In this document: positions 1 through 64,000 of the stretch, one piece after another
How the letters are laid out: every line of letters begins with the position of its first letter
Numbering within the stretch: position 1 is the first letter of the stretch
Source of the DNA: Desulfovibrionaceae bacterium
GTDB lineage: Bacteria > Desulfobacterota > Desulfovibrionia > Desulfovibrionales > Desulfovibrionaceae
DNA length: 64,000 bases
Direction: 5' to 3'
NCBI GenBank assembly: GCA_031551565.1
Contig: JAVBNM010000003.1
Span: forward strand, 36,473-100,472
Made by a program: the position numbers and the translations under genes
Notes under the pieces: model-generated
The model's database searches: none
Told to the model about the DNA's origin: nothing
What the model saw: only the letters and a program-made list of their open reading frames with translations

Positions 1-1
1 C

Positions 2-148
2 GTCGACCATTCCTACAAGATTTACGAAAACCTCACAGCCATCGTCGAAACGGCGTATATCGACCTCAATCTGAGCGAGGACGTCTGGCAAGATAACAGC
101 ACCGACGGCGCCTGGAAGGCCCAACTGCTGATGCAGTACAGCTTCTAG
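2..148 (+). CDS. C-terminal fragment of a probable outer-membrane porin/beta-barrel (5' truncated)
   Basis: Open frame from base 2: VDHSYKIYENLTAIVETAYIDL...AWKAQLLMQYSF*. Alternating amphipathic pattern and terminal aromatic F are typical of beta-barrel C-termini. Confidence 0.7.
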   Translation, partial: VDHSYKIYENLTAIVETAYIDLNLSEDVWQDNSTDGAWKAQLLMQYSF

Positions 149-364
149 GCGTCCATGACGGAGGAGGCGCGCGTTCCCCCGCGCCCTCCGGCCACAGGGC
201 GCTTCGTCCACCCCCGGGCGGGGCGCCCTCTTGCGCGGGCCTGGAAGCGTTGGAGCAAACTCGGCCTGATGCGGCAAACCTGTGCAAGAAAACGGCCGCA
301 AGGCAAACCGCCTGCCGGGAAGGCATATTCCCCGGCAGGCGGTTTATTTTTAAAACGGCTGGTT

Positions 365-886
365 TCAGATTATGTCGTCGCCAAGGAAAGGAGAAATGTC
401 GACCTGCTTCCTCTTGACCGGGCCAATGGGCACAGGCGGAGGCGGTTGGGGCGCGTAAGCCTTTTTCCGGCCCTGTTCCGTGAGCAGATAGTCGCAGGCG
501 TTGCCGTCCCAATTCAACTTCCCGACAGCCCCGGAAGGCCCGGAAACGATCTCAAGGCGGCAGTATTGCCCGACAACGTGAAAGGGCACCCAGTAGCGTT
601 TCAGCCGGTAAACGGGAAATCCGTCGCCGTCGTAGCCGAGAAATTCCTTCTCATCAACATACTGGCCGGGGACCTGCTCGTAACGGTCAAACTCCCAGAC
701 CGACACGGTATCGCCGCCTTCAGCCACTCGCTGGCCCGTGGGCGGGCCGAAGACGTGTTCAGCTTCATCGATGCTGGCTACATCAGGCAGGCGCGAGTCG
801 AACTCGCGGCTGCCCATAGGCGCGCATCCGCCTGACAGGCAAACGAGCAGCGCTGCGATGATTATTATGGTGCGGGGTCTAGTCAT
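365..886 (-). CDS. Putative lipoprotein
   Basis: Hydrophobic signal peptide ending in a lipobox-like LSGG-C; Pro-rich C-terminal tail. Confidence 0.7.
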   Translation of the reverse strand: MTRPRTIIIIAALLVCLSGGCAPMGSREFDSRLPDVASIDEAEHVFGPPTGQRVAEGGDTVSVWEFDRYEQVPGQYVDEKEFLGYDGDGFPVYRLKRYWVPFHVVGQYCRLEIVSGPSGAVGKLNWDGNACDYLLTEQGRKKAYAPQPPPPVPIGPVKRKQVDISPFLGDDII

Positions 887-971
887 ATCTTTAGCCTTTT
901 GTAGTAGATGTCGTGCGGCACAAAATGCCGGTATGCACTCACGGTAGCATAAAAGTTTAAAATCAAGAAGA

Positions 972-1000
972 CGCCGGGTGGAAAATCACCCGGCGCTTTG
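972..1000. terminator. Hairpin in a divergent intergenic region
   Basis: CGCCGGGTG-gaaaat-CACCCGGCG, followed by CTTT on + and a T-rich tail on -. Confidence 0.5.
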
Positions 1001-1213
1001 TCTCAAAATAAAAGAAGATGTTCTCGTCAGGCCTTTTCTTTTTCCAACAATCAGGATAGGCTGGATTACGCAAAATAGATGGATTAGAATTGCAATTTCA
1101 CCGGCCGCAGGCCGAAGGAAATCTGGCAATGTAACTTTTCGCCTCTCAAGCGCCCTGGTCCGAACCTAGTCGGGTGGCGCAGGGTGGGTTTGCTTGAGGC
1201 AGTGGAGGGCACC

Positions 1214-1816
1214 ATGGATGATATTATAAGCAAAATAATTGATATCGAATGGGAATTTTTTTCACAAGTCAACAACGAGGGCGGCAAGGCTTCCTGCCAG
1301 AGCCGGCCTCAGACTTTCACCGTCATGCGCAAAAGCCAGTTCATGACCTGGGGACGGGAAGTCCTTGAAAGCTACTACCAAGACTTGATTGACGCCAAAG
1401 AATCCGGCCGGAATTTGCTCACGGAAAAATACGGCCGCATGATGGCCTGGACACACCCCGACGAGTACAAGGAGCGGATCGAGCCCCAGCTTCCCAAAGT
1501 CTGGCCGGCGGCGCTCGAACTGGTTGACAAGATCGCCCCCATCCTGCTTGCCTGGCATCAGGAGTATCAGGAAAAATATCCCCGTCTGGCAGCCAAGGGG
1601 CGTCCGGTCGGCAGCAAGGGCGATGCGGACAAAACGGCGTTTGAGCCGTATTTGCGCGGCGAGTTGCTCACTTATTCCCCGAGTACCCTGAATCTCTACG
1701 CCGCCCACATCCTCAAAATGAAAGAGCAGGGCCTTAATTTGAGCATCAAGGCCATGGAAAATACCGCGCGCTTGTATGGCTATGAGTCTATTGAGAAAGC
1801 CGAGGCAAATGCCTAG
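1214..1816 (+). CDS. DUF4125 family protein
   Basis: IIDIEWEFFSQVNNEGGKASCQ...F..MRKSQF and LRGELLTYS motifs; GGAGG SD before ATG 1214. Confidence 0.8.
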   Translation: MDDIISKIIDIEWEFFSQVNNEGGKASCQSRPQTFTVMRKSQFMTWGREVLESYYQDLIDAKESGRNLLTEKYGRMMAWTHPDEYKERIEPQLPKVWPAALELVDKIAPILLAWHQEYQEKYPRLAAKGRPVGSKGDADKTAFEPYLRGELLTYSPSTLNLYAAHILKMKEQGLNLSIKAMENTARLYGYESIEKAEANA

Positions 1817-1882
1817 GCGCCGGCTTCATGCGCGTGTAATTTGAACTTGCCTTCGCCGCCTTGCGGCGTGGGTGGAATTGGA

Positions 1883-1917
1883 GGCTTTGGCACGGGTGGG
1901 TTATCCGTGCCAAAGCC
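1883..1917. terminator. 13-bp perfect inverted repeat between convergent genes
   Basis: GGCTTTGGCACGG-gtgggttat-CCGTGCCAAAGCC. Confidence 0.6.
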
Positions 1918-1999
1918 ATTGTTTTTTGGGAGAGGAGGCTTCATTGGATGCGCCGGATCGGTTTTTTTGTTGCCGAAGCGGCTTTGGTGACGGCGCTGT

Positions 2000-2482
2000 C
2001 TAGGGTTTTTCCACACAGGGCGCCAGACACCGCTCGCCTTTCAGATATTGCAGGAAATGGCCCACGGCCACACCGTGGTCGAAACAGAGTTTTGGCGGCA
2101 GGGCGTCCAGGGGATAGAATGCGGCTTTGTCCGCATCGTCCCCGGCATTCAGTTGTTCGGGGTGAGCCACGCTGCCGACAAAGGTGACTGTCATGGTGTG
2201 GAAGCGCGGGTCGCGGCCGGGGGCCGAATAAACACCCAGAACGCCCAGGAGGGTGACGTCAAGGCCGGTCTCCTCTTTCATCTCCCGGACGGCGGCCTGT
2301 TCGACGCTCTCGCCTTCGTCCACAAATCCACCGGGCAGCGCGATGCCGAAAGGGGGATTTTTTCGCTCAATCAGCACGATTCCATGATCCGGGTGGTAAA
2401 TGACAACATCCGCCGTGGGGAATGGATTGGAATGTTTTCTGACCACCCACCCGCACTCCGGGCAGCACAGGGGTTTGCTCAT
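2000..2482 (-). CDS. NUDIX hydrolase (ADP-ribose pyrophosphatase-like, N-terminal CxxC)
   Basis: Nudix box GGFVDEGESVEQAAVREMKEETGL; N-terminal CPECG; GGGAG SD before ATG 2482. Confidence 0.9.
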   Translation of the reverse strand: MSKPLCCPECGWVVRKHSNPFPTADVVIYHPDHGIVLIERKNPPFGIALPGGFVDEGESVEQAAVREMKEETGLDVTLLGVLGVYSAPGRDPRFHTMTVTFVGSVAHPEQLNAGDDADKAAFYPLDALPPKLCFDHGVAVGHFLQYLKGERCLAPCVEKP

Positions 2483-2619
2483 AATTTCTCCCGCCTGGAT
2501 ATTTCCAGCGCACTCGCGCAGATATGAGGGCAAGACGGATTGACGGAAAGATCCGGCATAATAAACGCCTTATGCGATCACGCCGCCAAGAAGCCTTCGC
2601 AACATTGCGTGCCCGTCGA

Positions 2620-3819
2620 TTATTCCTCAAGCTTTATGGCTGCCACCGCTTTTTGGGCTTTGGATTTTGCTTCATCAAGGGTGGAGCCCAAGGCCAGGGC
2701 CACGCCCATGCGCCGACGGCCGGTTATCCTGGGTTTGCCAAACAGCATGAGCGCGGTGTCTGGTTCGCGCAGGGCTTGATCGATGTGCAAAAAGGACGGC
2801 TTGGCGCTGTTGCCCTGCATAAGCAGAGCAGCGGAAGCGGCCGGACCGTTCTGGCGTATGGCGGGGATGGGCAGGCCCAGGATGGCCCGGACATGCAGGG
2901 CGAATTCCGACAGGTTTTGGGAAATGCATGTGACCAGGCCGGTGTCATGGGGGCGAGGGGAAACCTCGCTGAAATAAATTTTGTCTGGCGCTCCTCCCTG
3001 TCCTTGCTTCACAAAAAGCTCCACGCCGAATATGCCCCAGCCGCCGAGGGCAGAGACGATCTTGGCGGCCATGTCCTGGGCTGATTCGAGCGTAGCCGTG
3101 CGCATGGGCTGGGGCTGCCAGGAGACGCGATAGTCGCCGTCTTCCTGGTAGTGCCCGATTGGCTCGCAAAAAGACAGCCCGTCGATGTGGCGGACGGTCA
3201 GCAGGGTGATTTCATAGTCAAAGTCCAGGAACCCTTCCACAATGACGCGTCCTTTGCCGGCGCGTCCCCCTTCCTGAGCATGATTCCAGGCGGTTTTAAT
3301 GTCATCCCTGGAATGGATGACGCTCTGGCCTTTCCCGGAGGAACTCATGACCGGCTTGACAACGCAGGGTATGCCTATTTGGGCGACAGCGCCTTCAAAT
3401 TCCTTGAAGGAACCCGCAAACAGGTAAGGGGAAGTGGGCAGGCCGAGCGTTTCGGCGGCCAGCGAGCGGATGCCCTCGCGGTTCATGGTCAGCCATGTGG
3501 CCATGGCGGTCGGGACGACGTGAAAGCCTTCCTTTTCCAGCTCCTGGAGGGTTTGGGTGGCAATGGCCTCGATTTCAGGCACGATGTAGTCCGGGCGTTC
3601 CTGCTCCACGATCAGGCGCAGGGCGGTTCCGTCCAGCATCGAAACAGTATAGCTGCGGTGGGCGACCTGCATGGCCGGAGCGCCGTCATACCTGTCAACG
3701 GCGATGACTTCCAGACCAAGGCGCATGGCCTCGATGGCCACTTCCCGGCCGAGTTCTCCGGAGCCGAGCAACATCAGTTTTACCGCCGAGGCGGAATTGG
3801 GGGTGCCTATGCTGACCAT
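2620..3819 (-). CDS. purT: Formate-dependent phosphoribosylglycinamide formyltransferase
   Basis: [38 protein letters not shown] and [10 protein letters not shown] motifs. Alternative start at 3834. Confidence 0.95.
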
Positions 3820-3906
3820 GTTTTTCCCTTTCATTAAAATTGTATGCAGGCTGATGAACTAAAGCATATCCGATTTTAGAGCGCATCGCCAGACCCCGGC
3901 AAGGAT

Positions 3907-5463
3907 TTACAGGCGAAAACAGGTCTTGAAAAGTTCGGGCAGCGCGGACAGCGCCGCAGGAATGTTGAGCCAGAGCCCTCGGTCGTTGCGGCCTATTTCA
4001 GCGGCGGTCATGCTGTCAAGGCGGCTGATCACCGTTATGAAGCCGTTAATCTGGTCAAGCATCAGCCGCGCGTCAACCCGGCCGGGCAAAGGGTTGGACT
4101 GGTCCTCAACCGCGCATAGCCAGGCTGGCATGGGTATCATTGAGATGGTCGGGATGCCCGCGCTGTAGAGAACGCCGCCTTCGCCAAAATATAAAAACCG
4201 GGAAGGATGCAGCGTGAAGCCGCGCGCCCGGCTCCTTGATTTTACGCTGTCGAGGTAGACATCGCTCATGGTTTTGTTGGACGCATAGACGTATTCCGCC
4301 TCCATTTCCCCGGTAGGGGAGCTGTGTTGCCCGGCATCCGCGGCTTTCCATTCCATGGCTCCAAGGTGCTCAAGGGTGATGCCGGCCACGGCTCGCTGGT
4401 GTCCGGCTTTCCCGTCCCATAGTTCCGGGTGGGCCTTCAGCCAGGGGGCGGTGGCCTGGGCGGCGCCATGCCTTGGTCCATGCCTTGCCCAAGGCCCGGA
4501 GCCGCGCCTTGGGCCATGTTCTGCGCCATTTGCGAATTGCGGCAGTTGAAAATGCCCGGTTACGAACAGAAAAACGAGATTGCGCCGTCTTTCGCGCAGC
4601 GGGCTGGCGGCAAAATGCCGGGCCAGGGCCAGCAGAGCCAGGCCGCCGTTTTCTTCGCATGCGTTCGGGCCGTCGGTGTGGGTTGTGAGCAGTATGTTTT
4701 CCGTCCGGCAATTTCCCGGAAGGACCGCGTAAAAGCTTTCAGTCCGGGCGTTGGCAGTTGTCTCGGCGCGCAGGGTGAGCCTGACTTTGCCGTTTTTTGC
4801 CGCGTGTTGCTTCAGGAGATCCCCGGATGCGCCGCCCGCCCATAGGGCCGGGCAGTTTGCGAGCGGGGTGGTGAAGGGGAGATATTGATTTTCGGTTTGC
4901 GCATCCTCAAGCCCGCGCCAGATGCCGATGACTCCGAGGACGCCGCATTTTTTCGCTTCATCCAGGTTCAATCCCGGAAGGATCGAGCCGATAACCGGGT
5001 GCCGGATGCGTCTGGGAAGCGCTTCTTCTTTTGGATAGGCGGCCCGGGGCGAGATCAGCAGCCGTGCGGGCAGACAGGGCACGCGCACGTCGACCAGCGC
5101 TATTTTTCCGGCTGCGGCCCGGAAGTTCCCGCGTGGGCAGTGGACAAGCCCGGCCTCGATCCCGTTTTGTCCGGTCGAGCCTGAGTAGGGGTGATAAAAG
5201 ATTCCGGGCAGTCTTTCATCCAAATAGACGCCGTCGCCGCCAATCAGGGAAACACCCCATTCCAGCGGTTCCCAGCGGGTGAACTTGTAATGATCGCTGT
5301 GGATTTCATATCCGCAGGCCGAGAGTTCGGCTTTCAGGAAGGAGATGTACTCGCGGTGCCCGCTCCACCCGGTCAGGCGTGGTCCGAAAGAAACCAGGCG
5401 CTCAAGCCATCGCTCAAGCGTTTCGACGGACGGTAAGCCGATATGCGGACAATCCTTCATCAT
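3907..5463 (-). CDS. PA-domain / M28-like metallohydrolase homologue
   Basis: FGPRLTG, THTDGPNACEENG, FVTGHF and LEHLGAME resemble M28/PA-domain proteins; no signal peptide seen. Confidence 0.55.
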   Translation of the reverse strand: MMKDCPHIGLPSVETLERWLERLVSFGPRLTGWSGHREYISFLKAELSACGYEIHSDHYKFTRWEPLEWGVSLIGGDGVYLDERLPGIFYHPYSGSTGQNGIEAGLVHCPRGNFRAAAGKIALVDVRVPCLPARLLISPRAAYPKEEALPRRIRHPVIGSILPGLNLDEAKKCGVLGVIGIWRGLEDAQTENQYLPFTTPLANCPALWAGGASGDLLKQHAAKNGKVRLTLRAETTANARTESFYAVLPGNCRTENILLTTHTDGPNACEENGGLALLALARHFAASPLRERRRNLVFLFVTGHFQLPQFANGAEHGPRRGSGPWARHGPRHGAAQATAPWLKAHPELWDGKAGHQRAVAGITLEHLGAMEWKAADAGQHSSPTGEMEAEYVYASNKTMSDVYLDSVKSRSRARGFTLHPSRFLYFGEGGVLYSAGIPTISMIPMPAWLCAVEDQSNPLPGRVDARLMLDQINGFITVISRLDSMTAAEIGRNDRGLWLNIPAALSALPELFKTCFRL

Positions 5464-5718
5464 TTCACCGAATTATGCCGCAAACTATGCCATCATGCAA
5501 CTTGCTCTTTTTAAACTCTTTGTTAAACACGCGCTGCATGCTGACAGATGCCGGGGAGCTTTCGCTCGCGGTCTCCGGCCACGCTAAGGCTGTGGGGCTG
5601 TACTTGGGCGAGCCAGCCATAAGGAGGTTGGCGGCGCCAGCAAACGTGACGCTTTTACGGTTCGCGGCAGATACGGGCCGGATTCTGTTTCAACGGCGCG
5701 GCCTTTGACATCGCTCGC

Positions 5719-6780
5719 TTATTGCCGAAACAGCTTTTCCCGCACATGCGGCCAGACCAGGTCGGGGTGCAGATCTTTCATGCAGCGGTGGTGCGCCAGG
5801 GGGCAGGACTTGTGCCCGTGCAGCCCGCAGGGGCGGCAGGGCAGATCCAGGCCGAGGATGGAGTCGTCGGCCCCAAACGGCGCAAAGCCCAGGGATTCGA
5901 CGGTCGGTCCGAAGATTATCGTAACCGGCGTGCCCGCGGCCGAGGCCAGGTGCATCGGGCCGGAATCGTTGCCGAGGAAGGTGGTCAGCCTGCCCATAAA
6001 GGCGCCGAGTTCGGGCAGGCTGAGCATGTTGGTCAGGTCGAACAATCCGGCGCGTGCTTCGGAGCCGGAGAGGTTTTGGCCAATGAGCCCGGAGACGCGG
6101 GCTGATATTTCAGACTCTTCCTTCCCGGCGGCGAAAAGGGCGACCTTTCCTCCGGCATCCAGGGCGCGCGCGGCGATTTCCGCGAAGTTTTCAGGGCTCC
6201 AGCGCTTGCTGGGCCAGTGGGCTCCTATATGCATGCCCAGCAGGTTGCCCGGGCGGGCGGAGCCGAATTTTTTCAGGAGGAGGGTCTCGACCCGTTCGAC
6301 GGTTTCGGCGGCAAAATACATTTCGGGCCGGTTGCTGAAAACTTTGAGGTTCAGCGGGCCGGCAAGCTGGAGGAGGCGGTTGATCTCATGGATTTTCGGA
6401 AACATGCGGTCGACGCGGTCAGTGTACCATAACCGGCTGTGCCAGGGGCTGTCGTAGCCTATGCGCCGTCCGGCTCCGGACAGGCGGGCGATAAGCCCTG
6501 TTCGCATGCTTGAATGCGCTGAGATGAAAAGATCGTATTTTTGTTTTTCCAGGACGCGGGCATAGGCGCGCAGGCCGGAGATGCCTTTGTCCAGGGTAAA
6601 CTTGTGAAATTCAAATACCTCGTTGATGGCCGGATGTGCGGCGAAAAGGGAGCCCAGGCCCGTTCGGACGTGGTAATGGATGACGGCGTCAGGATAGTTC
6701 AGGCGCAAGCTCTGAATGAGGGGCAGGGTGAGGACCGCATCGCCCAGGAAGGCGGTGTTCCAAACGGCTATTTTTTTCAT
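5719..6780 (-). CDS. Glycosyltransferase family 9 (LPS heptosyltransferase-like)
   Basis: IAVWNTAFLGDAVLT, GAHWPSKRW and FLGNDSGPMHLASA...IFGPT motifs. Confidence 0.9.
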   Translation of the reverse strand: MKKIAVWNTAFLGDAVLTLPLIQSLRLNYPDAVIHYHVRTGLGSLFAAHPAINEVFEFHKFTLDKGISGLRAYARVLEKQKYDLFISAHSSMRTGLIARLSGAGRRIGYDSPWHSRLWYTDRVDRMFPKIHEINRLLQLAGPLNLKVFSNRPEMYFAAETVERVETLLLKKFGSARPGNLLGMHIGAHWPSKRWSPENFAEIAARALDAGGKVALFAAGKEESEISARVSGLIGQNLSGSEARAGLFDLTNMLSLPELGAFMGRLTTFLGNDSGPMHLASAAGTPVTIIFGPTVESLGFAPFGADDSILGLDLPCRPCGLHGHKSCPLAHHRCMKDLHPDLVWPHVREKLFRQ

Positions 6781-6806
6781 AAAATTCACTTGGTCTGGAT
6801 TCTTGT

Positions 6807-7475
6807 CTAATCCCCGGCGAATCCGGCCAGTTCGCGGATGCCGCTGATGGCGGCGGCCAGGTCGACGGCCAGAACGTGCGGGTGTTTTTCCGAGTCCGGT
6901 GTCGGGTAAAGGATGTATCCCCGGCCAGCCCGGCTGCCCGCAGCTGTCGCTCCGGCCGGGACGTCCGCTCCATGCGGTATGGCAGCAATATCCGGCAGGC
7001 CGAGCTTTTGGCGCGCTTTCTCTCCATGCCCGGTCAACACCAGGGCGGATACAGGAATCCCGGCGTTGGCCGCAAAGAGGATGTCGTCTGTTTTGTCGCC
7101 GATCATGGCGCAGCTTTTCGCCTCAAGGCCGTATTTTTCCGACAGTTCGCGCCACATGCCCAAGGCCGGTTTACGGCAGCCGCAGTTTTCCTCCGGCGCG
7201 TGAGGACAGAAGGCGTAGCCTGAAATTCGCACTCCGTGCCCGGCCAGCAACTCGTCCAGGCGGGTGTTGCAGGCAAATAGATCCTTTTCGCCGAACATGC
7301 CCCGGCCTATGCCTGACTGGTTGGTGACGACAAAGAGTCTGACCTCTGGCCCAAGCGCCAAAAGCGCCTTTGCCGCGCCGGGGATGAGCAGGACGCCGGC
7401 CGGGTCGTGGAGATAATGCTTGTCCGCAATGAGCGTTCCGTCACGGTCCATCAGCAGGGTGTCTATCTTTTTCAT
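6807..7475 (-). CDS. gmhB: D,D-heptose 1,7-bisphosphate phosphatase (HAD-IIIA)
   Basis: DRDGTL, VTNQSG, CPHAPEENCGCRKP and MIGDK motifs; adjacent to the GT9 gene. Confidence 0.85.
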   Translation of the reverse strand: MKKIDTLLMDRDGTLIADKHYLHDPAGVLLIPGAAKALLALGPEVRLFVVTNQSGIGRGMFGEKDLFACNTRLDELLAGHGVRISGYAFCPHAPEENCGCRKPALGMWRELSEKYGLEAKSCAMIGDKTDDILFAANAGIPVSALVLTGHGEKARQKLGLPDIAAIPHGADVPAGATAAGSRAGRGYILYPTPDSEKHPHVLAVDLAAAISGIRELAGFAGD

Positions 7476-7527
7476 GTTTTAAACTTGGTTACAGTTGAGA
7501 GCGAATGAAATTTTGTGTCTGGAATAG

Positions 7528-8220
7528 TTATTTCAGTCCGTTTTCCTCGGTCTGCTTTATTTTCTTTTTGGCGAGACAGTGCCTGAACCATTCGATGACC
7601 ACCGGCAATACCGATACCAGCACAATGGCGTAAATCAGGATGCTGAAATTTTTTTGCACGAATTCGAGGTTGCCCAGAAAGTATCCGGCCGTGACCAGGC
7701 CGAACACCCATACAAGCGCGCCGGTTACGTTGAAGAACAGGAACCTGGCCTGGTTCATGTAGGCAACCCCGGCCACGAACGGGGCAAAGGTGCGGACAAT
7801 GGGAACAAAGCGGGCCAGGATGATGGCCCGGCCGCCGTGTTTCTCATAAAAGGCGTGGGCCTGCTCCAGGTGTTCCTTTTTGAGCCAGCGGTAATTCTTT
7901 GAAAATATGGCCGGGCCGATGTAGCGGCCGATGCGGAAATTGACGGCGTCGCCGATGATTGCGGCGGCCAGGAGCGTGCCGGCAAGCGGCGCGTAGCCCA
8001 AAAAACCGGCCCCGGCCAGGGCTCCGGCGGCGAAAAGGAGCGAGTCGCCCGGCAAAAAGGGCGTAATCACAAGGCCGGTCTCGCAAAAGACGATCAAAAA
8101 CAGGATTGCATAGACCCAATAGCCATAGGCGGTAACCATGTCGCGCAAATAAACATCGACGTGGAGCAGGACGTCCATGAACTGGACCAGAAGATCCCAG
8201 ATTGAGGCGAAAAATTCCAT
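7528..8220 (-). CDS. dedA: DedA family membrane protein
   Basis: FCETGLVITPFLPGDSLLFAAG and ARFVPIVRTFAPFVAG motifs. Confidence 0.9.
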   Translation of the reverse strand: MEFFASIWDLLVQFMDVLLHVDVYLRDMVTAYGYWVYAILFLIVFCETGLVITPFLPGDSLLFAAGALAGAGFLGYAPLAGTLLAAAIIGDAVNFRIGRYIGPAIFSKNYRWLKKEHLEQAHAFYEKHGGRAIILARFVPIVRTFAPFVAGVAYMNQARFLFFNVTGALVWVFGLVTAGYFLGNLEFVQKNFSILIYAIVLVSVLPVVIEWFRHCLAKKKIKQTEENGLK

Positions 8221-8607
8221 GTCAGGCCCGGATGGTTAGCAGGGATTGCCCGGCAAAAGGCATTTGCGGCGTCACAAGGCAACCCGGCGCCGATGCGCGG
8301 TCTGCCAGGACCGGACCGGTCTTGTTTTTGCCGTAGAATTTACACAGGTAACTTTAAAATGCTGACAATGCAATCTCTCCCGTGGGCTGAAATCCATCTC
8401 ATAATCAAATTTTTCCGCAAAACAGGCCGGCTGCGCCGGGCTTTGTCTGCGGCGGAAAAAGCGGGTTTTATTTACATAAAGCCCAAGCCAGGGGCAGAGC
8501 CGGGTGATAATGCCGCTTGTCCGGCTTGCGGACGGGCGGCAATCGGGTGTATGATCCGCAAGCTATTTTGAAATCTGAAATACTTGAGCGAATTTTTTGG
8601 AGTTAAA

Positions 8608-11505
8608 ATGAATATGCACGGTTTTACCCTGATCAGGGAAACGCAAGTCAAGGAACTGTCCAGCCGGGCCCGTCTGTGGAAGCACGATGCCACCGGAGCC
8701 CAGCTTTTGTCTTTTTGCAATGTCGACGAGAACAAGGTTTTCGGCGTGAGCTTTCGCACGCCTCCCCCTGATTCCACCGGCGTGGCCCATATACTTGAGC
8801 ACTCGGTTTTGTGCGGGTCGGAAAAATATCCGGTCAAGGAGCCGTTTGTTGAATTGCTCAAGGGCTCGCTGCAAACCTTTCTGAACGCCTTCACCTACCC
8901 GGACAAAACCTGCTATCCGGTGGCAAGCGCCAACCGGCAGGATTTTTACAACCTCATGGACGTCTACATGGACGCGGTTTTCTTTCCGAGGATCACCGAA
9001 GACATCTTGAAGCAGGAAGGCTGGCACTATGAGGCCGACACAGCAGACGGGCCGCTTACCTTCAAGGGGGTTGTCTACAACGAGATGAAGGGCGTATTTT
9101 CCTCCCCAGAGGCGGTAATGAGCCGCCAGTGCCTGCACAATCTTTTTCCGGACAACGTCTACGGGCTTGAGTCAGGCGGAGATCCCGAGGCGATTCCGGA
9201 TTTGACCTATGAGGCCTTCAAGGACTTTCACCGCCGCCTTTACCACCCCACAAACTCCCGTTTTTATTTCTGGGGCGACGACCCCGAAGATGTCCGCCTG
9301 GAAAAGGTGGGCGCGGTGTTGTCTCGCTTCAAGGAGTTGAAGGCGGATTCAACGATCGGCATTCAGCCGAGTTTTTCCGCCCCGCGCCGGGTTGTTGTTC
9401 CCTTTGCCTCGGGCGGGGACGACAAGGGCATGGTGGTTGTGAACTGGCTCTGCTCGGACGTGATGGACGTTGAGACGTCTCTGGCCTTCAAGATGCTTGA
9501 CTACATGCTTCTTGGCATGCCGGCCTCGCCCCTGCGCCGGGCGTTGATAGAGTCCGGGTTTGGCGAGGACTTGGCCGGGCAGGGCCTTGAGGCCGAGTTG
9601 CGCCAGCTCACCTATGACGTCGGCCTGAAAGGCATTGATGTGAATGACGCCGATAAGGTTGAGGCCCTGATCCTTGACACTCTGGCCGGGCTTGTAAAAG
9701 ACGGCCTGCCGGACGCCCTGGTCGAGGCGGCCGTGAACACGGTCGAGTTTTCTCTGCGCGAGAACAATACAGGCCGTTACCCCGTCGGCCTTGCGATCAT
9801 GCTGCGCAGCCTGACCACCTGGCTGCATGACGGCGACCCCCTGGCCCCACTGCAGTTCGAGGCCCCTTTGGCGGAGATAAAAAGGCGTTCTGCTTCGGGG
9901 GAGCGCTATTTCGAGGGGTTGCTCTCCCGGTGGTTCATCGAAAATACGCACCGCGTCACCGTAATCCTCTCCCCGGACGCCGGTCTTGGCGCAAAGCGCG
10001 AACAGGCTGAAAAAGACGTCCTGGACAGGGCCGCCAAGTCCATGAGCCGCGAGGAGCGCGAGGCTGTGGTCAGGGAAACCGAGTTCCTCAAGGCCTGGCA
10101 GGCCGCGCCTGATACCGAGGAGGGCTTGGCTACAATTCCCAGGCTGTCTGTTTCAGACCTTCCGCTTGAAAACGCGAAGATTCCCAGTGAAAAAGGAGCG
10201 GCCGGCGCGGCGCCGATTTTGTTCCATCCCTTGCCCACCGGCGGCATTTCTTATGTCAGCGCCGCTTTTGATGTCTCCTCCCTTTCCGGGGCGTCTCTTC
10301 AGATGCTGCCGATGATGGGCCGCTGCCTGCTTGAACTGGGCACCAAAAAACGCAGCTTTGAAGACCTGAACATGACCATTTCCTGTAAAACCGGCGGGAT
10401 GGACAGCGGCGTTCTGCTGCTTACCCATGCCGAGGGCCGCGAGCCGGTCTCCCGCATGCTCCTTGAGGGAAAGGTCGCTCCGGACAAGGTCGAAGAGCTG
10501 TTTGCTTTGATGCGGGAAGTATTGAACGACCGCTCGTTCGACCACAAGGAGCGGTTTTCCAGAATGGTCCTTGAGGAAAAAGCCCGCCTGGAGCACGGCC
10601 TGATTCCTTCCGGCCACAGTGTCGTGTCTTCGCGTTTGAGAGGACGCCTCTCCAGAACCGGCTACCTGGGCGAACTCACCGGCGGAGTCTCTTACCTGCT
10701 GTTCATCCGCGAGTTGGTCGAGAAAATCGAGAAGGACTGGAAGGGTGTTCTCAAGTCCCTCGAAGTTTTGGCCGACGAGATATTCTGCTCCTCCAGGCTT
10801 TGCATGAACGTCACCGCCCTGGATGAGCAAAAAACGGCCCTTATGGATATGTGTTCCGGCTTTGCCGCCAGCCTCCCGGCCGGCAGTCCCGCAGTTCCGC
10901 TCGCTGCCGATCTGCTCGCCGGCCCGCGCGCCGAGGCGTTTATCGTTCCCGCGCAGGTCAACTATGTAGGCAAGGGCATCAACCTGTGCGATCACGGCTA
11001 CAAGTGGCATGGCTCATCGCTGGTCATCATGAAGCAGCTTCGCACCGGCTATCTGTGGGAGAAAGTGCGCGTGCAGGGCGGGGCATACGGGGCGATGTGC
11101 TCGTTCGACCGCATGAACGGGTCTTTTGTTCTGGTTTCTTACAGAGACCCGAACATTCTGCCCACCCTGGCCGTTTATGACGGCGCGGCCGACTATCTGC
11201 GCCGCGCCCGGTTCAGCCAGTCCGACCTCAATGCGGCCATTGTCGGCGCCATTGGCGAAATCGACTCCTACATGCTGCCAGACGCCAAAGGGTCCGCCTC
11301 CTTTGCCCGCCACCTCATCGGTGACACCGAGCAAGCCCGCCAGAAGATGCGTGACGAGGCCTTGTCAACGACCGCAGACCACTTCAGGCAGTTCGGCGAA
11401 GCGTTGGCCGATTACGCAGCCAAAGGCGCAATAGCCGCTCTTGGCGGACAGGCCCTGGCGCGCGCGGCCGAAGAGAACAACTGGCAGATATCCATCCTGC
11501 TGTAG
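8608..11505 (+). CDS. Insulinase/M16C metallopeptidase (presequence-protease-like)
   Basis: Inverted zinc motif HILEH in STGVAHILEHSVLCGSEKYP; NAFTYPDKT; WEKVRVQGGAYG; SYRDP. GGAG SD before ATG 8608. Confidence 0.92.
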   Translation: MNMHGFTLIRETQVKELSSRARLWKHDATGAQLLSFCNVDENKVFGVSFRTPPPDSTGVAHILEHSVLCGSEKYPVKEPFVELLKGSLQTFLNAFTYPDKTCYPVASANRQDFYNLMDVYMDAVFFPRITEDILKQEGWHYEADTADGPLTFKGVVYNEMKGVFSSPEAVMSRQCLHNLFPDNVYGLESGGDPEAIPDLTYEAFKDFHRRLYHPTNSRFYFWGDDPEDVRLEKVGAVLSRFKELKADSTIGIQPSFSAPRRVVVPFASGGDDKGMVVVNWLCSDVMDVETSLAFKMLDYMLLGMPASPLRRALIESGFGEDLAGQGLEAELRQLTYDVGLKGIDVNDADKVEALILDTLAGLVKDGLPDALVEAAVNTVEFSLRENNTGRYPVGLAIMLRSLTTWLHDGDPLAPLQFEAPLAEIKRRSASGERYFEGLLSRWFIENTHRVTVILSPDAGLGAKREQAEKDVLDRAAKSMSREEREAVVRETEFLKAWQAAPDTEEGLATIPRLSVSDLPLENAKIPSEKGAAGAAPILFHPLPTGGISYVSAAFDVSSLSGASLQMLPMMGRCLLELGTKKRSFEDLNMTISCKTGGMDSGVLLLTHAEGREPVSRMLLEGKVAPDKVEELFALMREVLNDRSFDHKERFSRMVLEEKARLEHGLIPSGHSVVSSRLRGRLSRTGYLGELTGGVSYLLFIRELVEKIEKDWKGVLKSLEVLADEIFCSSRLCMNVTALDEQKTALMDMCSGFAASLPAGSPAVPLAADLLAGPRAEAFIVPAQVNYVGKGINLCDHGYKWHGSSLVIMKQLRTGYLWEKVRVQGGAYGAMCSFDRMNGSFVLVSYRDPNILPTLAVYDGAADYLRRARFSQSDLNAAIVGAIGEIDSYMLPDAKGSASFARHLIGDTEQARQKMRDEALSTTADHFRQFGEALADYAAKGAIAALGGQALARAAEENNWQISILL

Positions 11506-11511
11506 GCAAAT

Positions 11512-11578
11512 GAGGAACCGGGAGGGGGCATCAAGGAAATTAACTGCCTGATGACTCCTCCCCGGTCCTCTTTTTTTT
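11512..11578 (+). terminator. Intrinsic terminator after the M16 peptidase
   Basis: Long imperfect stem GAGGAACCGGGAGG...CCTCCCCGGTCCTC followed by T8. Confidence 0.8.
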
Positions 11579-11831
11579 GTGCTTTCTCGCATAGTTGGGC
11601 ATGATCTGCATTTGCTCGCGCAGCGCTGCCCGTGGAGAGGCCTTTTGGGATTTGTTGTGTGCGTATGCGAACAGTGGTGTTTGCACTAACACACACTGTG
11701 CGTATTCGCTCTGCTAATTGGCGTGAGATGGTGCTGCTCACGCTTGACACAACAGCTTTTAGAAAATTTTTCTGTTCGTAACAAGTTGTATTTATAAGAA
11801 AAAACGTGGATGGGGGGGTGGATGCTCTTTG

Positions 11832-11848
11832 TGGCACGATAGATGCAT
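11832..11848 (+). promoter_or_regulatory. Sigma-54 (-24/-12) promoter
   Basis: TGGCACGATAGATGCAT: GG-N10-GC with a perfect TGGCAC; predicted +1 near A11858; no CDS follows on +. Confidence 0.7.
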
Positions 11849-11857
11849 ATTGAAAGT

Positions 11858-12014
11858 AAAGGCGAACAGAGCTGACCCCCCCCTTTAAAATGTCAGCACG
11901 ACAACTTCCCCCCAAGTTTGTTGCCTGCATAATGAGCAGCATCCCCCCTTGCTGGCTCATCTCCCCCCCCCATTTCAGAAAACCCTTGGCCCCCCTCCAA
12001 GGGTTTTCTGCTTT
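11858..12014 (+). ncRNA. Candidate ~155-nt structured sRNA with poly-C loops
   Basis: Four consecutive hairpins (11871-11897, 11899-11923, 11932-11960, 11976-12010), five C-runs (C8, C6, C6, C9, C6), upstream sigma-54 site, and a terminal stem with a U-tract. Confidence 0.6.
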
Positions 12015-12294
12015 AGGCGGCCAAAACCATCGTCATCTTTTTGCTTGTCAAATTTCGCCTGACCCACCGGATTGCGCGGGCAAACCATAAGGGCGGGCAA
12101 GCAATACGCGCAATATAAGCGGCATTGGCACCCATCGCCTTACCCGGCATGATGATATAACAGCAGGTGGCTATAAGGATATTCTGAAAGGGATAAAGGA
12201 AGGGTGGCCTGGGAGGCGGGAGAACACAGTTCCTGTGCCTGCGGCCATCATGGCAATCGCCCTGCTGGCCCGTCCGCCCCCCATCTGCAGTTTT

Positions 12295-13053
12295 TTATTG
12301 CATTTTGCCAAGGCGGGGGATGATGCCCTTGAAGAGGTTGAGGACTTTGTCCACGTTCTGCTGGAATACGGCCAGGACGGCTTCCCAGGTCACAGTTTCC
12401 TCGCCTTCGCGCCAGCAGTCGTAGTCGGTGCTCATGGCGACGGCGGCGTAGGGCAGGCCCAATTCGTTGGCCAGCATGGCTTCAGTGGCCACGCTCATGT
12501 TGATGATGTCTGCTCCCATGCTCCGGAACATGTGCGACTCGGCTCTGGTGGAGAAACGCGGTCCCTCTATGGTGACGAGCGTGCCGCCGGCGTGGTGGCG
12601 GTAACCGAGCCCTTTGAGTTCATCGAGCATGATCTGGCGGATCTGTTCGTTGAAGGGGTCCGGCATGGCCGCATGGGTGGGTTTGTGCGGCTCAAAAGTT
12701 TCGTGGTAGGTCATTTTGCGCTGGCGGGTGAAGTCGATGAACTGGTCCGGCACGATGAGATCTCCGGGGCGTATTTCCTCGCGCAGGGAGCCGACCGCTG
12801 TGCTTACGACCAGCATGTCGCAGCCCACGCTTTTGATGGCATGCACGTTGGCCCTGTAGTTGACCTGGCTCGGAGGTATGGTGTGTTCGCGTCCGTGGCG
12901 CGCCAGAAGCACTACGGGCACCCCGGCAATTTCGCCCTCAAGCAGGCTGGAAGAGGGCGATCCCCAGGGGGTATCGATGTTGAGTTCCTTGGAGTTGCTG
13001 AATAAATCCGGGTTGCCCAAGCCGCTGCCGCCAATGATTCCTATCTTTTTCAT
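12295..13053 (-). CDS. mtnP: S-methyl-5'-thioadenosine phosphorylase
   Basis: IGIIGGSG, LARHG..HTIPPSQVNYRAN, IEGPRFSTRAES, INMS..TEA and STDYDCW motifs. Confidence 0.92.
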   Translation of the reverse strand: MKKIGIIGGSGLGNPDLFSNSKELNIDTPWGSPSSSLLEGEIAGVPVVLLARHGREHTIPPSQVNYRANVHAIKSVGCDMLVVSTAVGSLREEIRPGDLIVPDQFIDFTRQRKMTYHETFEPHKPTHAAMPDPFNEQIRQIMLDELKGLGYRHHAGGTLVTIEGPRFSTRAESHMFRSMGADIINMSVATEAMLANELGLPYAAVAMSTDYDCWREGEETVTWEAVLAVFQQNVDKVLNLFKGIIPRLGKMQ

Positions 13054-13164
13054 CGCCGTCTCCTTTAAAGATTAAAGCCGCATGTATGGGGGCGCAAAAC
13101 TGTCCTAAAAATGGCGCCGCCGCGCGATTTTTGCCCGGCGGCGCTCTGTCTTTGCCCAGTTTGC

Positions 13165-13665
13165 CTATGAGTCCATTTTAATAAGGGCTTTGATGCCGTG
13201 CTTGTTCAAGTAGGTGAGGTCGGCCACCGCCAGTTTATCCACAACTTTATAGCCCGCCTTCACGGCCAGTTCTTCGGCCGCGAGCAGGGTGTTGCCCAGG
13301 GCGATGACGTCGTCGACCAGCAAAATTTTCTCGCCGTTTCCGTGTTTCATTTCCAGTGTTTCTGTGCTGTATTCGCTGCTATAGGTAATTGCTACGACAG
13401 GGGGAGGCAGCTTGCCTTTTTTTCTGACCAGGACCAGCCCCTTGCCCAGGGCTTGGGCCATGGCGGAGGCGAAAATAAAGCCTCTGGCTTCAATGCCGGC
13501 GACAAATTCAAAAGAGGACGGATCTACCATCTCGATGAGCGCCTTGGTGAGTTCCGGCAGGGCATGCATGATGAGAGGCGTGATGTCCTTGAAGGAAACT
13601 CCCGGCTTAGGGAAATCCTGAAGCAGGGTAATATATGATCTGAACTTATCGGCACTGGCTGTCAT
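13165..13665 (-). CDS. apt: Adenine phosphoribosyltransferase
   Basis: DFPKPGVSFKDITP, GIEARGF, VRKKGKLP, and PRPP loop LLVDDVIALGNT. Confidence 0.88.
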   Translation of the reverse strand: MTASADKFRSYITLLQDFPKPGVSFKDITPLIMHALPELTKALIEMVDPSSFEFVAGIEARGFIFASAMAQALGKGLVLVRKKGKLPPPVVAITYSSEYSTETLEMKHGNGEKILLVDDVIALGNTLLAAEELAVKAGYKVVDKLAVADLTYLNKHGIKALIKMDS

Positions 13666-14275
13666 AAACTACCTCCCAAAAAAACTGTTAAATTTTTATA
13701 TCCATGCCTTGGCAAGAACTCCTGCCCCATCGTAAATGCCGCTTGGCGGCGACTATTTTTATATAACAAGATATCTTTATTGTAAAGTGAGCTACGCCGC
13801 CAGGACGGCAGGAGAGTCGGGGCAAAGGCGGCGCCTGAAAAGATTGCCTGACCCGGAACTGTTTTTGTTAAAAACTATGCGGCTGGAGGGGGGAAAATCA
13901 TTTAAAAATGGTTCTGTTTTTGTTACTGTGAACGGGCTTTGCAAGGGGCGCCTCCTGGTATGCATTCGATGGGATTTTTCTTGGTTTTTTGTAATTTTGT
14001 ATTTTTAGAAAAAGTATATGAGCTGTCCTTCTGTTCGTTATCAACTGCTGAAGTTTTCAAGTTTTTGACTGTTATTTTCTTAAACAGATACTGGATTTTC
14101 TGTTGACGGGCTCTGCTGACGGCATATTCAGGCGTGGACTGGTTATTGCATTTTTGCTGAAGATGGCGGGGCTGTGGTTCACGGCTTCCCCATTAATCAA
14201 CTAAAAGGCGCTGCTATGCCCGCTTCCGGGGTGCATCCCGGTTTTACTGTACCAAACGTGTAAGGGGACGGGCGG

Positions 14276-15511
14276 ATGAGTCAAAAGGAAACGAATGTGA
14301 CAAAGAAGCAATACCATTCAGTGTTAATTTACGTTCTGCTGTTTTTTGTATTCATCACGGCCGTGGTTGTGACTCTGAACATCAAAAACTCAATGAATCT
14401 GCGCTCGATTTTGACCGACAGCGTCAAATCGCAGCTCATCTCCACATCCATTGCCGCCAGGGAAATGCTGGATGTCAAGGCCTTCGTGCAGTATGACGAC
14501 GAATCAGTCGCCGAACTTGATTCATATCAGGCCATCCTGGGCAAGCTGCGTAGTCTGGCCGCTAGCTCGGGGGCGAAGTATATTTACGCCCTGAAAAAAA
14601 AGGGCGACGGATATGTGTTCGTCTTTGACACCGATGAGGAAGATGCTGCCATATTCGTTCCCTACGAGCTGGCGCAGGTGCATAAAGATGCCTTTGCCGG
14701 GCGCAATTCGGCCGACGTCATGAACGTGGATGACCAATACGGCAGCTTCAATACCGGAGCGGTGCCCATTATTTACAAAGGGGAAGTGGTTGGGGTGATC
14801 TGCGCGGATATTGAGGATGCTTACCTTGAGTCAAGCTACAGCACCGCCGTGTGGAACTCGGTTCTCCTGATCGTCATTCTGGTCCTGACTCTGACGGTCA
14901 TGTTCGCGGCCCTGGTAAAGCTGCTGGGCCGCATCAGGCAGATGCAGGGCAAGCTGCGCCACCAGGCCCTGTATGACAACATCACCGGCCTTCCAAACCG
15001 CCAGTATCTCATGGACCACCTGGAAAAAATCACCACCAGACCGGAAAAAGAGCCATTCGCCCTGTTCTTTGTCGATCTTGACAACTTCAAGCAGGTCAAC
15101 GACAGCGCCGGACACGACGCCGGCGACGATGTGCTAAGACAAATCGCCGTCTACCTGGACAACGCCCAGGACAACGCCAAATCATTCCGCCCTTCGGCCG
15201 GCCGGCTCAACATAGCCGCGCGCGTGGGCGGAGACGAGTTTATCCAGGTTGTAGACGGTCTGGACTCGGCGGACAAGGCCGCCGAAGTCGCCCAGCACCT
15301 CCTCGACGGATTCAAAACAACCAACCTGAGCCGCTACATTGAAAAATACAACGTAGGCCTGAGCATAGGCGTGGCCCTCTACCCCTACGACACCGAAAAT
15401 ATGCACGTCCTGATCAAATACGCGGATATCGCCATGTACCACGCCAAACACGGCGGCAAAAACCAGTACCGCATATACGAAGACGAAATGGGCCAGGAAA
15501 AAAAGGATTGA
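14276..15511 (+). CDS. Membrane-bound diguanylate cyclase (periplasmic sensor + GGDEF)
   Basis: Two TM segments flank a sensor region; DNITGLPNR, DLDNFKQVND..GH and intact GGDEF; no RxxD I-site just upstream of GGDEF. Confidence 0.9.
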   Translation: MSQKETNVTKKQYHSVLIYVLLFFVFITAVVVTLNIKNSMNLRSILTDSVKSQLISTSIAAREMLDVKAFVQYDDESVAELDSYQAILGKLRSLAASSGAKYIYALKKKGDGYVFVFDTDEEDAAIFVPYELAQVHKDAFAGRNSADVMNVDDQYGSFNTGAVPIIYKGEVVGVICADIEDAYLESSYSTAVWNSVLLIVILVLTLTVMFAALVKLLGRIRQMQGKLRHQALYDNITGLPNRQYLMDHLEKITTRPEKEPFALFFVDLDNFKQVNDSAGHDAGDDVLRQIAVYLDNAQDNAKSFRPSAGRLNIAARVGGDEFIQVVDGLDSADKAAEVAQHLLDGFKTTNLSRYIEKYNVGLSIGVALYPYDTENMHVLIKYADIAMYHAKHGGKNQYRIYEDEMGQEKKD

Positions 15512-15576
15512 CCGCCTGGAGAGGAAAGGCACGGCCGGCGGAGCAGCGCTCTGAGCGGCTTGGCCGGACAGGCTTG

Positions 15577-15638
15577 GCTTGCCCCGGGCTGCGTTCGCCC
15601 CGGGCTGCGCTTGCCCGGACTGCGCTTGCCCCGGCTGT
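15577..15638. repeat. Four degenerate 15-16-bp tandem repeats
   Basis: GCTTGCCCCGGGCTGC / GTTCGCCCCGGGCTGC / GCTTGCCCGGACTGC / GCTTGCCCCGGCTGT. Confidence 0.8.
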
Positions 15639-15759
15639 GTTTGGTCAGGCCGACATGGCGGACGAGTGAGCTTTATCCCCCTTTTTCATCCGGCCATCTG
15701 GACGAAAGAGGGGGATTTGTTCTGCGCGGCGATGGCGCTTTCCGGGCTTTGCGCGCGCT

Positions 15760-16974
15760 TTATGGCCGGCGCAGGGGGATAAGTTCCAGCACTTTTTTTT
15801 GATAAGTGGCTATGATGTGGAAAAGGCGGTTCTGGGGGACGTATATATATGGCACGTCCCGGCGGCGGCGGTAGAGGAAGTAGGACAGGATCATCCTGTT
15901 TATGGCCTGATGCCCGATGATCAGGGTGCCGGGGCGGCCGCCGGACAGGAAAAGGGCCTTGCGCAGGCCCCTGCCCACCCGCTTTCGCAACGTGGCATAG
16001 CCTTCCCCGTTAGGGTAGACGTAGTTGTATTTGTCTCTTGCCCTTGCCTCAAACTCGCCGGGGTGTTCGGCCCTGATCTCATCATAGGTCATGCTGTCAA
16101 AGTCGCCGGCGTTTATTTCATCCAGCTCCTGGAGGGGAATGCAGGTGGCTTTCGGATGTTTTTCCATGATCGGCCGGGATGTTTCAATAGAGCGTTTGCG
16201 GTGGGAGGTGAAGATGTAAAGCACCTCCTTGTCCTGGAAGAATTCGGCCAGGTCTTCGGCCTGCTGGTGTCCTTTCGGGGTCAGGGATGAGTCGCCGCCG
16301 ACCCTGCCCTCAATATTGAACATACTCTCGCCGTGCCTGATGAGGTACAGCTCGCGCACCCAATCTGAGACCAGAATGTTGCGGATAGGGATGTAGTAGG
16401 GGATGCGGCGATCAAACTTTTCCTCAATGATGCGGTTTCGCAAAGAGTCGACCCTGAAAAAACAGGCCTCGGCCCCAAGGGGAGTGAAGATCTGCCTGTA
16501 ATAGCTGATGCGTTTTTTAAAACTGCTGACAGCATCTTCAAAGGGAAGTTGTGAAAATTCCGGAAGTTTGGCTTTGTTGCCGATGGCCAGCTCCAGTATT
16601 TCCGGATCATCAAACCAGCATTCCACAAAGACGATCGGGTAGTCCCTGAAATATACTTCCAACTCCACCCGGCGGGCGCGGCTTGCGTTGGTCGCGTCTA
16701 TTATGGCGATATCGCCTCGTTCTTCAAGGTATTGCCTGGCCATCTTCCGGCTTATCCTGGCAATTTGCTCGCGCATGCCCAGGCCCACGAGGTTGCTGGG
16801 ATCGTAAAATTCCGGATTGGCAGAATCCCCGCCGCAATGGGTGCGCCGCAATGCTCCATTGTTGAATATCCTGACATTGAGCCCTTCGGCCTCCAATCCT
16901 TCGCAAAGGCGCATGGCCACGGTCGATTTGCCGCTGGCTGGCAGCCCCACCATGATTATGCATAGTTTATCCAT
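15760..16974 (-). CDS. Bifunctional 6-phosphofructo-2-kinase/fructose-2,6-bisphosphatase homologue
   Basis: Kinase P-loop IMVGLPASGKS, FNNG..RR and IIDATN; histidine-phosphatase LYLIRHGES..N, DEINAG, YPNGEGY and GHQAINR. Confidence 0.88.
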   Translation of the reverse strand: MDKLCIIMVGLPASGKSTVAMRLCEGLEAEGLNVRIFNNGALRRTHCGGDSANPEFYDPSNLVGLGMREQIARISRKMARQYLEERGDIAIIDATNASRARRVELEVYFRDYPIVFVECWFDDPEILELAIGNKAKLPEFSQLPFEDAVSSFKKRISYYRQIFTPLGAEACFFRVDSLRNRIIEEKFDRRIPYYIPIRNILVSDWVRELYLIRHGESMFNIEGRVGGDSSLTPKGHQQAEDLAEFFQDKEVLYIFTSHRKRSIETSRPIMEKHPKATCIPLQELDEINAGDFDSMTYDEIRAEHPGEFEARARDKYNYVYPNGEGYATLRKRVGRGLRKALFLSGGRPGTLIIGHQAINRMILSYFLYRRRRDVPYIYVPQNRLFHIIATYQKKVLELIPLRRP

Positions 16975-17107
16975 CAGCGACCCCGTTTAGTTCCGTTTTG
17001 CCGTGAGCCTGGACAAGCCGACAACCGTCAGTATAGTTTTACACACGCCAATTGCCGCTGCAAAGCGGGCAAAGGAGCAGAGCGGACCCGAGGTAGAGAG
17101 AACCACA

Positions 17108-18415
17108 TTAGGGCAACCTCCCTGTAGGATCATCTGCCCCGGTTTTTATCGCCAGAACTTTATCTATGCGGTTGCCGTCCATGTCGACAATTTCAAAGCG
17201 CCAGCCGTCCCAGTCGGTATGGTCGCCGGCCCGGGGCACTTTTTCCATGAGAAGCATCAGCATGCCGCTCAAGGTGTTGTAGCGTTTTTTCTCTTCCTCG
17301 GGAGCCGACTTCATGCCCAGGGTGTCTTTCATGTCCGGAATTGGCATTGTGCCGTCAAGCAGCCATGAGCCGTCTTCGCGCCTGTAGGCCATTGTGTCTT
17401 CGGCCTGGCCCGGGCTGAATTCGCCGGTAACGGCTTCCAGCATGTCCTGCATGGTCACTATGCCGTCGACTTCGCCGTATTCGTCGACGACAAAGGCCAT
17501 GGGGATGCCGCAGACCCTGAATTGTTCAAGCAGGCCAAGGCCGGTGATGGTTTCCGGGATGTAGCTGCCATGCTCAAGGCCGCTGGTGAAGTCCAGGGGC
17601 TGGTTGCGGGCCAGGGAGCCAAGCAACTGCTTGGCGTTGAGTACTCCGAGTATTGTCTCAAGCCCGCCGGAGCAGACCGGAAAGCGGGAATATTTCGAGT
17701 CGAGGATGGTCTTCAGGTTTTCCTCCGGACTGCGCGTGATGTCGATATAAGCCACCTCGGAACGCGGCACCATGAACGACCCCACGGTCCGGTCGTCAAG
17801 TCTGAGCAGATTGCGCATCATGATATGCTCCCGGCTCTCGATGACTCCGTCTTCCGTGCCCTGCTTGAGCATGGCGACAATCTCTTCTTCGGTCACAGAG
17901 TCGGCTTGCCCGGTGTCTGCCCCCAGTATTTTGAGTATGAAGTTGGTCGAGGAGGCCAGCAGCAGCACAAAGGGCCTGGCGATGAATGACAGCGTTTGCA
18001 TCGGGCGGGCCATGATCCTGGCGATTGATTCCGGATTCGACTGCCCAAGGCGTTTTGGCACAAGCTCGCCGATGACTATCGAGAGGTAGGTGACGATGAC
18101 GACAATGGCCGCTATGGCTGTATTTGAGGCCACCGACATGGACAATCCCAGGGAGACGAGCCAGTTGGCCAGCGGAGCGGCCAGAACGGATTCGCCAACG
18201 ATGCCGCTAAGTATCCCGATTGAGGTTATTCCTATCTGGACAGTGGACAGAAAGCCGGTAGGGTTTTCGCCAAGTTTTAGGGCTGTCGCGGCAGACAGGT
18301 CGCCGTCTTCAGCCGCTTTGGCCAGACGCGCCTTTCGGGCCGTGACCAGGGCGATCTCGGCCATTGCGAAGAGCCCGTTTAGAATTATAAGTCCAAGAAG
18401 TATCACCACTTTCAT
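17108..18415 (-). CDS. Hemolysin-family CNNM/CBS/CorC transporter
   Basis: NGLFAMAEIALV, FLSTVQIGIT, GELVPKRLG, VDEYGEVDGIVT and DMDGNRIDKV motifs. Confidence 0.9.
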   Translation of the reverse strand: MKVVILLGLIILNGLFAMAEIALVTARKARLAKAAEDGDLSAATALKLGENPTGFLSTVQIGITSIGILSGIVGESVLAAPLANWLVSLGLSMSVASNTAIAAIVVIVTYLSIVIGELVPKRLGQSNPESIARIMARPMQTLSFIARPFVLLLASSTNFILKILGADTGQADSVTEEEIVAMLKQGTEDGVIESREHIMMRNLLRLDDRTVGSFMVPRSEVAYIDITRSPEENLKTILDSKYSRFPVCSGGLETILGVLNAKQLLGSLARNQPLDFTSGLEHGSYIPETITGLGLLEQFRVCGIPMAFVVDEYGEVDGIVTMQDMLEAVTGEFSPGQAEDTMAYRREDGSWLLDGTMPIPDMKDTLGMKSAPEEEKKRYNTLSGMLMLLMEKVPRAGDHTDWDGWRFEIVDMDGNRIDKVLAIKTGADDPTGRLP

Positions 18416-18546
18416 ATGAGGGAGATCCTTAAAATATTGGAAAGGAGATGCTACCTGCAGCCTAAGTAAAATGCCAGATAATGGCAAGCGGCGAGTATTG
18501 CTTCGCGCGGCTCCGGGGCCGCTTTGCGCGGACATCTGCGGACATC

Positions 18547-18573
18547 TAAAGATTCGGCTCAATGCGCCGATAT
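18547..18573 (+). promoter_or_regulatory. Sigma-28 (FliA) promoter for fliS
   Basis: TAAA-N15-GCCGATAT. Confidence 0.8.
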
Positions 18574-18804
18574 CTGCTGGTAGAGGGACAGCACGGCGAA
18601 CCTGCTGGCATTATTATTGCTGTAATTTCGGACGAGGGAAACCCCTGCCGGGACGGCAAGAATTTCCTTCTGGCTCAATCTGTCGCCGGTTTGACCAAAG
18701 CGCAAAAATGCTGGTCCGGCAATTAGATTTTGGAAACAGCAACTGACTTTAATCGCGATGATTCCGGCTTTGGCCGGAGAAAGAGGCGTAACTGGAGACT
18801 TAAT

Positions 18805-19563
18805 ATGCTGAAGGCAAATCAGGCCTATATGCAGACACAGGTTACGACCACCAACCAGGGTGAGGTGGTGGTCATGCTTTACGACGGGGCCATCAAGTTC
18901 TTGAACCGATCAAAAGATTTGATGGAAAAGAAGGATTTTGCCGGCAAGGGCAACATGATCTCAAGGGCTCTTGACATCATCAACGAACTTGACAGTTCTC
19001 TGAACCTGGAAAAAGGCGGGGAGATCGCCAAGAATTTGCACAGTCTGTATTTTTTCTGCAATTCCAGGTTGCTGATGGCCAATTTGAAGGCCAGCCCAAT
19101 GATTGTGGATGAGGTCATCAAGATTCTCTCAGGCTTACGGGACGCCTACGCGCAGATTCTGAGCAATCCCGAAGCGCAGGCGGCGGCGGTCAAGGCGGCC
19201 GCGTCTCTGCCGGCTGAGGCCACAAGAACCCAGATCGGCCGCGCCACACCGGGTCCGCAGAATGCGGCGTCTTTTTCCAACGCCAGAGGGGCCAGCCTCT
19301 ACGCCAAGGGCAACCGCGCGTTCGGGGGCACACCAGTTCAGCAGCAGGCGGCAAGTCCTGCTGCCGCGGTCGACCCTGGACAGCAAAGCCAGGCTGCCGT
19401 TCAGGCCGTGGAATCAGCCGCTGTCCATGCTCCGGCGGAACAGCCGGCCCCGCGATCAACCCTGGATGTTGAGCCACCAGCAGGCGAAACACCAAACTTC
19501 GCCGCCGCCAGGATGGCCAAAGCCGCCATCTATCGCAAGCTGTCCACCAGCGCCCAGCAGTAA
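18805..19563 (+). CDS. fliS: Flagellar export chaperone FliS with C-terminal extension
   Basis: VVMLYDGAIKFL, ELDSSLNLEKGGEIAKNLHSLY and LRDAY motifs; GGAG SD before ATG 18805. Confidence 0.92.
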   Translation: MLKANQAYMQTQVTTTNQGEVVVMLYDGAIKFLNRSKDLMEKKDFAGKGNMISRALDIINELDSSLNLEKGGEIAKNLHSLYFFCNSRLLMANLKASPMIVDEVIKILSGLRDAYAQILSNPEAQAAAVKAAASLPAEATRTQIGRATPGPQNAASFSNARGASLYAKGNRAFGGTPVQQQAASPAAAVDPGQQSQAAVQAVESAAVHAPAEQPAPRSTLDVEPPAGETPNFAAARMAKAAIYRKLSTSAQQ

Positions 19564-19568
19564 CGCAA

Positions 19569-19600
19569 GCGGCCCGGCTTCTCAGCCGGGCCGCGTTTTT
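19569..19600 (+). terminator. Intrinsic terminator after fliS
   Basis: GCGGCCCGGCT-tctc-AGCCGGGCCGC-GTTTTT. Confidence 0.85.
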
Positions 19601-19643
19601 GGGTCGGCGTTTATATCATTCCCTCAATTTTTTGCCGCACGTT

Positions 19644-20390
19644 TCAGCCGGCAGCCGGGAGCGGCACGCTGATTTCTTTGTCTTCCTGCTTGTCCAGGTC
19701 GGCCCAGTCAGCCTTTTGTTTTACCGAAGTTTCGGTGACTTTCAATTCGCCCTTGTCCAGATCGGCGCCGGTGAGCAGGTAGTTTTGCGTTTCCGTGGCC
19801 TCAATTACCGGGACGATTTGCGCGACGGCGGTGTCATACACCACAATCGAGGTCCAGCCGTCGAAGTCGGACTCCACAGGGCGTGGTTCCTTATCAGATT
19901 CAACCATTGTGAAGGCGAAGCGATGGGGATCGAGCCAGATGGGGTCATACATCCCCGTGAGCGTGGCTTTTGCCTCGGTCGCCTTGAAGTCGTAGAGGAA
20001 CAAATCCCGTACAACCCAGGTCCCGGTATCCATCACCATCTGCTTTCCATCCGGGCTGAAAAAGATGTTGCCTACCGTGGCCGCATCCTCGTAAGGCAGG
20101 AAAAACAGCGGCTGGTCCTTGTCGTCAAAGAAATAAATCCCGCCTTCAGAGCCTTTCATCTCCTCATTGTTTTCCGGGTCAACGGCGACCCAGAAAATGC
20201 CCACATTCTCGGCCGGCATGACGTCGACGTTCTCAATCTTTTGACGTGTGCCGTCTGGGGCGACCCTGTAGACGGTCTCTTTTTCCAGAACGTACGTCTC
20301 CTTGGCGGCGAAAGCGGTCGCCGCAAGGCAGAGCAAGGCCAGCAGGGTACAACAAACGACTTTCCATGAAAATTTTCTGGCAGAATTCAC
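19644..20390 (-). CDS. Exported hypothetical protein
   Basis: Signal peptide ending TAFAA; acidic beta-rich body; AGGAG SD. Confidence 0.7.
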   Translation of the reverse strand: MNSARKFSWKVVCCTLLALLCLAATAFAAKETYVLEKETVYRVAPDGTRQKIENVDVMPAENVGIFWVAVDPENNEEMKGSEGGIYFFDDKDQPLFFLPYEDAATVGNIFFSPDGKQMVMDTGTWVVRDLFLYDFKATEAKATLTGMYDPIWLDPHRFAFTMVESDKEPRPVESDFDGWTSIVVYDTAVAQIVPVIEATETQNYLLTGADLDKGELKVTETSVKQKADWADLDKQEDKEISVPLPAAG

Positions 20391-20672
20391 TTTTGTAACT
20401 CCTTTTCAAAATTTCCTGTTGTGTGCGGCAATAGAGGAGCGTCGACAAACAAAGCGCTTGCCGCGCGCGACGCTCATCTGGACAGAATCCACAGATGTCG
20501 CAAACATATCGTTTTTTGAACAGTGCCGTCAACGCCATGCCGGACAAATCCGGCTAAAAACAAACCCCTCTATTGCCCATAAGGCAAAGGAGGGGTTTTG
20601 GCTGAGGGGGGCACAGCGCCTGGGCTTGCGGCCAAAGTGGCGCTGGCTCCGCTGGTTTGTCTTTCCCTAATC

Positions 20673-21617
20673 TTAGTGGATTACTATTTCGATTACCTGG
20701 TCGGAGATTTTGTTTACGTCGTGCTTAGACGCTTTCTTTTTCAGATCGAGGACGATTCTCGGACCGGCGTCCTGCTTGCCTACCCTCACTCCGGAGATCA
20801 TGTTGTTGGAGGGGACGTTTGGCGCGCGCACCTCTTCCCATTTGCCGGCGAGATCCACGACCAGGCGCTCAGGGTCGTTGAGCGCAAAGGTTTTAATCTG
20901 GAAGGGGGAGTCTGCCTCGATTCGCAGCCTCATGCCCTGGCCGGCGAAATGCAGGCTGATGTTCCTGAGAATGTGGCTGTCTTTGGCAGTCTTGGTCTGG
21001 GCGGCCTGCTCCGTGTTTTTTGGAGCATCGGCCTGCGGTTTGTCGGGATTCTTCGAAGGCTCGGCCTTTTGTGGTTCCTTTTTTTGCGGGATGCCGCTTG
21101 AGCCTGCGGACGGTTTTTGCGTATCGGCCGGCGCGGCTGGGCGTTGAGCTGGCTTTTCCGTCTTGGTCCCGGTGGAGGCGGATGGGGTGGCGGCTTGTTC
21201 GCTTGTCTCGGGTGCTGTTTGCCCTTTGCCCGCGTCACGCGCCAGATTGGCCGCGCTGTCGCCTTGCTCTTGCGTTTTCGCCTGCGCTTGAGCGCCGTTG
21301 TTGACGGGCGGGAGTATTCTTGGCTTTTCGCCCGGATATGCCGGCGTGACCACGATGGGGGCGGTCTTTGCCTGGCCTGAATCGGCGGACATGGCGCCGC
21401 TGGCGGCGCCGGCGTTGTTTTGGGACGAACCCGGCCCGGCGAGTACGGAATCGCGCAGGTTCACCGTGGAGTCATCCAGTGCCGGTACGTCCCGGGCATC
21501 GGTGGCGAGCGTGGCTCTTTTTACCGGCGGATCGTTGTCGCCGACATAGGAATATAGGATCAGCCCCATGGCGCAGGCCAGCACTACAAGGATGAACACG
21601 GTTATGCCCTTGTTCAT
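20673..21617 (-). CDS. Membrane-anchored AMIN-domain protein
   Basis: N-terminal TM, long Pro/Ala/Gln linker, C-terminal PERLVVDL...VRVGKQ..RIVLDL. Confidence 0.8.
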   Translation of the reverse strand: MNKGITVFILVVLACAMGLILYSYVGDNDPPVKRATLATDARDVPALDDSTVNLRDSVLAGPGSSQNNAGAASGAMSADSGQAKTAPIVVTPAYPGEKPRILPPVNNGAQAQAKTQEQGDSAANLARDAGKGQTAPETSEQAATPSASTGTKTEKPAQRPAAPADTQKPSAGSSGIPQKKEPQKAEPSKNPDKPQADAPKNTEQAAQTKTAKDSHILRNISLHFAGQGMRLRIEADSPFQIKTFALNDPERLVVDLAGKWEEVRAPNVPSNNMISGVRVGKQDAGPRIVLDLKKKASKHDVNKISDQVIEIVIH

Positions 21618-21701
21618 TTGATTACCTCTTTTTCATTCATTGCAAGATTTGCCTGGCCTAAGTCCGCTCAGGATGGGGCGGGGGCCGACGGCGGACATCT
21701 G

Positions 21702-22673
21702 CTACATGGAAGAGTTGAGAAAGTTCAGAAAGTTTCTGGCCGTGTCGAAATCCGGAGCGATGGTCAGGGACCGGGTCAGGTATTTTCTGGCTTCCTCGAA
21801 TTTTCCCAAGTCGTAGTTGGTCCGGGCTATGTTGAAAAGGATATTGGCATCCTCCGGGGAAAAATTCAAGGCCTTCATGTGGCTGAAGAGCGCCAGGGCG
21901 AGATGTTTTTCCCGGCGAAGCGCCAGGCCGAATTCCGTAAACAGAAATGCCTGGCCGGGTATTGCGCCGAAATCGTGTTGGAGGAATACGGCGCATTCGT
22001 CCACGGCGCTCGCGCTGTTGCCGTCCGCCATTTTGTCGATGATACTGTAAAATTCCTTGCGGAGCGTGTCCTCGTCAAATTCCAGCGCAGCCAGGCGGCT
22101 GCGGCACGCGTCTAGCGGATCGTCCAGAGCGTCTTGCCGGGCCTTGGTTTGCTTTGGTTTGGCCGTACGGGCCTTGCCGGAGTTTTTCCTCTCTTCGCCA
22201 TGCGCCAAGGATGCTGTTTCCGGATCGGCAAAGAGAGGGTCATTCACGGGGAACAGTTGCGGCTCATGATCGTCGGAGCGCAAGGCCATCTGCCTGAGCT
22301 CGCCGCAGTCGCCCATGTTCATTTGGTTTGCGACTTCAGCCGGGAGGTCCTCATGGGGGAAATCTTGCAGATACCATTGGGCGAGCAGGTTGGGGGCTGA
22401 CGCGTTTATGGTTTGCGAGGGCAAGTTGGGCCTGTGCGCGGCAGACGTGTTTTCGCCCGCCGGCTCAAGCGGGGCGAAGATGCTCATGAATTCTTTGCCG
22501 CCCATAAGCGAAAGAGAGCCGCTGGGATTTTTGTCATAGTCCAGAGGCTGAATCATGTATTTGCCGTCAGGCATGGCCCAGGCCTGCCACATGCCGCTTG
22601 CGCTGCGAGAGGGCAATATGCCCGCCCTGGATTCCTTGGCGGCATATATTCCCACAAATACCGCATTGTTCAC
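21702..22673 (-). CDS. Tetratricopeptide repeat protein
   Basis: C-terminal TPRs (ALNFSPEDANILFNIART, SLTIAPDF). Confidence 0.75.
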   Translation of the reverse strand: MNNAVFVGIYAAKESRAGILPSRSASGMWQAWAMPDGKYMIQPLDYDKNPSGSLSLMGGKEFMSIFAPLEPAGENTSAAHRPNLPSQTINASAPNLLAQWYLQDFPHEDLPAEVANQMNMGDCGELRQMALRSDDHEPQLFPVNDPLFADPETASLAHGEERKNSGKARTAKPKQTKARQDALDDPLDACRSRLAALEFDEDTLRKEFYSIIDKMADGNSASAVDECAVFLQHDFGAIPGQAFLFTEFGLALRREKHLALALFSHMKALNFSPEDANILFNIARTNYDLGKFEEARKYLTRSLTIAPDFDTARNFLNFLNSSM

Positions 22674-23059
22674 TGAGTCCTCCGCGTCCTGAAGGAAAAA
22701 TGGGATGTTCCAGCCTGTCGCGCGGCGTGGAACGGATAATCGTCTTCATGCAGGTGCTTTTTTAACTTTACGGACGCAAAAGCGCATGGCGCCTTTTGGG
22801 GCCGCCGTTGCGGGCTTCGCGTCCGTGAAGTGGAACATAACCCATTCACTTCAAAATGAAAATCCCCCCTTGAGAGTTCTTGGCGGTATTTGCGGGGGAA
22901 ATACCCGGACAGCGTCGTCGCGGGATGTCTTTTGCCATGAAGCCAAAGTTGCGTCAGGGCCCTCTGAAGGCCATGGTAAATATGTACACGTTTTAAGGCG
23001 GCTTTGGCTCGCCTGGGCGGGTGGCAAAATTGTATTTGGAAACAGCCCCGCGAGGCGGG

Positions 23060-25729
23060 TCAGCGTTTTGTGGTTTTGCTTGTCTGCTGAGGGCCTTTTT
23101 GGGGCGGGCTTGGCATTTTGCTCGCCTGTTTGGCCTTGGCCTTGGAGAAGACTTTTGCCTTGATGCTCTCGAACCTGATCACGGTGCGCAAAATTGCCAC
23201 GCCAAACGCTAAAACGCAGAGCAGAAAGAATAGCGCTTTTTGCATGTAGAGGCGGTTTTCGGAGATGGCGCTCACTGTCCAGTTCAGCCCGATCCTGTCG
23301 CCATACATTATAAGCAGGGGCAGGATCACGAAAATGCAGAGAAAGCCGACGATGACCAGGGCGATGAAAACTTGAAGGGTGGACAACATAAACAATGTCG
23401 AATCGCGGATGATCCGCAAAAAACGCAGGCGGGATTCCAGCTTCTTGAGCCTGGCTTCTTCCTGCTCGGCCAGAAGTTGGGCCTTTTTGAAAGCCTCAGG
23501 CAACTGCAGGTTCGCTTGCAGGGCCCAGTTCAAGTTGGCCACGGCCAGGTTGTAATTTTTGTTGAACTCGCCAAGTGCCTTGGGGAAGGGGAACCATGCG
23601 GCCTCACCATGGATGTGGCGCAGCTTTTCTGTGAACTCCTTGAACTTGCTTTTAAAGTCCCCGGCCTCCTTTTTGACCAGAGATTGCGATTCCTGGTCGA
23701 GCAGTGCCCGGCCCCTGATGACTTTTTGGAAGGCGACGAAGTTCTGGATTTCGGAGAGATGGAGCAGGCGTTCGATTTGTCCGCCCGCCTGAGCGGCGAA
23801 GGGGTGGGCCGGCAGAAACCATGAGTCAAGGCCAGCGCGCATGGCCTTTAGGCTGTCGGCCTCCTCCTTGGCCCTGTTTCTGGCATTTTCAAACAATGCT
23901 GAAAAGGCCGTATGGATTTGCGTGCTGCCCCGCTCAAGTTCGGTGTCGAGGAGGATCATGTTGAAACAGTTGGCGTCTCTTGCCACCATTGTCGTGATCA
24001 CCGATATGGCCTTGTCGGCAAAGCCGCTTTTTACGGTACACACCATTCTGCGGTAGGCCGCTTCCGCCCAGTTGGGGAGGATCCGCAGGATTTGCTCGTA
24101 CTGGGCGATTGCCTGGGGCAGCCTTAGATCGTATTCTATCGCCCTGGCCTGGAGGAGCATCAGCCAGCCCTGCTGGAAGGGCACGTTGCAGAACAGTTCG
24201 GCCTCTTTCCAGGCCGATATGGCCTGGCCCACATCCCCTTTTTCAATCGCCAGAAAACCTTTTAGGCACATTAACCTGAAATCCTTGGGAAAGCGCACCA
24301 AAAGCGTGTGCAGGGTTTTTTCGGCGTCACCGGGATCCAAGGTGCTGAAATCATGCAAGACGCCCCAGGCCGGGCTGTCGTTTTCAGGGGACAGATTCGC
24401 AAAGGCCTTGTTGGGGTCACGGTTTTTCATGCGCCAGAATGTGCTGATGCTGCGCACCTGCACCGGCCAGTTCAATTCGTAGAGGGTCCGGTAGAAGACT
24501 CCTTCAGGTGAATCGTCCTGAGCCAGCCCGGCCACGCTTTGCCCTTCAGCCACCCTCTTGTTGATTTCGCAGGATGCCTTGACCATTTCTTCAATGTCGA
24601 GGTCGGCAAGATGATCCCAGGCGTCGCGCCCGTGTTCCGGCATGCTGCGGGTCGGGCATTCTGCGGTCGGGTGGCTGCGCTGTCCGCAGTAGAAGCAGTG
24701 CCGGTACGGGCCAAGAACCAGGTTGGTGGGCACAAGCTGCGGCAAGGTATAGCCGATCAGTTGCTCTCCGGTGTTCAGACTGATGTTGGTCCAGTCGTTT
24801 TGGTCGTGGTTTCGCACCGCGAAGCCGACTTCGTGTATCTTGAAATCATCGCCCATGAAGAGGGCGTTGCGCATGCTCATGTGCGGGTAGTCGGGCGAGA
24901 GCTGTTCCCAGTCCAGCCCGACTTTGTGCGGCAGATCCTCGCTGAAGGTCAGATTTTTACGGTCGACGATGGCCTGGACGCAGGGCCAGTAATGCTGGGG
25001 TGAATCCGTCTTGAGTTTGTCGATCAGGGTAAGCAGGTCGTTGCACCATGACCGGCATAACCGCATGGACTCAATGGGGAAAACCAGAAAGAAGTCATGA
25101 ATGGTGAAGCGAAATTTGTTGCGCTGAAGCAGCGGCTCAATCTGGCCGAAAAACTCACGCCATCCGACCTGGAAGGCCTTGTCCAGGGGGTTGCCCACCG
25201 GCCTTAAAATGGCGTACCAGCCCATGGAGGGCTGATAGGGCAACCTGGCGTCGACCTCTAAAAGATCCCAGTCGCTGTCCGACATGCCCTTGGACAGCGT
25301 TTTTTTCTTCAGCGACATTCCTGGTATCGCCCTGGCCGCCATGGCCGAGCCGGGGTGTACCCAGACCTTGAAGCCGCTCTCAACATCCAGTTCTTGCTTC
25401 CAGAAGGGCTCGTCGAAAATAAGCTGCTTTTTTTCGTTCTGCCCGACCCGAAGGCGCGCCGGGAAGACCTGCATGGTTACGGCCAACTGGTTGAAACGTG
25501 ACCAGACAGACAGCCTGGCCAAGGCCAGAAAGATTTCCGGCGAGAAGAAGAACCAGAGGCTTTGCGCCCCTTCGGCAGCGCATTTGACCCCGCCGTAGTC
25601 TTCAAGAGTCTGCTCAAGCACGGGGTTTAGCTCGGCTTGCCAGATGAACCACAGGCCAAAGCCGTCGGCCTGCATGATTGCGTCTCTTACTTCAGACTGT
25701 TTGGAGCGAAGCGCTTCAAGGCGTGCCAT
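23060..25729 (-). CDS. Large TPR/coiled-coil protein with a CCHC zinc knuckle and two C-terminal TM helices
   Basis: 889-aa ORF; CFYCGQRSHPTAEC (C-X2-C-X4-H-X4-C); TPR-like helices; hydrophobic C-terminal segments. Confidence 0.75.
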   Translation of the reverse strand: MARLEALRSKQSEVRDAIMQADGFGLWFIWQAELNPVLEQTLEDYGGVKCAAEGAQSLWFFFSPEIFLALARLSVWSRFNQLAVTMQVFPARLRVGQNEKKQLIFDEPFWKQELDVESGFKVWVHPGSAMAARAIPGMSLKKKTLSKGMSDSDWDLLEVDARLPYQPSMGWYAILRPVGNPLDKAFQVGWREFFGQIEPLLQRNKFRFTIHDFFLVFPIESMRLCRSWCNDLLTLIDKLKTDSPQHYWPCVQAIVDRKNLTFSEDLPHKVGLDWEQLSPDYPHMSMRNALFMGDDFKIHEVGFAVRNHDQNDWTNISLNTGEQLIGYTLPQLVPTNLVLGPYRHCFYCGQRSHPTAECPTRSMPEHGRDAWDHLADLDIEEMVKASCEINKRVAEGQSVAGLAQDDSPEGVFYRTLYELNWPVQVRSISTFWRMKNRDPNKAFANLSPENDSPAWGVLHDFSTLDPGDAEKTLHTLLVRFPKDFRLMCLKGFLAIEKGDVGQAISAWKEAELFCNVPFQQGWLMLLQARAIEYDLRLPQAIAQYEQILRILPNWAEAAYRRMVCTVKSGFADKAISVITTMVARDANCFNMILLDTELERGSTQIHTAFSALFENARNRAKEEADSLKAMRAGLDSWFLPAHPFAAQAGGQIERLLHLSEIQNFVAFQKVIRGRALLDQESQSLVKKEAGDFKSKFKEFTEKLRHIHGEAAWFPFPKALGEFNKNYNLAVANLNWALQANLQLPEAFKKAQLLAEQEEARLKKLESRLRFLRIIRDSTLFMLSTLQVFIALVIVGFLCIFVILPLLIMYGDRIGLNWTVSAISENRLYMQKALFFLLCVLAFGVAILRTVIRFESIKAKVFSKAKAKQASKMPSPPQKGPQQTSKTTKR

Positions 25730-25934
25730 CGGGTTACCTCGTCAAAAATATATCTCACCGGAAAATATTACCACCAGCAACGCAGACGAGACGGACAAAA
25801 CTCCGGGGTCTGACAGTGTAGGCCATTCTATTGCTTGCGTTGAAAAACAGCTATGGTATTGATGTGTTACGCATATGCCTGCACAGCGTGCCGATTGCGT
25901 CCTGTTTTATGGGCGCGCAACATCACAACTTTCC

Positions 25935-25953
25935 ATTGCGAAATAAATGCAAT
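25935..25953. promoter_or_regulatory. 19-bp palindrome, candidate operator for the ABC operon
   Basis: ATTGC-GAAATAAAT-GCAAT upstream of a TTGATT...TATTAT/TATTGT promoter-like site. Confidence 0.4.
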
Positions 25954-26050
25954 TTTTATACCTTACTGTGAGCACTTGATTTTGTCCAGATTCGCGTATT
26001 ATTGTTAAACACGCGCAATGCCATATCTGGCCTGCAACGTTGGGGAGCCC

Positions 26051-26974
26051 ATGAAAACAATCATTTTGCTTCTGACACTGGTCCTTTTTTCCGGCTGCGG
26101 CGGCCAGAGCGACGAGCGCAGCGACAGCGTCCTGGTCATCGGGGTCATGCCCTCGATGGACTATCTGCCTTTGGCCGTGGCGGTTGAGCGGGGTTATTTG
26201 TCAAAGGGCAACTGCGATCTGGTCATTCAGAGATTCTTCTCGGCCAACGAGCGCGATGCGGCTTTGCAGGCCGGGAAGATCGACGGCTGCGTCATTGACT
26301 ATACCGGCGCGATCCTTTTGCGGGCCGGGGGGATGGATGTCCGGCTGACATCGGCCTGCGACGGCGTCTTTTATCTTGTGGCCGGCAGGGACAGCGGCAT
26401 CGCCTCGCTTGAGCAGGCCCGCAACAAGAGCCTTGGCATCGCGCAACACACAGTCATCGAATACTTTGCGGAGCGCGCCCTGGCAGACGCGGGCCTTAAG
26501 CCCCAAGATGTTGTGAAGGTGGAACTCAACAGGATTCCGATTCGCTACGAGTTGCTGATCAACGGTAAAATCGACATGGCCGGCCTGCCAGACCCCCTGG
26601 CCTTCTTGGCCAGAGCCGAGGGCGGCGTGGTCTTGACCGACAACCGCAAACTCGGCCTGTCAATTACAGGCGTTGCTTTCTTGAACGACTCCCTGAAAAA
26701 GAAAGCCGGAGCGATCCGGGAAATGTACGCGGCTTGGAACAAGGGGGTGGATTTCATCCGCCAAAACGGGACAGATGGCGTGCGGGGCATCCTGGTGAAG
26801 GAGTTTGGTTTTCCTGAAGATCTGGTCTCAGGCTACTCGCTTCCGCCTTACAGCAAGGTCAGGCCGGTCGCTGCCGGGGATATCGAGCGGGTGGCGGCCT
26901 GGCTGGCGGGCAAGGGGCTGATTAAGGCCGGATTTGACTCCGGCTCCGTCATTGACGCTTCTTTTGCCGATTAA
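26051..26974 (+). CDS. ABC transporter substrate-binding lipoprotein (NitT/TauT/SsuA-like)
   Basis: Lipobox LFSG-C; FSANERDAALQAGKIDG; first gene of a three-gene ABC operon. Confidence 0.85.
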   Translation: MKTIILLLTLVLFSGCGGQSDERSDSVLVIGVMPSMDYLPLAVAVERGYLSKGNCDLVIQRFFSANERDAALQAGKIDGCVIDYTGAILLRAGGMDVRLTSACDGVFYLVAGRDSGIASLEQARNKSLGIAQHTVIEYFAERALADAGLKPQDVVKVELNRIPIRYELLINGKIDMAGLPDPLAFLARAEGGVVLTDNRKLGLSITGVAFLNDSLKKKAGAIREMYAAWNKGVDFIRQNGTDGVRGILVKEFGFPEDLVSGYSLPPYSKVRPVAAGDIERVAAWLAGKGLIKAGFDSGSVIDASFAD

Positions 26975-27005
26975 ACAGTCCTTAACTTTTTGTATCTGAC
27001 GGATA

Positions 27006-27746
27006 ATGCTGAAATTTATAGATGTAGCTGTTGCTTACGAAGGTGGGACGGTCTTTTCTGGACTCACTCTTTCGTTCACCCCCGGGAGCATCTATATACT
27101 GACCGGCCCCAGCGGGTGCGGGAAATCCACCTTGCTCAAAGTCGCCGCGGGCATAGTCAGGCCTGCTTCCGGGCGCGTCGAGTTTTCACCCTGCGAGGGA
27201 TCAGAAAGGATTCGCCCGCCAAGGATTGGCTATGTGCCGCAGAACCACGGCCTTCTTGAACACAAGACTGTTGAAGGCAACATTTTTTTGCCGTTTAAGC
27301 TTGGCGCGGGCGCAAAGCAGTCCGGGAACGAACCGTCCCTGTCCTCCCTCGAGATCATAAACCGCCTGGGCCTGGCTGACCTTCTGGGAAAATATCCGGC
27401 GGAGTTGAGCGGGGGCCAGCGCCAGCGGGCCGCGCTTGCCAGGGCGTTTGTCATGAGCGCTGAGGTCATGCTGCTGGACGAGCCGTTTTCCGCCTTGGAC
27501 ACGTTTACCGCGGACGCCTGCCGTGATCTTTTTCTGGAGTTGTGGTCAGTGCTCAAGCCGCTCACCATCTTCGTCACCCACGACCTGCATGAAGCCGCCC
27601 TCCTGGGGCGGGAAATCCTGATCATGGAGGCCGGGCGCGTCACGAGGTTCCCCAATCCCGTTTTTGGCCCCAATGGCGGAGATGGTGAATCCCGCGCCGA
27701 GGCTGTCGTCTTGCAACTCAAAAAAATGATCCGGCCGCGGTTATGA
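27006..27746 (+). CDS. ABC transporter ATP-binding protein
   Basis: Walker A GPSGCGKS, signature LSGGQ, Walker B LLDEPF. Confidence 0.92.
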   Translation: MLKFIDVAVAYEGGTVFSGLTLSFTPGSIYILTGPSGCGKSTLLKVAAGIVRPASGRVEFSPCEGSERIRPPRIGYVPQNHGLLEHKTVEGNIFLPFKLGAGAKQSGNEPSLSSLEIINRLGLADLLGKYPAELSGGQRQRAALARAFVMSAEVMLLDEPFSALDTFTADACRDLFLELWSVLKPLTIFVTHDLHEAALLGREILIMEAGRVTRFPNPVFGPNGGDGESRAEAVVLQLKKMIRPRL

Positions 27747-28516
27747 AAAACTTTTTCGGTCGTCTCGTCACCTCCCGGATTTTATTCGCCGTTGCCGGGT
27801 TCGCTGTCTTCAACCTGATCTGGTCTGGCCTGGCGCTGGTCTGCAATTTAAAGTCGCTTCCCGGTCCCCTGACCGTTTACGCCGGGTTGCCCAAGGCCGT
27901 TCAAAACGATATTGTCATGCATCTTTGGTCGAGCCTTGGGCGTGTCCTTGTGGGGGTATCCGTCTCAATGGCCGTGGCGCTTCCGGCGGGCATTGCTCTT
28001 GGCCGGGGCGGCGGGTGCGCCCGCTTTTTCAATCTCCTGCTCTATTTTTCCTATCCAATCCCCAAATTGGCGCTATTGCCGGTTATCCTGGTGCTGGCCG
28101 GCATTGGGGATTTTTCGAAGATCCTCCTGATGATGCTGATCATCATGCCCCAGATGTGTTTCAGCGTCAGAGACGCGGCCCGGTCCATCCCGGAAGGCGA
28201 GTTTGACGTTTTGAAGTCCCTGAAGGCGTCTTTTTGCCAGCAGGTCGTCCATCTCGTTCTGCCGTCCGTGCTTCCGGCCGCATTTTCCGCGTTGCGCGTA
28301 AGCATCGGCATTGCCTTTTCCGCGCTTTTTTTTACCGAAACATTCGGGGCGTCATCCGGGCTGGGCTGTTATGTCGTGGACAGATGGATGCGCCTTGACT
28401 ATCCGCAGATGTATCTTGGGATTGTCATCCTGTCGCTTTGCGGGGTTGTCCTGTTCGTGGTGGCAGATGTTTTGCAGCGTCTTTCATGCCCGTGGCAGGT
28501 GCGGCGCAACGGCTGA
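27743..28516 (+). CDS. ABC transporter permease (NitT/TauT family)
   Basis: PIPKLALLP and EAA-loop-like region; ATGA overlap with the ATPase gene. Confidence 0.9.
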   Translation: MKNFFGRLVTSRILFAVAGFAVFNLIWSGLALVCNLKSLPGPLTVYAGLPKAVQNDIVMHLWSSLGRVLVGVSVSMAVALPAGIALGRGGGCARFFNLLLYFSYPIPKLALLPVILVLAGIGDFSKILLMMLIIMPQMCFSVRDAARSIPEGEFDVLKSLKASFCQQVVHLVLPSVLPAAFSALRVSIGIAFSALFFTETFGASSGLGCYVVDRWMRLDYPQMYLGIVILSLCGVVLFVVADVLQRLSCPWQVRRNG

Positions 28517-29001
28517 ACATCGCTCATACCCCAACTTGTTTGTTGGAATTTCGTTCTCCTTCATCCCCTGATGGAAATTTTGCGCGCTGTTTCGCGTTGC
28601 CTTTGAATTATTTTCAGCAATCGTCGTCGCCTGCTGCAACTCCCTATACTTTTAGCATGCATCGCTCAAGATGCGGTGAAATACCATGCGCTGGCGCGTG
28701 TATGGCGGCTGTCATGATATGTATTGCTCCGCATCGTCGCTCTGCGCCTTTGGCTGTTTATTTTTAGGTATATGCAAAAACTGCCGGTGAGTTGCATCGC
28801 AAAGCATGTTGTTGTGGAGATTGTCGCAGAATGTTTTGACAAACTGGCGATAATGTTTTTAAATCACTGCTCACTAATTTGGATATTTTTTTAAACCAAG
28901 TGGTTACCCGGTTATGGCTGTAAATCCAGGCAGTGCGGGCCTGCTTCGCCAGGATTGCTTCGTCGGGCGGCATTTTCTATTTTACTCCAGGAGATAACTC
29001 A

Positions 29002-31026
29002 ATGAAAATTTTGACGAAGCTGCTTTTGCTGGTGGCAGTCACAGTTGTGTGTTTCGTGATAGCGTTCTCCATTCTTGGGTATGTTGTCATTTCCGGCTAC
29101 AGCGATCGCACGGCCCAGCACCAGGTGAGTGTCGCCGCCAAGGGCATGAGAGCGGAAGTCGCGTCCAGGATGGTCACCCAGGGAGTGTTCAGTTCAGTGG
29201 TTGCCGCGGATATCCAGTTGGCCGAGGATACGGCCTATCAGCGCCTGTCCGAGCTGAAAAAATACGCCACCGCCTTGGTGGGGAGCGATGTCATCGACTT
29301 CGCCACCATCTGCGATATGGACGGCAAGGTTCTGGCCAGGGGCCAGAACGACATTATCGGCGACACTGTGCGCAAGGAGCAGCAAAGCTACGCCATCGCC
29401 CTGAGCCAGGGAAAGGCGGTTGTCGGCATGGAAGTGGGCAGGGACAACGAGCTGCGCATGGTTTCGGCGACCCCGCTTTTCCACTACGGCAAGCAGGTGG
29501 GCGTGATCATGGTCGGCTCCAATATAAGTTCCGGCGCATTGGTCAAGTCCATCAAGGAACGCTCGGATGTGGAATGCACCATCTTCCTCGGGGATATGCG
29601 GATTTCAACAACGGTCGAGCGTGACGGCAAGCCTGTCACCGGCACAAACCTGAACAACCCGGAGATCTATGACGAGGTCATCTCCAGGGGACAGCAGGTG
29701 TTTTCCCGCAACATGATTGCCGGGCAGGAATTTGATACCAGCTACTGGCCCTATGACACCATAGACACGAAAAACGCCGGCATGTTCTTTGTCGGCCTGT
29801 CCAGGGCCACCATTGAAGCTGAACAGTCCAGGCTTCTCTGGACATTCGTCATTACCGGCCTGGTTCTGGGCGCCATAGTTCTTGTGATCGGAGGGCTTGT
29901 CGCCAGGGCCATAGCCTCTCCGCTGCGCCAGGCCACTGTTTTCGCCACTGACGTGGCCGCCGGAAGGTTTGACAGCGAGATTCGGAACACGTCCAAGGAT
30001 GAAGTCGGGATAATGGTCCGAGCCCTTCTTGAAATGGTTGAGAATCTCAAGTCCAAGATATCCGAGGCCGAGCAAAAGTCGGTCGAGGCCGCAGTGCAGG
30101 CCGACAATGCCGCCAAGGCCATGAGCGAGGCCCAGGTGGCCCAGTCCAGGGCCGAGGAAGGGCAAAAAGCGCTGCTCGTTGCCGCCGGAAATGTGGAAGA
30201 GGTTGTAATTCGCCTGACCTCTTCGACCGAGCAGCTCTCCGGGCAGGTGAACCAGTCGAGCCAAAGCGCCGAAAGACAGCGGGATCAGGTTTCAAGCTCG
30301 GCCACGGCCATGGAGGAGATGAACGCCACGGTCCTTGAGGTTGCCAGAAACGCCGCCGTCGCATCCGAAGCCTCCGAGCGGGCCAGGATAAAGGCGGCCG
30401 AGGGAGCGGAAATTGTGGAACACTCGGTCAGGGCCATCAACAAGGTCCAGGACGACACCAAGGCTCTTCAGGATAATATGGAAGAGCTTGGCCGTCAGGC
30501 CGAGTCCATCGGCGCGATCATGACCGTGATCCGCGACATTGCCGATCAGACCAACCTGCTGGCGCTGAACGCGGCCATCGAGGCTGCCAGGGCCGGTGAA
30601 GCCGGGCGAGGTTTTGCGGTCGTGGCCGACGAGGTGCGCAAGCTGGCCGAAAAGACGATGAGCGCCACCCATGAGGTTGGCAACGCAATCAAGGGCATCC
30701 AGAATGGAACCCAAACCAACATCCTGGCCGTCCAGAATACCACCGGCAACCTTAGATCGGCCACGGCAATGGTTAACCGCTCGGGTGATACTTTGGCGGA
30801 AATAGTCAACGAGGCGGTTTACACGGCCGACCAGGTGCGCAGCATCGCGGCCGCATCTGAGGAGCAGTCCGCCGCGAGCGAGGAAATATCGCGGACTCTT
30901 GATGACATCAACCAGATCGCGATTGAAAATGCCGGGGCTATGCAGGAGTCTGCTGCCGCTGTCGCCGAACTTGCCAACCAGGCCAGGCAATTGCAGGAGC
31001 TTGTGAACAACCTGAGGAAACCCTGA
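29002..31026 (+). CDS. Methyl-accepting chemotaxis protein (Cache sensor, HAMP)
   Basis: Two TMs, HAMP, and signalling domain [38 protein letters not shown]. Confidence 0.95.
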
Positions 31027-31102
31027 CAGTTCACTGAATAATTGCCGCGAGGGGAAAAACGCGGGGAATGGCCTTTGTTCCCCCTCCCCCCGCGGATGAA
31101 AA

Positions 31103-31140
31103 ATGAAAAGGCCGCCGGGAACTCCCGGCGGCCTTTTCAT
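31103..31140. terminator. Bidirectional intrinsic terminator
   Basis: ATGAAAAGGCCGCCGGGA-ac-TCCCGGCGGCCTTTTCAT between convergent genes. Confidence 0.85.
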
Positions 31141-31156
31141 ATCAAGATCTCGCCGC

Positions 31157-31378
31157 TTAGGCGTATGTGTCGATCTTCGTTCCTACGCCTTTTTCGGCGT
31201 ATGCGGCTGAAAGCACGTCTTTTTGGAACTGGTAGTCGGTATTGACGACAGGCGTGAGTCCTCTCATGCCTGTATTCAAGCGATCGATCGTCGAGCTGAT
31301 GAGAGAGCCGGCCAGTTGTTGCTGCTGGTCCAAAGCTGACTTCATGACACTGACGCCGGCAGTTGTGCGTATTTCCAT
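31157..31378 (-). CDS. 73-aa small protein, YjfB-like putative motility protein
   Basis: GGAGG SD; VSVMKSALDQQQQLAGSLI and C-terminal GVGTKIDTYA; sigma-28 site upstream. Confidence 0.7.
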   Translation of the reverse strand: MEIRTTAGVSVMKSALDQQQQLAGSLISSTIDRLNTGMRGLTPVVNTDYQFQKDVLSAAYAEKGVGTKIDTYA

Positions 31379-31458
31379 GTGTCCTCCCGTATTGATTTTT
31401 TTCGTAAATTTAAAAATTGCGTGTCGGATGTTCGGGATCTGCCTGTCCCTCGGCTGGC

Positions 31459-31485
31459 TTATCGGGAGAACTGAAAAAAACTTTA
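31459..31485 (-). promoter_or_regulatory. Sigma-28 promoter for the small protein
   Basis: Minus strand TAAA-N15-CCCGATAA. Confidence 0.75.
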
Positions 31486-31649
31486 GCCTGTTTTTAAATT
31501 TCCTCGAAACCAACGCAGCAAGCGCGCTTCGCCTTTGCCGCGTGGCCTGAATATGGATTGATTGGCAGGCCTCACCCTGACCGCTCCGTTTCGCATCTCT
31601 GGACAGCCGGACTTTGACAACGTAAGGTGAGCCGAAAGGAGGCACGCTT

Positions 31650-32510
31650 ATGAGCGCGACAACCAGCGGTGGCGGCAAAAAACAACTGACCGCCATGGAT
31701 GTGACTGACTGCAAAAATAAGCGCAAGGTAAGCGTACTGACCGCTTATGACTATCCGACGGCCAGAATTCTTGATGATGCCGGGGTGGACGTTATTCTGG
31801 TGGGCGACTCTCTCGGCATGGTTGTGCTTGGATTGAACGATACCCTCGGCGTCACCCTGGATGACATGTGCCGCCACGGACAGGCAGTGGTCAAAGGCGT
31901 CAAACGTGCCCTGGTGGTCGTCGACATGCCATTTATGACCTACGAGCAGGGCGTCAAGGAAGCCCTGGAAAACGCTTGCAAGCTGGTGCGCTTTACCGGG
32001 GCGAGAGCCGTGAAACTGGAAGGCGGACGCTCCGTCATTCCCCAGGTCAGGGGTCTGGTCGATTCCGGTATTGCCGTCATGGGCCATATCGGCCTGACTC
32101 CCCAGAGGGCGGCCGTTCTCGGAGGGTTCAAAGTCCAGGGCAAAACCGCCCAGGCCGCCAAAAAACTTTTGGAAGACGCCAAAGCCTTGCAGGAAGCCGG
32201 CTGCTTCGCCATTGTCCTTGAAGCTGTTCCCGCTCCGGTGGCTCAATACATAACCGAGAAAATCGACATTCCCACCATCGGGATTGGAGCCGGCCCCGGC
32301 TGCGACGGCCAGGTTCTCGTCCTGCACGACATGTGCGGCCTGAACCTGGGGCATGTGCCGCGCTTCGCCAAGAAATACTCCCAACTCGGGCAACAAATGC
32401 TCGAAACTGTCAAAGCCTACACGGCCGAAGTGGCTGAAGGCTCTTTCCCAGCCCAGGAACACAGCTTCGCCATGCCCGAGGACCAACTGGCCGAGTTGTT
32501 GCGGGATTAG
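31650..32510 (+). CDS. panB: 3-methyl-2-oxobutanoate hydroxymethyltransferase
   Basis: LTAYDY, ILVGDSLGMV, AVKLEGG, GHIGLTPQ and IGIGAG...DGQVLV motifs. Confidence 0.97.
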   Translation: MSATTSGGGKKQLTAMDVTDCKNKRKVSVLTAYDYPTARILDDAGVDVILVGDSLGMVVLGLNDTLGVTLDDMCRHGQAVVKGVKRALVVVDMPFMTYEQGVKEALENACKLVRFTGARAVKLEGGRSVIPQVRGLVDSGIAVMGHIGLTPQRAAVLGGFKVQGKTAQAAKKLLEDAKALQEAGCFAIVLEAVPAPVAQYITEKIDIPTIGIGAGPGCDGQVLVLHDMCGLNLGHVPRFAKKYSQLGQQMLETVKAYTAEVAEGSFPAQEHSFAMPEDQLAELLRD

Positions 32511-32525
32511 AAAAGGGGTGGACAG

Positions 32526-32580
32526 CTTGTGGAGGAAAGCACAACGTCGGCTGTCGATGTGCTTTCCTCCACAAGTTTTT
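32526..32580. terminator. Terminator between panB and the esterase gene
   Basis: 18-bp perfect stem CTTGTGGAGGAAAGCACA / TGTGCTTTCCTCCACAAG plus T5. Confidence 0.8.
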
Positions 32581-32593
32581 CAGTTCGCCCGGT

Positions 32594-33553
32594 TTAAAGG
32601 CTTTGGATGACCCGGCAGCGCGAGGCCCAGGCTCTTTCGATCACGTCGGCTTTTATTTTCAGAATGTCGAAGCCGTGGGGGCAGCCGGGAAGGACCTGGA
32701 GTTCAACGTTCGCTCCGGCCTGGGCCAGGCGTTTGGCGTAATCGATGCCTTCGTCTCTGAATATGTCCAGAGCGGCCGCTTCGATGTAGGCGTTGGGAAG
32801 GTTGGCCAGGTCGTCTGCCCTGGCCGGGGCGGCGTAGGGTGATACGCCGTCCGTGCCCAGGCGTTCTCCCAAAAGGGAAATCCAGCCGGTGAAGTTGTTG
32901 TCGCAGTCCCAGAGCAGGAATGGTTTGAGCAGGGGGTCGGGTTGAAGGGTGCGGTCGTCCAGCATGGGATAGATCAGGATCTGAAGGGCTATTTTCGGGC
33001 CTTGACGGTCTCTGGCCAGCAGCGATACGCCGGCGGCCAGGCCTCCTCCCGCGCTGTCGCCCATCACGCCTATGCGGGAAGGGGAAACGCCGAGATCCCG
33101 GGCGTTGGCGTGAAGCCAGAGCAGGGCCGCATAGCAGTCTTCAACCGGGATGGGGTCCTGGTGTTCGGGAGCCAGGCGGTAATCCACGCTCAGCACGGGG
33201 ACGCCGGCGCGTTGAACGTATTTTGAGATGATCCCCGCGTACAGAGCCGTGTCGCCGCTGATCATGCCGCCGCCGTGGTAGTAGACGAGCGCCGGTCCTG
33301 GCTGGGCGGTCTTCGCATTTTTTGGGCAGAACCAGAAAAGTTCTATTTCCCGTGCATCAAAACCCTGCGTTTTGTGGCTGGTGATGCCCACATCTGGCGC
33401 GACAGGGTCGCTGTAAGCCATCATGTGCCGGGAGGCAGCCAGATTTTCGCGCAGGGTCTTGGCGTCACCGCGTTTTAAGGGGGGCAGGGCCGAGAATGCT
33501 TTGAAAAGCTCTCTCAGCCCGGCGTTTATTTGCGGATCCAGCATAAAGGGCAT
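32594..33553 (-). CDS. Alpha/beta hydrolase (hormone-sensitive-lipase-family esterase)
   Basis: HGGG, DYRLAPEH, nucleophile GDSAGG, and HGF near the C-terminus. Confidence 0.92.
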   Translation of the reverse strand: MPFMLDPQINAGLRELFKAFSALPPLKRGDAKTLRENLAASRHMMAYSDPVAPDVGITSHKTQGFDAREIELFWFCPKNAKTAQPGPALVYYHGGGMISGDTALYAGIISKYVQRAGVPVLSVDYRLAPEHQDPIPVEDCYAALLWLHANARDLGVSPSRIGVMGDSAGGGLAAGVSLLARDRQGPKIALQILIYPMLDDRTLQPDPLLKPFLLWDCDNNFTGWISLLGERLGTDGVSPYAAPARADDLANLPNAYIEAAALDIFRDEGIDYAKRLAQAGANVELQVLPGCPHGFDILKIKADVIERAWASRCRVIQSL

Positions 33554-33572
33554 AGAAATCCCGTCTGTCGGC

Positions 33573-34121
33573 TCAGGAACCGCTTTTTTTCAGGCTTTCG
33601 GCTGAGCTCAGGATTTGCGCCTTGAAAGAGTCCGGGGCATTTTCAGGGTATGTTATTTCCAGCGAATAGAAGGTCGCGCCAGTGGCCACGGTCTTCTGGA
33701 AAGTGTACTTGCCGTCGGCGAGCGAGACGACGGTGAAGGAATCACCGGAAAGGTTGGATTCTTTGACGGCGTCGCCAAGGTAGCTCACTGTCGAGTCGAA
33801 CGAGGCTTTCAGGCCGTTGATTTCCTCATCCACAATGTTGCCGCCTGATGCGGTGAATCTGTATTCCCCGGAGGCGTCCGTCAAAATGATTCCGTCGCTG
33901 TTATCGGGGATGACGGCGGCTGTGTCGAACATTTCCGGTACAAGTACGGAAAAACCGAACCGGGCGTTCAGGTAAAGATAAAACCCGGGTGTGTCTGTGC
34001 CAAAGAGGGTGGCGGTGTTGCCCTCCCAGGCAAGTTCACGGTCCGCGGGCTTGGCTGCGGCGCTGTTGCTGAAGCCGAAGATGAACAGGACGAGCAATAA
34101 AGTCGCTAAATGCTTTTTCAT
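33573..34121 (-). CDS. Exported hypothetical protein
   Basis: Signal peptide ending SAAA; YLNARFGFSVLVP motif. Confidence 0.65.
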   Translation of the reverse strand: MKKHLATLLLVLFIFGFSNSAAAKPADRELAWEGNTATLFGTDTPGFYLYLNARFGFSVLVPEMFDTAAVIPDNSDGIILTDASGEYRFTASGGNIVDEEINGLKASFDSTVSYLGDAVKESNLSGDSFTVVSLADGKYTFQKTVATGATFYSLEITYPENAPDSFKAQILSSAESLKKSGS

Positions 34122-34263
34122 CGTTCTCCCCTCAAGGTTTAAAGCGATTGTTGCTTCCAGGCCGCGTCATGCGGCCTGGAAAATGTTTTTGACGCCAACA
34201 GCAAAACAAGAAATTGCGTTATGCCAAGGGAGGCTGGATGTCCGTTGGCAGTCGGGTTTGTGT

Positions 34264-34752
34264 TCACGCCTGGCAGCGCAGGGTTTTGGCCCCTTCCTCG
34301 AACAGGATTTCCATCTTGTCCGGTTTTGTCACGGAAATGACCACGCCCCGGCCAAAGACCGGATGCTCGACCAGATCGTCAGGCGCGAAGGTATCACGCA
34401 TCGAGTATGTTTTGGGCGTTTCTCCGCCCAGACGCAGCATGGACTCATGCCAGGCGGCCGCGCTTTTCGAGCGCGCCTTGGCCTGGGCAACGGGCTGTCT
34501 GGCCGGGCGCGCGTCGCGCTGCACTTTTTCGACGGCTTCCTCCCGGCTCTGTCCGGCTTTGACGTGGCGGACGACCGAAGCTTCCTTGCGAGTTTTTGGC
34601 TTTGGCGCCGCATCGCGGTATTTGTGGACGCTGCCGCACGCCTTGCATTCAACGCGCAGGATCTGCCCGTCAAGCACGATCATGACGACGTGGCCGGTAA
34701 TATCGTTGCAGCGTCCGCATTTTGTTGTAATCAAATCTCCTGGGCGCACCAT
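34264..34752 (-). CDS. Hypothetical protein: Zn-ribbon plus Tudor-like C-terminal domain
   Basis: CGRC...CKAC and DLVEHPVFGRGVV. Alternative start at 34779. Confidence 0.7.
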   Translation of the reverse strand: MVRPGDLITTKCGRCNDITGHVVMIVLDGQILRVECKACGSVHKYRDAAPKPKTRKEASVVRHVKAGQSREEAVEKVQRDARPARQPVAQAKARSKSAAAWHESMLRLGGETPKTYSMRDTFAPDDLVEHPVFGRGVVISVTKPDKMEILFEEGAKTLRCQA

Positions 34753-34806
34753 GCCTTTTTCTCCGTAAACCTGTTCCAAAGCGGGAAAACCGGTTGAGGT
34801 TGATGA

Positions 34807-35406
34807 TTATGAATGTAACATGTCCGTGGGAAGTTTCCCTTTGATTGCGACCGGTATGCCGCAGACCATCAGCACCACGATATCGGCCCTGGCCGCCGCT
34901 TTCTGGTTGGCCGCCCCGGCCAGATCCCGAAAGGTTCGGGCGAGGGACGACTCAGGCACCAGACCGGAGCCCAATTCGTTGGTTACCATGACTACCGGGC
35001 AAGGCAGGCGCGAGAGCGAATCCAGAAGGCCGTCAAGGGCTGTCAGGATTGACGCTTCGTCCAGGCCGGACTCCATCATGCCGGAGCACCACAGCGTCAG
35101 ACAGTCGAACAAAAGCCCCCTGCCATTCACGTCAAGGCCGCCCACCCGGCCGGCCAGGCTTGGCAGATTTTTTATTCCCGGCTCCAGCGCGAACCAGTTC
35201 TTTCCCCTTTCCTGCCGGTGCTTGTCAATGCGTTTTTGCATTTCCCGGTCAAAAGCTTCGGCGGTCGCCAGGTACAGGCCGCCCGGCCGTAAGAACTCGA
35301 CGAGCTTTTGGGCGTAACGCGACTTGCCTGAGCGGCATCCTCCGGTAACCAGGATGAATGGCTGCCCGCGCATGGCGTCAATTTGGCCTTCGGCGGTTTT
35401 GGTCAT
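34807..35406 (-). CDS. cobU: Adenosylcobinamide kinase / cobinamide-phosphate guanylyltransferase
   Basis: LVTGGCRSGKS, YLATA, RIDKHRQER, DCLTLW and VTNELGSGLVP...FRDLAG motifs. Confidence 0.92.
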   Translation of the reverse strand: MTKTAEGQIDAMRGQPFILVTGGCRSGKSRYAQKLVEFLRPGGLYLATAEAFDREMQKRIDKHRQERGKNWFALEPGIKNLPSLAGRVGGLDVNGRGLLFDCLTLWCSGMMESGLDEASILTALDGLLDSLSRLPCPVVMVTNELGSGLVPESSLARTFRDLAGAANQKAAARADIVVLMVCGIPVAIKGKLPTDMLHS

Positions 35407-37019
35407 TGGCCGGCCGCGTCCGTTTCACGGCGCATTCGTTCAAACTGGACGGAAATGTCGCCCAGGATGCCGGAAAGCGTGAAAAGCGCCGGGCGCATGG
35501 ACGCGGGCCTGCGGTTGAGCCAGCAGGCTATGAATACAAGGCTGTCCTGGTCGAGCTGCCGCGTGTCCGATTTGCGCCTGATGGCGGCCGCAAGGGCGGT
35601 CCTTGCCCTCTCGCGCTTGACTATTGCCGCTTGATAGGCGTTGGCGCCGATTTTACCGCCGGTTTTCGCAACGCCGTCCCCGTCGCCGAGCCCAAGGTAG
35701 CGCGCCCTGGCGGTGTGAGCCTCCTCTTCCGCGTTCAGGCAGGCGGTTGTTTTGTCCCCGATTTCGGCATTGGACAGGCAGCCGTTGATGATTGAGGCCA
35801 GAGAAGCGGCGCTGCGGCTGTAGTAGGCGAACATGCGGCTTTTTTCTGCGGCCGAGAGAGCGGTTTTCACGCCCTGGCCCGGCCTTTGCCGCAGTTGGCG
35901 GTCGGCGTGCGCGCTCAGGGATTTGAAAAACTCCGGCCCGCAGGAGCGGTACAGGGCTTTTAGCATGGAAGGGGTGAGTACATATCTTAATATGCGCTCC
36001 CGGTTTTGCGGGGTGCTGTCGGATATGGCGAAGCCGGTCAGGCGCAGACCGTAATAGGCGTTGAGCCACCGGACGTCCGCGCTGCTGAAATCGCCGCGCG
36101 CGGCCTGGGGATGCGTGCCTTTGGGCCAGAAACCGTCGGCCAGGGCCTTGGCGAAGCTGTCGAAAAACAACGGCAGGACCATGCTGTCACTGTTTTGCGG
36201 GCTGACGTTGACGTTTGCAGGCACTTGCGGGGTTTTTCCCCTGATGGTGTTGTCAGCCGGGGAGACCGGCTTGCCCTGGCCGAAACGCAACTCGGTTTCA
36301 ACCCGGTTTTCATTGCCGGGGGTCGACGGGCCGGATGCGTTTTCCCGATTGGCCGCCTGTGGTTTTTTTCCGTCCGGTGATGTTCCCGGCGATGTTTCCG
36401 GCAGCGCTTCTGGCGGCGTTCCTTTTGTGTCGCCGTCGCGCGGTTTGCCTTCAGCCGTGGCGCCGTTCGACGTCCGCCCGTCGTCCGACGCGGGCAGCAG
36501 GGATTCTTCCTTTGGAATGGTCAGGGCGGTTTCGCTCCCGTCGGGTGATTCCTCGGGCAATCCCGGCAAAATGTCCGTTTCCCCGGGCTTGGGGATGCGG
36601 TCTTCAGTGGCGCTTTTACTTTCAGAGCCGGACGGTGGAACGGCCGGGCCGGGTTGCGCGTTTTCCCCTGGTTTCGCGCCTTGCGCGGCGCTGTTTTTGA
36701 GTTCCTCGGCATTAAAAATGGGGCCGCCGCTTCCGGGATGCGGGCTGGGCGGCGTCTCATCTCGCCGCCCGGCTTCTCCCTGGCTGTGCCGCTCGTCGGG
36801 CAGCGGGAAATTTTCCGGGGTAAGGGCGATGGGCTTCCCGGGTTCGCCATCCGGCGGAGTCTGTCCGTTCTTTGTCTGGCGCGCGCCCCACAGCCCCGTG
36901 GCCAGGCGTTTGGGGACCATGCCCTTGTAGTCAAGGGCGAACCAGGCCGCGGCCAGCAGCACGATGATGCAAAAGACGAAGCGTCCGGTATGGAACTTTC
37001 TTTTTTCAGGTGTGGTCAT
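35403..37019 (-). CDS. Membrane-anchored hypothetical protein with a long Pro/Glu/Gly-rich linker
   Basis: N-terminal TM, ~240 aa low-complexity region, globular C-terminal domain; translationally coupled to cobU. Confidence 0.7.
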   Translation of the reverse strand: MTTPEKRKFHTGRFVFCIIVLLAAAWFALDYKGMVPKRLATGLWGARQTKNGQTPPDGEPGKPIALTPENFPLPDERHSQGEAGRRDETPPSPHPGSGGPIFNAEELKNSAAQGAKPGENAQPGPAVPPSGSESKSATEDRIPKPGETDILPGLPEESPDGSETALTIPKEESLLPASDDGRTSNGATAEGKPRDGDTKGTPPEALPETSPGTSPDGKKPQAANRENASGPSTPGNENRVETELRFGQGKPVSPADNTIRGKTPQVPANVNVSPQNSDSMVLPLFFDSFAKALADGFWPKGTHPQAARGDFSSADVRWLNAYYGLRLTGFAISDSTPQNRERILRYVLTPSMLKALYRSCGPEFFKSLSAHADRQLRQRPGQGVKTALSAAEKSRMFAYYSRSAASLASIINGCLSNAEIGDKTTACLNAEEEAHTARARYLGLGDGDGVAKTGGKIGANAYQAAIVKRERARTALAAAIRRKSDTRQLDQDSLVFIACWLNRRPASMRPALFTLSGILGDISVQFERMRRETDAAGQ

Positions 37020-37083
37020 TTGCTACAGGCCTCTTTTAGGGATGGAGACTGATTGCCTTGTCATGTCGCCGTTGTACGTCAGT

Positions 37084-37127
37084 CACTATACACCCGCCAC
37101 TATACACCCGCTTGACGCGGCCCGCAA
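37084..37127 (-). promoter_or_regulatory. Sigma-70-like promoter with a tandemly duplicated -10 box
   Basis: Minus strand TTGCGG-N17-TATAGT; CACTATACACCCGC occurs twice in tandem (37084-37111). Confidence 0.55.
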
Positions 37128-37229
37128 TCGGGGGAGCATTATTTCCGTTCAGCGCGGTCCGTAATCGGGCGGGGAGTGGCTTTCGGAGTCTGCGCCCGCC
37201 GTCAATCATTTCCGCCCGCAGCCGCCTGT

Positions 37230-38165
37230 TCATGCGTTTTGCGGTCCCCATTTGTTTTTCAGTGACTCCAGATCCCCGGACAGGAGCTTTTCGTACCAGA
37301 ATTCCACCTGGTTCAGGGTCAGGGCGAGCAGTTTCGCCCGCGATGCCGGGGTTTGCGTCTCCATGAGCAGGGATGTCGCTATGCCGCGCAGTTCCAGAGG
37401 GAAATCGCCGGCAAGGGCGTTGACGTTGCAGCCGATGCCGAGCACGGCCCAGTCCGGCGCGCCGCCGCGCAGCCCGGCCTCGGACAGGATGCCCCCGACC
37501 TTGCGTTTTCCGATCAGCACGTCGTTCGGTTTCTTCGCAAGAGGCCTGGCTGAAGTCGCCAGGGATATGGCCTCGGCCAGGGACAGGACCCCCGCCGGGG
37601 TCAGCCAGTCAAGGTCGCCCGCGGGAAGCTTCGGCCTGAGCAGGATGGAAAACTGCAGGGCGCGCGGGGCCGAGAACCAGTTGTCGGCTTTGCGGCCCCG
37701 GCCAAGCGTCTGGCGTTCGGCTGCCACGATGGCGCCCTCGGGCGCTCCCTTGGCCGCAAGTTCGGCGGCGACGCTGTTCGTGGAGCCGGTTTCAGCCAGG
37801 ATGAGCCAGTCGGTGCGGCCTATGAAGCGGGTAGTCAGGTGTTCCTCGACCAGTTCCCGGCTTAAAGGATCGGCCTTGGCCAGCAGTTTGTAGCCGCGCC
37901 GGGGGGCGGAATCAATGGCGTGGCCGAGATCGCGCAGGACGGCCACCCTTTTGGCGATCGCGGCCCGGCTCACGCCAAGGGCGCGCGACAGCTCCTGGCC
38001 GGAGTGCCAGCCGTCGTGGGATTCGAGGCGGTCCAGTATCAGCTCGGCGCGGTCCGCCTGCTCCGGTCCGTCCGGCTGAATCGCGGACGGGGCTTTCGCT
38101 GTGGCCGGGGCTTTTTCCGCCGCTGCGGCTTTCGTTTTGGCTGCGCCTTTCGCTCTTTCTGACAT
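37230..38165 (-). CDS. birA: Bifunctional biotin ligase/repressor
   Basis: HTH SGQELSRALGVSRAAIAK; ETGSTN, QTLGRGR, KKPNDVL..RKVGGIL and GIGCN motifs. Confidence 0.92.
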   Translation of the reverse strand: MSERAKGAAKTKAAAAEKAPATAKAPSAIQPDGPEQADRAELILDRLESHDGWHSGQELSRALGVSRAAIAKRVAVLRDLGHAIDSAPRRGYKLLAKADPLSRELVEEHLTTRFIGRTDWLILAETGSTNSVAAELAAKGAPEGAIVAAERQTLGRGRKADNWFSAPRALQFSILLRPKLPAGDLDWLTPAGVLSLAEAISLATSARPLAKKPNDVLIGKRKVGGILSEAGLRGGAPDWAVLGIGCNVNALAGDFPLELRGIATSLLMETQTPASRAKLLALTLNQVEFWYEKLLSGDLESLKNKWGPQNA

Positions 38166-38197
38166 TGTAAACCTTGTTTTGCAAAGAATGGTTGACA
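38166..38197. promoter_or_regulatory. BirA operator (bioO)
   Basis: TGTAAACC-N16-GGTTGACA, matching the known bioO architecture, between divergent birA and bioB. Confidence 0.9.
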
Positions 38198-38220
38198 ATA
38201 GGGGGGGGATTTTCTAGGGT
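38192..38220 (+). promoter_or_regulatory. Sigma-70 promoter of the bio operon
   Basis: TTGACA-N17-TAGGGT; the -35 lies inside the operator and the spacer contains G8. Confidence 0.6.
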
Positions 38221-38403
38221 CGCCCTCGTTGATTATCCGTCCATAATTCATCGTCCGGAAAAGGCCGGATTTGCGGCGGGAGAATCAGCAAGGTTTGAGC
38301 CGGACGGCGCCGTGCCGTCCGCGACCGCCTTCAAAGCCGTGGCCGCCCTCAAAGCCATGGGCGCCGCGTTGGCTGAACGTCCGTCAAGCAAGGTTGAATT
38401 GTT

Positions 38404-39390
38404 ATGCCGAAAGATATGACCCGATCCATTTTCAGCGCGGCGGCTGAAGGGCGCCCGCTTGACGCCGGAGACGCCGCGCGGTTGTTCGAATCCTTCCCGG
38501 ACAACCTGCTCGACATCACGGCCGCCGCCGGCATGGCCGCCAGGGCCGCCCACGGCGCGGGAGCGGCCGCGCCCTTCACCTGCGGCATCGTGAACGCCAA
38601 ATCCGGGCGTTGCAGCGAGAATTGCGCGTTTTGCTCCCAATCTTCCTACCACAAGACCAATAGCCCGGTCTACGGCCTGATCGGCGAGAAGGAGCTTTTT
38701 GAGAGGGCCGCGAGGCTCGACGGCGACGGCGTCGACTTCATGGGCATCGTGACCAGCGGGGCCGGTCCGGACGATGATGATTTCGCCGCCATATGCAGGG
38801 TGGCCGGGCGCATCCGCTCAAAGCTCGGCATCAGGCTTTGCGCCTCGCTCGGCGTGCTTGGCCGGGAAAAGGCCAGGGCCCTGAAGGACGCCGGTTTCAC
38901 AAGCTACCACCACAACCTGGAAACCGGGGAGGCGTATTATCCCAAGATATGCACGACCCACGGCTGGCGTCTGCGCTACGAGACGGTCATGCAGGCCAGG
39001 GACGCCGGGCTGCGGGTGTGTTCGGGCGGGATCTTCGGCCTTGGGGAGACGCTCAAGGACCGCCTCGACCTCTCCCTGGCCCTGCGCGAGCTTGATGTTG
39101 ACTGCATACCATTGAATTTTCTGACCCCCATTCCGGGAACCCCGCTTGAAAACAGCGCCGGGCTCCGTGCTGACGAGGCCCTGGCCGTGGTCGCCCTGTT
39201 CAGGCTGATGCACCCCAAAAGGGATATCGTCATTTGCGGCGGCCGGGGGAGCACCTTCGGGCGGTGGGAGAACAGCTTGTTCTTCGCCGGGGCCAACGGC
39301 CTGATGGTCGGGGATTATCTGACCTCAAAGGGCAGCTCTTTCACGGACGACAAAGAGATGCTGCGCCTGCTCGGTGTCTGGAAAAGGTGA
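38404..39390 (+). CDS. bioB: Biotin synthase (radical SAM)
   Basis: NAKSGRCSENCAFCSQS, YHHNLET, VCSGGIFGLGE, IPLNFL.PIPGTP and GDYLT motifs. Confidence 0.95.
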   Translation: MPKDMTRSIFSAAAEGRPLDAGDAARLFESFPDNLLDITAAAGMAARAAHGAGAAAPFTCGIVNAKSGRCSENCAFCSQSSYHKTNSPVYGLIGEKELFERAARLDGDGVDFMGIVTSGAGPDDDDFAAICRVAGRIRSKLGIRLCASLGVLGREKARALKDAGFTSYHHNLETGEAYYPKICTTHGWRLRYETVMQARDAGLRVCSGGIFGLGETLKDRLDLSLALRELDVDCIPLNFLTPIPGTPLENSAGLRADEALAVVALFRLMHPKRDIVICGGRGSTFGRWENSLFFAGANGLMVGDYLTSKGSSFTDDKEMLRLLGVWKR

Positions 39391-39394
39391 TCTT

Positions 39395-41674
39395 ATGAAT
39401 TTGCGCGCCAAACGCTGCCTGTGCGTACTCGGGACCGATACTGACGCTGGAAAGACCGTGGCCGCGGCCGCTCTCGGGCTTTGCGCCTGGAGAACCGGCC
39501 TTGCGGTCGCCGTACTCAAGCCGGTGCAGACCGGCTGCATCCCAACTTCCGACGGCGGCTGCGCCGCGCCGGACCTTGGCGCGTATTTCGACGCCTGCCC
39601 GGATATTGAGGCCGGATGCCTGGTCAGGCTTGAGCCGGCCTGTTCCCCGCACCTGGCCCTGCGTCTGGCCGGGCGGGAGCTGCGGGCGGCGGATCTGGCC
39701 GCCGGCGTGAGGAACTGGATTGAGCGGTCCAAGGCTGACGTGGTCATCATCGAGGGGGCCGGGGGCGTGCTGACGCCCCTGAACGAGAGCGAGAGCATCC
39801 TTGACGCCCTGCGGCATATTGACTGCGAGGTCGTCCTGGTTGCCGCGAACAGGCTGGGGGCGCTTAACCACGCGCTCTTGTCCGTTGAGGCCGTGAAGTC
39901 TCGCGGCATGCGCCTTGCCGGTTTCGTGCTGGCCAACCCCTTGCCGGAGCCGTCCGGAGAAGATTACGGCCTTTGCGGGCGAGGCCGGGCGGATGAAGGC
40001 CCGGGAGCGGATTATGGAACCGGCCGGGAGCGGGGCGCGGACGCCAAGGACGATGACGCGGCGCGTGCGGGTTTTAGAGCGGATGACTCGGCGGACGGGG
40101 AGCCGGGCGCTGGAATGATGGATGAAGCCGCGCTGGCGGCCAGGATCGCGGCGGACAATAAAACCGCTCTGGCCGGGATGGCCGGCCTGCCGTGCATTGC
40201 CGAACTGGCGCATGAGCCGGGCATAAAAAGCCCGGTGCGGGGCGTCAGGCGCGCTGCCTGGTCCAGGCTGGCCTTCTCTTTTGACGGATTTATCAGGGCC
40301 ATGGCCGAAGACACGGTCCCGCGCGGTCCGGGGGCCGGAGCGGGGGGCCAGCCGGACGGCCTGGCCGCGCCGGGCGGGAATATCCCGTCCTGTTCATCGC
40401 GGGCCGAGTTCGACCGGATGCATGTCTGGCATCCGTACTCCCCGGCTGTGCCTTCCCTGCCGGCCTACGAGGCGGACCGGACCGGCGGCTGCCGGATCGT
40501 CCTGCGCGGCGGCGAGAGCCTGGTCGACGGCATGTCCTCGTGGTGGTGCGCGGTCCACGGCTACAATCATCCCCGTCTCATCAGCGCCCTGGCCGGGCAG
40601 GCGGCGCGCATGCCCCACGTCATGTTCGGCGGGCTGACGCACGAGCCGGCGGCGGAACTCGCCAGAAAACTGCTCGAGATGGCCCCGGGACGGATGGAAC
40701 ATTGCTTTTTCGCCGATTCCGGCTCGGTGTCGGTCGAGGTGGCCCTGAAAATGGCCGTGCAGTATCAAAGGGCCGTCGGGAGGCCGGGGAAGGAGAAAAT
40801 CCTCGCGGTGCGCGGCGGCTATCACGGAGACACCTTCGGGGCCATGAGCGTCTGCGACCCGGAAAACGGCATGCACTCGCTGTTCACGGGCGTTCTCGCG
40901 CGGCAGATTTTCGCGCCGAGGCCCGAATGCCGCTTTGATTCGCCCTACGACCCGGCCCCGGCCATGGCGCTTGAGGAAATTTTCGAGCAGAACGCCTCCT
41001 CCATCGCGGCCATGATCATTGAGCCGGTGGTGCAGGGCGCGGGCGGGATGTGGATGTACCATCCGGAATACCTCAAACGCGCGGCGAGCCTTTGCCGGGA
41101 ACACGGCTGCCTGTTGATCCTGGACGAGGTGGCCACGGGATTTGGCCGCACCGGCAGGCTGTTCGCCGCCGAATGGGCGGGCGTTTCCCCGGACATCGCC
41201 TGCGTGGGCAAGGCCCTGACCGGCGGGGTGATGACCCTGGCCGCGGCCATGTGCACCGCCGAGGTGGCTTTGGGCATATCCGCCGAGGGCGGGGCGCTGA
41301 TGCACGGGCCGACCTTCATGGCCAACCCGCTGGCCTGCGCCGTGGCCAACGCCTCGCTCGACATCATCCGCGAAGGCGGCTGGCGCGGGCAGGTGACGGC
41401 GATTGAGGAGAAGCTCAAGGCCGACCTCCTGCCCTGCCGGGATCTGCCCGGAGTGGCCGATGTGCGGGCGCTCGGGGCGATCGGCGTCGTTGAGATGCGC
41501 TCCCCGGTCAATGTGCGGCGTTTGCAGGAATATTTAATCAAACGGCACTCCGTCTGGCTGCGGCCTTTCGGGAGACTGATCTACATAATGCCACCGTACG
41601 TTATCAGCGGCGGCGAGCTTGGCTCGCTCACAGCCGCGATACGCGGGGCGCTTGAGGAAGAACAATGGGCATAG
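39395..41674 (+). CDS. bioD-bioA: Fused dethiobiotin synthase / DAPA aminotransferase (BioD-BioA)
   Basis: BioD: GTDTDAGKT, KPVQTG, IEGAGG, GALNHALL. BioA: WHPY, DGMSSWW, GYHGDT, DEVATGFGRTG, GKALTGG, HGPTFMANP. One continuous frame. Confidence 0.92.
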   Translation: MNLRAKRCLCVLGTDTDAGKTVAAAALGLCAWRTGLAVAVLKPVQTGCIPTSDGGCAAPDLGAYFDACPDIEAGCLVRLEPACSPHLALRLAGRELRAADLAAGVRNWIERSKADVVIIEGAGGVLTPLNESESILDALRHIDCEVVLVAANRLGALNHALLSVEAVKSRGMRLAGFVLANPLPEPSGEDYGLCGRGRADEGPGADYGTGRERGADAKDDDAARAGFRADDSADGEPGAGMMDEAALAARIAADNKTALAGMAGLPCIAELAHEPGIKSPVRGVRRAAWSRLAFSFDGFIRAMAEDTVPRGPGAGAGGQPDGLAAPGGNIPSCSSRAEFDRMHVWHPYSPAVPSLPAYEADRTGGCRIVLRGGESLVDGMSSWWCAVHGYNHPRLISALAGQAARMPHVMFGGLTHEPAAELARKLLEMAPGRMEHCFFADSGSVSVEVALKMAVQYQRAVGRPGKEKILAVRGGYHGDTFGAMSVCDPENGMHSLFTGVLARQIFAPRPECRFDSPYDPAPAMALEEIFEQNASSIAAMIIEPVVQGAGGMWMYHPEYLKRAASLCREHGCLLILDEVATGFGRTGRLFAAEWAGVSPDIACVGKALTGGVMTLAAAMCTAEVALGISAEGGALMHGPTFMANPLACAVANASLDIIREGGWRGQVTAIEEKLKADLLPCRDLPGVADVRALGAIGVVEMRSPVNVRRLQEYLIKRHSVWLRPFGRLIYIMPPYVISGGELGSLTAAIRGALEEEQWA

Positions 41675-43017
41675 CTTTTCTCGTCATCTACGCCGGGCTT
41701 CTCGTTTTCGTGGCCTTTCTCACGGCCAGGAAGCAGTCCCAGGCCGATTTCTACGTCAACAGCCGCCGCAGCAGCGCCCTTGGGGTGGGCATGTCCATCG
41801 TCGTCTCCTGTGTCGGCGCTTCAGCCACGCTCGGGATGATCGGCATGGCCTTTGACGTCGGCGTTCCGGCCGTCTGGTGGCTGGGGGCCGGGAGCCTGGG
41901 GCTGGTCTTGCTTTCGTTGCTGCTGGCCGGAAAGGTCAGGGAGAGCAACGCCCGGACCATGCCCGAGCTTGTGGAGACGTTTCTCGGCAAGCAGGCCAGG
42001 CCGCTGATTTCCGTCCTGATCGTCCTCGCCTGGAGCGCCATCCTGGCCGCCCAGTTCACCGCCCTGCTCAAGGTGCTGCAATCCATGAGCGGGCTGCCCA
42101 CGGCGGCCTGCCTTGGGATCGGCTATCTTTTCGTCGTCCTGCACACCATGGGCGGACAGGCGGCCATTATGAAGGCGGACCGCTTCCAGACCCTGATCCT
42201 TTTCGTGTCCGTGGCGGTGCTGCTTATGGCCCTGTGGGGAGAAAATCCGGGCTGGGCCGGGCTGGTCGAGCTTGAGGCGACCAACAAGGCTTTCCCGCCC
42301 GAGCGTCTGCTCTGGTACGTCCTTGTGGTTGGCGCGAACTATCTGGTTTGCCCGATGCTGTTCGGGCGGCTGCTCAGCGCGAGGGACGGGCGCTCCGCAA
42401 GGCTTGGCGGGCTTCTCGGCGCGGCCGGCATAGCGGTCTGCGCCGTGGTCATCGTCTGCATCGGCCTTTCCCTGCGCGGGATTGTGCCGCCGGGAACAGC
42501 CCCGGACGCCGCCCTGACCACGGCTTTAGCCAAATATGTCCCGGCCTGGCTCAATATTGTCGTATCAATCGCCCTGATCAGCGCGATAGTTTCCTCGGCC
42601 GACTCCTGCCTGGTCACGGCGGCCACGGTACTCAGCCATGACCTTTTGCAAAGGCCGGACCTGAGGACCGCTAAAATCTGTGTGGCCGCCCTGGGCCTGG
42701 CCGGGCTTTTGCTCAGCCTTTGGGGCAAGGGCATTCTCGACTATCTGCTCATGGCCTACGACGTTTACGCCTGCGGCGTTGTGGCCCCGGTTTTCGTCGG
42801 CCTTCTGCTTGTCAGGAAGAGGAGGGTGGACGCCCGCTTCGCCTGCCTGGCCGTGGCCGCCGGGGGAATCCTGGGCGGGCTGTCGGCCCTGACCGGGAAG
42901 AATTTTTACAGCTACATCGGCATGGGCCTGTCCGCCGCCATCGCGCTTTGCGGATCGCGGCTGAAGACGCCGGATTCGCCGTTGGGCCGGGGAACGGCCG
43001 AACCGGGGGCGCGCTGA
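41665..43017 (+). CDS. Sodium:solute symporter (SSS) family transporter
   Basis: About 13 TM segments; DFYVNSRR, TMPELVE..LG and SAIVSSADS..L motifs; overlaps the bioD-bioA stop. Confidence 0.88.
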   Translation: MGIAFLVIYAGLLVFVAFLTARKQSQADFYVNSRRSSALGVGMSIVVSCVGASATLGMIGMAFDVGVPAVWWLGAGSLGLVLLSLLLAGKVRESNARTMPELVETFLGKQARPLISVLIVLAWSAILAAQFTALLKVLQSMSGLPTAACLGIGYLFVVLHTMGGQAAIMKADRFQTLILFVSVAVLLMALWGENPGWAGLVELEATNKAFPPERLLWYVLVVGANYLVCPMLFGRLLSARDGRSARLGGLLGAAGIAVCAVVIVCIGLSLRGIVPPGTAPDAALTTALAKYVPAWLNIVVSIALISAIVSSADSCLVTAATVLSHDLLQRPDLRTAKICVAALGLAGLLLSLWGKGILDYLLMAYDVYACGVVAPVFVGLLLVRKRRVDARFACLAVAAGGILGGLSALTGKNFYSYIGMGLSAAIALCGSRLKTPDSPLGRGTAEPGAR

Positions 43018-43105
43018 GCCGGCAGGCGGTTGAATCAGGTGGCGCGCTGAGCCGGCAGGCGGTTGAATCAGGGAACGGTTGATCCGGCAGGCGCGTTGAA
43101 CCGGG
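43008..43105. repeat. 33-bp tandem repeat (2 near-perfect copies + 1 degenerate)
   Basis: GGCGCGCTGAGCCGGCAGGCGGTTGAATCAGG at 43008 and 43041, followed by a decayed copy. Confidence 0.85.
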
Positions 43106-43538
43106 CGTCTGCCCGGAGAGAGGTCGTTTCGCCGCTGACGGAACCGCCCGATGATTTCGCGGCGGAATTTGACGAAGCCGCCGGACGCGGTGGAATTTGG
43201 CCGCGCGCGCTTTTACGGCCCGCCGCGACAGGCGGCTCCGGGCTGGTTCTGAATCCGGCCCGGCCCTTTACTCCGGAAATTTATTTTTGGGTGTTCATCG
43301 CGCTTTTCCTGTAACGCCGCCGTCTTTTTCCTTTCCGCCTTTTCCATTCAGCCTTGCCCCGGCGCGTGCCCGCCCCTTCGCGCTTCTTTCGCGCCCCCGC
43401 CCCTCTTTTTGCTCAACATCCCGTCCGCCGGATTCCCCCAGCATTTAAATTGCCTAGGGGGGGATTTCCTGCTAATGGGTAGTTCTTGCCATTCGCGCCT
43501 GGGCAGCGGCCAGGACTGGTTTTCTTCATGGAGAAAAT

Positions 43539-44405
43539 ATGTACTTTCAAGACGTTATACTTACATTGCAGAACTTTTGGGCCAAGCGCGGCTGCGTGAT
43601 CCAGCAGCCGTTCGACGTGGAGTGCGGCGCGGGAACGTTCAACCCGGCCACCTTTTTGCGCGTTATCGGGCCGGAGCAGTGGAACGTGGCCTATGTCGAG
43701 CCTTCCAGGCGTCCGACCGACGGGCGCTACGGGGAGAACCCGAACAGGCTGCAGCATTATTTCCAGTTCCAGGTGATTTTAAAGCCTTCGCCGCCCAACG
43801 TGCAGGAACTGTATCTCGAAAGCCTGACCGCGCTCGGAATTTCCCCGGCCAGGCACGACATCCGCTTTGTCGAGGACGACTGGGAATCCCCGACCCTCGG
43901 CGCCTGGGGGCTTGGCTGGGAAGTCTGGCTCAACGGCATGGAAGTGACGCAGTTCACATATTTCCAGCAGGTCGGCGGCATCGATCTCGCGCCGACGAGC
44001 GTTGAATTGACCTACGGGCTTGAGCGGCTGTGCATGTATCTGCAGGAAAAGGAATCGGTCTACGATCTCGCCTGGAACGGCGAGGTCACGTACGGGCAGA
44101 TTTATCATCAGAACGAGGTCGAGCAGTCGCGCTTCAACTTTGAATGCAGCGACCCGGAGATGCTCCTGCGCCATTTCGCGGATTACGAGCGCCAGACCGT
44201 GTCGCTGGTGGAGCGGGGCCTTTTGTGGCCCGCTTACGATTACACGATGAAATGCTCGCATACCTTCAACCTGCTTGACGCGCGCGGGGCGATATCGATC
44301 ACCGAGCGGACCGGGTACATCGGCAGGGTCCGCAATCTGGCCTCACAGGTGGCCAGGCTTTACGCCCAGCAACGGGAGGACATGGGGTATCCCATGCTGA
44401 GATAG
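43539..44405 (+). CDS. glyQ: Glycine-tRNA ligase alpha subunit
   Basis: [35 protein letters not shown] and [12 protein letters not shown] motifs. Confidence 0.98.
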
Positions 44406-44634
44406 CCGGCCGGCCCCCGCTGTCCGCTGAAGCGGCGGCGAGCCTGCCGCTTCACTGAAGCAGCCGCCCGGCTGTGGCCGCTTTCAAGAACCGGATGACC
44501 CGGCCCGGCCCCTTTCGCGGGCCGCTGGCCGGCGGTGTTCATAAATAACTCGCTTAAAGGGCGCGCGCGGGGGATTTTCCCCGCGGCCTTTGCCCGCAAA
44601 GGCGTTCGCCGCGCCCGGCGCACATGGGAGTAAT

Positions 44635-46755
44635 ATGTTCGCGTTTGTTTTGGAAATAGGCACCGAGGAGTTGCCGGCGCGCTTTCTGGCCAATGCCGAG
44701 GCGGAGCTCGGCCAGAGATTCGGCGCCGCCATGGCCGAAAAAGGCATAGAATTTTCAGGGCTTTCGGTTTGCTCAACGCCGCGGCGGCTCGCCCTCTACA
44801 TAGAGCGGGTGGCCGGACAGTCCACGATGCGCGAGGAGGTCATAACAGGCCCGCCGCTCAAAGCCGCCTATGACGTGGGCGGCAGGCCGACCCCGGCTGT
44901 CGAGGGCTTTGCGAGAAGCCAGGGCGTCGCGGTCGAGGCCCTCTTCAACCTTGATACTGAGAAGGGTGTGTATCTAGCGGTCCGCAAATCCCTTGGCGGC
45001 GAGCCGGCGCTCGGCATCCTGGCCGCGATCTGCCCGGCCGTGATCGCGGCGCTGCCGTTTCCAAAGCGCATGCACTGGGGGAGCGACCCCTTTACCTTCG
45101 CCAGGCCCATCCGCTGGATCCTGGCCATGCTCGGCGACCAGACCGTGCCGTTTTGCCTGGGAGTTCTGCAGTCGGGCGCGTCCACCTGCGGGCACCGCGT
45201 CCACGGTCCCGGCCCGTTCACGCTTGCCAACGCCTCCAGTTATTTCACCGTCTTACGCGAGCAGGGCAAGGTGTCCTGCTCGGCTGAGGAGCGCCTGAAA
45301 ATCATCACCGAGCGGGGCGACCGTCTCGGCGAGGACAAGCAGGGGCGGATTCTCTGGAAAGAGTCGTTGCTTGAGGAGGTTTCCGGGCTTTGCGAGCATC
45401 CGGTGGCGCTTATGGGCGGGTTTGACCCGAGCTTTCTGGAAGTGCCGAGAGAGGTGCTTCTGACCAGTATGGAGAGCCACCAGAAAAGTTTCGGCGTTGA
45501 GAGCAAGGACGGCAGGCTGCTGCCTTATTTTCTGACCGTTCTGAACATCGCGCCCCAGGACGAGGGCGAGGTGCGCCGAGGCTGGGAGAGGGTGCTGCGG
45601 GCCAGGCTGGAAGACGCCCGCTTTTTCTGGAAAACGGACCTTGAGACTGGTTTCGACGCCTGGCTTGAGGCCCTGAACAGCGTCATTTACCTCGCGCCCC
45701 TGGGAAGCATGGGCGACAAATCCCGCCGCATCGAGTCGCTTTGCGCCTGGATCGCCGGAAATATAGCCGTGCCCGGGGGCGAAAAGCCCATCGCCGCCGC
45801 CGCCGCCGCGGACGCCGCCCTGGCCGGGCGTCTTTGCAAGGCGGACCTCGTTTCGGCCATGGTCAAGGAATTCGACACCCTGCAGGGCGTCATGGGCGGC
45901 ATCTACGCCCTGCGCGCCGGCAAGAGCGCGGCGGCCGCGAGGGCGATCGCCGAGCAGTATCTGCCGGCCGGGCCGGACAGCCCCGTGCCCTCAAGCCTGT
46001 GCGGCGCCATTTTATCCATGGCCGACAAGGCCGATACCCTGGTCGGATGTTTTGGCCTGGGCATGATCCCGACGGGCGCGGCCGATCCCTACGCCCTGCG
46101 CCGGGCGGCTCTGGGCATCGCCAGAATCCTCGAGGAAAAGGGGCTGCGCCTTGACGTGTCCGCCCTGTTCAGCGCGGCCCTGGCCGCTTACGGGGACATC
46201 CGCTGGAAGAGCGAGCCGGACCAGTTCATGCACCGCTTAAACGATTTCTTCGCCTCAAGGCTAAAGAACTATTTCACGGGCAAGGGCGCGGAGACGCTGC
46301 TGGTCGAGGCCGTGCTTGGCGCCGATTCGGCCGATGTCAAGGGCGCGGCCGGACGCCTGGCCGCCCTGGCTGAGTTTGCCCGGGCCGACGATTTCGGCCA
46401 GGCCGTTCTGACCTTCAAGCGGGCCGCGAACATCATCCGCAAGCAGGGGCAGGAGGAAGGCCAGGCCCCGCTGGACGGCCTTTACGAGCGCGCCCTGTTC
46501 CAGGACGAGGCCGAGGCCGCCCTGGCCGACGAGATCGAGCGCGTGGCCCCGGTCTTCAACGAGCTTTGGGACAAGGAAGCCTATGGCGAGCTGTTCGGGC
46601 TGCTCAGGCGGCTGCGTCCTTTTGTCGACGCCTTTTTCGACCAGGTCATGGTCATGTGCAAGGAGGAGGATCTGCGCCGCAACAGACTGAACCTGCTCCA
46701 GGCCCTCGTCTCGCGCCTGGGCAGGCTGGCTGATTTCTCGGCCCTGCAGATGTGA
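44635..46755 (+). CDS. glyS: Glycine-tRNA ligase beta subunit
   Basis: LEIGTEELPA, STPRRL, PKRMHWG, RLEDARFF, GAADPYALRR and RRNRLNLL motifs. Confidence 0.96.
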   Translation: MFAFVLEIGTEELPARFLANAEAELGQRFGAAMAEKGIEFSGLSVCSTPRRLALYIERVAGQSTMREEVITGPPLKAAYDVGGRPTPAVEGFARSQGVAVEALFNLDTEKGVYLAVRKSLGGEPALGILAAICPAVIAALPFPKRMHWGSDPFTFARPIRWILAMLGDQTVPFCLGVLQSGASTCGHRVHGPGPFTLANASSYFTVLREQGKVSCSAEERLKIITERGDRLGEDKQGRILWKESLLEEVSGLCEHPVALMGGFDPSFLEVPREVLLTSMESHQKSFGVESKDGRLLPYFLTVLNIAPQDEGEVRRGWERVLRARLEDARFFWKTDLETGFDAWLEALNSVIYLAPLGSMGDKSRRIESLCAWIAGNIAVPGGEKPIAAAAAADAALAGRLCKADLVSAMVKEFDTLQGVMGGIYALRAGKSAAAARAIAEQYLPAGPDSPVPSSLCGAILSMADKADTLVGCFGLGMIPTGAADPYALRRAALGIARILEEKGLRLDVSALFSAALAAYGDIRWKSEPDQFMHRLNDFFASRLKNYFTGKGAETLLVEAVLGADSADVKGAAGRLAALAEFARADDFGQAVLTFKRAANIIRKQGQEEGQAPLDGLYERALFQDEAEAALADEIERVAPVFNELWDKEAYGELFGLLRRLRPFVDAFFDQVMVMCKEEDLRRNRLNLLQALVSRLGRLADFSALQM

Positions 46756-46979
46756 GGAGCGGGGCGTTTCGCGGCGGATGCGGGGCGGCGGGCGCCGCGC
46801 CGGGATCGCCAGACCTCGGGCTGTCCGGGCGACGGGGGATCGCAGGGGCGAGATGTCCGTCCGGGGGCGGACGGGAGGCAGGCGGGCCTCATGGCGGGGC
46901 GCGCGTAAGGACCAGTTGAGTGCGAAGAGAGCCGGGCCTCAGGGCCAGCCGAACGCGAAAGGGACCGGAGGACCGGGCC

Positions 46980-47792
46980 TCAGGACCAGCCGATCACGAA
47001 AACGAGCATGATCGCGGCCAGAGCCAGGCGGTAGACGGCGAACGGCCTTAGCGATATACGTCTGACCAGGCTGATGAACAACTTGATGGCTATTAAAGCC
47101 GAGACGAACGACACGATTGTGCCGGTGGCGAAAAACGGCAGGTCCGCGCTGGTCAGGCTGGAATATTGGGTGAGCATCTCGTAGCCCGTGGCCGCGAACA
47201 TGACCGGAACGGCCGCGATGAACGAATATTCGGCGGCGGTGTCGCGGTTGAAGCCGACGAGCATGCCCCCGAGGATGGTGGCCGCGGACCGGGAAAAACC
47301 GGGCCACATGGCCGCGCACTGGAAGAGCCCGACCATAAGGGCCATGCGCGGGGTGATCTGGTCAAGGCTGTTCACCTTGGACAGCTTCCCGGCGCCGTTT
47401 CTTCTTTCGACCAGAAGGATGAACACGGCCCCGACGGCCAGGGCCGCCGTCACCGTGACGTTGTTGAACAGGTTTCTTTTGATCATTCCGCCCGCCAGAA
47501 GGCCAAGCAGGCAGGCCGGCAGCGAGGTCAGAAACAGGAGCCAGATGCCGTAAAGGCCGGAAAATCCGCCTTTTTTCGGGGGAAAAAGCAGGCCCCAGAA
47601 CTTTTTCCAGTAAAGGACCACCACAGCCAGGATGGCCCCGAGCTGGATGACGACCTCAAAGGCGCCAAGGTGTTTGCTGGCTACGTCCAGGAACGAGCCA
47701 ACGATGATCAGGTGGCCGGTGGAGGAAACGGGCAGAAACTCCGTCAGGCCTTCCACAAGGCCCAGGATGACCGCTTTAAGTAATTCGTGCAT
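46980..47792 (-). CDS. uppP: Undecaprenyl-diphosphate phosphatase
   Basis: GLVEGLTEFLPVSSTGHL, IQLGAILAV and PGFSRSAATI motifs. Confidence 0.95.
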   Translation of the reverse strand: MHELLKAVILGLVEGLTEFLPVSSTGHLIIVGSFLDVASKHLGAFEVVIQLGAILAVVVLYWKKFWGLLFPPKKGGFSGLYGIWLLFLTSLPACLLGLLAGGMIKRNLFNNVTVTAALAVGAVFILLVERRNGAGKLSKVNSLDQITPRMALMVGLFQCAAMWPGFSRSAATILGGMLVGFNRDTAAEYSFIAAVPVMFAATGYEMLTQYSSLTSADLPFFATGTIVSFVSALIAIKLFISLVRRISLRPFAVYRLALAAIMLVFVIGWS

Positions 47793-47950
47793 TGTGTTTT
47801 CCTGTGAAGTTCGCTGCCGCGCCAAGGCGCTGATGTTCAGAGGCGGGCCGCCCTACCGCATAGCCCAACCGGATGGGCGACGCAAGCCATTTCTCGCGGT
47901 TTTTGGGCGCAACCGGGCCGCTGCCTGTAAACTGAAAAAGGATGTTGCTC

Positions 47951-48184
47951 ATGCCGACGATTATGCCGCACTCAGAGTTGCTCAGGCGGGCCGTGGTCTG
48001 GATATCGGAAACCAGGGCCGAGAATCCGGGAAGATCAACGGCCGCCATCATTGATGAGGCCAGCATGCGTTTCAATCTCTCCCCGCTCGACTCTGACGCT
48101 CTCTCCCGGCTTTTCTCCGATGAGGGCAAGGCGGACGGTAAAACAGACGACGGCGAAACGGGCGGTGGCGAAAAAGACAAATAG
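47951..48184 (+). CDS. Small hypothetical protein
   Basis: MPTIMPHSELLRRAVVWISE...IIDEASMRFNLSPLD; helical, natural-looking composition. Confidence 0.65.
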   Translation: MPTIMPHSELLRRAVVWISETRAENPGRSTAAIIDEASMRFNLSPLDSDALSRLFSDEGKADGKTDDGETGGGEKDK

Positions 48185-48294
48185 CCCGTTCCGCGCTTTT
48201 CGAATGTGCTTGTTTCTGCTATCCAGGCCGCACGCCGTTTCGCGGCGCGGGCTTTAAATGCGATTTCGGACCGTATGAAATAAAAGGTATTTAT

Positions 48295-49575
48295 TTGAGC
48301 GCTTTATCTTTGACGCGGCTTCAGCGGACCCTTTTGAAGGAAATGACCAAGACCTTCATTCTTTGCACGGTCAGTCTGCTTGGACTCATCATCATCAGCC
48401 GCGGCCTGCATATGCGGGAGCTGTTCCTCGGCCTTGAGTTGGGATTTGTCGACACTGTGCGGCTGTTCATGTATCTGGTGCCGCTGTTCATGCTGCTGGT
48501 CATTCCGGTTTCCTGCATGCTCGGAGTTTTTCTCACCTTTTTGCGCATGAGCACGGACCGCGAGCTCATCGCCCTGCGCGCCGGCGGGGTCAGCGTCTAC
48601 CAGATGCTGTCCGGGCCGTTTTTCTTTTCCCTGGCCTGCATGGTTCTCGGGCTGTTTATCTCCATTCACGGCATATCCTGGGGCATGTCCTCGTTTCGCG
48701 GCGCCGTGCTTGAGCTTGCCAACACCAGGGCCAGGGTGGTGCTTCAGCCGGGGATTTTCAACCAGGACATCTTCGGCCTGACCCTTTACGCCAAAAAGGT
48801 CGACCCTGTGACCGGCGACATGCGGCAGGTTCTTTTCGAGGATCGTGCCTACGGCTCGCGCTCAAATCTTGGCGAAAGCGCGGACGGCGGCCGGGACGCC
48901 GAAAGCCGGGCCTTGGACGAAAACAGGAAAAATCGCCGTAAGGACCAGATCAGCATCACCATTCTCGCTCCGCGCGGCAAAATATACACGGACGAGAACA
49001 AGGCCGAACTTGTTTTCGTCATGAACAACGGGCGCATCTATCGTCTTGAGTCCGACCGCTATTCCATTTTGAATTTTGAGGAGTATGTGGTGCGCATCAG
49101 CCTTGAGGACATCTTCAAGGGCGTCAACCTGAGCGACATCAAGCCCAAGGAGATGACCTGGGAAGCCCTGCGCAGGATGGACGAGGAGCAAAACGCCCCC
49201 AACCCCCGCTTTCAAAGCAAGGTGGGCATGGAAATCCAGAAACGCATGGCCCTTCCCGTGGCCGCCCTTGTTCTCGGCATGTTTTCAATTCCCCTGGCCT
49301 GTGCCTTTGAGGGCGCGAAACGGCAGCTCGGTGTCGTCCTGTCGCTGGTCATGTTCCTGGTATATTACGCCTTTTTCTCAGTGGGCATGAACGTGTCCGA
49401 GTCCGGCATCATCCATCCGGTCATTGGCCTGTGGTTCGCCAACGCCGTCTTCGCCATTGCCGCTGTCGCCGGAATTTACCTGACCGCCAAGGAGCGTTTC
49501 CCTTCATTCCGCAATCTGGCCGCCCCTCTCACCCGGATTTTGAAGAAGCGGTCTGGAAAAGGAGGCGCGGCATGA
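48295..49575 (+). CDS. lptF: LPS export permease LptF/LptG family
   Basis: RMSTDRELIALRAGGVS and EIQKRMALP motifs; 3+3 TM layout. Confidence 0.88.
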   Translation: MSALSLTRLQRTLLKEMTKTFILCTVSLLGLIIISRGLHMRELFLGLELGFVDTVRLFMYLVPLFMLLVIPVSCMLGVFLTFLRMSTDRELIALRAGGVSVYQMLSGPFFFSLACMVLGLFISIHGISWGMSSFRGAVLELANTRARVVLQPGIFNQDIFGLTLYAKKVDPVTGDMRQVLFEDRAYGSRSNLGESADGGRDAESRALDENRKNRRKDQISITILAPRGKIYTDENKAELVFVMNNGRIYRLESDRYSILNFEEYVVRISLEDIFKGVNLSDIKPKEMTWEALRRMDEEQNAPNPRFQSKVGMEIQKRMALPVAALVLGMFSIPLACAFEGAKRQLGVVLSLVMFLVYYAFFSVGMNVSESGIIHPVIGLWFANAVFAIAAVAGIYLTAKERFPSFRNLAAPLTRILKKRSGKGGAA

Positions 49576-50657
49576 GGTTGCTCACGCGGTATCTGGCCAG
49601 GCAGAACCTTTTTCTGCTCCTGGCCATTCTTGTCGGCGGCGCCGGCCTTTACCTGCTTACCGAAAGCTTTGAGAGCATGGACCGCTTCGTGGAGACTGAC
49701 GCCGGAGCCGGCTACATCGCGCTTTATCTTGCCGCCAGGACCCCGCTGATCATTTCCCGCATCCTGCCGGCAGTGTTTCTCCTGGCCCTGGTGGCCCAGT
49801 TGAACATCCTGCAGCGGACCAGGGAGATGACCGCCCTGATGACCGGAGGCATCACGCCGATGGTACTGATTCGTTTTGTAATCATCTACGGCTGCATCTG
49901 GTGCGGCGTCCAGTTTTTCTTCTCGGAGTTCGTGGGCGTCCAGGGCGAGCGTTTGTCCGCCAAGATCTGGGCCGAGGAAATCAGGGATGAGTCCGGCAAC
50001 AAGGCCATAGCCAGCAAGTGGTTCACCCAGAAGGATTTTTTGATATATCTTGGCAATATCAATCCGGATGATACAAGCGGCTCGGAGTTCAGGGCCTATC
50101 GCCTGAACGAAAACGGCCTGGAAATCGAGGAGATGATCAGCGCCGAGTCTTTCGTCGCCCGGGACGATCACTGGACCCTCAGCAACGTGACCCGCATCCA
50201 CCCAAACGAGTTCAGGACCGAGCGGTTCGATACGCTGGATCTCTCCATAAAACAGAACCTTGAGGACTTCAGGCTCCTGAAGGGAGGCAAAAGCCTCATA
50301 GGCCTGCCCATCTGGGATCTTTACGCCCACATCCGGCAGTTGCGCAATTCCGGCTCCAACGTCGAGGCCATGGTCACCGCCATGCACGGGAAAATGGCCT
50401 ACGCCGTCTCAATCATCGTCATGGGCCTTTTCGCTCTCATCATTTCCCAGATGACCGCCAGCATCTACAAGGCTGTTTTTATAGGCGTCATCCTGACCTT
50501 CGTCTTCTACGCCCTGAGCACCTTTCTCATGGCCATGGGCGAAAGGGGGCTGATAAATCCGGTCCTGGCCGCCTGGGGCGGGATAATCATCGCCTTTTTC
50601 TTCTGCGGCCTGTGGTTCGCCCAAAATGCCATTTTGCGGATGATGCGGTTGAGATGA
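49572..50657 (+). CDS. lptG: LPS export permease LptF/LptG family
   Basis: LLTRYLAR, REMTALMTGGI and NPVLAAWG motifs; coupled to lptF. Confidence 0.85.
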   Translation: MRLLTRYLARQNLFLLLAILVGGAGLYLLTESFESMDRFVETDAGAGYIALYLAARTPLIISRILPAVFLLALVAQLNILQRTREMTALMTGGITPMVLIRFVIIYGCIWCGVQFFFSEFVGVQGERLSAKIWAEEIRDESGNKAIASKWFTQKDFLIYLGNINPDDTSGSEFRAYRLNENGLEIEEMISAESFVARDDHWTLSNVTRIHPNEFRTERFDTLDLSIKQNLEDFRLLKGGKSLIGLPIWDLYAHIRQLRNSGSNVEAMVTAMHGKMAYAVSIIVMGLFALIISQMTASIYKAVFIGVILTFVFYALSTFLMAMGERGLINPVLAAWGGIIIAFFFCGLWFAQNAILRMMRLR

Positions 50658-50692
50658 CAGGCAGGCAGGCGGGCTGCCTGCCTGCCTGTCAT
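50654..50692 (+). terminator. 17-bp hairpin built from (GGCA)n after lptG
   Basis: ATGACAGGCAGGCAGGC-gggct-GCCTGCCTGCCTGTCAT; weak U-tract. Confidence 0.6.
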
Positions 50693-50844
50693 TCAGTCGT
50701 GTCTTTGTCGGATTGCCGTGTCATTGACGGGTTGTCCGTTTGGGCTTAACCTGACTCGGCCTGGCTTAATGGCCTCATTGCAGATGGCGGGCATAACGGA
50801 TTTTGCGCATGCATTCAAACCATTACCAATGGCTGGAGGGACGT

Positions 50845-51405
50845 ATGTTCAGACGAATATTGCTGTTTATCTTTTTTTTCGTTCTTTGCTCAGGCATAAT
50901 TCATATCTCAGTTGGGCAGGCTGTGGCCAAAGACGCCGAAGTCAGCGAAGCGGTCAAGCTTGGAGTGCTGCCGGCTGACGACGCTTCGCTGTTTGCCGGA
51001 GTCTTTGATTTGAGCGCAGAGCAGACAAAGTCCATGTTCGAGTTGCCAGCTTTCAAGGCGCTTCAGGGGTTCACTATAAAAGAATATGCCACTGAGCCGG
51101 GCGTCCCGAACTCTCTGCTGATAATCCCCCGCAACGCCGCGACGGTTGTGAAGGTGTATGGCCTGACCTATGTGCAAAAGGGCGAAGCCCATGAACTGGT
51201 TCCGGACAAAGAGCCGGTTTACACGGAAGAACTCGGCGCCAGGGATCTTTTTGTCCTTCATCTCAACATGCCCGAGACCGTCCCTTATTTCAGGGTCTGC
51301 CTTGAGAGCGGCGGCAAAGATGCCTGCTTCACTCCAGGATACAGCGGCATGGACGGCTCCCTTCTCCTTGAACCGGGCTTTCTCGACTTGAGCGCCAGCG
51401 AATAG
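50845..51405 (+). CDS. Exported hypothetical protein
   Basis: GGAGG SD; signal peptide; C-terminal PGYSGMDGSLLL. Confidence 0.7.
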   Translation: MFRRILLFIFFFVLCSGIIHISVGQAVAKDAEVSEAVKLGVLPADDASLFAGVFDLSAEQTKSMFELPAFKALQGFTIKEYATEPGVPNSLLIIPRNAATVVKVYGLTYVQKGEAHELVPDKEPVYTEELGARDLFVLHLNMPETVPYFRVCLESGGKDACFTPGYSGMDGSLLLEPGFLDLSASE

Positions 51406-51679
51406 ATACGACACCCGCAGAAGAGAGAACCGGAAAATAATCGCAGTTTCATGAAATACTGCGCGGATTGAAAAAGGCGAGTCGACCGTCTGTTTTTGCA
51501 GGCGCGAACAGTTCATCCATACGCTCAAAACCAGGCGCTCCATGCCGCGTGAGCCCCAAAGCAGGCAGTAATGCCGCAAGCACCTGGGAGAGCCCTATTT
51601 CTGGAAATATCGCTGGACAACGCAAAGCAATCTGACTAAACATGCCCTGTTCGCGCAATGCCAATGAGCAAAAATCCTC

Positions 51680-51766
51680 GCCCGGGTGGTGGAATTGGTA
51701 GACACAAGGGACTTAAAATCCCTCGGCGGAAACGCTGTACGGGTTCAAGTCCCGTCCTGGGCACCA
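51680..51766 (+). tRNA. tRNA-Leu (TAA)
   Basis: GCCCGGG acceptor, D-loop TGGTAGAC, anticodon loop CT-TAA-AA, long variable arm, GGTTCAAGTCC, encoded CCA; 87 nt. Confidence 0.97.
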
Positions 51767-51778
51767 AGAATAGCAACG

Positions 51779-51817
51779 AAATCGGCGGATTTTCCAAAAC
51801 GGAAAATCCGCCGATTT
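51779..51817 (+). terminator. Terminator after tRNA-Leu
   Basis: 17-bp perfect stem AAATCGGCGGATTTTCC / GGAAAATCCGCCGATTT. Confidence 0.8.
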
Positions 51818-51911
51818 AACTTTTTGGGCCAATTATGCTCCAGCAGATTACCAGCGTGGAGGTAAAAACGAACATGGGTGGGTAATCACCCCATTTTTGT
51901 AGCTCTACACA

Positions 51912-53138
51912 TTACTTTTCCGCCGCAGCGTCCTTCCTGGTCACATCCCAGGTCATTACCTCCACGCGGCACGGCGTATTATTATGCAGGGCCGGCATAA
52001 GATCCGGATCGTATCCGGATACGGCGATGTGTACCGGATACAGCCCGTCGGACGCATCCTGCGCATTGCGGCCATCGCCGCCCCCTCTGCTTGCGTCGCC
52101 GCGGTCCTCGCTTACCGGAGGCAGGACGGCCTTGACCGTTCCTTCCAGGTCCGGGCCTGACCAGCCTTTTGGGCGAAGTTTGCAAGCCATTCCGGCCACG
52201 ATGCGGCCAGCGCCGTCAGCGTTTGTAAAGCCGATGGCATAGAGGTCGGCTGGGGAGCTGGAGTTGATGGCCAGGCACGGCGCTCCTCGCTCAACATGCT
52301 GCTCGGGCTGGATTGACAAGTCTGACACTGTGCCGGCTATTGGGGCTCTTACGGCCGCGCTTTCGAGGTTTTTTTGAGCCTCAAGGGTTTTTGCCTTGGC
52401 AGCGTCGTATTCGGCCAGAGCGATGTCCAGAAGGCGGGGGTCCTGATGGTAGGCGGACTGCTGGGCCAGATTCTGCATGTTGCGTATGCCCTGTTCGGTC
52501 TGAGCCCTGATCAGGCTGGCGGTTTCAAAATTTTCCCTGGTTTTTTTCTCGGCGGCAGCGGCGGAGTCCAATCGCTGTGCGGCCTGGATCAGGTTGGCCT
52601 GAGCTTGGCCGTCTTGCGCGTCTTTCGCGGCCATACGGGCGCGCTCGGCATTGAGTCTGGCTTGGGCCAGTTCGGATGAGGCGGCAATGTGCGCCTGCCG
52701 GGCTTCGGCTTCGGTTTTGATTTGCTTGTCCAGGGCTTCCTTGAGGGTCAGGGGGGTATTGCCGGCCCCGGCTTCGATTCTGGCGTTCAGGTATTCCGGG
52801 GGAACCTTGGTGGTGGTGCGGGCCAGTTCGCTCTCGGCTTGGGCCAGTTCGGTTTTCAGCGTCTGGTCGTCAAGCTGGAAGAGCAGATGGCCGCGTTCCA
52901 CCTTTTGGCCGTCGGTGACGTGTACTTGGCTGACATACCCTGAAATCCTCGGGCTGATGATCGCCCTTAACCCCTCGATGCGGGCGTTGTCGAGAACGAT
53001 GCGGTTTGAACCGCTCCATATCCACCAGCCGGCGGCAAACGCCAAAATGATGACGATAATGCTTATGGCCGGCAGCAGGCGGGAGAGCCTGGCTTTTCTT
53101 AGTTCCGAGGCCGTGGCCTTTGGCATTGGGATTTTCAT
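51912..53138 (-). CDS. HlyD/EmrA-family membrane fusion protein
   Basis: TM anchor, ISPRISGYVSQVHV.DGQKV..G..LFQLD, long coiled coil, VRAPIAGTV. Confidence 0.88.
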   Translation of the reverse strand: MKIPMPKATASELRKARLSRLLPAISIIVIILAFAAGWWIWSGSNRIVLDNARIEGLRAIISPRISGYVSQVHVTDGQKVERGHLLFQLDDQTLKTELAQAESELARTTTKVPPEYLNARIEAGAGNTPLTLKEALDKQIKTEAEARQAHIAASSELAQARLNAERARMAAKDAQDGQAQANLIQAAQRLDSAAAAEKKTRENFETASLIRAQTEQGIRNMQNLAQQSAYHQDPRLLDIALAEYDAAKAKTLEAQKNLESAAVRAPIAGTVSDLSIQPEQHVERGAPCLAINSSSPADLYAIGFTNADGAGRIVAGMACKLRPKGWSGPDLEGTVKAVLPPVSEDRGDASRGGGDGRNAQDASDGLYPVHIAVSGYDPDLMPALHNNTPCRVEVMTWDVTRKDAAAEK

Positions 53139-53265
53139 GTTTGCTCCGGAATGGATTTTTGTGGCTGTCAGCGCCTTGCATGATGAGGCAAAAAATGCAA
53201 AAAGTACACCAGCCCTCGATTATTTAAACAGCAAATAACGGACAGAGCAGTCCCCGACCATAGCC

Positions 53266-55947
53266 GTGCAACCGCATCAACCGCCCCGACTGGCTAAAAT
53301 CGCCATTTTAAGCCCTCCCTACGGCGCGCTCACTTACCATTTGCCCGGCTGGCTGGATGAAAGCCAGTGGCGTGAAGGGCAGCGCGTGGCCGTGCCAATG
53401 GGCAAGGGACTACGCGTTGGAGTCATCCTCGGCCTTGAGAACGAGGGAGTTGACGAAGAAAACTGCGGATGCAGTCATGGCCTTGACTCCGGCCCGGCTT
53501 GCCTTTGCCCGAATGCCACTCCCCAGGATTCATCCGCCCCGGATTCCCCCGCTGCTGATTCCACCCTTTCCTTGGCCAGAAAAAAATTTACGCTCAAACC
53601 GATCCTTTGGCCATTGGAAAGGGAGCCGCTCATCTCGTCCTCATACCTGGAGCTTGCCCGCCAGCTCGCCTTGCGCCACACCACAACGCCGGGACGCATC
53701 CTGGCTGGGGTTCTGCCTGCCGGGCTGCGCACGGCCAAGGTCAAAATAAGATTTTTCGGTTCCGGCCGGCCGGTCGACATTCAGGTCAAAGACCTGCAAT
53801 CAAAAACGGACGAAGATTTGAAAGCCTGTGGCGGTCAATGGGAGCGCGGCGAGGCCCAAGTCATCGCCACCGGCTGGAGCGCTCCCGACCAGGAGATCTG
53901 CGTGCTGGCCCACGACCCGCCTTGGCCTGTCAGGCCCGTGGCAAAACAGCAGATTGCCCTGCTTGAGCACCTGTTCACGCACGGGGCCGTGACCAGGCGA
54001 TCCGTTTTGGCTTCCCTTGGAAATGAATTCGCCGCCACGTTGCGAACGCTTGTGGATCGCGGCCTGGTATGCATCCGCCCGGCTGACGAGCCTTTCTCCT
54101 TCGGCCTTGAGCCCGACGACGAAAAGGAACTGGCCCTGTGCCTCGGACCGGACGGGGCCTCTAAAGCGCACGTCGTGCCAGTCTTGCCGGATACCGGATT
54201 TTTGCATCATCCCCAGGCCGGGCGGGACGGTGTCCGCACCCCCCAGCCTTCCCGTTCAACAGACGCTTCACCCTCAACGCTGCCCCCAGCCTCACTTTCC
54301 GCTTTATCGACAGTCCCGGAGCCGGAGTTCGCTTTCACCCCGGAGCAGCGCGAGGCATTCGACAAACTCAGCCGCAGCCTTTTTTCCGGAAAACCAGCCA
54401 CAGAACTTCTTTTCGGCATTACCGGCAGCGGCAAGACCGCCATTTATCTGGAACTGGCCCGCAAAGCCCTTGACGGCGGAAAATCAGTTTTGCTGCTTGC
54501 CCCGGAAGTTGCCTTGGCCCTCAAACTATGGGCGGACGTCGAACGCTGCATCCCATCGGCCGTGCGCGTGCTTTTTCACGGCTATCAGTCGGCCGGCGCC
54601 CGCGAAACCGCTTTTCGCAACCTGGCCCGCTTCAAAGGGCCTGTGATCATCGTCGGTACACGCTCGGCCCTGTTTCTGCCCGGCCGCGACATCGGACTGA
54701 TCATTCTGGATGAGGAGCACGACGCCTCCTTCAAGCAGGATGAGGGCCTCATATACCAGGCCAAGGAAGTCGCCTGGTACCGCGCCATGCAGGACAACGC
54801 CCTTCTTGTGCTCGGCTCGGCCACTCCGGACATCAAAAGTTTCTACGCCGCCGCCACCGGCCTTGTGCCAATGCACCGCCTGGCCAATCGTGTCGGCGGA
54901 GGCAGCCTGCCCAAGGTCGAACTCGTGATTATGCCAAAGTCAGCCGGCCCGCGCGGCCTTCTTGCCGAGGAAAGCCAGCGCGCGCTGCATGAGACTGTGG
55001 CGCGGGGAGAGCAGGCTGTCATTCTTCTCAATCGTCGAGGCTACGCCCCCATTCTCTGCTGCCTTGACTGCGGCAAAACCGCCAAATGCCCTCATTGCGA
55101 CATTAGTCTCGCCTATCACAAGGGCCGCGAACGTCTCCTTTGCCACTATTGCGGTTGGTCCGCCCATTTCCCGTGCAAGTGTTCGGAGTGCCGTGGCTTC
55201 CATTTTCTGCCAATGGGCCAGGGAACTGAAAAACTCGAAGAAGACCTTCTGACCGCCTTCCCGGCCGGGACAGGAATTTTGCGCCTCGACCGGGACAGCA
55301 CCCGCCGGCCAGGCCGCATGCAGGAAATACTCGCCGGCTTTGCCGCCAAAGACGCCTCCGTCCTTGTGGGCACTCAGATGCTTTCCAAGGGCCACCACTT
55401 TCCGGATGTCACCCTGGTTGTAGTAGCTGACGCCGACCTCGGACTTAATCTTCCGGACTATCGGGCAGCCGAGCGCACCTTTCAACTTCTCTTGCAGTCT
55501 TCGGGTCGCGCAGGGCGGGGCAAAATTCCAGGCCGCGTTCTTATTCAGACGCGCGATCCGTCCCATTACTGTTGGCAGTATGTAAAAACAGCCGACTACG
55601 AAGGCTTTTACGAAGAAGAACTGGCCCTGCGCAAGCGCCGTCGCTACCCCCCGTTCGTTCGTCTTGGCCTGATCCGCTTGAGTTATCCGGCCGATTACGA
55701 TCAGGGCGCTGAAGTCATCCAGTCTCTGGCATTAAAGCTTCGCGCTGCCGGAAAAGAGCACGGCGTCGCTGTCCTTGGGCCGGCCCCGGCTCCGCTTGCC
55801 TTTCTGAAGGGCAAAAAGCGTTTCAACTGCCTGTTGAAAGCCGCTGACTGGTCCCAAATTCGCGCTCTCTACAACGCCGTGTTTTTGAAAGCCCGGCTGG
55901 GTAAAATAACACCCGCCCTTGACCTTGATCCGGTGAACATGATGTAG
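53266..55947 (+). CDS. priA: Primosomal protein N' (replication restart helicase)
   Basis: GITGSGKT, DEEHD, LGSATP, NRRGY, four CxxC pairs, GTQMLSKGHHFP and QSSGRAGR motifs. Confidence 0.95.
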   Translation: MQPHQPPRLAKIAILSPPYGALTYHLPGWLDESQWREGQRVAVPMGKGLRVGVILGLENEGVDEENCGCSHGLDSGPACLCPNATPQDSSAPDSPAADSTLSLARKKFTLKPILWPLEREPLISSSYLELARQLALRHTTTPGRILAGVLPAGLRTAKVKIRFFGSGRPVDIQVKDLQSKTDEDLKACGGQWERGEAQVIATGWSAPDQEICVLAHDPPWPVRPVAKQQIALLEHLFTHGAVTRRSVLASLGNEFAATLRTLVDRGLVCIRPADEPFSFGLEPDDEKELALCLGPDGASKAHVVPVLPDTGFLHHPQAGRDGVRTPQPSRSTDASPSTLPPASLSALSTVPEPEFAFTPEQREAFDKLSRSLFSGKPATELLFGITGSGKTAIYLELARKALDGGKSVLLLAPEVALALKLWADVERCIPSAVRVLFHGYQSAGARETAFRNLARFKGPVIIVGTRSALFLPGRDIGLIILDEEHDASFKQDEGLIYQAKEVAWYRAMQDNALLVLGSATPDIKSFYAAATGLVPMHRLANRVGGGSLPKVELVIMPKSAGPRGLLAEESQRALHETVARGEQAVILLNRRGYAPILCCLDCGKTAKCPHCDISLAYHKGRERLLCHYCGWSAHFPCKCSECRGFHFLPMGQGTEKLEEDLLTAFPAGTGILRLDRDSTRRPGRMQEILAGFAAKDASVLVGTQMLSKGHHFPDVTLVVVADADLGLNLPDYRAAERTFQLLLQSSGRAGRGKIPGRVLIQTRDPSHYCWQYVKTADYEGFYEEELALRKRRRYPPFVRLGLIRLSYPADYDQGAEVIQSLALKLRAAGKEHGVAVLGPAPAPLAFLKGKKRFNCLLKAADWSQIRALYNAVFLKARLGKITPALDLDPVNMM

Positions 55948-56032
55948 GGAAGAGAAATTGCGGCAGGCTGCCCGAAGGGCGGGGAGGCGATTGGAGGCGC
56001 TGTTTTTCTTTGAACTTTATTTGAGAAAGGAC

Positions 56033-56059
56033 TATAAATATTGAAACTGTTGCCGATAA
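56033..56059 (+). promoter_or_regulatory. Possible sigma-28 promoter upstream of cheW
   Basis: TATA-N15-GCCGATAA: perfect -10 box, 3/4 match at -35, about 290 bp before cheW. Confidence 0.45.
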
Positions 56060-56350
56060 TGAAGACAGGCATGCTGTCATGCGGCAGGCCGCTCTGGCTG
56101 GCTCGCTGAATGCCGCCTCGCGGATTTTCTTGGATATCGGCAACACCCAGTCCAGGCTGCGTTTTTTTGGGATTTCGGTTTTTGATTCCGCCAGCTTTTG
56201 TTATTTGCTGGATTTGTGAAAAAAACTGTGTTAGAGTCAGGCGTATTGCGTCGGACGGCAATGCCTGAAAAGGCAAAAGACTTGATTCAGGTTTGCTGTC
56301 TTTGAAAACAGCCTGACAACCTCTATGGGGACGTGTTAAAGGGGATACAA

Positions 56351-56821
56351 ATGGAACATATGAAAAAGGATGATGAACTTCTTCAGCTTGTGACTTTCAG
56401 TATAGGCGAAGAGGAATTCGGGGTTGACATCCTCAAGGTTCAGGAAATTATCCGGACCATGGAGATTACCAAGGTGCCAAGGGCGCAGGAGTTTGTCGAA
56501 GGCGTCATCAACCTGCGCGGCAAAGTCATTCCGATTATCGATCTGAGGCGGCGTTTTGGTCTTCAAACAAAGGCGCACGACAAGCATACCCGCATTATTG
56601 TTATTGAAATAAGCAATATGATAGTGGGTTTTGTCGTTGACTCGGTTTCCGAGGTCCTGCGGATACCCGCCGGCACGGTCGAGCCGCCGCCGCCTGTTGT
56701 GGCCGGGCTTGAATCCGAATATATCAGCGGTGTAGGCAAGCTGCATGATCGCTTGCTGATTCTTCTCGACCTTGATAAACTTCTGTCACATGAAGATTTG
56801 AATAATATCGGCCAGTTGTAA
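56351..56821 (+). CDS. cheW: Chemotaxis coupling protein
   Basis: LQLVTFSIGEEEFGVDILKVQEIIR and GVINLRGKVIPIIDLRRRFG motifs. Confidence 0.95.
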   Translation: MEHMKKDDELLQLVTFSIGEEEFGVDILKVQEIIRTMEITKVPRAQEFVEGVINLRGKVIPIIDLRRRFGLQTKAHDKHTRIIVIEISNMIVGFVVDSVSEVLRIPAGTVEPPPPVVAGLESEYISGVGKLHDRLLILLDLDKLLSHEDLNNIGQL

Positions 56822-56843
56822 TTTTCCTGAGACTAAGTTATTT

Positions 56844-56880
56844 AACCGCCTCATGCTTTGCATGAGGCGGTTTTGCCTTT
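56844..56880 (+). terminator. Terminator after cheW
   Basis: AACCGCCTCATGC-ttt-GCATGAGGCGGTT followed by TTGCCTTT. Confidence 0.8.
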
Positions 56881-56955
56881 ATTGCGCACCCAGTCCCTCG
56901 GCTGCCGCAAGGCTGTCCGTGACTTAGACCTTATCCACTTTGTCAGGTATGTGAT

Positions 56956-59900
56956 TTGAATTTTTCCGAACTTGTGAATTTATTGGCGGACCGCAAGGCC
57001 GGGGCCGTTTCTCTGGACCGCTCCGGGCCCGGAACCGTGGCCAGGCTGGCCGCGGCTCTCATGGAGCGGGGCCGTGGCGTGGTCGTTGTGGCCAAAAATC
57101 AGGGCGAGCTGCACGACCTTCGCTCGCTTCTGGCGTTGTTTAACTCGCGCGAGGACGAAAAAGGCGGCGGCTCGGGCGAGGACGGCGCGTGCCCGTTCAT
57201 CGTCATGCCTGAAAACCGTCCGGGCGTGGGCGGGAAGACCGGGGCGGCCGAGCAGATGGCCGCGCTGTTCGCCCTTGAGAACCGGCGCCGGGGGCAGGGC
57301 GTGCTGACGCTCCCCGGGGCTTTTCTGCTGCGCCAGCCTCCCCTGGATTTGTTCGCCGGCCACAGTCTGAGCTTGGTCAAGGGCATGGAGATGTCGCCGG
57401 AGCTCGTCCTTGAGCAGGCCGTGGACTGGGGCTACGCGCGCGCCGCCATGGTGAGCGTGCCCGGCGAGATCGCCATGCGCGGCGACATACTCGACGTGTT
57501 CTCGCCCGGTTTCGACAAGCCGGTGCGCCTGGAGTTTTTCGGAGATTTCCTGGAAGACCTGCGCCTTTTCGACCCCCTGTCCCAGAGGTCCACCGGGGAG
57601 CTGCGCGAGATGCACCTGCTTCCGGCCACGCCCGTGACGGTTGACGGGGCGCTGCGCAAGGAGGCCGAGGCCTGGTGGAAGCGGCTGGTCAAGGAGGGCA
57701 GGCTGACCTCCGCGCATCTTGCGGGATACAGGCACGCGCTCGACTCCGGCGGGAGCGGTCTTTTCGCCGGCACATACTACGAGCGGGCCTCAAACCTGGA
57801 GGACTGGCTGCCTGACGACCCGGTATATATACTGCCGGAGCGGGCCAGGCTGGAGGAGAGCCTTGACGAATGCCGGGCGGCGTTCGAGGCCTTCCTGGAG
57901 CGCGACGCCGAAACCAGGGGGCTCATCCAGCCCCATGATCTGGCCTTGCGCGGCGCGGACGAGGTGCTGGGACTCTTTGACGGCGTCTCGCGCGTTGTCA
58001 GGAACGATCTGGCGGTGGGCAACGTGCTGGCCCTTGGTGAATTCGGCGGACTGGCCGAACAGGCCGACCAGGGCGAAGCGGGCGGCGCCGGGGCTGAAAG
58101 CCCGGATCTTTCCGGTCCTTCGCGTTCCGGTTCCTCGCGCTCCCTTTTGCCCGTGGTCCTGCCGGAGCGCGGCTACGGCTCTTTCCAGGATCTTTTTCCG
58201 GACCCCAAATCCGGCGAGCGGCCCTGGCATCACCTGGTGTCTTTCATTAAATCCTGGCCGGCGCAGGTCGGGCGTCTGGTGTTGAGCTTCTCCAGCGAGC
58301 GCTCCCGCAAGAGGTTTTTGCAACTGGCCGGGCAGGACGGCATCCATCCGCGCACCGGCTTTTCAGAAGACAGCAAGGGGATTTTCGCCCTTGTCTCCGG
58401 TTTTAGGCGCGGGATTGAGCTTTCCTGGGAGAACACGCTGATTCTTGGCGAGGACGTCATCCAGCCCAGGGTGGAGCGGGCCGGGCGCGTTCCCAAGGGC
58501 GCGTTCCAGGGGCTTGACCGCTACGACGCCCTGCGCGAGGGCGATTACCTGGTACACCGCGATTACGGCGTGGCCCGGTTCGGCGGCCTTTTGAGCATGG
58601 ATCTCGGCGGCGCGCGAAACGATTACCTGCTGCTCTATTACGCCGGGGAGGACAAGCTCTACCTTCCGGTCGACCGCCTTTCGCTCATCCAGCGCTTCAA
58701 GGGCGGGGAGGGCGTCGCGCCCGCTCCGGACAAGCTGGGCGGCACGGCCTGGATCGGCAGCAAGGAAAAGGCCAAAAAGGCCATTGAGCGGATCGCGGCC
58801 GATCTGGTCGAGATGTACGCCCTGCGCAAGGTGGTCAAGGGCTTCTCCTATCTGCCGGTAGGCGAGATGTACCGCGAGTTTGAGGCCTCTTTCGGCTTTG
58901 AGGAGACGCCCGACCAGGCCAGGGCGATCGAGGACGTGCTGGCCGACATGGAAAAGCCGGAGCCGATGGACCGCCTGGTCTGCGGCGACGTGGGATTCGG
59001 CAAGACCGAGGTGGCCCTTCGGGCCGCTTTCCGGGCCGCGGCCGAGGGCCGCCAGGTGGCCATGCTCTGCCCGACGACCATCCTGGCCGAGCAGCATTAC
59101 CAGACTTTCCGCACCCGCCTGGCCGGTTTCGCGGTCAACGTGGGGATGCTGTCGCGCTTCGTTTCCAAGGCAAAGCAGAAGGAAACGCTGGAACTGACCG
59201 CGAAAGGGCAGATAGACATCCTGATCGGCACCCACCGCATTCTCTCCAAGGACGTGGTCACGCCCAACCTCGGCCTGCTCATCCTGGACGAGGAGCAGCG
59301 CTTCGGGGTCAGGCACAAGGAACGCCTCAAGGAAATGCGCAAGAACGTGGACGTGCTGACGCTGACAGCCACCCCGATCCCGCGCACCCTGCAGCTTTCC
59401 CTGTCCGGCATCCGGGAGCTTTCGGTCATCGAAACCCCGCCGCCGGAACGAAAACCGGTGGCCACAGCCCTGCTCGAGCGCGACGACGCCACTCTGAAAT
59501 CGATCGTCGAGCGCGAGCTGGCCCGCAAAGGCCAGGTCTTCTGGGTCTACAACCGGGTCCAAGGCCTTGAGCGGGTCGTCGAATACGTCAAAAAGCTTGC
59601 GCCCGAGGCCAGGGTGGGCATGGCGCACGGCCAGATGAGCGAGCACGCCCTTGAGGAGTCGGTGCGCTCTTTCTGGCAGGGCGAGACGGACGTCCTTGTT
59701 TCAACCGCGATCATCGAATCCGGCCTTGATTTCCCGAGGGCCAACACCATGATCGTCGATCAGGCCCAGCTCTTCGGCCTGGGGCAGCTTTACCAGCTTC
59801 GGGGCAGGGTGGGGCGCTCGGACCGGCAGGCCTTCGCCATTTTTGTCACCCCGGACCCGGACCGCCTGCCGGACATCGCCCGCCAGCGCATGCGCATCAT

Positions 59901-60639
59901 CCTTGAGCTTGACTATCTCGGGGCCGGGTTCCAGATCGCCATGGAAGACCTGCGCCTGCGCGGGGCCGGCAATATCCTCGGCGAGAGCCAGACCGGCCAC
60001 ATGAACCGCATCGGCCTTGATCTCTTCCTTGAAATGCTCGAGGAGGCCGTGGCCAAAGTCAAGGGCGGCGAGACAAGCCCGCACGTCGAGACGGAAATGA
60101 CTATCGGCGTCCCGGCCTTTATTCCGGAAAGCTACATGCAGGACCGCCAGGAGCGCCTGCGCTATTACAAGCTGCTGTCCTCAAGCGCGGACGGGCAGGC
60201 CCAGGAAGAGGCCGAAGCCGAAATCCGCGACCGCTACGGTCCGTTCCCGGCGCAGCTTCGCAATTTCTCCGCCGTGCTGGCCTTCAAGCGCGTTCTGCCG
60301 GGTTACGGGGTACGCAAGGCGGACATCTTCGCCGACAAGGTCCGCCTGGCCTTCGCGGATAATTCGCCGATCGAGCCTGCCGCCCTGGTCGCCTATGTGG
60401 CCGCGCAAAAAACCGGGGGACGCGGCGTGCGTCTGACCCCGCCGGCAGTTCTTGAGCTGCCACTGTCTCTCCCCGGCGCTTCGCCTTGCGGTCCGCCGCC
60501 CGCCGCCGCCAGGCCCAAAGACGGCGAAAAGCGCAACGCTGACGCGGCCGTGTGCCTTAACTACGAAGAACCGCTTGAGGAGGCGCGCCTGGTCCTTGAG
60601 CGCCTTCTCGCCGACAGCCGTGTTTTGTCTGGACAATAA
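56956..60639 (+). CDS. mfd: Transcription-repair coupling factor
   Basis: UvrB-homology region, RID VHRDYGVARF, CGDVGFGKTEV, DEEQRFG, TATPIPRTL, QLRGRVGRS, DLRLRGAGNILGE.Q.G, TRCF domain. Confidence 0.97.
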   Translation: MNFSELVNLLADRKAGAVSLDRSGPGTVARLAAALMERGRGVVVVAKNQGELHDLRSLLALFNSREDEKGGGSGEDGACPFIVMPENRPGVGGKTGAAEQMAALFALENRRRGQGVLTLPGAFLLRQPPLDLFAGHSLSLVKGMEMSPELVLEQAVDWGYARAAMVSVPGEIAMRGDILDVFSPGFDKPVRLEFFGDFLEDLRLFDPLSQRSTGELREMHLLPATPVTVDGALRKEAEAWWKRLVKEGRLTSAHLAGYRHALDSGGSGLFAGTYYERASNLEDWLPDDPVYILPERARLEESLDECRAAFEAFLERDAETRGLIQPHDLALRGADEVLGLFDGVSRVVRNDLAVGNVLALGEFGGLAEQADQGEAGGAGAESPDLSGPSRSGSSRSLLPVVLPERGYGSFQDLFPDPKSGERPWHHLVSFIKSWPAQVGRLVLSFSSERSRKRFLQLAGQDGIHPRTGFSEDSKGIFALVSGFRRGIELSWENTLILGEDVIQPRVERAGRVPKGAFQGLDRYDALREGDYLVHRDYGVARFGGLLSMDLGGARNDYLLLYYAGEDKLYLPVDRLSLIQRFKGGEGVAPAPDKLGGTAWIGSKEKAKKAIERIAADLVEMYALRKVVKGFSYLPVGEMYREFEASFGFEETPDQARAIEDVLADMEKPEPMDRLVCGDVGFGKTEVALRAAFRAAAEGRQVAMLCPTTILAEQHYQTFRTRLAGFAVNVGMLSRFVSKAKQKETLELTAKGQIDILIGTHRILSKDVVTPNLGLLILDEEQRFGVRHKERLKEMRKNVDVLTLTATPIPRTLQLSLSGIRELSVIETPPPERKPVATALLERDDATLKSIVERELARKGQVFWVYNRVQGLERVVEYVKKLAPEARVGMAHGQMSEHALEESVRSFWQGETDVLVSTAIIESGLDFPRANTMIVDQAQLFGLGQLYQLRGRVGRSDRQAFAIFVTPDPDRLPDIARQRMRIILELDYLGAGFQIAMEDLRLRGAGNILGESQTGHMNRIGLDLFLEMLEEAVAKVKGGETSPHVETEMTIGVPAFIPESYMQDRQERLRYYKLLSSSADGQAQEEAEAEIRDRYGPFPAQLRNFSAVLAFKRVLPGYGVRKADIFADKVRLAFADNSPIEPAALVAYVAAQKTGGRGVRLTPPAVLELPLSLPGASPCGPPPAAARPKDGEKRNADAAVCLNYEEPLEEARLVLERLLADSRVLSGQ

Positions 60640-60710
60640 CAGCGCCCTGGACGATACTTCCCACCAGGATTAAGAGCAGGCATCATAAATCTCGCATAAC
60701 AGAACGAAAT

Positions 60711-61685
60711 ATGAAATTTTTTTCAAAATCATTTTCTCCGTCATCCAGTGCGGCGCTCTTTCTTTTAGCCTTGCTACTTATCGTCATGTGCGTGTCCGGC
60801 TGCGAAAATCCAATCCTCAGGCCGGGCGAAGTGGCGCGGGTCAACGGGCGGACCATAACTTTCGCCCAGCTTGACGCCGTTCACGCCAGCCTTTTTTCCG
60901 GAAGCTCCAACCTGGCGCACAAAGTTGACGAGGATCAGTTGCGCCGCCAGTATAACTCGGCCCTTTTCCAGTTGATAGCCCAGGAACTGGTCTGCCAGTA
61001 TATGGACAAAAAGGGCGTCCGCGTCAGCGCCGAAGAACTTAAAGCCGCTGAAAATGTTGTAAGAAACGACTACCCGGCCGGAGAGTTTGAAGTCATGCTG
61101 GTCGAGGAAGCAATCAATATCGACAACTGGCGCGAACTGCTCTATCGGCGCATGATGGTCGAACTTTTCCACGCCCGGTTTCTCAGGCCGTCCATCACCA
61201 TTTCTCCGGACGATGTGCAGGCGTACTACCGTGAACACTCCGGTGACTTTCTTGTCCCTGAACAATGGAATTTCATCCAGATATCCGGACCGGACAAGGA
61301 ACTGGTAGAACAAGCCGCCGCGCAATATCTGGAATCCAAAGATCCGGCGCAGGTCGAACTTGGCGCATCCACCAGCATGCGCGACATCAGCATGGATCCG
61401 GAGCGCCTGCCCGAGGAAATCAGCGCCTCACTGCAAAAACTCAAGCCTTTGCAAGCCTCGCGCGTCCAGCGCCTGGACGCCGATTACTGCATCTTCATCT
61501 TGCTGAAAAAAACCCCGGCCTATATGCGCGAGGCCTCGGAAACATTCATTCTCGTCGAACAGGCCCTGGCCGAAGACAGACTGCACGAAGCCTATCTGGC
61601 CTGGCTTAAAGACGCCGTGTCGCGCGCCACGATACTGGTGGCCGACCCTCTTCTGCCCTTTGAGCCGGTGGGCCTTGACAAGTAG
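60711..61685 (+). CDS. SurA/PrsA-like chaperone lipoprotein
   Basis: Lipobox VSG-C; VARVNGRTIT; SurA-N-like helices. Confidence 0.8.
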   Translation: MKFFSKSFSPSSSAALFLLALLLIVMCVSGCENPILRPGEVARVNGRTITFAQLDAVHASLFSGSSNLAHKVDEDQLRRQYNSALFQLIAQELVCQYMDKKGVRVSAEELKAAENVVRNDYPAGEFEVMLVEEAINIDNWRELLYRRMMVELFHARFLRPSITISPDDVQAYYREHSGDFLVPEQWNFIQISGPDKELVEQAAAQYLESKDPAQVELGASTSMRDISMDPERLPEEISASLQKLKPLQASRVQRLDADYCIFILLKKTPAYMREASETFILVEQALAEDRLHEAYLAWLKDAVSRATILVADPLLPFEPVGLDK

Positions 61686-62056
61686 GGGACTGGCGGGCGG
61701 GTGTGGCCGGGAAGGCGAGCGAAATATGCGCGCCGCTCATTTCATGGCCATTTTTGGCCGTTGCATATTCAGAGGAAACGGTTTATTACTTCTCGAATTA
61801 TAACACGCTACCTGTTTGATCCGGAAATCTCATCGACAGCGCCCTTCCGAACGGCGTCCAGGATAGTCCCCGGCGCCTTCGCAAAACAGTGCGAACCTCA
61901 TAAAGCGTCCTTGCCAAAGGGCAATGGGGGCGGTGGTCTGGCGAAAGGGAACGCAGAGCCTGCGCCCATAGCTATCATGGCCGCCAAGCTGGTTCCCTTC
62001 CGTCAGGACGCCTGTCGGCCGGCCTGGTACTTATAAAATTGGAGTTTTTGCTGGTT

Positions 62057-62980
62057 ATGTTCAGGAAAATATTCATTGCCTCGTTGCTTTTGCTTTTGTT
62101 CGCCCTGCCGGCGAAGGCGGCTGAGATGACCATCAACAAGATTGCCGCTGTGGTCAACGGCGAGATCATCACTTTGCATGATTTGCGTATGCGCACGGCC
62201 ATGGAGCTGTCCAGGCGCGGACTGCCGCTTGACGATCCCAGAGCCGGCGAGCTTATGCGCCAGGTGCTGGACGCCATGATCAGCGACATTCTTTTGCGCC
62301 ACGAGGCGGAGCGCTTCAAGGTGACCGTGAGCGATGCCGATGTTGAGAATGAAATAGAGAAGATGGTCGAGCGCAGCAAGGTCACGCGCCAGGCCTTCGA
62401 GCTTCAGGTGAAGAAACAGGGCAGCGACATGGAGCTTTTGCGCGAGAATATCCATAACGGGCTGTTGCGCCAGAAGATGATCAACTTCATGATCGCGCGC
62501 AAGGTTGTCGTCACCGACGATGAGGTCAAAAAATACTACGACGATAATCCCGGTGAATTTTCCGGGCAGAAGACGGTTGATATATCCTTGATTGTCTTTG
62601 CGCAAAATGTGAAGGCCGAGGGTATCTACAAAAAGATAAAGTCCGGCGAACTGTCCTTTGAAGCGGCGGTCAAGAGTTATTCGATTGACAAGTCCTCCGA
62701 GATTGATGGCAGGATAAGCAGCATTCCGTGGGATGCCCTTACGCCGGACATGCGCACGGCCATTGACGCCCTGTCGCCGGGAGACGTTTCAAATCTCTTG
62801 CGTATGGGCGACAACAGCATCCTGGTGCGCCTGAATGCCGTTGACGAAGGCAGGCCTGTTACTTTTGAAGAGGCCCGCCCCGGGATAGAGCAGAAATTGC
62901 GCGAACCAAAAATGCAGGAAAGATTTGTGGAATACAGCAATCAACTGCGCTCAAAGGCAGTGGTTGACGTCCGCATTTGA
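62057..62980 (+). CDS. SurA N-terminal domain / PpiC-type chaperone
   Basis: Signal peptide; INKIAAVVNGEIIT; SFEAAVKSYS; KAVVDVRI. Confidence 0.85.
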   Translation: MFRKIFIASLLLLLFALPAKAAEMTINKIAAVVNGEIITLHDLRMRTAMELSRRGLPLDDPRAGELMRQVLDAMISDILLRHEAERFKVTVSDADVENEIEKMVERSKVTRQAFELQVKKQGSDMELLRENIHNGLLRQKMINFMIARKVVVTDDEVKKYYDDNPGEFSGQKTVDISLIVFAQNVKAEGIYKKIKSGELSFEAAVKSYSIDKSSEIDGRISSIPWDALTPDMRTAIDALSPGDVSNLLRMGDNSILVRLNAVDEGRPVTFEEARPGIEQKLREPKMQERFVEYSNQLRSKAVVDVRI

Positions 62981-62999
62981 CGTCCTTTTGGAGGACTTC

Positions 63000-64000
63000 A
63001 TGACTTTTCAGGAGCTTGGAAACAGCCTTCGGGTCCGGCGGGAGGATCTGAAATTGAGCTTGGGCGATGTCGCGGCCAAGCTCAAGCTGGGCGGGCGGGT
63101 ATTGCGCGGCATTGAGGACGGCGATTTGTCCGCGCTGCCGCACACTGTATACACCAAGTCTTTCATCAGGGCCTATGCCAGGATGCTGGGACTTGACGTT
63201 ACGGAAATATCAAGAGAACTCGACACGATCTTCCCACCTGAAACACACGAGGAAGCCAAGCCCGAGGTTGCCTCCTCGCTTCCGCATTTCGGAAAGAGAC
63301 GCGTGCCCCTCAAGGGAATTATCGCCCTGGCGGCCATCGTTGCCGTCCTGGCGGTCATTGGCGCCGCGACCTGGTTTGTGGTCACGCGTTACGGCGACGA
63401 TATCGCTGATATTGTGCGTAAGCCGTTCTCCGCCAAAACCGGGGATGACACCACCGCCGAACCGCTTTATCCAAACAAATTGGCTGCGGAAAACGGAGAA
63501 GTGCCGACCTCTCCCGCAATGCCTTTAGCGGACCGCTCCGTCGAAGATTTTTCCGGCACGGGCCTGGCTCAAAATAATGATTTGGCGGCCAGCAGGGCCG
63601 GAGCCGGGGAGTCCGGGCATTTATCGGCAGACTCTTTAACCACCGCCCCTGCACCGAACAGCCGGGATCCTGCCAGGGAAAGCTCCCCCGCTGCGGCCTC
63701 ATCGGCCCCCAACCAGGCCGCTTCTGAAAATCAGTCAGCGGCTGATTCGTCCCGGCAGGACACTGCCGCCGCCAGCGACAAGGTAGTCCTCCTTTCGGCC
63801 AGCGGAGAATGCTGGGTTGAGGCCAAGGCAGATGGCGCCGTTCAGGGAAAACGTTTCACCATCTATCCGGGCGAAAGCCAGTCTCTGTCCTTTGACCGCT
63901 CAATCGAACTCGTTCTCGGAAACGCAGGCGGCGTGACGATCACCCACGGCGGCACGACCCTTTCCCCGGCAGGCAAAGACGGTGAGCGCAAAGTGCTGAG
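63000..64000 (+). CDS. rodZ: RodZ-like HTH/transmembrane/DUF4115 protein (3' truncated)
   Basis: Read by hand, absent from the ORF track: MTFQELGNSLRVRREDLKLSLGDVAAKLK...IEDGD...YTKSFIRAYARMLGL, a TM helix, then ECWVEAKADG and LGNAGGV; runs off the window end. Confidence 0.88.
   Translation, partial: MTFQELGNSLRVRREDLKLSLGDVAAKLKLGGRVLRGIEDGDLSALPHTVYTKSFIRAYARMLGLDVTEISRELDTIFPPETHEEAKPEVASSLPHFGKRRVPLKGIIALAAIVAVLAVIGAATWFVVTRYGDDIADIVRKPFSAKTGDDTTAEPLYPNKLAAENGEVPTSPAMPLADRSVEDFSGTGLAQNNDLAASRAGAGESGHLSADSLTTAPAPNSRDPARESSPAAASSAPNQAASENQSAADSSRQDTAAASDKVVLLSASGECWVEAKADGAVQGKRFTIYPGESQSLSFDRSIELVLGNAGGVTITHGGTTLSPAGKDGERKVL

Follow-up and report, generated by a model that had tools for sequence, protein, structure and literature searches.

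A predicted sigma-54-dependent small RNA with five poly-C runs as an unlinked member of the DVU0679/Dv_sRNA2 family in Desulfovibrionaceae

What does the gap between a peptidase gene and mtnP encode in this Desulfovibrionaceae genome? Within the 64-kb stretch of DNA that was analysed as a whole (the window), an M16/PreP-type peptidase gene of 973 aa (8584-11505, + strand) bounds the gap on its 5' side. A phosphorylase-family gene ("mtnP", 13053-12295, - strand), convergent with the unit described here, bounds it on the other side, and no Pfam-matching gene was found in between. The first-pass annotation, made from the letters alone, had read this gap as free of genes and as holding a + strand transcription unit for a small RNA. 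That reading was borne out, and all of the features it listed were recovered where it had placed them. The features are given below in the order in which they lie on the DNA.

11658..11673, + strand: predicted upstream activator site 1, TGTGCGTATGCGAACA; core GTGCG-TATG-CGAAC, with one mismatch to GTGCG-N4-CGCAC
11697..11712, + strand: predicted upstream activator site 2, TGTGCGTATTCGCTCT; core GTGCG-TATT-CGCTC, with one mismatch
11756..11806, + strand: A+T-rich spacer from the sites to the promoter; an A+T-rich counterpart of ~100 nt is present in every family member
11832..11847, + strand: sigma-54 promoter TGGCACG-ATAG-ATGCA, with the -24 GG at 11833-34 and the -12 GC at 11845-46
11858..12014, + strand: predicted small RNA of ~157 nt, with predicted ends, a fold z of -6.5 and a covariance-model match
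11860..11926, + strand: domain 1, an outer stem around hairpins 1 and 2, in which 11860-63 and 11865-68 pair with 11919-26
11871-76 / 11892-97, + strand: hairpin 1, GCTGAC/GTCAGC, whose loop carries C8
11903-07 / 11914-18, + strand: hairpin 2, AACTT/AAGTT, with a C6 loop
11932..11960, + strand: hairpin 3, ATGAGCAGCA / TGCT-g-GCTCAT, with the loop U-C6-U
11963..11971, + strand: C9 linker on the 5' side of the terminator, unpaired in the minimum-energy and centroid folds
11976..12014, + strand: intrinsic terminator with a 14-bp stem, CAGAAAACCCTTGG / CCAAGGGTTTTCTG, the loop C6-U and the tail CUUU

The five poly-C runs that had been described as displayed on hairpins and a linker were confirmed on the + strand (C8 at 11876-83, C6 at 11908-13, C6 at 11943-48, C9 at 11963-71 and C6 at 11990-95). 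Runs of C6/G6 are depleted in the window, with 29 overlapping matches against 91 expected, and 5 of the ~19 distinct runs cluster within these 120 nt, all of them as C on the + strand. The + strand RNA from 11858 to 12016 folds with -49.7 kcal/mol (z = -6.5), a stability that none of 200 shuffles reached, and the fold of the - strand complement is less exceptional (z = -3.1). In the minimum-energy fold of the window copy, the C-run positions are 97% unpaired, compared with 45% for the whole RNA, and all four hairpin loops are C-rich. The same fold pairs AGGC/AACA with TGTT/GCCT in an outer stem, creating a three-way junction with hairpins 1 and 2. The CGAC/GTTG extension that had been proposed for hairpin 2 is absent from it. 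The terminator arms at 11976-89 and 11997-12010 are 100% complementary (14/14), so the perfect 14-bp pairing on which the earlier call of an intrinsic terminator was based stands, with the caveat that the U tract is short (CUUU).

The sigma-54 site that had been called as TGGCAC-GATAGAT-GCA is present (TGGCACGATAGATGCA, 11832-47) and is the sole zero-mismatch TGGCAC-N6-TGCA in the 64-kb window, and no sigma-70-like site was recognised upstream of the RNA. Its spacer GATAGATGC is identical to that of the Halodesulfovibrio aestuarii homologue promoter TGGCATGATAGATGCT, and its -12 element is ATGC, not TTGC, as is also the case in two relatives. Further upstream, two direct repeats (TGTGCGTATGCG at 11658 and TGTGCGTATTCG at 11697) had been suggested to be enhancer-binding-protein sites. 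Both repeats are present, but they are really the left halves and spacers of 14-nt palindromic sites. The suggested role held up, as these sites match the experimentally validated motif of the DVU0679 activator. DVU0679 is a response regulator and enhancer-binding protein of D. vulgaris Hildenborough (PMC3333781, PMC4641369). Its binding motif is GTGCG-N4-CGCAC (PMC4641369, supplement file 4), and the Hildenborough sites aGTGCGcaATCGCACG, CGTGCGtatTCGCACG and CGTGCttTtcCGCACG have matching counterparts in Miyazaki F and G20 (PMC4641369).

The 14-nt cores of the two window sites (11659-72 and 11698-711) lie 39 nt apart and 129-168 nt upstream of the sigma-54 promoter, and the A+T-rich spacer at 11756..11806 is probably a DNA-bending region. 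The mismatches of both sites fall in the right half-site, giving the pattern GTGCG-N4-CG(A/C)(A/T)C, and the sites are separated, whereas they abut in tandem in most relatives. The TGTGCGTATGCG 12-mer of site 1 also occurs upstream of the homologue in L113. Likewise, the 12-nt GTGCGTATTCGC of site 2 is identical to the middle Hildenborough site CGTGCGtatTCGCACG and is also present in L245/L268, L220 and L217. Near-matches to the 14-mer motif number 4 in the window against 4.2 expected; the predicted arrangement of two such sites 39 nt apart, upstream of the sole sigma-54 site, is far from chance. No sigma-54 activator motif was found in any frame of the 64-kb window, which contains no activator gene.

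The sole reported target of DVU0679 is the non-coding RNA Dv_sRNA2, which is located downstream of the regulator gene and whose function is unknown (PMC3333781, PMC4641369). It is expressed on tiling arrays (PMC3333781) and has been reported or predicted in D. vulgaris Hildenborough, Miyazaki F and D. alaskensis G20 (PMC3333781, PMC4641369). No description of a C-loop design or function was found in the examined publications that mention DVU0679 or Dv sRNA2, one of which used Dv sRNA2 as a mere negative-control RNA.

The distribution of such units was searched with the tandem activator site alone (GTGCG-N4-CGCACGTGC-N5-CGCAC), with neither promoter nor C run in the pattern, in species-representative genomes and then in metagenome contigs. 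Of the 14 loci identified as a result, 11 lie in Desulfovibrionaceae genomes and 3 on metagenome contigs. Nitratidesulfovibrio, Halodesulfovibrio aestuarii and several genomes of gut origin are represented among them, and one locus (L210) was found in the same DNA run as the window. In all 14, a sigma-54 promoter occurs 110-155 nt downstream of the sites, across an A+T-rich spacer. The RNA that follows it measures 115-225 nt, contains three to six C5-C10 runs and ends in a terminator whose loop is C-rich. Among the tandem-site matches in other taxa, none of 21 had this arrangement of promoter and C-run RNA. The conserved C-loop hairpins anticipated in relatives by the first-pass annotation were therefore found, and with them the whole arrangement. 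A separate scan for a promoter plus C runs added L113 to the family, which brings the tally to at least 19 copies in 16 loci, the window's own counted. Each of the copies found in relatives comes with activator sites and a promoter of its own, and L220 contains three tandem RNA copies, which are paralogues.

One D. vulgaris-type contig (L268) matches the published D. vulgaris locus in its promoter, in all three sites and in their spacing (17 and 14 nt), and therefore gives the sequence of Dv_sRNA2, which has three hairpins with C7, C8 and C7 loops. The rare GAYTGS loop, listed for DVU0679 by Kazakov et al. (PMC4641369), is encoded by each of the 10 activator genes that are linked to the RNA. 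The order in L202 is PAS histidine kinase, receiver-AAA-HTH regulator, sites, promoter and RNA. The helix-turn-helix peptide printed for DVU0679 in the supplement mismatches the L268 protein, and the peptide beside DVU0744 matches it; the two labels are probably shifted in the text copy, and the peptide was left unused. Of the 68 hairpin loops predicted across 17 family RNAs, 54 have a run of four or more C. The C runs are preceded by U in 64% of cases, and the composition of the family RNAs is G-poor (C 34-43%, G 17-26%). In the 13 members measured, the C runs are 76-100% unpaired versus 32-46% for the whole RNA. Furthermore, where the window RNA has its C9 linker, L210 and the Nitratidesulfovibrio homologues likewise carry an unpaired C run.

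The window copy and Dv_sRNA2 share the GTGCG-N4-CGCAC motif, a sigma-54 promoter about 110-170 nt downstream of it, and an RNA of 150-200 nt whose hairpin and terminator loops contain C6-C10 runs. They differ in that the window copy is away from a kinase-regulator operon, has two separated half-degenerate sites rather than an abutting tandem, and carries its five C runs on other stems. The adjacency to a kinase and a GAYTGS regulator is lacking in the window copy, its neighbours being the M16 peptidase gene and mtnP. L210 and L113, which are clear members, are also unlinked to an activator gene, and L210 keeps the canonical tandem sites. Judging from its sequence, the window element is a real small-RNA gene and a new, unlinked member of the DVU0679/Dv_sRNA2 family. 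The novelty implied for it earlier holds for this copy but not for the kind of RNA, which had already been reported as the single target of DVU0679. The window sequence is present in full in one invertebrate gut metagenome DNA run, and the closest relatives of its peptidase are from Desulfovibrionaceae, with identities of 66% or less. Its source is therefore a fairly deep, uncultured lineage within this family, which the species-representative genomes do not include. The position of the RNA gene is not conserved, because the nearest peptidase relative is at most 66% identical and no C-run unit was found downstream of M16 peptidase relatives in any of 80 loci. A search for the exact terminator sequence in species-representative genomes returned no match, and an exact look-up of the mtnP product likewise found no record.

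Homology was assessed with a covariance model (R1) built from L210, L217 and L220 only, with the window left out. R1 matched the window at 11858-12013 on the + strand over the full model length, with 31 bits and an E-value of about 1e-6. No other significant match was found in the 64-kb window, the next best having an E-value of about 0.7-1. This single significant copy is unlike a dispersed repeat, one of the outcomes that had been named as speaking against the RNA. On the D. vulgaris copy, R1 is weak (E 0.05-0.16), and the primary sequence of the window copy is unalignable with it. A second model (R2) matched the D. vulgaris copies with an E-value of about 1e-3, and unrelated C-loop RNAs matched at similar values; it was dropped as proof of common descent since C-loop RNAs of Kuenenia and Actinobacteria also match. 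Similarity to relatives in blastn was confined to the L210 terminator (77% over 53 nt, E 0.001), where the window and L210 have compensatory stem changes and a common TTTAGGCG tail.

Automatic alignment across the family (MAFFT with RNAalifold) misaligned the stems, and model-guided alignments were used instead. In the alignment of the six strong R1 matches, which leans towards the model structure, 86.8% of the cells are paired and 21 of the 35 pairs are changed on both sides. None of 500 shuffles reached the observed values, and slid registers gave at most 51% paired. A wider 10-row model-guided alignment showed the same behaviour. In the alignment, the outer stem falls on the CUGAC/GUCAG stem of the relatives; for each of its five pairs, one or more of the aligned sequences differ on both sides. 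Hairpin 3 aligns with the CCGG-stem hairpin of the relatives, and its helix is 97.7% paired, with five of eight pairs changed on both sides. The base pairs thus covary in the model-guided alignment, as the first-pass annotation had proposed to check. Its suggestion that selection acts on the loops and not on the stem sequences also agrees with the data, the stems covarying and the C runs staying across the relatives. Stems that drift while loops stay are the signature of a functional loop sequence, the reverse of a structural RNA.

The Nitratidesulfovibrio homologue is expressed as a discrete small RNA. It occupies L201:2381-2549 on the minus strand and was recovered as discrete short contigs in four metatranscriptome RNA runs. 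Three of the contigs are 166 nt (depth 53), 168 nt and 154 nt long, and the fourth, of 136 nt, has 100 nt on L201:2373-2472, in the 3' part of the RNA. The flanks directly beside the RNA are almost uncovered, and the depth over the activator gene is about 3.6. The contigs end at the terminator on the 3' side and 15-18 nt inside the predicted start on the 5' side, as expected of contig ends. At the window locus, one metatranscriptome from the same study gave a 269-nt contig over 11599-11867, covering the sites, the promoter and the first 10 nt of the RNA. The region 11868-12263 had no coverage in this sole matching metatranscriptome, which is genuine RNA and patchy elsewhere. Because sigma-54 promoters are silent until their regulator is activated, the missing window RNA is not a refutation. 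In the window organism, the dependence on sigma-54 and the activator and the exact ends of the RNA are those predicted from its sequence. The Halodesulfovibrio "metatranscriptomes" consist of 6-18 kb contigs over everything and carry no information on transcript ends.

Comparison with the Rfam 15 families gave no match at threshold, either in the window or in the 30 related or analogous loci compared. In the window, ar14 (21.4 bits, gathering threshold 58.8) and FsrA (20 bits, threshold 80) scored highest, so the known Rfam family that would have spoken against the proposal was not found. On 12 homologous loci, the only family match was an unrelated FMN riboswitch. Several characterised RNAs resemble parts of the design. 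In the 6C (B11) RNA of Actinobacteria, loop runs of at least six C bind G-rich sites in several Mycobacterium mRNAs without a chaperone (PMC6486639). The window RNA shares with 6C the stable hairpins with loop runs of six or more C, whereas 6C is from another phylum, has two C loops and gives no sequence or model match. We know of no sigma-54 promoter used by 6C. The CcsR1-4 or 'cuckoo' RNAs of Alphaproteobacteria (Rfam ar14 and relatives) likewise have several hairpins with the C-rich, anti-Shine-Dalgarno-like loop CCUCCUCCC, and their tandem paralogues resemble the three L220 copies. They differ from the window RNA in that its ar14 score is below threshold and its loops are runs of C alone, and in that CcsR RNAs share their transcript, made from RpoHI/II-type promoters, with an upstream gene. 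The Qrr1-5 RNAs of Vibrio share with the Dv_sRNA2 family a sigma-54-only promoter, a single response-regulator activator (LuxO for Qrr) and paralogues with the same seed, and possibly also feedback on the mRNA of the regulator itself. Unlike the family, they have one conserved single-stranded seed and depend on Hfq, and they have neither C loops nor homology. In RepG of Helicobacter pylori, a loop rich in C and U base-pairs with a G homopolymer in the leader of an mRNA, and the length of that tract tunes the outcome, but RepG has only one loop, is transcribed from a sigma-80-type promoter and lacks homology to the window RNA.

It is likely that the gap holds a trans-acting small-RNA gene of the Dv_sRNA2 family, ~157 nt long, whose product would act by C-loop pairing with G-rich sites. 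A DVU0679-type enhancer-binding protein, encoded outside the window, would bind the sites at 11658 and 11697, loop over the A+T-rich spacer and activate sigma-54 RNA polymerase at 11832-47. Transcription would start near 11858 and stop at the hairpin ending at 12010. The RNA would keep five U-C(6-9) stretches unpaired, four in hairpin loops and one in the linker. Each U-C(n) stretch could then pair with G(n)A stretches, for example GGGGA-type ribosome-binding sites, and one RNA could occupy several sites or mRNAs, with changed translation or stability as the outcome. We infer the pairing of U-C(n) loops with G-rich ribosome-binding regions by analogy. In the window, the three G-rich leaders that the first-pass annotation had named have GGGGA 7-9 nt before the starts at 14276 (a GGDEF gene), about 26051 and 56351, which is compatible with pairing and says no more. 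A duplexfold ranking of targets over all window starts was dropped, the energies being undiscriminating and many of the matches being internal start codons.

The C runs could also serve a protein. A multivalent decoy for a C-rich-RNA-binding protein (Rho or a KH-domain protein), in place of mRNA pairing, would fit the three to six unpaired C runs per molecule, the strongly G-poor composition and the abundance of the L201 homologue relative to its neighbours. It would also fit the preference of Rho for C-rich RNA, its primary sites binding YC-rich, G-poor RNA. Such a decoy is unlikely, however, since the C runs sit on short loops of 6-15 nt between stable stems, whereas Rho loading normally wants a long unstructured stretch. 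Furthermore, the U that often precedes the C runs suits a defined antisense seed in which U-C(n) faces G(n)-A, and the characterised C-rich-loop RNAs of bacteria (6C, RoxS/RsaE, CcsR and RepG) all act by base pairing, to our knowledge. A CsrA sponge was ruled out because GGA motifs are absent.

The pairing RNA proposed here could be real as a family and silent in this genome, the window copy being a decaying paralogue that moved from a kinase-regulator-RNA locus, kept its hairpins and lost its activation. The lack of a linked activator gene, the two non-tandem sites with mismatched right halves, the uncovered 11868-12263 and the existence of paralogues such as the tandem L220 copies all point in this direction. 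We nevertheless regard it as quite improbable. The -24/-12 promoter match is perfect, and the terminator stem and all five C runs are intact, although homopolymer runs and perfect stems decay fast when selection is absent. In addition, L210 and L113 are likewise unlinked, with L210 retaining canonical sites, and silence is what sigma-54 genes show until their activator is switched on. That the region is no RNA gene at all, but a dispersed palindromic repeat, a leader or attenuator, or a short coding gene rich in proline or glycine codons, is very improbable. Its hairpins are indeed palindromic, and open frames of 66 aa (+ strand) and 182 aa (- strand) cross the region, but neither frame has a Pfam match. 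The longest-frame coding test was uninformative. The useful test was that of C-run indels: run lengths differ by 1-3 nt among close Nitratidesulfovibrio relatives, which would shift the frame. A leader would have nothing to lead, as the next two downstream genes, the convergent mtnP and a phosphoribosyltransferase gene, are both on the - strand. A repeat is at odds with the single significant model match in 64 kb and with a unit that is always accompanied by activator sites and a promoter of its own. The repeat reading is thus excluded by copy number, the leader reading by gene orientation and the coding reading by frame-breaking indels.

With the small-RNA reading, a bare entry for an "ncRNA downstream of DVU0679" in two regulon papers becomes a defined RNA family with a conserved control region, a covarying structure and U-C(n) loops as the obvious functional surface. 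Sulfate reducers gain a concrete candidate for a post-transcriptional regulator under a two-component system. Members of the family, which could enter Rfam, can sit far from the activator gene and are present in gut-metagenome genomes. The design may also extend further. Scanning for sigma-54 promoters with two C6 runs downstream gave 119 matches, from which no frequency was drawn because a crude terminator counter missed obvious cases. These matches include compact promoter-to-terminator units outside the Dv_sRNA2 family: units of about 60 nt in Bdellovibrionota, three tandem copies in one Myxococcales genome, a two-hairpin family in Coriobacteriia, and multi-hairpin units in Kuenenia and Gemmata. 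No Rfam entries were found for these sigma-54/C-run units. We tentatively raise the possibility, on balance doubtful, that sigma-54-driven small RNAs with poly-C loops are a widespread and repeatedly evolved design beyond Desulfovibrio. If this were true, one activator and one multivalent binder of G tracts or Shine-Dalgarno sequences would form a general module for switching sets of mRNAs. In Nitratidesulfovibrio, where a G7-AUG element was noticed, such an RNA may also feed back through it on its own kinase-regulator mRNA.

A tandem array of three paralogous C-loop RNAs was found on the minus strand of L220, a locus of the Desulfovibrio metagenome genome EPI_MAG_00116, spanning positions 6619-7720. 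The activator gene was located immediately upstream of the array, and each of the three RNAs possessed its own DVU0679-type sites and its own sigma-54 promoter. Their scores against the covariance model of the family, which was built from L210, L217 and L220, were as follows:

L220:7676-7505, minus strand, C-loop RNA paralogue 1, 42 bits
L220:7143-6980, minus strand, C-loop RNA paralogue 2, 87.5 bits
L220:6776-6619, minus strand, C-loop RNA paralogue 3, 142 bits

Two discrepancies with the published DVU0679 data were encountered. The C-terminal helix-turn-helix of the regulator adjoining the RNA on the D. vulgaris-type contig L268 (1223-1345, minus strand) was identical to the peptide printed beside DVU0744 and differed from the DVU0679-labelled peptide in the text copy of supplement file 2 of PMC4641369, where the labels may be out of step by one row. 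In addition, the published promoter coordinate, 750515, conflicts with the 109-nt spacing in L268.

Among the matches listed in the scan for a sigma-54 promoter with two C6 runs, compact candidate promoter-to-terminator units with C-run loops also occurred in other phyla:

L088:3641, L196:1827, L134:7299, L197:3545 and, on the minus strand, L106:2309, L145:1509, L182:3127: units of ~60 nt, Bdellovibrionota
L104:3874/4203/4617: three tandem copies in one Myxococcales genome
L097:4091, L103:6043, L161:1500, L165:5674 and, on the minus strand, L133:3071: conserved two-hairpin family, Coriobacteriia/Actinomycetes
L090:4010 and L152:7805 (minus): multi-hairpin units, Kuenenia and Gemmata

The Rfam search of the units from other phyla covered L088, L090, L096, L097, L103, L106, L110, L133, L134, L139, L145, L152, L161, L165, L177, L182 and L196, and returned no family match for any of them.

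In all four Nitratidesulfovibrio loci (L201, L224, L226 and L229), the spacer that separates the regulator gene from the kinase gene carried a G6-G7 run, located 90-160 nt before the regulator start. The run read GGGGGGG-ATG in three of the four, and its flanking sequence was not conserved. Its exact complementarity to the terminator-loop CAUCCCCCCC of the adjoining small RNA suggests that this RNA may feed back on the regulator operon. The spacer G run was missing in the D. vulgaris-type loci and in L202, L222 and L227. Runs of G6 or longer numbered 1-9 on each locus strand. On the 3' side of the Nitratidesulfovibrio small RNA, an FMN riboswitch was present ~130-160 nt away on the same strand:

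L201:2076-2236 (-), FMN riboswitch
L224:5323-5482, FMN riboswitch
L226:3406-3565 (-), FMN riboswitch
L229:7579-7739, FMN riboswitch

In the window, a G7 run (11812-11818) precedes the -24 element by 14 nt, and together with its flank GGGTGGATGCT is complementary at 10 of 11 positions to the hairpin-3 loop region AGCATCCCCCC (11938-11948). This match is probably due to chance, because the G7 run was not conserved among relatives. The same run, along with a C6 run, is contained in a 19-nt inverted repeat (11799-11817 and 12277-12295, 79% complementary) that flanks the promoter, the RNA and its 3' flank as far as the mtnP stop. The repeat probably does not delimit a mobile unit, since the activator sites fall outside it. 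A 269-nt metatranscriptome contig from the same study as the window (depth 3.4) mapped to 11599-11867, a stretch that runs through both activator sites and the promoter and ends at nucleotide 10 of the RNA; this metatranscriptome gave no coverage across the remaining RNA or the following 250 nt.

Three intergenic spots elsewhere in the window share A-G(6-8)-ATTT(T/C)C:

38201-38208 (+), A-G(6-8)-ATTT(T/C)C
43457-43463 (+), A-G(6-8)-ATTT(T/C)C
22864-22869 (-), A-G(6-8)-ATTT(T/C)C

They apparently lie within promoter-like spacers, such as TTGACA-ATAGGGGGGGGATTTTC-TAGGGT, with genes starting 75-200 nt downstream; apart from them, runs of G6 or longer are rare in the window. A further activator-motif match with one mismatch, TTGCGTATGCGCAC (62183-62196), falls within an open reading frame, and no sigma-54 site is close by. 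DVU0679 sites inside genes were also reported by Rajeev et al. (PMC3333781).

Follow-up and report, generated by a model that had tools for sequence, protein, structure and literature searches.

An SSS-family symporter gene joined to the last biotin genes in a Desulfovibrionaceae operon: a candidate importer of biotin precursors

What does a transporter carry when its gene is joined to those for the last three steps of biotin synthesis, in an operon without genes for the earlier ones? This question is raised by a locus in a 64,000-nucleotide stretch of Desulfovibrionaceae DNA (the window), where a divergent birA gene and a BirA operator are followed by bioB, a bioD-bioA fusion and the gene of a symporter of the SSS family. 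Gut communities are shaped by biotin auxotrophy and vitamin cross-feeding, and to our knowledge no bacterial carrier of KAPA or DAPA is known. An earlier note on this DNA had listed the bioO operator, bioB, bioD-bioA and an SSS gene overlapping the bioA stop, and each of these elements was recovered at its position:

37230..38165, minus strand: birA, bifunctional biotin-protein ligase/repressor with an N-terminal HTH, divergent from the bio operon
38165..38198, no strand assigned: bioO-type BirA operator, palindrome TTGTAAACC-N16-GGTTGACAA, abutting the birA start codon
38192..38220, plus strand: possible bioB promoter, TTGACA (in the right half of bioO), 17-nt spacer, TAGGGT, found by eye
38404..39390, plus strand: bioB, biotin synthase, with Radical_SAM and BATS domains and TIGR00433 at 337 bits (cut-off 225)
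39374..41674, plus strand: bioD-bioA fusion (dethiobiotin synthetase, low-complexity linker, DAPA aminotransferase)
41665..41674, plus strand: 10-nt overlap between the SSS ATG and the bioA TAG, ATGGGCATAG
41665..43017, plus strand: SSS-family symporter, 450 aa, about 13 helices, candidate biotin-vitamer (KAPA/DAPA) importer

BioB carries the CxxxCxxC motif as CSENCAFC. The fusion protein, which may in fact begin at the ATG at 39395, contains AAA_26 at residues 16-189 and Aminotran_3 at residues 365-759 (Pfam), scores 544 bits with TIGR00508, has identities of 56% with BioA and 34% with BioD of E. coli, and shows in its translation the P-loop GTDTDAGKT and the lysine motif VGKALTGG. The birA product matches HTH_11 and BPL_LplA_LipB (Pfam) as well as TIGR00121 (109 bits, cut-off 83), and of the ATG, GTG and TTG codons near the 5' end of its reading frame just one, the ATG at 38165, is a plausible start, the alternative TTG at 38198 falling within bioO. 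The window operator has a single mismatch to the consensus TTGTAAACC...GGTTTACAA, which was taken together with the Desulfovibrio layout from PMC545781. When the window and related loci (1.25 Mb) were searched for sites with up to two mismatches, 14 of 14 lay in birA/bio intergenic regions, and operators were found wherever birA adjoins the operon. With its predicted upstream bioO and an HTH-bearing BirA, the window operon appears to fit a BirA regulon. The possible TTGACA/TAGGGT promoter would give a leader of about 180 nt; it was not called by the promoter scan, the promoter/terminator scan giving nothing useful, and no riboswitch or other RNA element was matched in Rfam at E<=1 over the 205-nt leader and the whole operon. 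One 996-nt metatranscriptome contig covers the 5' end of birA, bioO and the 5' end of bioB and may be DNA carry-over, and such contigs are too few for co-transcription of bioA with the SSS gene to be shown, so that the transcript support is thin.

The earlier note had also described the operon as lacking the early biotin genes. Across the 64-kb window E. coli BioF and BioC, used as tblastn queries, matched nothing at E<1e-4, and among 20 more window ORFs scanned with Pfam there was no BioY, BioW, BioC or BioH-type protein. Likewise, no BioF or BioC homologue was present in 165 related loci (~1.9 Mb). The bioF gene is presumably missing from the whole genome of this bacterium; it could sit elsewhere, because bio genes can scatter, as bioB does outside the D. 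psychrotolerans locus. In canonical Desulfovibrio operons bioA and bioD are separated by a fab-like cluster and bioF, in the order birA<->bioB-bioA-(ACP/FabF/FabG/FabZ-like)-bioF-bioD (PMC10102598; PMC545781). They share with the window the divergent birA, the bioO in between and bioB in first place. The window operon differs from them in having neither fab-like genes nor bioF, in carrying bioD fused ahead of bioA and in ending with the symporter gene.

The SSS protein is placed in its family by PF00474 (63.9 bits, cut-off 22.8; TC 2.A.21), and reaches 72 bits with TIGR00813, under the strict cut-off of 184. Its AlphaFold model (pLDDT 89, pTM 0.88) matches CHT1, SGLT2, SiaT and NIS at TM 0.77-0.85 in Foldseek, with helix breaks at the invariant GASAT (51-55) and NYxVCP (225-230), and to judge from this model it is a true member of the SSS family, with the LeuT fold and broken core helices. 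Helix 294-327 holds the invariant motif A307-x-x-S310-S311-A-D313; this AxxSS-D helix is taken by us to correspond to the Na2-site helix of solved SSS proteins, where a Ser/Thr pair in core TM8 marks the site, and A307-x-x-S310-S311 is presumably similar to the AxxSS site known from vSGLT and PutP. PanF (pantothenate) and SMVT/SLC5A6 (biotin, pantothenate, lipoate) take up vitamin carboxylates with sodium, and the comparison with them drawn in the earlier note stands at the superfamily level (PF00474, LeuT fold) and falls for PanF as such, since the TIGR02119 score of 46.6 bits lies below its cut-off of 328. The closest solved relatives are instead CHT1, SGLT2, SiaT and vSGLT, at 14-19% identity, whose structures comprise 470-602 residues and are thus longer than the 450-aa SSS protein; the best PDB matches are CHT1, SGLT, SiaT and NIS, with no SMVT entry, in a library that possibly lacks one. 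Homology to BioY (PF02632) or an EamA-type YigM was discarded, as the protein matches PF00474 only. Among core residues, only Y226 and C229 set the clade apart from distant unlinked relatives, and the same comparison yielded no substrate-signature residue that distinguishes the bioDA-linked, bioD-only and unlinked subclades.

The 10-nt overlap of start and stop codons suggests translational coupling of the SSS gene to bioA, and in 47 of 70 related loci the SSS start likewise overlaps the upstream stop (-10 or -4), lying within 15 nt of it in 62 of the 70. When one genome was taken per species and loci with usable upstream sequence were counted (n=74), bioD, bioA, a bioDA fusion or bioB was found directly upstream of the SSS gene in 61, and in two further loci bioDA lies 120-200 nt upstream (61-63/74); together with the operators described above, this bears out the co-occurrence of the SSS clade with bio genes and bioO. 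The same linkage is seen on metagenome contigs, and it has outlasted gene rearrangement and movement between phyla, being kept in at least six gene orders across several phyla: birA<->bioB-bioDA-SSS, birA<->bioDA-SSS (D. psychrotolerans, with bioB outside the locus), bioDA-SSS-bioB, bioD-bioA-SSS-bioB, SSS-[bioB~bioA]-bioD and bioD-SSS-bioB. Carriers include Desulfovibrionaceae, Sutterellaceae, Planctomycetota, Kiritimatiellota, Treponema, Adiutrix and Desulfobacter, and in one well-supported subclade, arranged as bioD-SSS(-bioB), bioA is missing from the locus. As its constant, minimal partner the SSS gene has BioD, alone or joined by BioA, and not BioB or BirA, which brings DAPA and KAPA to the fore as probable substrates. 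The bioDA-SSS and bioD-SSS loci fit import of these two compounds; for imported biotin neither arrangement would be needed.

An SSS gene welded to the last three biotin genes in this sulfate-reducer of the gut and in dozens of further species most likely encodes an importer of half-finished biotin precursors. The reading preferred here, with a probability of about 0.6, is that of a sodium-coupled importer of biotin-pathway intermediates, chiefly KAPA and DAPA, in a BirA-repressed operon, for which we infer the substrate, the inward direction and the coupling to sodium. In a single operon, behind bioB, the SSS gene would lie on one transcript with bioD-bioA, and its translation would be coupled to theirs. 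Given ample biotin, BirA would repress this operon by way of the bioO palindrome, and when biotin is scarce the transporter would be produced along with BioA, BioD and BioB, allowing the cell to complete biotin from vitamers that other gut microbes release. Against this reading counts the D. desulfuricans/falkowii group, in which the operon has neither an adjacent birA nor a recognisable bioO. The importer of biotin vitamers in a late-pathway module that the earlier note proposed is hence partly supported overall, by the conserved linkage and coupling.

Uptake of dethiobiotin or biotin by the SSS protein is possible. Biotin importers commonly belong to BirA regulons, which favours an alternative, judged unlikely, in which the protein imports finished biotin, perhaps dethiobiotin, as BioY and YigM do, while a complete pathway with bioF and the pimeloyl genes lies elsewhere and BirA control is merely shared. 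The scattering of bio genes in some carriers points the same way, as does a Sutterellaceae subclade of 8 species which, together with two Desulfovibrionaceae loci, has the SSS gene apart from any bio gene; these unlinked proteins retain the signature residues Y226 and C229, so that biotin or dethiobiotin uptake fits as well as or better than that of KAPA and DAPA. Sutterella wadsworthensis is moreover scored a B7 auxotroph in PMC6593275. Against this alternative speaks that the tightest and best conserved neighbour, in many cases through overlapping codons, is bioD or bioDA and not birA or bioB, that loci of bioDA-SSS or bioD-SSS alone are sensible only if the substrate enters at or before BioD, and that bioF is never adjacent in 165 loci. 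A weak point in the same direction is that the named gut Desulfovibrionaceae scored as B7 prototrophs in PMC6593275 (D. piger, D. desulfuricans ATCC 27774 and Bilophila wadsworthia 3_1_6) are not among the named carriers in the best 120 matches of two homologue lists.

Distant relatives at 28-33% identity adjoin unrelated genes, e.g. those of alanine racemase and fucose isomerase, which indicates that the wider family has other substrates and lends something to the view that the protein carries another solute, either one needed by a late enzyme (the amino donor of BioA, a small carboxylate) or an unrelated one, with its gene as a conserved hitch-hiker. This is improbable, since the linkage persists down to about 36-38% identity across several phyla and gene orders, for which chance or hitch-hiking is no explanation, and since SAM, the usual amino donor of BioA, is made inside the cell. 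The SSS proteins characterised so far are Na+-driven importers, and a late-pathway-only operon would have nothing to export unless a precursor had first been imported, both of which make export of biotin or vitamers to the community or host very hard to believe. Excretion by some secondary vitamin carriers is speculated upon in PMC6593275, which speaks for export.

Import of KAPA and DAPA has a precedent in yeast. Bio5 imports both compounds and is co-expressed with BIO3 and BIO4 (Phalip 1999, as cited in PMC7187267), and by analogy Bio5p would be the best functional counterpart of the SSS protein: its gene lies beside the enzyme genes BIO3 (BioA) and BIO4 (BioD), it is induced at low biotin, and its substrates feed into the pathway downstream of KAPA synthase. 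The two differ in family, Bio5p being a eukaryotic amino-acid permease (APC) with no family-level homology to the SSS protein, in regulation, which is by Vhr1 rather than BirA/bioO, and in that transport is demonstrated for Bio5p and predicted from sequence for the SSS protein.

A search of the literature, with subscription journals outside its coverage, gave no description of an SSS-type carrier of biotin or its precursors or of this clade, and the family appears as not yet described for biotin-precursor import. A further-reaching proposal, held tentatively and at slightly less than even odds, is that the clade represents the first permease in bacteria devoted to KAPA/DAPA and forms with bioD or bioDA a small horizontally mobile cassette, through which bioF-less gut anaerobes finish biotin from intermediates leaked by their neighbours. 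If true, the hosts of the cassette would be Desulfovibrionaceae, Sutterellaceae, termite-gut planctomycetes, spirochaetes and others, and early biotin intermediates would join biotin and dethiobiotin as traded goods in gut communities. A vitamin-precursor specificity would also be added to the SSS family, and auxotrophy predictions would be sharpened for Desulfovibrio, Mailhella, Bilophila and Sutterella relatives from human, animal and insect guts.

Genome-based phenotype predictions already cover organisms that have retained no more than the final two or three steps of biotin synthesis, and Rodionov 2019 predicts that such 'A3' and 'A2' gut genomes salvage KAPA, DAPA or dethiobiotin, the only biotin carriers named there being BioY, BioMN and YigM (PMC6593275). 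With this conserved transporter clade welded to bioD/bioA a concrete candidate gene is at hand, and the clade would, if the proposal is true, supply the carrier that the A2 and A3 auxotroph classes still lack. Operons of BioY with the A3/A2 variants resemble the window operon in being BirA-controlled and in joining a transporter to the last two or three steps without bioF, an arrangement read as KAPA/DAPA/dethiobiotin salvage; BioY itself is a small, unrelated ECF S-component, whose place in bioY-bioBDA operons is taken here by the SSS gene. YigM/BioP of E. coli is likewise a secondary carrier of a biotin vitamer in a Gram-negative bacterium, but belongs to the EamA/DMT superfamily and has no link to bioD/bioA. 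BioA, BioD, BioB and BirA of the A3 pathway variant are all present in the window.

The genes surrounding the symporter gene were assigned from the ORF map and profile searches, and are arranged as follows.

34807-35406, minus strand, cobU
35403-37019, minus strand, ORF of 538 aa between cobU and birA, without a Pfam or NCBIfam match
37230-38165, minus strand, birA
38404-39390, plus strand, bioB, with the CxxxCxxC radical-SAM motif
39374-41674, plus strand, bioD-bioA fusion (bioDA) of 766 aa
41665-43017, plus strand, SSS-family gene of 450 aa
after the SSS gene, glyQ and glyS

The elements that the earlier note had read here, namely bioO, bioB, bioD-bioA and an SSS gene overlapping the bioA stop, were all recovered by ORF map, profiles and sequence reading, with the bioA TAG overlapped over 10 nt by the SSS ATG (ATGGGCATAG). 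The fusion has, in translation, a P-loop in its BioD part and the PLP-lysine motif in its BioA part, with 56% identity to E. coli BioA. The G+C content of the operon and its neighbours is 63-67%, and hence there is no compositional island.

Alignment of the window BioB (38404-39390) to E. coli BioB revealed no Cys at the equivalent of C97, a [2Fe-2S] ligand, with retention of C128, C188 and R260 (E. coli numbering) and an additional Cys two residues ahead of the R260 equivalent (ICGGR); this protein may be a biotin synthase of the anaerobe type, in which the auxiliary cluster differs. In the BioD-BioA linker region (39974-40400), about 60 residues of Gly/Asp/Ala/Arg-rich low complexity interrupt BioD and a second such stretch forms the BioD-BioA joint, the fusion length among relatives being 647-873 aa. 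A perfect 33-nt tandem duplication (GGCGCGCTGAGCCGGCAGGCGGTTGAATCAGG+1), found by eye at 43007-43072, begins in the final SSS codons and repeats the SSS stop region.

The SSS protein has 380 word-sharing homologues, almost all without a specific name and the closest with 50-62% identity. When 1.84 billion cluster representatives were searched exhaustively, 161 clusters reached E<=1e-30. Loci from one-genome-per-species contigs (80) and from metagenomes (80, redundant for human-gut Sutterella) were fetched and annotated by BLASTP using the window BioB, BioD, BioA, BirA and SSS as queries; linkage was counted in those 74 species-level loci in which 700 nt or more of sequence precedes the SSS gene. 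The co-occurrence with bio genes proposed as a check was borne out, since 61 of these 74 loci have a bio gene directly upstream of SSS (bioDA in 49, bioD in 5, bioA in 5 on truncated contigs, bioB-bioD in 1 and bioB in 1), and in two more bioDA lies slightly farther upstream. In 47 of 70 loci, the SSS start codon and the preceding stop codon overlap, usually over 4 or 10 nt. Besides birA divergent from bioB-bioDA-SSS, the orders observed include divergent birA with bioDA-SSS (Desulfovibrio psychrotolerans) or bioDA-SSS-bioB, as well as bioD-bioA-SSS-bioB, SSS-[bioB~bioA]-bioD and [bioB~bioD]-SSS, the tilde denoting an apparent single-ORF fusion, and, in a single subclade with strong support in the SSS tree, divergent birA with bioD-SSS(-bioB) without bioA. 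The apparent BioB + BioD (locus L003, 3-1766) and BioB + BioA (locus L124, 2294-4552) fusions adjoining SSS were each seen once on a metagenomic contig, with assembly or frame error possible. All-against-all clustering of flank ORFs gave no conserved neighbour besides bio genes.

Carriers are labelled as Desulfovibrionaceae (Desulfovibrio, Mailhella, Bilophila), Desulfobacter, Adiutrix, Sutterellaceae, Planctomycetota, Kiritimatiellia and Treponema, although some termite-gut 'Burkholderiales' or 'Myxococcota' MAG labels may be binning errors, and come mostly from human, animal or termite guts. Linkage is kept at 38% and 36% identity and absent at 33%, 30% and 28%, which argues that the bio-linked clade forms one delimited branch within a wider family of short SSS proteins. 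The unlinked exceptions are eight Sutterellaceae species and two Desulfovibrionaceae loci. In the unlinked Sutterella/Duodenibacillus subclade (loci L063, L066, L068, L069, L077, L079, L081 and L082), SSS is surrounded by housekeeping genes such as dus and ribF and by ADP-ribosylglycohydrolase genes, and bio genes are absent within 10 kb; its sister Sutterella subclade has bioDA-SSS.

The SSS protein belongs to PF00474 (63.9 bits) and no NCBIfam equivalog or specific model fits it; an assignment as PanF was rejected, the PanF model requiring 328 bits and the protein scoring 46.6. Its AlphaFold model, built on 22 relatives (pLDDT 89, pTM 0.88, about 13 helices), matches CHT1, SGLT2, SiaT and NIS in Foldseek (TM 0.77-0.85, identity 14-19%), and a profile search of PDB sequences retrieved the same families at E of about 1e-12. 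The broken core helices hold the invariant GASAT (51-55) and NYxVCPxLFxR (225-235); also invariant is AxxSSAD (307-313), whose helix may correspond to the Na2-site helix of solved SSS proteins (vSGLT, PutP).

The reported absence of bioF and bioC from the window held when E. coli BioF and BioC were used as tblastn queries, neither of which matched there or in the 165 related loci (about 1.9 Mb). BioA was recovered by this search in 102 loci, BioD in 94 and BioB in 62. In contrast, the canonical Desulfovibrio operon, bioB-bioA-five fab-like genes-bioF-bioD, contains bioF, and its every gene is required for biotin-free growth (PMC10102598; PMC545781). We consider the SSS protein a candidate importer of biotin vitamers, mainly KAPA/DAPA, with a probability of roughly 0.6. 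Tight coupling to bioD or bioDA in many orders and phyla, together with the reduced bioDA-SSS and bioD-SSS operons, suggests that the imported compound would enter the pathway no later than the BioD step, as DAPA, or as KAPA where BioA is present. The substrate range may be wider and include dethiobiotin or biotin, because the unlinked Sutterellaceae genes retain the signature residues of the clade. Two precedents fit a vitamer importer. In PMC6593275, genomes with the incomplete A3 and A2 pathway variants are predicted to salvage KAPA/DAPA/dethiobiotin, with BioY and YigM the only carriers named; yeast has a permease for KAPA/DAPA, Bio5, whose expression accompanies that of the BIO3 and BIO4 enzymes (PMC7187267). 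The window operon would be a BirA-controlled operon for late-pathway salvage in which an SSS protein takes the carrier role of BioY, and full-text literature searches found no paper that connects bacterial biotin genes with an SSS protein.

That the protein is a plain biotin importer in a genome containing bioF appears unlikely. The source genome is itself a MAG, recovered from the metagenome of an invertebrate gut. None of the gut strains scored as biotin prototrophs in PMC6593275 (D. piger, D. desulfuricans ATCC 27774, Bilophila wadsworthia 3_1_6, Desulfovibrio sp. 3_1_syn3 and Desulfovibrio sp. 6_1_46AFAA) is a named carrier in either of two homologue lists (best 120 each), a weak and indirect hint that carriers lack the full pathway. 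Named carriers among the matches listed are D. desulfuricans (other strains), strain G11, D. falkowii, D. legallii, D. diazotrophicus, D. psychrotolerans, Megalodesulfovibrio paquesii and Mailhella massiliensis.

The bioO palindrome (TTGTAAACC-N16-GGTTGACAA, 38165-38198) abuts the birA start codon and deviates at one position from the BirA consensus of PMC545781. In a scan of 1.25 Mb (window and 82 loci), the 14 sites with at most two mismatches all fall in the region separating birA from a bio operon, and the 13 sites with 3-4 mismatches are scattered; a looser scan revealed that the Mailhella and Bilophila loci have these half-sites too, spaced by 18-19 nt. In Desulfovibrionales, birA is typically divergent and autoregulated (PMC5343134). 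Since the right half-site holds a perfect TTGACA, operator and bioB promoter probably overlap; the promoter scan output contained no predicted promoter there. From bioO to the start of bioB, the leader (38199-38403) spans 205 nt, as compared to about 5-115 nt in relatives, and had no Rfam match. A single metatranscriptome contig over 37632-38627, which may be DNA carry-over, is the expression evidence.

Sequences upstream of bioB (38192-38220) and glyQ (43449-43477) share a layout of a -35-like hexamer, a 17-nt spacer with a G7-8 run and ATTT(T/C)C, and a TAnnGT/G hexamer, the spacer motif occurring three times in the window versus 0.5 expected; it may be a promoter feature of the source organism. 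Biotin-operon regulation may differ in the D. desulfuricans/falkowii/diazotrophicus group (loci L030, L032, L035, L036, L038, L053, L054, L080 and L171-L176), where bioB-bioDA-SSS has neither an adjacent birA nor a recognisable bioO. In these loci, a Ros/MucR-family regulator gene always lies about 100-400 nt upstream of bioB.
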